Virus record (IMG/VR): IMGVR_UViG_2651869749_000015
DNA length: 21,928 nucleotides
Reading direction: 5' to 3' (one strand)
Origin: a virus
Lineage: Duplodnaviria; Heunggongvirae; Uroviricota; Caudoviricetes
Part shown: positions 1-21,928 of the stretch, piece after piece
Layout of the letters: the number at the start of each line of letters is the position of its first letter
Numbering within the stretch: the first letter of the stretch is position 1
Made by a program: the position numbers and the translations under genes
Notes under the pieces: generated by a model
What the model was told of the DNA's origin: nothing
The model's input: only the letters and a program-made list of their open reading frames with translations
The model's database searches: none

Positions 1-90
1 TTGCCTCCCCCCCGTTGATGGGTAAAATAGCCGCAATTTTTCGTTTTCAACAAGCGCGGCGCGATGCCGCTTACTCAAGAAGAAAGAATT

Positions 91-165
91 ATGACGTTGT
101 CTCCTTATTTGCAAGAGGTGGCGAAGCGCCGCACTTTTGCCATTATTTCTCACCCCAATAATTAA
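91..165 (+). pseudogene. prfC: 5' fragment of peptide chain release factor 3 gene, truncated after codon 22 at the prophage junction
   Basis: ATG at 91 translates [22 protein letters not shown], which matches my recollection of the E. coli PrfC N-terminus (normally continuing DAGKTT into the GTPase P-loop). Here the frame reads NN-stop (TAA 163-165) and integrase-associated sequence follows. Confidence 0.55.
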
Positions 166-319
166 GCCCAATTTAAAGCTCTTTTATTCTTTCAAAGTCC
201 TTTCAGTTAATTGAGATTGAGTCATATAACTCATTTAAATACATTTGGTTATGTGGCTTCTTTAATTGAAAATTCTTTCATGTAGCTTTAAATCGATCAG
301 GTTGCTTTCATCAAAAATC

Positions 320-376
320 TGTACATATGCTTGTACATAATGTACAAAGCAGCAGAGGTGTTTTGCGATTTGTACA
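320..376 (+). promoter_or_regulatory. Cluster of four TGTACA hexamers immediately upstream of the integrase start; candidate recombinase/excisionase binding sites overlapping the int promoter
   Basis: TGTACA occurs at 320-325, 332-337, 341-346 and 371-376, each in a TTGTACA(A/T)-like context, within 66 bp of the int ATG (386). Confidence 0.4.
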
Positions 377-385
377 AGGTGAGTA

Positions 386-1609
386 ATGGCGCTGTCTGAT
401 GCGTGGTTGCGTTCAGTTGTTGGAAAGGAACGTGATAAGGTTTTGGTTAAATCCGATCGTGATGGTCTGTCTGTCAGAGTATCACCGAAAGGTCGCGTAG
501 TGTTCCAATATCGTTATCAATGGGCAGGGAAAGGTGAGCGTCTTGATATCGGAACTTACCCGGCAACTGGATTAAAAGAGGCCAGAGAAGAAGTTATCCG
601 TCTCCGTGGTGAACTCGAGTCAAACCGCAATCCACGATTGGTCAAGCAGGCAGAAAAACGCAAAGCTACTGAAGCCATGACTGTAGAGTCTGTGATCCGT
701 GCTTGGTATGAAGCATATTGTGTAAAAAATAAAAAAGGTGCTGAGCAGATACTCCGCTCATTTGAACTGCACCTGTTCTCTAAAATCGGGAGTATCCCTC
801 ACGATGCAGCTACATTGCATGATTGGTTAGAGGTCTTGGAGCCTCTTAGCACTAAGACTCCAGCAATAGCTGACCGATTGCTAATTAACGCAAAGCAGGC
901 CCATGTCTGGGCGTATAAGAGAAAGCTCATTGAAACTCGCCCGCTGTCGGATATCACAGGTAAAGATATGGATATCCGTAAAGGTCAGAAGAAACGGTTT
1001 CTGACACATGATGAAATTAAAATCCTTTATGCTGCGATCGATGGTTCTCGAATGGTTCCTAAATACCGGGCCTTCATTAAACTATTGTTGCATTTTGGCT
1101 GCCGTAGTTCAGAGCTAATTACCGCTAGGGTGGACGATTTTGATTTCATTAATAAGGTATGGACTGTACCGCCAGAACGACATAAGACAGGGGAGATAAC
1201 AGGCGAACCACTAAAGCGGCCCATTATTGGGCCGGTTGAAGAGCTTATAAAATACGTTATCTCTATGAACAACGGTTCCGATATGCTTTTTACTAAGGAA
1301 GGAAGCAGGGAGCCAGTTGGTCGGACATCATTGCAGTCGCTGCCTTACAATTTAATGCAGTTCGCATGGCGACGTTTGGGGTATCAATTCCCTCATTGGT
1401 CTCTTCATGATTTGAGGCGAACAGCACGAACAAACTTTTCTGATCTTACTGCGCCTCATATTGCAGAAATTATGCTTGGTCATAAGTTGCCAGGGGTATG
1501 GCAGGTTTATGACAAGAGCGATTATCTAGAAGAACAGCGTAAAGCCTACCAGGTATGGTGGGAGAGGGTTGAATTGATAGTTGCTTGTATTAGCTCAGAC
1601 CCCAACTGA
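386..1609 (+). CDS. int: Tyrosine site-specific integrase (P4-like family with N-terminal arm-binding domain)
   Basis: 407 aa ORF. Catalytic signature residues are visible: R in FGCRSSEL, H-x-x-R in HDLRRTART, H in LGHKLPG and Y in VYDKSDY. It sits directly beside the prfC junction. SD-like AGGTGA lies 3 nt upstream of the ATG. Confidence 0.92.
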   Translation: MALSDAWLRSVVGKERDKVLVKSDRDGLSVRVSPKGRVVFQYRYQWAGKGERLDIGTYPATGLKEAREEVIRLRGELESNRNPRLVKQAEKRKATEAMTVESVIRAWYEAYCVKNKKGAEQILRSFELHLFSKIGSIPHDAATLHDWLEVLEPLSTKTPAIADRLLINAKQAHVWAYKRKLIETRPLSDITGKDMDIRKGQKKRFLTHDEIKILYAAIDGSRMVPKYRAFIKLLLHFGCRSSELITARVDDFDFINKVWTVPPERHKTGEITGEPLKRPIIGPVEELIKYVISMNNGSDMLFTKEGSREPVGRTSLQSLPYNLMQFAWRRLGYQFPHWSLHDLRRTARTNFSDLTAPHIAEIMLGHKLPGVWQVYDKSDYLEEQRKAYQVWWERVELIVACISSDPN

Positions 1610-1880
1610 CCGTTTGCATAGCTAGAACGAAATAAAATCTGACTGTCCGTTTTGAGCGACAACTAGACCTCAAAATATCTGTTGGATAATGGGGGTAAAA
1701 TACACTTTAAAAAAATATGCTTAATAAGTAACTTATTTTGTTTAAATTTATGAAACACTCTCTAAATTATCTCTTATAATTTAACATTCTTTCTTGATTA
1801 TATGTGTAAAAATATAGTTAAAAATGTTAACTGAGATGCGTGTGTTATTAATGTGTTGATTTCTAATGTTGTTTTTGTTT

Positions 1881-1908
1881 GCGCCTTGAATGCAAGGCGC
1901 TATTTATC
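1881..1908. terminator. GC-rich hairpin between the convergent 3' ends of int and the cargo operon (possible terminator)
   Basis: GCGCCTT-gaatgc-AAGGCGC (7 bp stem, 6 nt loop) at 1881-1900, followed by TATTTAT on the + strand. The T-run is weak on the minus strand, so strand assignment is uncertain. Confidence 0.3.
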
Positions 1909-2401
1909 AAGATAGTCTATTCAGATCAGTATTAGGTGTGCTTCTTTTTGATGCAAAGATGGATTTGAATCTTTTTGAGTAACTATCAAAAAACCATTTT
2001 GTATAATTACCTTCAATTTCCTCTAATATTGAATACTTCATCTCATGAAGTTCATTTTTATAATCACACTTTTTGCTTAACAAGTCTAAAGGTGTTGATC
2101 TGATAGATGACAACTGTTCATCACATAATAATTTCTTACCAATCCTTTGTGATAAATGAGACAGCTGCATTTCAATTAATGAGACACTGGAGGCTAAAAA
2201 ATTATCCAGCTCTAATTCTTTAGTATCTCTAGAAGAGAGCTTATCTAAAACATTATCAAAAAGAGATTCTATTTGCTGACAGATTTTATCCTTTTGCCTT
2301 GAAATATCATTTCGCTTGAATGCTCTATTATTGAAATAAGACGCAACAAGCCAACCAATTATAGCAATCACAATACTTGTATAATTAACCTCTTCCTGCA
2401 T
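1907..2401 (-). CDS. Small single-pass membrane protein of unknown function (third gene of the cargo operon; candidate effector)
   Basis: ORF with ATG at 2401 (GTG at 2404 one codon upstream). Hydrophobic helix YTSIVIAIIGWLVASYF near the N-terminus, followed by a polar, charged region. Its start overlaps the stop of the upstream gene by 17 nt. Low GC. Confidence 0.6.
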   Translation of the reverse strand: MQEEVNYTSIVIAIIGWLVASYFNNRAFKRNDISRQKDKICQQIESLFDNVLDKLSSRDTKELELDNFLASSVSLIEMQLSHLSQRIGKKLLCDEQLSSIRSTPLDLLSKKCDYKNELHEMKYSILEEIEGNYTKWFFDSYSKRFKSIFASKRSTPNTDLNRLS

Positions 2402-2717
2402 CACTCTCTGCCTTATTCAATCGTTCATCAATCAAGGTCTCAATACTCTTAATATCTTTATGAGTATAAGTTAGTTTTTTCTTAAGTTCGCTTAATGTGT
2501 AGCCTTCTACTCGGATCAAGCCACCAAACGCTTCATCAATAAATGAACGCCCATAACGGTTATATCCAGTCAACTCAACATGAACTAAATCATACTCTTT
2601 GAGAAAGCCTGCCAGATATTTGCGAAAGTTTTCCCCACAGCCTGCCCCATCGTCTGGATAGCGCCCGTAAGGCTTACTGTTGAAGTCTTTGATAACATTG
2701 ATGTTTTTAGTCTTCAT
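2385..2717 (-). CDS. Small STAS-like protein (DUF4325-type, anti-sigma-antagonist-like fold) - putative partner of the adjacent kinase
   Basis: 110 aa. The segment DLVHVELTGYNRYGRSFIDEAFGGLIRVEG matches the pattern I recall for DUF4325/STAS-like proteins (V-x-L-D/E-F/L-x-G-V, then SF-x-DE-x-F-G-x-L). Its ATG overlaps the stop of the upstream ATPase gene (2707-2717). Assignment is from memory, not an HMM hit. Confidence 0.6.
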   Translation of the reverse strand: MKTKNINVIKDFNSKPYGRYPDDGAGCGENFRKYLAGFLKEYDLVHVELTGYNRYGRSFIDEAFGGLIRVEGYTLSELKKKLTYTHKDIKSIETLIDERLNKAESDAGRG

Positions 2718-3816
2718 AGCTGACCTTGATGTTCCACTGAATTAAAGTACCTGGTACTTTATGAGTTAACTCATTAATTTTATCACCTTTCTTATTAGAA
2801 AGCTTGAACATACCTAAATTACTGTAAATCCAAAGGTTTCCATGTTCATTATTTAGTACTAGAGCTTTAATACTCTTACTTCCTTGACCATGTTTATCAT
2901 TGGCTGTACCGGTTACGTCTCCAATCATAGAAATTGCTATTTTTACTGCATCAGAAACAATACCAACTTTTACTTTAGAGCGCTCTTTATAACCTAAACC
3001 TATTCTCTCAAGTTCTTCGTTAACCGCAACCTTTAGATCTGGATATTTTGATTTGAGCGTACTCATAAACCATGTCTTTTGCATTACAGTTTCAGGTATA
3101 CCAACACCTTCATCATATATAGCAAGATACAGCTGGTCATGAATTACGTGACATGCAAGCCACCATCGTTTCTCATCATTATTTTTATGCGGATAGGCGT
3201 GTAAACCAACATTATTTATTGCTTCCTGAACAGCATCTGCATATGTATGTTCTGTTTCAGGTTTCATCTTGTTTTTATAAATTTCTTTCTGGATGAAATC
3301 TATAATCTCATCTCTATATTCTCCTCCTACCCCGCTAATAATGGGCAAGTTTTCAACGTTTTCGAAGACAGGTTTTAATTTTTCGCCCCGACATAAGGCG
3401 ACAAGCCCCGAGTCTCTTAAAAGCTGATTGACTTTAAAATCTGTTGAAAATAATAATCTGTACGATAAACCTTTACGAATTGAAGTTTCAACACTGGCAT
3501 AAAGTATTACTAATGCTGCCATTTTTATTGTTTTTGTATTTGTAAAATCTAAATATAATCTCTCATCAGGATTGTATTTTTTATTCCTGACGTGATTTAT
3601 CGAGTGTAGAGAGTGCGCAAAAAAATTAGGCTTATCTGGTGAATATATTGAAAACTCAGATGGAAACCGAATAAAGTTATTATCTTTTTTCTTTTGAGAT
3701 TTTTTTTGTTGACGAAACTGCGAATACTCTTTCCCTTGACGGGAAACACTTCGCTGCCATCTTTTAAAAGCCAGCCTAATTCTTACACTTTTTTCCTTAT
3801 TGGTCTTGTTTTCCAT
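2707..3816 (-). CDS. GHKL-superfamily ATPase / RsbW-SpoIIAB-like serine kinase domain protein with a basic N-terminal tail
   Basis: 369 aa. Bergerat-fold motifs in the C-terminal half: N-box QEAINNVGLHAY (residues ~197-208), G1 box IYDEGVGIP (D235-G239; confirmed as gatgaaggtgttggt on the minus strand at 3100-3114), G2-like RIGLGY, and C-terminal GTLIQWNIKV. Start ATG at 3816 is preceded by SD AGGAGA. First ~45 residues are very K/R/Q-rich. Confidence 0.75.
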   Translation of the reverse strand: MENKTNKEKSVRIRLAFKRWQRSVSRQGKEYSQFRQQKKSQKKKDNNFIRFPSEFSIYSPDKPNFFAHSLHSINHVRNKKYNPDERLYLDFTNTKTIKMAALVILYASVETSIRKGLSYRLLFSTDFKVNQLLRDSGLVALCRGEKLKPVFENVENLPIISGVGGEYRDEIIDFIQKEIYKNKMKPETEHTYADAVQEAINNVGLHAYPHKNNDEKRWWLACHVIHDQLYLAIYDEGVGIPETVMQKTWFMSTLKSKYPDLKVAVNEELERIGLGYKERSKVKVGIVSDAVKIAISMIGDVTGTANDKHGQGSKSIKALVLNNEHGNLWIYSNLGMFKLSNKKGDKINELTHKVPGTLIQWNIKVSYED

Positions 3817-3981
3817 GTGTCTCCTATCAATATGCTGTTCTTTTCATACTACGAATGATAGTACAATTAAACCAAGATTGGTATACAGACTACACGTCGT
3901 CCAGCACAAAAATTTTGTTGGTGGGTGAGATTTAAAAACTTAGTTAAATCATGTAGATACGATTGATTGAGTATAAAAATA

Positions 3982-4023
3982 CCGTTCTTAGCCATGCTCA
4001 AGAACGGCTTGGTTTTGTTGTTG
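3982..4023. terminator. Hairpin with flanking T/A runs; likely bidirectional intrinsic terminator insulating the cargo operon from the early-left operon
   Basis: CCGTTCTT-agccatgctc-AAGAACGG (8 bp stem) at 3982-4007, followed by CTTGGTTTTGTTGTTG on + and preceded by ATAAAAATA, which gives a T-run on the minus strand. Confidence 0.4.
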
Positions 4024-4563
4024 ATAAAAATACTAAAGCTTTAACGAGTCTTAAATCAGTATTGAAATAAAAAACTCAAATTAATTAATAAGAGGTTTGT
4101 TATTGAAAAAACATAACCCAAGAAAATTCATTAATTTTGAGTTTCAATTAACACAAAACACAACTTAATAATGCTCATGAATATATTAAATCATTAATGC
4201 AGATAGTATTATTACCGAATGAGAACACAGCAATTTAGCTTATTCTGCCCTATTTATACCACTGCTCCTGACCTTGTGTGGTGGCAGGAGCATCAGCCCA
4301 GTCACGATTCTTGGGTTGCTGACTTGGGGCACGATCATTACTTGACACATTCTACTTTTCTTCCTTGAGAACCTTAATATTTCCATATGTCGCTACTTTA
4401 CACTCCTGCTTTCAGGCCTACACTTCGCTTACCATTAACATATTGTATTTCTTGGTATCAGCCGATGACTTTACCCTTTTGGGGCTCGGGACATTTTCTC
4501 TTGTATCTTTCAGGAAAATATTAAATAACCATTTATCCATATAGTGATGTCAACTAATAGCTA

Positions 4564-4758
4564 CTACTCAATAATTCCAGCAAATCTGTATATCTTGTGT
4601 GATGCCCATTTATTTGGGCAGGATTTAATATCCGGATCTGGAAACTCAGGCCTGTATTTCTGGCCAGTTCTCCTGTTTACGCTGTTCCAGCGAAGAACGG
4701 TCGATACTGAAACGCCACAGAAGTCGGCGACTTGTTTAGTTGTCATTAAGTTGTTCAT
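4564..4758 (-). CDS. Excisionase-like / AlpA-family small HTH DNA-binding protein
   Basis: 64 aa, MNNLMTTKQVADFCGVSVSTVLRWNSVNRRTGQ... with a helix-turn-helix. It is the last gene of the leftward operon, on the integrase side of the prophage. Confidence 0.55.
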   Translation of the reverse strand: MNNLMTTKQVADFCGVSVSTVLRWNSVNRRTGQKYRPEFPDPDIKSCPNKWASHKIYRFAGIIE

Positions 4759-5930
4759 TACTTCACCTCCTGCGGCGGTTCCGGTAGCGGCATCCAGTGG
4801 GTTACTTTCGATGCCGGTTCTTCCCCATTGTCAGTAACTGCCCACCATTTGTTTCTCGACCAATCGTAATACCCTTCGAAGGTATCGCACTCAGTCCAGC
4901 CGTAAGACTTACCCCAACACCAAACATACTGTTTATCGTTCGGCATTCGCTCACTACAGCTTATCCAACCATCCGGAGTTACCGGAGAGTTGCCATTCAC
5001 AAGGTCAGCTCGAACATATAGCGTGTCATCATGGTGCTGATTGTGGCTGCACCACGTTAATTCGCTTAACTCGCCATCTTCTGGCCATACTCCAGCTGTT
5101 TGCAGCCAGATATGGGCTGGCGCATCTTGGCAAGGTGTATTAACTGGCAACTTGTAAGTTTGGCTTACAGGTTGGCTACCCTGAAGCATGGCCGCGCGGC
5201 AGGCATTCCACCCCTTCACATAACCGAACGCCATCAACTGATCATTCATGGCGGGCAGCATTGTGTGGGTCGTACTGATTTCCTCCGGCACTACTGGCGA
5301 TGGCTGTTTGGCTTCTAAATCAGCAATTCTGTCAACTACGGCATCGACAGCATCTGAAAAACTGAAACAGTTACTCCACTCCGGCCAGTTCCCGGTTGCT
5401 GCAAAGTACATATCTGCTAAAGCAGATTCAGCATGGTCACGCTCGTTAATGAGTTGCTCTTCGCTTTTCTCCAGTTCAGCAATACGCTTCTCTGCGGCTT
5501 CTGCCCTGCATTGTTCCCGTTGGAACATTTTGTGGGTGCGGTCGAGCGCCTCAAGTCTGGCTGCTGATGTTTTCTCTTCTGCTTCAAGCTCAACGCGCAG
5601 CTTCCCAACCGTAAGCGCAATATCCTCGTTCTCCTGGTCGCGGGATTTGATGTATTGCTGGTTTCTTTCCCGTTCATCCAGTAGTGCCAGCGCAACATTT
5701 GGATTAAAAGCAGCAATAAATTCAGCGTTTGCATAAGCCTGAACATCTGTTTCAATCAGGCAGTTAACATGACATTCCGCAATCACGCCACCGGGTTCTC
5801 CTTTCCATTTTTGACAAACAAAAACTCCTGTTAAATTGCCGTGTTGGTTAACAGATGTATGCCCTACGATGTAGCTTCCTTTAGTTGCTTTCTCTGCCTT
5901 TTCACGCAGTGCCTGATAGTCAATTGTCAT
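4758..5930 (-). CDS. Ea22-like early protein with C-terminal DUF551-like domain
   Basis: Coiled-coil-like acidic middle region and a C-terminal W/C-rich segment ending VTHWMPLPEPP. Probable start is the ATG at 5930, which overlaps the upstream stop as ATGA and has AAGG upstream; the long ORF starts at 5939. Confidence 0.55.
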   Translation of the reverse strand: MTIDYQALREKAEKATKGSYIVGHTSVNQHGNLTGVFVCQKWKGEPGGVIAECHVNCLIETDVQAYANAEFIAAFNPNVALALLDERERNQQYIKSRDQENEDIALTVGKLRVELEAEEKTSAARLEALDRTHKMFQREQCRAEAAEKRIAELEKSEEQLINERDHAESALADMYFAATGNWPEWSNCFSFSDAVDAVVDRIADLEAKQPSPVVPEEISTTHTMLPAMNDQLMAFGYVKGWNACRAAMLQGSQPVSQTYKLPVNTPCQDAPAHIWLQTAGVWPEDGELSELTWCSHNQHHDDTLYVRADLVNGNSPVTPDGWISCSERMPNDKQYVWCWGKSYGWTECDTFEGYYDWSRNKWWAVTDNGEEPASKVTHWMPLPEPPQEVK

Positions 5931-6571
5931 TCTCGCCATCCTTCACAGTTGTAATCACTACAGCCTTCAAAATCATATGGGTTGTACTGCCAGGTGATTT
6001 TTCCGCAATGCGGACAATTCCAACGCACCTTCCCGCTTCGCGACTTCTTTCTTCTGTTCTGCTTTTTCAACCAGTCAGGCATGACCAAACCTGCGCCCTG
6101 AACCATTGTTCTGCGGTTAAAGTTATTGATATTGAACGTCCGGCGCTTTGCTGAATCAGCAATGGAAAATGGCAACCAAACTATTCCTGGTTCGTTTTTG
6201 TTGGCGACGCTAAAGATGGTCGCTTTACTGAAGTCATCTGTTGGCAATCCACCGTGTTGAAGCCAGTAAACATCGTTGCCGTTCCAGCTACTTTTTTTGT
6301 AGGCCACATACGCAGTGCAATCTGGCTCAATCAGGTTTTCTGTAGGGATGTACTGGTAATCAACGTGCCACACAGCCATTGCATCCACGCTATCAGCGCA
6401 AACAGGCTGATCGATATCTCGACCACAATTCCAGGCTTTTTGGGCTTCTTCCAGCGTGTAAACATGAGCGCGATCGATATTAGAACTGTAACCATTGCCG
6501 TTATGGCAATGGAATGAAGCGTTATTACCCACAGTTTCACGCAAGCACATCATGTAAAAGCGGTTATTCAC
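5927..6571 (-). CDS. Phage early protein with C-terminal zinc-ribbon (CPHCG...C..C); YfdT-like position
   Basis: ORF 5927-6604. Probable true start is GTG at 6571, preceded by AGGAGG with a 6 nt spacer and overlapping the upstream TGA as GTGA. C-terminal CxxC...CxxC motif. Confidence 0.5.
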   Translation of the reverse strand: MNNRFYMMCLRETVGNNASFHCHNGNGYSSNIDRAHVYTLEEAQKAWNCGRDIDQPVCADSVDAMAVWHVDYQYIPTENLIEPDCTAYVAYKKSSWNGNDVYWLQHGGLPTDDFSKATIFSVANKNEPGIVWLPFSIADSAKRRTFNINNFNRRTMVQGAGLVMPDWLKKQNRRKKSRSGKVRWNCPHCGKITWQYNPYDFEGCSDYNCEGWRE

Positions 6572-6918
6572 TGGTTGCCTCCTTTGCGAATCTGTTCCGC
6601 CCATTCTTCAAGGGATTTCTCCGCATATTCACCGGACAGACCATCAATCGGGTGCGGTTCATTAGCCAACTCATCTTTCGCTGACAGAATCATGCGTGTA
6701 ACGTCGAAAACTTCACGTAAAGACTTATTGATAAATCCGTGATTGAACGCAGCAGCAAGGCGGCTTGCGGTATAGTTAATACCCTCGTTGCGAGCCTCAG
6801 CACGTACTTCATCGAATTTACGCACCAGATACTCAGCATTTGTTTCATTCACTTTCAGATCTCGCGGTACACATTTCCCGCGAAGAAACCCTTCCATTTC
6901 GAAAACATTCATGCGCAT
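6568..6918 (-). CDS. Hypothetical early-left operon protein (YfdS-like position)
   Basis: 116 aa ORF with GGAG 9 nt upstream of the ATG at 6918. Start overlaps the upstream gene stop. Confidence 0.55.
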   Translation of the reverse strand: MRMNVFEMEGFLRGKCVPRDLKVNETNAEYLVRKFDEVRAEARNEGINYTASRLAAAFNHGFINKSLREVFDVTRMILSAKDELANEPHPIDGLSGEYAEKSLEEWAEQIRKGGNQ

Positions 6919-7445
6919 TTGCGTAACTCCGATAACTCGTTAAAACGTTCCATAAACATCCCGTAGGCATGGCCCGGTGCCAGTGGAATCACGTTGAACA
7001 TCTCTGTTGCCGGGATGCCTTCCAGTACAGGCCAGAAAGAGCCATCATCAAGCCCGAGATCGCGGCGTTCGGTTGCCAGCATGATGAGATCGGCATATTT
7101 CACGGGCGTACTCATAACCGGGGGTAACCCGTATTTCTCACGGATTACGGCGTCTATTTTTTCTTCCATCTGTTTATAGTCAGGAAGAAGGCGTTTCAGT
7201 GGAGCGGGGATGTCCTGGCAATACGCTTCTGTTGCATCATGCATTAACGCTTCAAAAGCAAATTCCTGCGGTACCAGCTGGCTGCAAAGAACCGCATGTT
7301 GGGCGACGCTGTAGAAGTGCGAAAGATGACCGGCAAAGCGACAGATATTTGAAAGGGAAACCGCGATATCGTTAATATCGATGTCGTCTTTATTTATCCT
7401 GTCATAATAAAAATGCTTACCGGAAAAAGTTTTAATAAATGACAT
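6909..7445 (-). CDS. yfdR: HD-domain phosphohydrolase (YfdR-like 5'-deoxynucleotidase family)
   Basis: H...HD metal-binding motif (SVAQHAVL ... ALMHDATEAY). The 178 aa product from the ATG at 7445 (MSFIKTFSGKHFYYD..., GGAG 8 nt upstream) matches my recollection of CPS-53 YfdR; the six-frame ORF extends 9 codons further to 7472. Confidence 0.7.
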   Translation of the reverse strand: MSFIKTFSGKHFYYDRINKDDIDINDIAVSLSNICRFAGHLSHFYSVAQHAVLCSQLVPQEFAFEALMHDATEAYCQDIPAPLKRLLPDYKQMEEKIDAVIREKYGLPPVMSTPVKYADLIMLATERRDLGLDDGSFWPVLEGIPATEMFNVIPLAPGHAYGMFMERFNELSELRKCA

Positions 7446-7572
7446 TTTGTTCTCCACGTATATGCGCTGCACCGCGCTGAATTCTGGTAAAAGGAAGCCC
7501 TCACCATCCGGCGATTATTGAGTTAATTACGTTTCCATAAATGCCCCCGCAGGGGCATTTGCAGTAATGAAA

Positions 7573-8397
7573 TCAGGCGGTGAAAGTACCAATAAAGGTT
7601 TCTACTTTGCTGTCTTTGAATTTCTCAACAAGCAGATCACGAAATTCGTTAGCCATTTCTTCCTGCACTGCTTCCAGCTGAATAATGCGCAGAACCAGTA
7701 CAGGACGATCGCCAGTGATAATGCTGAGGCGTAATTTAAATGGACGTTCTTTCAGACCTTCAAACGGAACGCATTTAAATTCAAATGCCACTGGCATAAT
7801 ATCTTTGGTCTTCGCTTCGACAGACTCCATCAGGGAGCGTTTGCCGCTGAAGTCATTATCTTCAAAATCAGCGGTCTGGTTTGCTTCAATCGTGATTTTA
7901 CGGACAGCCGCAGCCGCTTTTGTTGCCTGAATAGCGTCACCATTAGCATCAAAGCCCACAAGGTAGTCGGCCCAGTCTTCAATCCATTCTGCCAGTGACT
8001 TCTGGGAGTTACGCTCGCCATTAACAGACAACAGAGCAGAAAACGGTGCTGTCTTTTTTAGCTTGAGAGTGGCGGTGTTATCTGCGTGACCTGGTTCATC
8101 AATAGTACCCAGGTTAAGCACACTGACGGCACGCATATTATCGGCATCGATAAAGCAGCGGGTGCCTTCATCTGCAAGATCTTTAGAATAACGGGTAAAG
8201 TCATCGATGCTGGCAGTGGAAAGCGCACCACGGAAACGGAAGCGATTTAAATTAAATTTTTCCAGATCATGAATGCGGAAATTCTCAGGCAATGCCACAG
8301 CATCGGCACCAATCTTACTGATAATTTCATTAACACCCTGAGCAGAAATAAGGGCATGGATTTGATTAATTGCGGTTGCGTCTAAGTTCTGAGACAT
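7573..8397 (-). CDS. yfdQ: DUF2303-family phage protein (YfdQ-like)
   Basis: 274 aa [24 protein letters not shown]..., which I recognise as the YfdQ-type protein of KplE1/CPS-53-like prophages (from memory). It sits in the conserved position between the YfdP-like and YfdR-like genes. Confidence 0.7.
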
Positions 8398-8461
8398 AAT
8401 AAGTCCTCACTATATAAAGATATTCAGTGATGAGATAAATAATCAGTTTATTAATAACGTA

Positions 8462-8824
8462 TTAATGACCTGCTGCGCGGAGTTTTCCGTCAGGTTCACC
8501 GGCAAGAGTCAGTAATTGTCCCTGGTCTTCCTGCAGAATAGTCAGGCGACCACCGCGATTGACATACATCGGCGTTTCGGTGGTGTCTTCTTCGGAAATT
8601 TTCCCGCGGTTAGTCGGGCGAACATATGAGAGTTTGTGTTTGATTTTCACACGGTTCTCATCAAATGGTTCGATTTCCAGGTTGAGTGAGACCTTACCTT
8701 TGGTTTTCGTGTTCATCACACCTGAAGCGACTTCACTGAGAACTGCGCCGATTTTGGTTTCAAATACGCCGCCGTCCAGCTCCCCGATAAATGCCTGCAC
8801 ATCAGTACTGCGTTCGCTAGCCAT
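8462..8824 (-). CDS. yfdP: Small early-left operon protein (YfdP-like), first gene of the leftward operon
   Basis: The six-frame ORF runs to 9055, but its first 77 codons are low-complexity. A 120 aa product starts at the ATG at 8824 (MASERSTDVQAFIGELDGG...) with a strong SD GAGGAG 6 nt upstream. Confidence 0.6.
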   Translation of the reverse strand: MASERSTDVQAFIGELDGGVFETKIGAVLSEVASGVMNTKTKGKVSLNLEIEPFDENRVKIKHKLSYVRPTNRGKISEEDTTETPMYVNRGGRLTILQEDQGQLLTLAGEPDGKLRAAGH

Positions 8825-9432
8825 TTTGCTGCTCCTCATCATATCGACCCTGCAAGGTCGGTTGGTTTCTCCACAAAACAGAGAAGAACACCTGCGGTGG
8901 CAGCCGCCCGGGTGGATTGGGTTATGAGCCCGTCGTCCGGTGATGCTCTTCTCTGTTTTGTAAAAAGAGCGGTACCAGCCGGAAGCAAGTGTACAAACTG
9001 GTACCGCCAAAGCAGTGGCTGTTGTGGTGGGCTTGTCACTTAAGCGTATGGTCAACCTGACAACCCGGTGTCCTCAACGGGGAAGGAATAACCCCGCCAT
9101 ACTTACCGCCGCGCCATTTCGCGGATTACCACAACGCTGAGAGCACTTAGCCAGTTACGGCACCACACTTTGTCGCGGTTCCATAAATGCCCTCATCGTT
9201 GCACCCTGGTCTCTTCCCAGGCGTCAAACCGAATCGCCACGCTGGTTAGGCGTCTTATCAGCATCCTCATTGACTTGCACATTCCGGCTACCTGGTTTGT
9301 TTGCCCGAGCAAGGAGTGGATTGTCCCCTTTAACGTCCCCAGACCGCTAACGACGCATGTGCCATACGCCGTGTTACAACCAAATTTTGTTAGTACCTTG
9401 TTTGTAGGTCTGGAAAGAAAGATAAAATGAAG

Positions 9433-9471
9433 TTGCGCATTATGCAAGTGTTTTTATTGCGAGATATGCAA
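9433..9471 (-). promoter_or_regulatory. Putative left operator/promoter (oL-pL): two 15-bp TTGCG-N6-GCAA palindrome-like sites
   Basis: TTGCGCATTATGCAA (9433-9447) and TTGCGAGATATGCAA (9457-9471) share half-sites with TTGCGCGTTAAGCAA (10241-10255) on the other side of cI. Confidence 0.4.
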
Positions 9472-9480
9472 TTTGGTGGG

Positions 9481-9505
9481 TAATGAAAAGCCACCTTCTG
9501 GTGGC
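9481..9505 (-). terminator. Intrinsic terminator downstream of the repressor gene
   Basis: GCCACC-ttct-GGTGGC hairpin (9490-9505), followed on the minus strand by TTTTCATTA, 22 nt after the cI stop. Confidence 0.5.
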
Positions 9506-9527
9506 TAATTGATGTTGAGGTAGGGGG

Positions 9528-10220
9528 TTAATTGTGTCGCTTAAGGGTTTGTGACTGACTGATTAAGACCTTTCCAAAGACCATAAACCGATGTTCGTTT
9601 TCGCTGGTAATTCCCCATTCGCGGTAAATCTGATTATCAGAAATTACCAGCAGTTTATCAGGTATCATTTGCAGTCGTTTGACGTAAATTTTATCATCAA
9701 AACCAAATACATATATACCATCCCCATCAAACTGATTGATACTGATATCAACGAAGATGAGATCTCCTGGCTCAATGGTTGGACACATACTGTCCCCACG
9801 AACGTTGATAACTTTAATGTGATTTGCTGGTCGTCCACCAAACATCGATACAGCATTATCAGTTCTGTATTCAATGGCATGAATCACATCAATGACATCA
9901 CCGCCCTGGATAAGGCCATTTCCCGCACTGGCACTGACATCCAGCATTTCAATACGGAATACATCCTTCACCTGCGCAACATCCTCACTAATACTGTTTT
10001 TACATACAGTATTACTTTTGAGGTCTGAGGTAAAGAGATCAGCAATATCAACACCTAAGCTCCTGGCAATATTACTCAGGGCTTGTTCAGTGAATTGTTT
10101 CTGCTTACCTGTTTCGAGGCGCGAGATATTCGCCGCATCCACTCCTATTGCTTCAGCGAGATCGGCGATTTTCATGTTCTTCGCCTGGCGAAGTTGTCTG
10201 ACTCGATTTCCTATGTTCAT
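9528..10220 (-). CDS. cI: CI-type prophage repressor, LexA-like autocleavable (N-terminal HTH plus C-terminal S24 peptidase domain)
   Basis: 230 aa. HTH in MKIADLAEAIGVDAANISRLETGK; A-G cleavage-site-like SASAGNG; Ser nucleophile in VRGDSMCPT and Lys in IYVKRLQ. Divergent to cro. Confidence 0.9.
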   Translation of the reverse strand: MNIGNRVRQLRQAKNMKIADLAEAIGVDAANISRLETGKQKQFTEQALSNIARSLGVDIADLFTSDLKSNTVCKNSISEDVAQVKDVFRIEMLDVSASAGNGLIQGGDVIDVIHAIEYRTDNAVSMFGGRPANHIKVINVRGDSMCPTIEPGDLIFVDISINQFDGDGIYVFGFDDKIYVKRLQMIPDKLLVISDNQIYREWGITSENEHRFMVFGKVLISQSQTLKRHN

Positions 10221-10317
10221 GCGTTTATTACATTTCTTTATTGCGCGTTAAGCAAATCAACTTGCGCAAAATATTTGCGTGAAATAATATGCTCATCACG
10301 CAATATGTGGAGGTTAT
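10221..10317. promoter_or_regulatory. Immunity-region divergent promoter/operator (oR with pR and pRM-like elements)
   Basis: Operator-like TTGCGCGTTAAGCAA at 10241-10255 and near-palindrome CGCAAAATATTTGCG at 10265-10279. Candidate pR: TTGCGC (10262-10267), 17 nt, TAATAT (10285-10290), then SD GGAGG and the cro start. On the minus strand a TTGCTT-17 nt-TGTAAT arrangement ends 6 nt before the cI ATG, which would give a near-leaderless cI transcript. Confidence 0.45.
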
Positions 10318-10578
10318 ATGCAATCACCATTACGGAATGTGCGTAAGGCGCACGGATTTACTTTGCAGCATGTTGCTGCGGGCGTTCAGGTCAATCCAGC
10401 GACGCTGAGTCGTATTGAAAGACTGGAACAAATTCCATCTATCGAGCTTGCAGAACGTCTGGCCAATTTTTTTAAGGGAGAAATCAGCGAAATGCAGATT
10501 CTCTATCCTGCACGCTTTCAATCTAGTCAAAACCGGAATGAGTTAAAACCACAGGAACAGGAGGTAAGCCGTGGGTAA
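10318..10578 (+). CDS. cro: Cro-like HTH transcriptional regulator
   Basis: 86 aa, XRE-type HTH (FTLQHVAAGVQVNPATLSRIERLEQ). GGAGG SD. Divergent from cI across the operator region. Confidence 0.8.
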   Translation: MQSPLRNVRKAHGFTLQHVAAGVQVNPATLSRIERLEQIPSIELAERLANFFKGEISEMQILYPARFQSSQNRNELKPQEQEVSRG

Positions 10579-11122
10579 GCATCACTGGAAAGTGGAAAAA
10601 CAGCCTGAGTGGTACGTGAAAGCTGTCAGAAAAACTATCGCGGTGTTGCCGGGGGGTTACGCTGAAGCTGCTGAGTGGCTGGATGTAACAGAGAACGCTT
10701 TATTCAACCGCCTTCGTGCCGATGGCGATCAGTTTTTTCCGTTGGGATGGGCAATGGTTTTACAGCGTGCGGCTGGTACTCACCACATTGCGGATGCTGT
10801 CGCACAGTCTGCTGGTGGGGTGTTTGTATCACTTCCAGAAATTGAGGAAGTAGAGAACGCCGATATAAACCAGCGCCTGCTGGAAGTCATCGAACAGATC
10901 GGGAGTTACTCAAAGCAGATTCGTTCGGCAATCGAAGATGGGGTAGTGGAGCCACACGAGCAGACAGCAATTAATGATGAGTTGTATCTGTCAATTTCGA
11001 AGCTCCAGGAGCATGCAGCACTGGTCTACAAAATCTTCTGCGCTCCAGAAAAGAGTAACGCCCGCGAGTGTGCAGCTCCGGGCGTCGTGGCGTTTTGTGT
11101 CTGTGGAGAAACTAACGCATGA
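10571..11122 (+). CDS. CII-like regulatory protein (phage 186 CII / CP76-like family)
   Basis: 183 aa. GTG start with AGGAGG upstream, overlapping the cro stop. The pattern ...ALFNRLRADGDQFFPLGWAMVLQRAAG... resembles the 186-CII/CP76-type regulators as I recall them. Confidence 0.5.
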   Translation: MGKHHWKVEKQPEWYVKAVRKTIAVLPGGYAEAAEWLDVTENALFNRLRADGDQFFPLGWAMVLQRAAGTHHIADAVAQSAGGVFVSLPEIEEVENADINQRLLEVIEQIGSYSKQIRSAIEDGVVEPHEQTAINDELYLSISKLQEHAALVYKIFCAPEKSNARECAAPGVVAFCVCGETNA

Positions 11123-12279
11123 ACAGTTTAACGGCAAATAACCGTTTGTCGCAACAGCTGGTGGTCAGTGTCGCTGCACACCTGTTGTTACGGCATGAAT
11201 GCAGATTACCAAATCACCTGGCTGTAAGTAACCACAGAGAACTTTACCTGACTGTGGGGGGCGAGTTGTGCAGGAACTTAACCGCTGGTTTCGTGACGGA
11301 AGAGGACTTTATGTTCATGTTATTCGTTGGGAGCCAGAAACACAGCGCGTTATCTATCTTCGCAAAGACTACCCGCATGAGTGCTTTAGTCCTTTGTGGA
11401 AATTCAGGCGTGATTTTGTTGAGTGTGAAGGACCACCAGCATATTGATTCTGCAATTCCGGGACGTTACACTGTTCAGGCACCTTATAAAGCGGGTGCCG
11501 GGATTGGCGTCCTGAAATTGTCAACGGCGATGTATGACGCGCCAGCGTCTTTTTTATCGTCCGCATTTGCTCACATCCAGATTATGGTGGGCTGGGCGGG
11601 GGCACCGAAAGGTGCGCCGGTCTCCGTTGACGCCGGTTACGCCAACCCCGTCCAGTTCACCACCAGTGAAATTGGCGTTTCCGGTGGTGGAAGTTTTTCA
11701 CTGTCAACGGAGGCTGCCATCATGGCTACGATCCAAGCCCTCACTCAACCTGAAATCACCATTGACAACGGCCAGGCCGTTACCACTTCTTTGGCTGTTG
11801 CCAACTTCTTCTCCAAGCGTCACGACGATGTGCTGAAAAAGATCCGCACTCTGGATTGTTCCCCTGAGTTTTGTGCCCGCAATTTTGCGGAGACATCGAT
11901 TTCGGTAAATCAACCGAACGGTGGTACACGCAAGCTCCCTTGCTATCAAATCACACGAGACGGTTTTGCGTTTCTTGCTATGGGTTTCACGGGTAAACGT
12001 GCTGCCCGATTCAAAGAGGCATACATCAATGCCTTTAACCAGATGGAAAAACTGCTTTCAAAGCCATCCACGCTGAGCGATGCCGCAGATAACGCCAGCG
12101 TGCTTTACTCCCACCTGTCGGTAATCCACAAGGTCTGGCTGCAGCAGCTTTATCCTATGTTGGCAAAAGCTGAATCTCCGCTGGCTGTTAGCTTATATGA
12201 TTATATTAATGATGCTTCGGCGCTGGCCTGCCTCATAAATTTGTCGCTGAACCCTTCAGAGGTAAGGGGGCGCAAATGA
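11119..12279 (+). CDS. Rha-family phage regulatory protein (Rha domain in the C-terminal half; N-terminal ~200 codons of the long ORF are doubtful)
   Basis: The pRha signature ITIDNGQAVTTSLAVANFFSKRHDDVLKKIRTL...YQITRDGFAFLAMGFTGKRAARFKEAYINAFNQMEKLL starts at an internal ATG at 11722 with GGAGG 9 nt upstream. The upstream part of the 386-codon ORF has an off-frame-like composition (see findings). Confidence 0.6.
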   Translation: MNSLTANNRLSQQLVVSVAAHLLLRHECRLPNHLAVSNHRELYLTVGGELCRNLTAGFVTEEDFMFMLFVGSQKHSALSIFAKTTRMSALVLCGNSGVILLSVKDHQHIDSAIPGRYTVQAPYKAGAGIGVLKLSTAMYDAPASFLSSAFAHIQIMVGWAGAPKGAPVSVDAGYANPVQFTTSEIGVSGGGSFSLSTEAAIMATIQALTQPEITIDNGQAVTTSLAVANFFSKRHDDVLKKIRTLDCSPEFCARNFAETSISVNQPNGGTRKLPCYQITRDGFAFLAMGFTGKRAARFKEAYINAFNQMEKLLSKPSTLSDAADNASVLYSHLSVIHKVWLQQLYPMLAKAESPLAVSLYDYINDASALACLINLSLNPSEVRGRK

Positions 12280-12500
12280 TCCGGAATATTTTCAAACGGT
12301 TTACCAATCAGACTTTCCGTTGTCCTCGTCCGGGTCAGTGGTACACCACACCTGCAGGGCATGTTCTACGTGTTAGCCTGGTTGACCGTGAATGTCAGAA
12401 GGTGATTTGTGAACCGCTGGGCCGTAATTACCGCGTCAGTATGCCGCTTATAGCCTTTCGCTCCGGAAAAAACATGAAGCATCTCGGAGGTGCTGCATGA
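12276..12500 (+). CDS. Hypothetical small phage protein
   Basis: 74 aa ORF, translationally coupled on both sides (ATGA overlaps with the Rha stop and with the next gene's start). Confidence 0.5.
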   Translation: MIRNIFKRFTNQTFRCPRPGQWYTTPAGHVLRVSLVDRECQKVICEPLGRNYRVSMPLIAFRSGKNMKHLGGAA

Positions 12501-13315
12501 GTATGGAGCTGATGGTTAAAGCGATGAAAATTCGAGTGGGTAATCCATTGCGAAAACTGGTTCTGATCAAGCTGGCTGATAATGCCAGCGATCAGGGGGA
12601 GTGCTGGCCCAGCTACCAGCATATTGCTGACCAGTGCGAGATTAGCAAACGTTCTGTGATGAATCATATTGCGGCCCTTTGTGAGTCCGGGCTGGTAAAA
12701 AAAGTCACCCGGAAAGGTGAAAAAGGTAACTCAAGTAATATCTATCTCCTTCATCTGGATGGTGCAGGAGATTCACTAGGGGGTAGTGCAAATAATTCAC
12801 TATCTGGCGCAGCAAATTCACCAGGTAGTGCAGGAGTTGCACCAGGGGGTAGTGCAGGAGATTCACCCAGAACCAGTCACTCTTTTGAACCAGTCAAAGA
12901 ACCAGTCAATGAACCAATAGCTGTTGGTGCATCAGTTGATGAGTCTGTGCGAGTTCGTTCAAACCGACCGGAATACTCTCCGGAGTTTGAGCAGGCATGG
13001 CTGGCATATCCCAAACGTGCTGGTGGCAATTCAAAATCTGCAGCCTTCAAAGCCTGGAAAGCCCGTTTGAATGAGGGGGTAAACCCCGAAACCATGCTGG
13101 AAGGTGTGAAACGCTACGCGGGCTGGGTATCTGCGATGGGTAACAGCGGCACACAATTTGTGAAACAGGCTGTCACGTTCTTTGGTCCGGATCGTCATTT
13201 CGAAGAATCCTGGGAAGTTCCTGCGGTATCTGCAGCCAGACGTGAGGACCCGTACTTCAAAGCCAGTTACGACAACGTGGACTACAGCCAGATCCCGGCA
13301 GGATTCAGGGGGTGA
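12497..13315 (+). CDS. Replication initiation protein (O-like: N-terminal winged-helix domain, Gly/Ser/Ala linker encoded by iterons, C-terminal domain)
   Basis: 272 aa. N-terminal wHTH-like LVLIKLADNASDQGECWPSYQHIADQCEISKRSVMNHIAALCESGLVKK. An internal tandem DNA repeat array encodes a G/S/A-rich linker, as in lambda O. GGAGG SD. Confidence 0.6.
   Translation: MSMELMVKAMKIRVGNPLRKLVLIKLADNASDQGECWPSYQHIADQCEISKRSVMNHIAALCESGLVKKVTRKGEKGNSSNIYLLHLDGAGDSLGGSANNSLSGAANSPGSAGVAPGGSAGDSPRTSHSFEPVKEPVNEPIAVGASVDESVRVRSNRPEYSPEFEQAWLAYPKRAGGNSKSAAFKAWKARLNEGVNPETMLEGVKRYAGWVSAMGNSGTQFVKQAVTFFGPDRHFEESWEVPAVSAARREDPYFKASYDNVDYSQIPAGFRG
12760..12866. repeat. Iteron-like direct repeats inside the replication initiator gene (putative origin of replication)
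   Basis: Five copies of a ~17 bp unit T(A/G)GTGCAGGAGATTCAC and variants, ending at 12776, 12800, 12821, 12842 and 12866 (period 21-24 bp), followed by three GAACCAGTCA repeats at 12869-12910. Confidence 0.5.
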
Positions 13316-13806
13316 TCATGAGTCTTTTGAATGAAGTTCAGAAATTCATTGAAGCCCATCCGGGGTGTACTTCCGGAGACATTGCGGATGCTTTTGCAGG
13401 TTACTCACGGCAGCGCGTTCTGCAGTATGCAAGCAAGTTACGTCAGAGTGGGCGTGTGGCTCACCGTTGTGAAGGAGATACACGCAGACATTTCCCGCGC
13501 CTGACTGAGAGAGCGCAGGAGCTGGAACCACAACCAGTTCGTGAAACCAGACCTGTGCGCAATTTCTATGTCGGCACTAACGACCCGCGGGTGATTTTGT
13601 GCCTGACCCGCCAGGCGGAAGAACTGGAGTCAAGGGGCTTATACCGTCGTGCTGCAACCGTGTGGATGGCGGCATTCCGTGAAAGCCACTCCCAGCCAGA
13701 ACGAAACAATTTTCTGGCACGTCGTGAGCGGTGCTTACGGAAAAGCAGCAAGCGCGCTGCATCGGGTGAAGAGTGGTATCTGTCAGGGAATTACGTGGGG
13801 GCTTAA
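13312..13806 (+). CDS. PerC-family-like transcriptional regulator with N-terminal wHTH-like region
   Basis: 164 aa. AEELESRGLYRRAATVWMAAF resembles the GLWRRAA...W motif I associate with PerC/Pch-type prophage regulators (from memory). Coupled to neighbouring genes. Confidence 0.4.
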   Translation: MIMSLLNEVQKFIEAHPGCTSGDIADAFAGYSRQRVLQYASKLRQSGRVAHRCEGDTRRHFPRLTERAQELEPQPVRETRPVRNFYVGTNDPRVILCLTRQAEELESRGLYRRAATVWMAAFRESHSQPERNNFLARRERCLRKSSKRAASGEEWYLSGNYVGA

Positions 13807-14459
13807 TGAGTAATAAATATTGCCGGGCGCTGGTGGAACTGCGGAACAAACCAGCCCATGAACTGAAGGAAGTGGGCGATCAGTGGCGCACGCCGGATAA
13901 CATTTTCTGGGGAATTAACACCCTGTTTGGCCCGTTTGTCCTGGATCTGTTTACTGACGGTGATAACGCCAAATGTACCGCGTATTACACGGCGGAAGAC
14001 AACGCGCTGGCGCATGACTGGTCAGAACGTCTTGCGGAGCTTAAAGGTGCTGCCTTTGGTAATCCCCCATACAGCCGCGCCAGTCAGCATGAGGGGCAAT
14101 ACATCACCGGCATGCGTTACATCATGAAACATGCCAGTGCCATGCGTGATAAAGGCGGGCGCTATGTTTTCCTGATCAAAGCTGCCACCTGCGAAGTGTG
14201 GTGGCCGGAAGATGCAGATCATATTGCTTTTATTCGCGGGCGTATTGGTTTTGAACTGCCTGCCTGGTTTATCCCGAAAGATGAGAAGCAGGTGCCGACA
14301 GGCGCTTTCTTCGCTGGTGCTATTGCTGTTTTCGACAAGACCTGGAAGGGACCGGCAATCAGCTACATCGGGCGCGATGAACTTGAGGCATGTGGTGAGG
14401 CGTTTCTGGCGCAGGTTCGCCAGCAGGCAGAAAAACTGGTCAGGGAGATGGCGGCATGA
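13806..14459 (+). CDS. Phage-type DNA N6-adenine methyltransferase (Dam-like)
   Basis: NPPY catalytic motif (AFGNPPYS). Probable start is the ATG at 13806, overlapping the upstream stop as TAATG; the six-frame ORF begins at 13773. Confidence 0.75.
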   Translation: MSNKYCRALVELRNKPAHELKEVGDQWRTPDNIFWGINTLFGPFVLDLFTDGDNAKCTAYYTAEDNALAHDWSERLAELKGAAFGNPPYSRASQHEGQYITGMRYIMKHASAMRDKGGRYVFLIKAATCEVWWPEDADHIAFIRGRIGFELPAWFIPKDEKQVPTGAFFAGAIAVFDKTWKGPAISYIGRDELEACGEAFLAQVRQQAEKLVREMAA

Positions 14460-14782
14460 CGACGTTAACTCAATGCCAGCAGCAGGTGCTGGATATGCTG
14501 ATTTCTTATCAGAAAGAACGTGGCTTCCCGCCAACCAATCAGGAGGTGGCAACCATGCTGGGATACCGTTCAGTGAATGCAGCGGTGGAGCATCTTCGCG
14601 CACTGGAGAAAAAAGGCGTCATCACGATAAAGCGTGGCGTGGCCCGGGGGATCACGCTTCATACCGCGGTGAAGGACGACGACAGCGAGGCGGTCGGGAT
14701 TATCCGCTCACTGCTTGCCGGTGAGGAAAACGCAAGGCTGCGTGCAACCCACTGGTTACATGAGAGAGGCCTGAAAGCATGA
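14456..14782 (+). CDS. LexA N-terminal DNA-binding-domain-only protein (no S24 peptidase domain)
   Basis: 108 aa. QQQVLDMLISYQKERGFPPTNQEVATMLGYRSVNAAVEHLRALEKKGVITIKRGVARGITL closely parallels the LexA winged-helix domain (...FRSPNAAEEHLKALARKGVIEI..GASRGIRL). No protease motifs downstream. Confidence 0.7.
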   Translation: MTTLTQCQQQVLDMLISYQKERGFPPTNQEVATMLGYRSVNAAVEHLRALEKKGVITIKRGVARGITLHTAVKDDDSEAVGIIRSLLAGEENARLRATHWLHERGLKA

Positions 14783-15168
14783 AGCTGATCCTGCCTTTTC
14801 CGCCCAGCGTGAACACGTACTGGCGACACCCCAACAAAGGGGCGTTTGCTGGTAAGAGCCTGATAAGCTCGGCGGGGCGAAAATTCCAGAGCGCGGCGTG
14901 CGCAGCAATAGTTGAGCAGTTACGTCGTCTGCCGAAACCAACGTCGGCACCTGCTTCAGTGGAGATCGTGTTGTTTCCTCCGGATAACCGGATCCGCGAT
15001 CTGGACAACTATAACAAGGCGCTGTTTGACGCCCTGACCCATGCGGGTGTGTGGGAAGACGACAGTCAGGTGAAAAGAATGCTGGTGGAGTGGGGACCGG
15101 TTATCCCGAAAGGGAAGGTCGAGATCACTATCAGTAAGTACGAGAAAACGGCGGGTGCAGCCGCCTGA
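14779..15168 (+). CDS. rusA: RusA-family Holliday junction resolvase
   Basis: 129 aa; MKLILPFPPSVNTYWRH...RDLDNYNKALFDALTHAGVWEDDSQV matches RusA signature residues. Confidence 0.85.
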   Translation: MKLILPFPPSVNTYWRHPNKGAFAGKSLISSAGRKFQSAACAAIVEQLRRLPKPTSAPASVEIVLFPPDNRIRDLDNYNKALFDALTHAGVWEDDSQVKRMLVEWGPVIPKGKVEITISKYEKTAGAAA

Positions 15169-15187
15169 TCAAGAGGAGAAACGAAGT

Positions 15188-15997
15188 ATGAATAATCTGA
15201 TGGTCATTGATGGTATTGAAGTTCGTCGTGATGCTTATGGGCGTTACAGCCTGAACGATCTGCATCGCGCAGCAGTAGCATCTGGTGCAAATGCCAGAAC
15301 CAAGGAGCCGGGAAAGTTTCTTTCCAGCCAACAAACTGTTGAGCTTGTTCATGAATTGACCAACACCCAGAATTTGGGTGTTGACCCGGTGAGTGTGATT
15401 CATGGGGGAAATGAACGGGGAACGTATGTCTGCAAGGAACTGGTGTATGCCTATGCAATGTGGATCAGCCCGTCATTCCATCTGAAGGTGATCCGTACTT
15501 TCGATATGGTAACCAGCGCACCGGAAAAATTATCCGGACAGGCTGCTGACAAGATGCAGGCTGGCGTGATCCTGCTGGACTTTATGCGCCGGGAGTTAAA
15601 CCTGTCTAACTCTTCAGTGCTTGGTGCCTGTCAGAAACTCCAGGAGGCTGTTGGCTTACCGAATCTGGCACCGCGCTATGCCATTGATGCTCCTGCTGAT
15701 GCACACGATGGCTCAAGTCGCCCGACACTGTCACTGAGTGCACTGCTGAAACAGTATGGTATACGCCTGACGGCTAATCAGGCATATCACCAGATGGTGA
15801 AACTGGGGATCGTCGAGCAGCGCGAACGATACAGCCGTACCGCGATTAACAACATCAAAAAATTCTGGTCGCTGACAGCGAAAGGCTGCATGTTCGGCAA
15901 GAACATCACCAGTCCCGCAAATCCGCGCGAGACGCAGCCGCATTTCTTCGAATCCCGATTCCCTGAGCTGTTAAAGCTGCTCGATACCGTTCATTGA
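15188..15997 (+). CDS. KilA-N domain protein (antirepressor-like), C-terminal region unknown
   Basis: N-terminal KilA-N-like pattern MVIDGIEVRRDAYGRYSLNDLHRA...GGNERGTYVCKELVYAYAMWISPSFHLKVIRTFD. ATG at 15188 with GAGGAG upstream; the six-frame ORF starts at 15155. Confidence 0.65.
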   Translation: MNNLMVIDGIEVRRDAYGRYSLNDLHRAAVASGANARTKEPGKFLSSQQTVELVHELTNTQNLGVDPVSVIHGGNERGTYVCKELVYAYAMWISPSFHLKVIRTFDMVTSAPEKLSGQAADKMQAGVILLDFMRRELNLSNSSVLGACQKLQEAVGLPNLAPRYAIDAPADAHDGSSRPTLSLSALLKQYGIRLTANQAYHQMVKLGIVEQRERYSRTAINNIKKFWSLTAKGCMFGKNITSPANPRETQPHFFESRFPELLKLLDTVH

Positions 15998-15998
15998 G

Positions 15999-16994
15999 GT
16001 GACCGTGAGAGCACTACTGACCCCTGAAATTGCCCCGCGTATGGGGATCGTATTGTTCAGGCCAGGTTCAGAGCTGATGCCCCTGTTTATGCAGGGGCGT
16101 GTCCTGCTGGAGCCTGAGCCGGAGCGTTATTCATCTTTCGCCAGTGGTGCCGTTCCGGCGGCATCACAACCGCTGGCGGATGATCCTGCCGTTCGGGCCG
16201 TGTTCCGCAATGAGGCAGTGATCCGTCGTGCTGGTGGCGTGGAATGTCTTGAAAGCTGGTTACTTCGTGAAAAAGGCTGCCAGTGGCCTCATTCCGACTG
16301 GCACAGCGAGAACATGACCACAATGCGACACGCTCCGGGTGCAATCCGTCTGTGCTGGCACTGCGATAACCAGCTGCGCGATCAGTTCACGGAACGGCTG
16401 GAATCAATGGCAACGGATAACTGTGCCCGCTGGGTGTTGTCTGTTGTGCGTCGGGATCTCGGTTTTGATGACAGTCACGTTGTGACAATGCCGGAACTGT
16501 GCTGGTGGCTGATTCGTAATGATCTGGCGGATGCCTTACCGGAAAGTGCAGCCCGTAAGGCACTGAGATTACCGAAGCCTGTTGTGCCGTCTGTTACCCG
16601 GGAAAGTGACCTTGTGCCTTCGGTTCCTGCCACCAGCATCATCCAGGATAAGGCGAAAAAGGTGCTGGCGCTGAAAGTGGATCCGGAGTCGCCGGAGTCT
16701 TTTATGTTACGCCCAAAACGTCGCCGCTGGGTTAATGAAAAGTACACGCGCTGGGTTAAGACACAGCCGTGTGCATGTTGTGGAAAGCCCGCTGATGATC
16801 CCCACCACCTGATAGGTCACGGTCAGGGTGGAATGGGAACAAAAGCGCATGACCTTTTTGTGTTGCCTTTGTGCAGAAAGCATCACGACGAGCTGCATGC
16901 GGATACCGTGGCATTTGAAGAGAAGTATGGCTCCCAGCTGGAGCTGATATTTCGTTTTATCGATCGTGCGCTGGCAATTGGCGTGCTGGCCTGA
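15999..16994 (+). CDS. DUF968-like phage protein with C-terminal HNH/zinc-finger-like motif
   Basis: 331 aa. C-terminal [46 protein letters not shown] start overlapping the upstream stop. Confidence 0.55.
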
Positions 16995-17011
16995 TTTTGT
17001 GGAGAAAGTTG

Positions 17012-17377
17012 ATGCGTGATATTCAAATGGTTCTTGAACGTTGGGGGGCATGGGTGGCAAATAATCACGAGGATGTCACCTGGTCGTCTATTGCTGCAGG
17101 ATTTAAAGGACTAATCCCTTCAAAAGTAAAATCCCGCCCGCAATGTTGTGACGATGACGCGATGATCATTTGTGGATGCATGGCTCGCCTGAAAAAGAAC
17201 AACAGCGATTTGCACGATTTATTAGTGGATTATTATGTAGGTGGTATGACTTTTATGGCGCTTGCCCGTAAACATGGGCGTTCTGATTGCTGGGTTGGGC
17301 GTTTATTGCAAAAGGCTGAAGGTGTAGTTGATGGCATGTTAATGATGTTAGAAATTGAGCTAGAGATGGATCGTTAG
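17012..17377 (+). CDS. Q: Late-gene antitermination protein Q (phage-82/DLP12 QuuD-like family)
   Basis: [36 protein letters not shown]...[16 protein letters not shown] matches the Q-antiterminator family as I recall it. ATG at 17012 with GGAG 8 nt upstream; the six-frame ORF starts at a TTG at 16997. Confidence 0.8.
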
Positions 17378-17419
17378 AAGACCTCTTATTGAGGGGGTAA
17401 TTGAATCAGTTTAATGTGT

Positions 17420-17455
17420 GGGGAGTCGATTTATTCTCCCCATTTTATTTAATTT
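17420..17455 (+). terminator. Intrinsic terminator at the end of the early-right operon, downstream of Q
   Basis: GGGGAG-tcgatttatt-CTCCCC hairpin (17420-17441) followed by ATTTTATTTAATTT. Confidence 0.5.
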
Positions 17456-17457
17456 AT

Positions 17458-17904
17458 TTAAGGTTTTAATTCATCAAGACGTTGTTGGATAGTGTTTTTG
17501 CTTGCGTTGTCTGTTATAGACATTTGTTGTACTTGCCCCATTGCCATTTGAGTTTCCATCCACATATCGGCCCACACTTTTGTATCGTTATTAACTTGAG
17601 CGATAGTAAATCTGACTTTTGATACCGGGGTTGTTGAATAGGCATTGCCGATTAACATTTGTCCAAAAACAGCAGAGCCGCCTTCCAGTTCTTTACCACA
17701 TATAACACTGCTGTTATCCGCGTTGTAAATTATCAACCCTCTACTATTGCAGTAATTCACAAGGGCATCTTTGACTTTATCTTTTGTCGTATTTTGATAA
17801 ACCCCCTCAGGTTTTCCTGATTGAGTTTTCTTTATCAATGGTACGGAAGAAGTACAACCTGAAATGATAGTTGCGCTAAGTAATAGTACAGTCATTTTAT
17901 TCAT
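17458..17904 (-). CDS. Lipoprotein of unknown function (AT-rich moron, opposite strand to flanking operons)
   Basis: 148 aa. Signal peptide with lipobox (MNKMTVLLLSATIISGC). About 35% GC by eye versus ~50% backbone. Sits between Q and the putative late promoter. Confidence 0.7.
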   Translation of the reverse strand: MNKMTVLLLSATIISGCTSSVPLIKKTQSGKPEGVYQNTTKDKVKDALVNYCNSRGLIIYNADNSSVICGKELEGGSAVFGQMLIGNAYSTTPVSKVRFTIAQVNNDTKVWADMWMETQMAMGQVQQMSITDNASKNTIQQRLDELKP

Positions 17905-17969
17905 GTTTCTTATCCATTGTTAAGGGCATACCCACACAATTATTTTTATTGGAGATGAATAATCAACCG

Positions 17970-17997
17970 TTTACAATCGTAAAAAATCAAATATGCT
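17970..17997 (+). promoter_or_regulatory. Candidate late promoter pR'
   Basis: TTTACA (17970-17975), 16 nt, TATGCT (17992-17997), downstream of Q and upstream of the late/lysis genes. Confidence 0.3.
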
Positions 17998-18030
17998 GTT
18001 AAGAGTGGTTACTTCGCCACACAACTTAAA

Positions 18031-18052
18031 CCCGCCGCTGAGCGGTTTTTTT
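18031..18052 (+). terminator. Candidate promoter-proximal terminator (tR'-like), implying a short 6S-like leader transcript
   Basis: CCGCT-G-AGCGG inverted repeat (18035-18045) followed by seven T (18046-18052), about 45 nt downstream of the candidate pR' start. Confidence 0.3.
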
Positions 18053-18150
18053 GTACCTGTAAACCTGGTGCAGTACAGTAAACACGCTGGTGGTCGTGAA
18101 TACTGACTTTTTATCTTGCTGGCTTTTTAGACAAGAGTTATTGGTATGTC

Positions 18151-18378
18151 ATGTTAACCAGAAGGGAAAAAGACATGCTAAAACAGCAAGATATGACAGA
18201 AACCGCCGCCGCAGTCCTTCATTTCTTACCTGCTGACAAGTGGGTAACGCCACGCATGATGACGAGAACTACCGGAGTAAGCGAAGCCCGGTGCCAGTTA
18301 ATACTGACTCAGTTAGTTCTGGCGGGTCTGGCGAAGGATAACGGCGGGTACGGGAATAAATTCAGACGCTGCCAGTAA
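18151..18378 (+). CDS. Hypothetical small protein, first ORF after the late promoter
   Basis: 75 aa ORF; an alternative ATG at 18175 has AGGGA upstream. Possible HTH-like segment VTPRMMTRTTGVSEARCQLILTQLVLAGLA. Confidence 0.4.
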   Translation: MLTRREKDMLKQQDMTETAAAVLHFLPADKWVTPRMMTRTTGVSEARCQLILTQLVLAGLAKDNGGYGNKFRRCQ

Positions 18379-18528
18379 TGGCGGTTTCCTGCTGTGAAAA
18401 TGGGCGGCTGGTGGGTGTTGGTAGCACCTGCCAGCCATTCGCTCATGCTTACTGGTCACAAGCGAACCACGGCCCACTGCTTTAGCGCAAAAGCAGAGTG
18501 AGCCTACCAGAGTTACGCTTACTGATCC

Positions 18529-19581
18529 ATGAAAAATACTGTGAAAATAAACAGTGTTGATTTAATCAACGCTGATTGCCTGCATTTTATTCAGTCCCTG
18601 CCTGATGATTCCATTGACCTGATTGTTACCGATCCGCCGTACTTCAAGGTGAAACCCAACGGCTGGGACAATCAGTGGAAAGGGGACGAAGATTACCTTA
18701 AGTGGCTGGACCACTGTCTGGCCCAGTTCTGGCGGGTGTTAAAACCTGCCGGAAGCCTTTACCTGTTCTGTGGGCATCGCCTGGCATCTGATATTGAGAT
18801 CATGATGCGTGAACGTTTCAACGTGCTTAACCATATCATCTGGGCGAAGCCGTCCGGACGTTGGAATGGGTGTAATAAAGAAAGTCTGCGTGCATATTTT
18901 CCAGCCACAGAGCGCGTTCTGTTTGCTGAACATTACCAGGGGCCATATCGCGGCAAAAGTGACGGCTATGCGGCAAAAGAAAGGGAACTCAAACAGCACA
19001 TAATGGCACCGCTGATTTCGTATTTCAGGGATGCTCGTGCCGAACTGGGTATAACGGCAAAACAAATTGCCGAAGCCACAGGTAAGAAAAATATGGTTTC
19101 CCACTGGTTTGGTGCCAGTCAGTGGCAGTTGCCGAATGAGGCTGACTATCGGAAGTTACAGGCACTGTTTTCCCGTATAGCGGCAGAGAAGTTTCAGGAA
19201 CAACAACTGGAACAACCACACCACCAGCTGGTGGCATCTTATGATTCACTGAATCGCAAATATTCTGAATTGCTGGATGAGTTTAAATCTCTCCGGCGCT
19301 ATTTCTCCGTATCAGTCTCCGTGCCTTATACCGATGTCTGGATGCATAAACCCGTTCAGTTCTACCCGGGTAAACATCCGTGTGAGAAACCTGCGGATAT
19401 GCTCCGGCAAATAATCAATGCCAGTAGTCGACCTGGTGATCTGGTTGCTGATTTTTTTATGGGATCCGGTTCCACAATAAAAGCAGCAATGGCGCTGGGG
19501 CGTCGGGCCTTAGGTGTTGAGCTTGAGTCAGAGCGGTTTAACCAGACAGTGAAAGAGATAAACGAGCTGGTGGGGAAATAA
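18529..19581 (+). CDS. DNA methyltransferase, beta-class N6-adenine/N4-cytosine type (orphan, no restriction enzyme partner seen)
   Basis: 350 aa. Motif IV DPPY (LIVTDPPYF) near the N-terminus and motif I FxGSGS (DFFMGSGSTIKAA) near the C-terminus. Confidence 0.8.
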   Translation: MKNTVKINSVDLINADCLHFIQSLPDDSIDLIVTDPPYFKVKPNGWDNQWKGDEDYLKWLDHCLAQFWRVLKPAGSLYLFCGHRLASDIEIMMRERFNVLNHIIWAKPSGRWNGCNKESLRAYFPATERVLFAEHYQGPYRGKSDGYAAKERELKQHIMAPLISYFRDARAELGITAKQIAEATGKKNMVSHWFGASQWQLPNEADYRKLQALFSRIAAEKFQEQQLEQPHHQLVASYDSLNRKYSELLDEFKSLRRYFSVSVSVPYTDVWMHKPVQFYPGKHPCEKPADMLRQIINASSRPGDLVADFFMGSGSTIKAAMALGRRALGVELESERFNQTVKEINELVGK

Positions 19582-19587
19582 TCTGGT

Positions 19588-19612
19588 GGCCACGTAGGTG
19601 GCCTTTTTATTT
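19588..19612 (+). terminator. Hairpin plus T-run downstream of the methyltransferase gene
   Basis: GGCCAC-gtag-GTGGCC (19588-19603) followed by TTTTTATTT. Confidence 0.45.
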
Positions 19613-19647
19613 CCATTACACAGCACCCGCATCTGCGAGGTGGGGTT

Positions 19648-19863
19648 ATGAAATCCATGGATAAGTTAACAACGGGTGTCGCCTATGGCACCTCAGCAGG
19701 TAGTGCCGGGTACTGGTTTTTACAGTTGCTCGATAAAGTCACGCCCTCACAGTGGGCGGCAATAGGTGTGCTGGGTAGTCTGGTATTTGGCTTGCTGACG
19801 TATCTGACAAACCTTTATTTCAAGATTAAAGAAGATAAGCGTAAGGCTGCGAGAGGTGAATAA
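19648..19863 (+). CDS. S: Class II holin (pinholin, phage-21 S21-like) with dual-start motif
   Basis: 71 aa, [58 protein letters not shown]. Two transmembrane domains, M1-K-S-M4 dual start, basic C-terminus. Confidence 0.85.
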
Positions 19864-20360
19864 TGTCGCCATCATTACGCAAGGCTGTTGCTGCTGCTAT
19901 TGGTGGTGGGGCTGTTGCCATAGCGTCTGTGCTCATCACTGGTCCGAGTGGTGACGATGGCCTGGAAGGTGTCAGCTACATACCATACAAAGATATCGTT
20001 GGCGTATGGACTGTATGCCACGGACACACCGGAAAAGACATCATGCTAGGTAAAACGTATACCGAAGCAGAATGCAAAGCCCTCCTGAATAAAGACCTTG
20101 CCACGGTCGCCAGACAAATTAACCCGTACATCAAAGTCGATATACCGGAAACAACGCGCGGCGCTCTTTACTCGTTCGTCTACAACGTGGGTGCTGGCAA
20201 TTTCAGAACATCGACGCTTCTTCGCAAAATAAACCAGGGCGATATCAAAGGCGCATGTGACCAGCTACGTCGCTGGACATACGCTGGCGGTAAGCAATGG
20301 AAAGGCCTGATGACTCGTCGTGAGATTGAGCGTGAAGTCTGTTTGTGGGGGCAACAATGA
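19863..20360 (+). CDS. R: SAR endolysin (phage-21 R21-like lysozyme with N-terminal signal-anchor-release domain)
   Basis: N-terminal G/A-rich SAR helix [20 protein letters not shown]. Catalytic E-D-T triad region [24 protein letters not shown]. Start overlaps the holin stop (TAATG). Confidence 0.9.
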
Positions 20361-20824
20361 GCAGAGTAACCGCGATTATCTCCGCTCTGGTTATCTGCAT
20401 CATCGTCTGCCTGTCGTGGGCGGTCAATCATTACCGTGATAACGCCATCGCCTACAAAGAACAGCGTGATAAAAAAGTCAGTGAGCTGAAGCAGGCGACC
20501 GCCACCATCGCTGACATGCAGCAGCGTCAGCGTGATGTTGCTGCGATCGATGCAAAATACACGAAGGAGTTAGCCGATGCGAAAACTGAAAATGAAACTC
20601 TGCGCGCTGATGTTGCCGCTGGTCGTAAGCGCCTGCGGGTCAATGCCAGTTGCTCCGCAGCCGTGCGTGAAGCCACCGGACCCACCAGCATGGATAATGC
20701 AACCAGCCCCCGACTGGCAGACACCGCTGAACGGGATTATTTCACCCTCAGAGAACGGTTGATGACGATGCAGAAGCAACTGGAAGGGGCGCAGGAATAT
20801 ATCCGCACCCAGCGCATTAAGTAG
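20357..20824 (+). CDS. Rz: Rz i-spanin
   Basis: [39 protein letters not shown]... with an N-terminal transmembrane helix and coiled-coil, lambda-Rz-like. ATG at 20357 overlaps the endolysin TGA; the six-frame ORF starts at a GTG at 20345. Confidence 0.85.
20577..20762 (+). CDS. Rz1: Rz1 o-spanin lipoprotein, embedded in the +1 frame of Rz
   Basis: 61 aa, [23 protein letters not shown]... with a lipobox and proline-rich [30 protein letters not shown], lambda-Rz1-like. AGGAG SD. Confidence 0.8.
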
Positions 20825-20845
20825 CTGGAGAAAAAACACGAATCT

Positions 20846-21208
20846 GTGGTTTTTACTGAGCGCGGTGTACACGGTGGAACATATGGCGGGAAGTTTGTTG
20901 CTTATGATTATGCAGCATGGCTAAACCCCGGATTTAAATATGCAGCCTATAAAGTCCTGGATGACTACTTCACCGGAGAACTTCAGCATCGCAACAGCTT
21001 AAGTGCGCAGCTCAATATGAAGTGTCATGAGTTTGATCAGAAAAAAGATATGGTGAGCTTCTGTGGACAAGGGCTGGCGGCATGGCGCTATACGAAGCCA
21101 GTGTTGGTCGCTGAGATTAACTCCCTGGCTAACCAGCTGCAGATAACGATCCCCGGGCTGTCCGGTATTTGCCGGTATGAAATTACCGGAAGGCGCGGTC
21201 GTTACTGA
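20846..21208 (+). CDS. Hypothetical protein resembling the C-terminal half of a KilA-N domain (possibly a truncated remnant)
   Basis: GTG-start ORF. HGGTYGGKFVAYDYAAWLNPGFKYAAYKVLDDYF parallels GGNERGTYVCKELVYAYAMWISPSFHLKVIRTFD in the KilA-N protein at 15188-15997. It lies in-frame immediately after the Rz TAG stop, with no ATG and no obvious SD. Confidence 0.35.
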   Translation: MVFTERGVHGGTYGGKFVAYDYAAWLNPGFKYAAYKVLDDYFTGELQHRNSLSAQLNMKCHEFDQKKDMVSFCGQGLAAWRYTKPVLVAEINSLANQLQITIPGLSGICRYEITGRRGRY

Positions 21209-21439
21209 GTAAGAGCAGGCATTACAGCAGCCCTTCACTGAGGGGCTGCGATAATGTGAGGAATAAAAAACCGGCAGGGGAAATCCATTGAAGATTTGCC
21301 GGTGGCAAAAGATGGCCATGCTTTTAACCTTAGTAGCAGAGCTACGGAGTTCAACAACGACCGTCGCCGTTATCTTGCTGAAAGGCGTTTCAATGATTTT
21401 CATCAATTTATTCATCAGCAATGGTGATAATCACTCTCA

Positions 21440-21660
21440 TTTTGGCGGGTCCTTCCGGTGGGGTGGCCTGCCACGGGGCGGGAGCGTCGCGGAAAAAGGC
21501 TAGTTTTTGAAATTTCATTCGTCATCACCACTGCTGTAATTGATTGATATTACAGTAGTTTTATTTTTACGGTGTCGATTTTGATTGTTTTTTGTTCATC
21601 ACTAACACCGTTTGCCTAAAGTTGTTCGCAAGATGCATGTTTAAAACATTCTGGAGCGGG
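21440..21660. other. Putative cos site (cosN-like GC-rich core plus cosB-like region) upstream of the terminase small-subunit gene
   Basis: ACGGGGCGGGAGCGTCGCGG (21472-21491) resembles lambda ACGGGGCGGCGACCTCGCGGG. Downstream TTCGTCAT and GTTTTATTTTTA resemble lambda cosB segments (CTTCGTCATAA, GTTTTTATTTAAA). Spacing from the core to the terminase ATG (~185 bp) is like lambda cosN to Nu1 (~190 bp). Compared from memory only. Confidence 0.45.
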
Positions 21661-21661
21661 T

Positions 21662-21928
21662 ATGGATCGAGAGTTAAAAAATCTGACGCTGAATATCAGT
21701 CAACTGGCGGCACTGTCAGGTGTACATCGCCAGACTGCTGCGGCAAGGCTGCAAAATCTACCCGTTGCAGGGGGGCATGAAAGCAACCTCAAGCTTTATC
21801 GGGTGGTTGATATTGTGTCGGCATTTCTGGCATTACCACCGCCGGTTGCAGAAGGCGAAATGGACGCGCATGAGCGCAAAGCCTGGTATCAGTCTGAACG
21901 TGAGCGTCTTAAGTTCGAACAGGAAACG
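21662..21928 (+). CDS. Terminase small subunit (Nu1-like), 5' partial - runs off the window end
   Basis: ATG at 21662 with GGAGCGGG upstream. MDRELKNLTLNISQLAALSGVHRQTAAARLQNLPVAGGHESNLKLYRVVDIVSAF... has the same architecture as lambda Nu1 (HTH, then GGGKGNEVLYDSAAVIKWY). No stop codon before the window ends. Confidence 0.6.
   Translation, partial: MDRELKNLTLNISQLAALSGVHRQTAAARLQNLPVAGGHESNLKLYRVVDIVSAFLALPPPVAEGEMDAHERKAWYQSERERLKFEQET

Follow-up and report, generated by a model that had tools for sequence, protein, structure and literature searches.

Natural variants of cosN, the nicking site of lambda-like cos regions, have reportedly been surveyed by Vahanian et al. 2017 (Virology 509:140). 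Among the lambda-like phages, cosQ and the CG dinucleotides flanking cosN are invariant, and bp 7-12 of the cohesive end often differ from those of lambda, for instance at positions 9 and 12 in N15 and at positions 8, 9 and 11 in Gifsy-1 (PMC4669245). Lambda cosN is little affected by mutations in its right half, and not at all by C11G; this asymmetry between the left and right halves has been attributed to anchoring of the large terminase subunit (TerL) by the small subunit (TerS) bound to cosB (PMC4669245). In line with this, packaging specificity in lambda-like phages is set by cosB and the DNA-binding domain of TerS and not by the right half of cosN: lambda and phage 21 have the same cosN but differ in cosB and in TerS specificity (PMC4669245). 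An arrangement of the type R3-I1-R2(inverted)-R1, termed a complex cosB, has been described for lambda, 21, phi80 and Gifsy-1 (PMC9026076), and what is known of the roles of R3, R2, R1 and IHF, of the nick positions and of the direction of packaging comes from lambda biochemistry (PMC9026076, PMC4669245). Outside these phages, a putative cos with the sequence GGGCGGCGCGCT has been given for mEp213 and LLS (PMC12315714).

The DNA analysed here (the window, 21,928 nt in all) spans an integrated lambdoid prophage from its integrase gene to cos, and a complete lambda-type cos, consisting of cosQ, cosN and then a complex cosB, was located at 21447-21603. We consider it very probable that this region is the cos of an integrated E. 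coli prophage of the mEp460/phi458/cdtI group and that it works as in lambda. The integrase gene (386-1609) is followed by a cI-type repressor gene on the minus strand (9528-10220) and by the gene for a Q antiterminator (16997-17377), with a CII-like gene, replication genes and a Dam methylase gene between repressor and Q. Downstream of Q lie a second DNA methylase, a P21-type holin, lysozyme, Rz/Rz1, an ORF with an ORF11CD3 domain, cos and TerS, and cos occupies the position that it has in the lambda prophage. This gene order bears on the idea that the site is the cos of a PICI mimicking the cosN of a helper phage, to which we give practically no credence. E. coli PICIs do carry a lambda-like cosN next to an unrelated cosB (PMC9026076); here, however, a complete lysis cassette stands on one side of the site and TerS on the other, in a prophage that has integrase, repressor and Q, and its cosB is co-conserved with the type of the neighbouring TerS. 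A PICI cos would be expected in a small island devoid of lysis and structural genes and equipped with an rpp-type redirecting gene, and what was found was a full lambdoid set of early and late genes.

The cosQ element, the packaging-termination signal, reads GGGTCCT (21447-21453, plus strand); lambda has the same 7-mer, and no variation in it was seen among 17 distinct relatives, in which the DNA immediately to the left of cosQ is hypervariable. The 16-bp cosN is likewise invariant or nearly so in these relatives. Alignment to lambda placed cosN, CG-GGGCGGGAGCGT-CG, at 21474-21489 (plus strand), within the GC-rich core ACGGGGCGGGAGCGTCGCGG (21473-21492). By analogy with lambda, the predicted 5' cohesive end is the 12-mer GGGCGGGAGCGT (21476-21487), and the nicks are predicted at 21475/21476 on the top strand and at 21487/21488 on the bottom strand, positions that follow from lambda and from the boundaries of database records of relatives. 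The original prediction of a lambda-like cos with a variant cosN was borne out by alignment to lambda's joined ends: the 7-bp cosQ, the CG at each nick position, bp 1-6 of the cohesive end and the 12-bp nick spacing are the same as in lambda, as are the predicted length of the overhang and the order of the subsites. The 12-mer departs from the lambda end GGGCGGCGACCT only at bp 7, 8, 9 and 11, which confirms that the core differs from lambda at four positions, all of them within the bp 7-12 segment; the variant is nonetheless a common one. With the right flank included, lambda reads GGGCGGCGACCT CGCGG and the window GGGCGGGAGCGT CGCGG, and to the left of cosN the sequence runs up to ...GGGTCCTTTCCGGTGATCCGACAGGTTACG in lambda and ...GGGTCCTTCCGGTGGGGTGGCCTGCCACG in the window. 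Between cosQ and the position of the top-strand nick there are 22 nt in the window and 23 nt in lambda, and 35 of the 48 aligned columns from cosQ to CGCGG match. A count from the sequence gave 8 two-fold symmetric bp among the 16 of cosN in the window versus 10 in lambda, pairs 2/11 and 6/7 having been lost and pair 4/9 gained. Because the composite signature GGGTCCT-N22-GGGCGG-N6-CGCGG is present in a single copy in the 21.9-kb window (21447-21492, 0 mismatches) and was absent from all of 100 shuffles that preserved dinucleotide composition, also when two mismatches were tolerated, the lambda-like cos is real and far above chance.

A closely similar described cosN is that of Salmonella phage Gifsy-1, whose cohesive end was confirmed by alignment to be GGGCGGCAGCGT and which shares three right-half changes relative to lambda with the window, namely G8A, A9G and C11G (PMC4669245). 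The window 12-mer is the Gifsy-1 end with one extra change, C7G, and the right flank reads CGCAG in Gifsy-1 and CGCGG in the window. Unlike the window, Gifsy-1 has a TerS of the true Nu1 family and lambda-like R sequences. Since the right half tolerates change, the nicking subunit being anchored by the contact between TerS and R3, the cosN allele of the window is a neutral-type natural allele that exemplifies tolerated right-half variation, with no departure from the lambda mechanism. The site illustrates the published rule that cosQ, the nick-flanking CG and bp 1-6 are fixed and that bp 7-12 drift. In the searchable open-access full text, no phage paper was found to print the 12-mer, its reverse complement or the Gifsy-1 12-mer.

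Neither the type of site nor its sequence is new, essentially identical sites being present in published phages and in a large share of E. coli genomes. The same 12-mer, cosQ and flanks were found in the E. coli phages phi458, mEp460, Ayreon, cdtI, Tritos, HannyBb, PhiR47_1 and 606R10. For phi458, a spontaneously induced, plaque-forming phage (PMC9701743), identity over the 629 bp surrounding the site is 98.9%, and it reaches 100% over 21405-21520, a stretch that includes the cosQ-cosN segment. These identities speak against the view that the prophage is defective and the site an inactive relic whose cos is never cut, which we regard as quite unlikely. In its favour, the window stops 89 codons into TerS, with the rest of TerS, TerL and the head genes beyond view, and frameshifted or truncated DUF1441 genes, the family to which this TerS belongs, are common in databases. 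Against it, cos and the 5' part of TerS are 98.9-100% identical to those of the active phages phi458, mEp460 and Ayreon, the late genes that the window covers upstream of cos are all intact, as is each of the conserved cos blocks.

Two of the relatives have records that open at the predicted cohesive end. The GenBank record of phage cdtI (2007) starts with GGGCGGGAGCGTCGCGG... and ends with ...GGCCTGCCACG, which corresponds to the predicted top-strand nick, and the linear GenBank record of phage Tritos opens at the same 12-mer; both records end in ...CCACG. The site marks the conventional start of the virion map, as had been anticipated, with the cdtI and Tritos records starting at GGGCGGGAGCGT, although these starts may themselves rest on the analogy with lambda. 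The cdtI phage paper is reportedly that of Asakura et al. 2007. The Ayreon genome was opened arbitrarily at TerS, and a search for end mapping of any phage carrying GGGCGGGAGCGT found none, the phi458 and Ayreon papers giving none. The records bear on a further alternative, according to which the site is a cos that is nicked away from the lambda-equivalent positions, yielding an overhang of another length or register. Because some relatives have shorter cosN segments (by 2 bp in the Stx/VT1-Sakai-type sites and by 3 bp in one record of an mEp460 derivative), the cosN spacing is not absolutely fixed in this clade, and the TerL of the window clade shares just 25% identity with a lambda-type TerL. 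The window nevertheless keeps both CG flanks at a spacing of exactly 12 (a CG-N12-CG frame), and two independent records, cdtI and Tritos, open at the predicted top-strand nick; we judge displaced nicking to be very unlikely and retain the lambda-equivalent positions.

The gene that follows cos (21662-21928, plus strand) is the 5' part of a TerS gene, 89 codons long and cut by the end of the window, with matches to Pfam DUF1441 (7.8e-19) and to PHROG 141 (1.2e-33), a family annotated as 'terminase small subunit'. It is preceded by a ribosome-binding site, GGAG, at 21653-21656 (plus strand). Counting from 21476, the first base of the predicted cohesive end, its ATG at 21662 starts at base 187, close to the distance of about 185 bp given in the original prediction, and lambda Nu1 starts at base 191. 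All 89 residues are identical to those of phi458 TerS, and the gene after TerS in phi458 encodes a protein with GpA_ATPase and GpA_nuclease domains, that is, TerL, a gene that would lie past the end of the window. The description of the TerS gene as Nu1-like held in one sense and failed in another. The only Pfam family matched by the window fragment, and likewise by the full-length TerS of phi458, was PF07278 (DUF1441); both stayed below the gathering threshold of PF07471 (Phage_Nu1), which the TerS proteins of lambda and Gifsy-1 match at about 1e-100; moreover, BLASTP of lambda Nu1 against the window TerS returned no similarity, and a PDB sequence search with this TerS returned no match. Profile comparisons, by contrast, linked the two families. 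The PHROG cross-matches were reciprocal and nearly full length (phi458 TerS to phrog_57, 8e-10; lambda Nu1 to phrog_141, 6e-8), and hhalign of TerS against Nu1, using small profiles, gave a colinear alignment from the N-terminal helix-turn-helix over 114 columns (E 1e-4, probability 57%). TerS of the window is, on these comparisons, a remote homologue of Nu1 that belongs to a different family, DUF1441; that it works like Nu1 is well supported, and its membership in Phage_Nu1 is unsupported. For the 89-aa fragment, an AlphaFold model was built with 8 close homologues, the search of the protein database having yielded mainly truncated or frameshifted close relatives, so that alignment depth was limited. 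The model has a predicted helix-turn-helix at residues 12-19 and 23-31 (ISQLAALS and RQTAAARLQ), followed by a loop and further helices, at low confidence (pLDDT 66). Foldseek searches of the PDB with this model gave only insignificant, generic helix-turn-helix matches and none of significance to the Nu1 DNA-binding domain.

The DNA between cosN and TerS was compared with 17 distinct cos sites of the same TerS type and with six more diverged cos sites of the DUF1441 type. Directly to the right of cosN lies a 28-bp spacer, GGAAAAAGGCTAGTTTTTGAAATTTCA (21490-21517, plus strand), which is almost invariant in the 17 relatives and which takes the position of the lambda segment that contains the I2 site. 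It is followed by the predicted TerS site R3, TTCGTCATCACC (21518-21529, plus strand; bp 43-54 from the cohesive end), assigned by position and conservation: GTCATCACCAC in this region is invariant in the 17 relatives, and a CAYCAYCA block stands at the R3 position in all aligned cos sites with a DUF1441 TerS. A perfect IHF core, TATCAATCAATTA (21537-21549, minus strand), is the predicted I1 site; perfect matches to the IHF core number only three in the 21.9-kb window, this one included, and a core with 0-1 mismatch on the minus strand at bp 61-76 was present in 11 of the 11 DUF1441-type cos sites examined. The A/T-rich arm of this predicted IHF site, GTTTTATTTTTA (21558-21569, minus strand), is found 8 nt from the core, on its 5' side with respect to the minus strand, and contains TTTTATTTTT, which is near-invariant in the relatives; arm and core are arranged as in strong IHF sites, of which lambda H' is an example. 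The predicted R2 (21571-21579, bp 96-104) is inverted and reads ATCGACACC on the minus strand, one mismatch away from the R consensus TTCGWCAYC. In this region TGTCGATT is invariant in the relatives, and an ATGTCGA block, the reverse complement of TTCGACAT, which is the R1 sequence in 606R10 and the Stx phages, is kept at the R2 position across the DUF1441-type cos sites. The predicted R1, TTCATCACT (21595-21603, plus strand; bp 120-128), is near-invariant in the 17 relatives, and its TGTTC..CA is present in all aligned DUF1441-type cos sites. The R3 and R1 regions form a 24-nt direct repeat. The IHF core, ATTGATAT and TTGTTCATCAC are likewise invariant or nearly so among the 17 distinct cos sites of the same TerS type, and the gaps between the cosB blocks vary among these relatives. 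Across types, the order of the blocks is constant, namely CAYCAYCA (R3), the TTGAT core, ATGTCGA and TGTTC..CA (R1), and the mEp213/LLS-type cos, GGGCGGCGCGCT, resembles the window in TerS family, in the order of the cosB blocks and in the position of the IHF core.

The elements of a complex cosB, that is, R3, a perfect IHF core, an inverted R2 and R1, are accordingly predicted between cosN and TerS. Because R elements are short and degenerate and their consensus is not enriched (10 matches to TTCGWCAYC with one mismatch across the window versus 14.9 expected), we infer R3, R2 and R1 from position, orientation and conservation and not from motif statistics. As predicted for the window, R2 of the lambda cos is inverted, and an IHF site (I1) on the minus strand lies between R3 and R2. 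The R sequences themselves are unrelated, TTCGWCAYC-like in the window and CGTTTCC-like in lambda, the predicted R3 of the window is about 7 bp closer to cosN than that of lambda, and the TerS partner is a DUF1441 protein in the window and a Phage_Nu1 protein in lambda. Two segments, TTCGTCAT (21518-21525) and GTTTTATTTTTA, had originally been called cosB-like. Both are present, and they fall within the predicted R3 and the predicted IHF arm, respectively, but their likeness to lambda is at the level of chance: 54% of the shuffles of the window cosB shared at least one 8-mer with lambda cosB. In lambda, TTCGTCAT lies just outside R3 at bp 67-74, 24 bp further from cosN than in the window, where it is at bp 43-50; GTTTTATTTTTA lies at almost the same distance from cosN as the T-tract of lambda I1. 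A 13-nt inverted repeat bracketing cos (21416-21428 and 21524-21536) was considered as a left-hand TerS site and set aside, because its left arm falls in a hypervariable segment that cdtI has as well, even though the R3 of cdtI differs.

The IHF core is enclosed by a palindrome with 11-bp arms (21530-21559), which was picked up by a terminator scan and by RNA folding and is adjoined by a T-run (21560-21569). Together they might form an intrinsic terminator or RNA hairpin between the lysis and terminase genes in place of, or in addition to, an IHF site, a reading that we consider unlikely. The terminator scan flagged the combination of palindrome and T-run, the folded RNA is stable (dG -15.7 kcal/mol, z -3.2), and 92.7% of the cells were paired across 15 hairpin variants. 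These 15 variants, however, contained no compensatory changes in the 21530-21559 hairpin, no measure rose above the shuffles, and G-C pairs number only 3 in the stem. The other aligned DUF1441-type cos sites lack the palindrome but retain the IHF core, with position and strand unchanged. Furthermore, lambdoid late transcription is Q-antiterminated and necessarily has to cross cos. We treat the palindrome as part of the predicted IHF site or as incidental to it; a terminator or RNA role would be minor and would not exclude IHF binding.

If the site works as its lambda counterpart does, a TerS dimer would bind R3 and the inverted R2 during late lytic growth, host IHF would bend the DNA between R3 and R2 and bring the two together, and R1 would have an accessory role. 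TerS, through its predicted N-terminal helix-turn-helix, would position the large subunit, of the gpA family, on cosN. Two nicks by the large subunit, one in the top strand after 21475 and the other in the bottom strand 12 bp further on, after 21487, would then generate the single-stranded 5' end GGGCGGGAGCGT. The DNA would be pumped into the prohead rightwards, terminase genes first, and on reaching the next cos of the concatemer, cosQ and cosN would trigger the terminating cut. For annotation, the site provides a predicted left end of the packaged genome at 21476, a direction of packaging and an assignment to the mEp460/phi458/cdtI packaging group.

The comparison of relatives also indicated that the left part of cos behaves as a module. 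The spacer is common to cdtI, Tritos and 606R10 up to about bp 33, despite their different cosB and TerS, and from about bp 34 the cosQ-cosN-spacer module is joined to at least three cosB/TerS types, represented by the window and phi458, by 606R10 and PhiR47_1, and by cdtI, Tritos and HannyBb. Relative to the window/phi458 type, TerS identity is about 77% for 606R10/PhiR47_1 and 42% for cdtI/Tritos/HannyBb, and between phi458 and cdtI the N-terminal domains are the most diverged; the TerL proteins of phi458 and cdtI are 88% identical, their C-terminal ~320 residues almost completely so. All three DUF1441 TerS types keep an HR(Q/D)T recognition motif. The situation resembles the pair formed by lambda and phage 21, with a single cosQ-cosN module combined with several types of cosB and TerS N terminus; it differs in that the partners here are DUF1441-family proteins, whose mutual packaging specificities are putative. 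The original prediction had held that the variant core could alter the cohesive ends and the packaging specificity. The predicted end does differ from that of lambda, and the specificity of the window probably differs as well, but the source of the latter would be cosB and the TerS type and not the cosN changes, since one module joins several cosB/TerS types, as in lambda and 21.

We tentatively propose, as a possibility that falls short of an even chance, that window/phi458, 606R10/PhiR47_1 and cdtI/Tritos represent at least three mutually exclusive packaging specificities within the uncharacterised DUF1441 TerS family, which perhaps evolved an R3-IHF-R2-R1 arrangement in parallel to Nu1. If this were true, co-resident E. 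coli prophages, which are common, as up to 7 such sites per genome indicate, could discriminate between, or cross-package, one another's DNA via the cos module. No experimental work on the code by which DUF1441 TerS proteins recognise R sites was found in the literature; such a code would matter for cross-packaging among the lambdoid prophages of E. coli.

The cosN allele of the window is widespread. In a sample, not a census, of IMG/VR made up of the first 120 contigs matching GGGTCCT-N20-25-GGGCGG-N6-CGCGG, the 12-mer was the second commonest allele among the matches listed (21 of 126 sites), after the lambda allele with 65. Among the same listed matches, Nu1-family TerS genes mostly accompanied the lambda 12-mer, and DUF1441 TerS genes accompanied variant 12-mers. 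Of 5426 complete E. coli genomes, 2106 contained the 64-bp cosQ-cosN segment at an identity of at least 90%, with as many as 7 copies in a single genome. In a set with one representative genome per species, the exact 20-mer had seven matches. Four were genuine cos sites, one each in E. coli and E. ruysiae and two in mis-binned MAG contigs; the remaining three had no cosQ and were dismissed as chance matches. Within this one-genome-per-species set, the exact 20-mer with an adjacent cosQ was confined to Escherichia or to contigs evidently derived from Escherichia phages.

The linear record of mEp460_4F5 (LR595868), an mEp460 derivative, starts 5 nt to the left of the predicted nick (locus L004, positions 1–30; the other end of the record is in L020) and lacks 3 bp of cosN, reading GGGCGGGAGCG---CGG. 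The missing bases look like an assembly artefact at physical DNA ends and, if so, would be a hint that the virion ends really lie at the predicted cosN. In the Shiga-toxin-type phages Stx2_112808, VT1-Sakai and 1720a-02 (L011, L012 and L014), the cosN region reads ACG GGGCGGGCGGCG CGG AAAAAGG, and the distance between the conserved cosN flanks is 2 bp less than in the window, so that the spacing or register of the nicks may differ in these phages.

A 13-nt inverted repeat (21416–21428 / 21524–21536, 12 of 13 positions complementary) encloses cosQ, cosN and the predicted R3 roughly symmetrically. The left arm (21416–21428) lies within a segment that is hypervariable among the relatives and that is also present in phage cdtI, despite the different R3 of that phage; judged from these sequence comparisons, the bracketing of cos by the repeat is therefore probably incidental. 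Also to the left of cosQ, at a distance of 10–25 bp, a palindrome resembling a Fur box, GATAATCATTATC, was seen in lambda (L006), mEp213, Stx2_112808, 1720a-02, Eeyore and Kp4865-4, and the window carries it in a degenerate form, TGATAATCACTCTCA, at 21427–21441. To our knowledge, no function has been assigned to this palindrome.

Comparison of the terminase genes of phi458 (L007, 3363–5959) and cdtI (L001, 185–2832) revealed mosaic joints within the genes themselves: the final ~320 residues of the large subunit, TerL, are nearly identical and its N-terminal part has diverged; the small subunit, TerS, shows 42% identity, with the greatest difference in the N-terminal HTH region.

Among other viral contigs and MAGs, the Escherichia-phage cos seen in the window, accompanied by cosQ and by a cosB of the E. 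coli type, was found in two contigs from MAGs labelled Veillonella parvula (L146) and Bacillota (L148), both of which are almost certainly mis-binned phage contigs. Another viral contig, IMGVR_UViG_2574179916_000005 (L040, 11,983 bp), contains three lambda-type cos sites (67–112, 8202–8247 and 10738–10783) with three different cosB types, and may thus be a chimeric assembly or consist of prophage remnants in tandem.

Elsewhere in the window, between Q and the late genes and on the opposite (minus) strand, a 148-aa ORF (17458–17904) had no match in a Pfam comparison; its N-terminus is lipoprotein-like (...LLSATIISGC...), and the ORF looks like a moron-type insertion. The prophage also carries two DNA methyltransferase genes, one of the Dam family in the early region (13773–14459) and one N6_N4_Mtase gene between Q and the holin gene (18529–19581).
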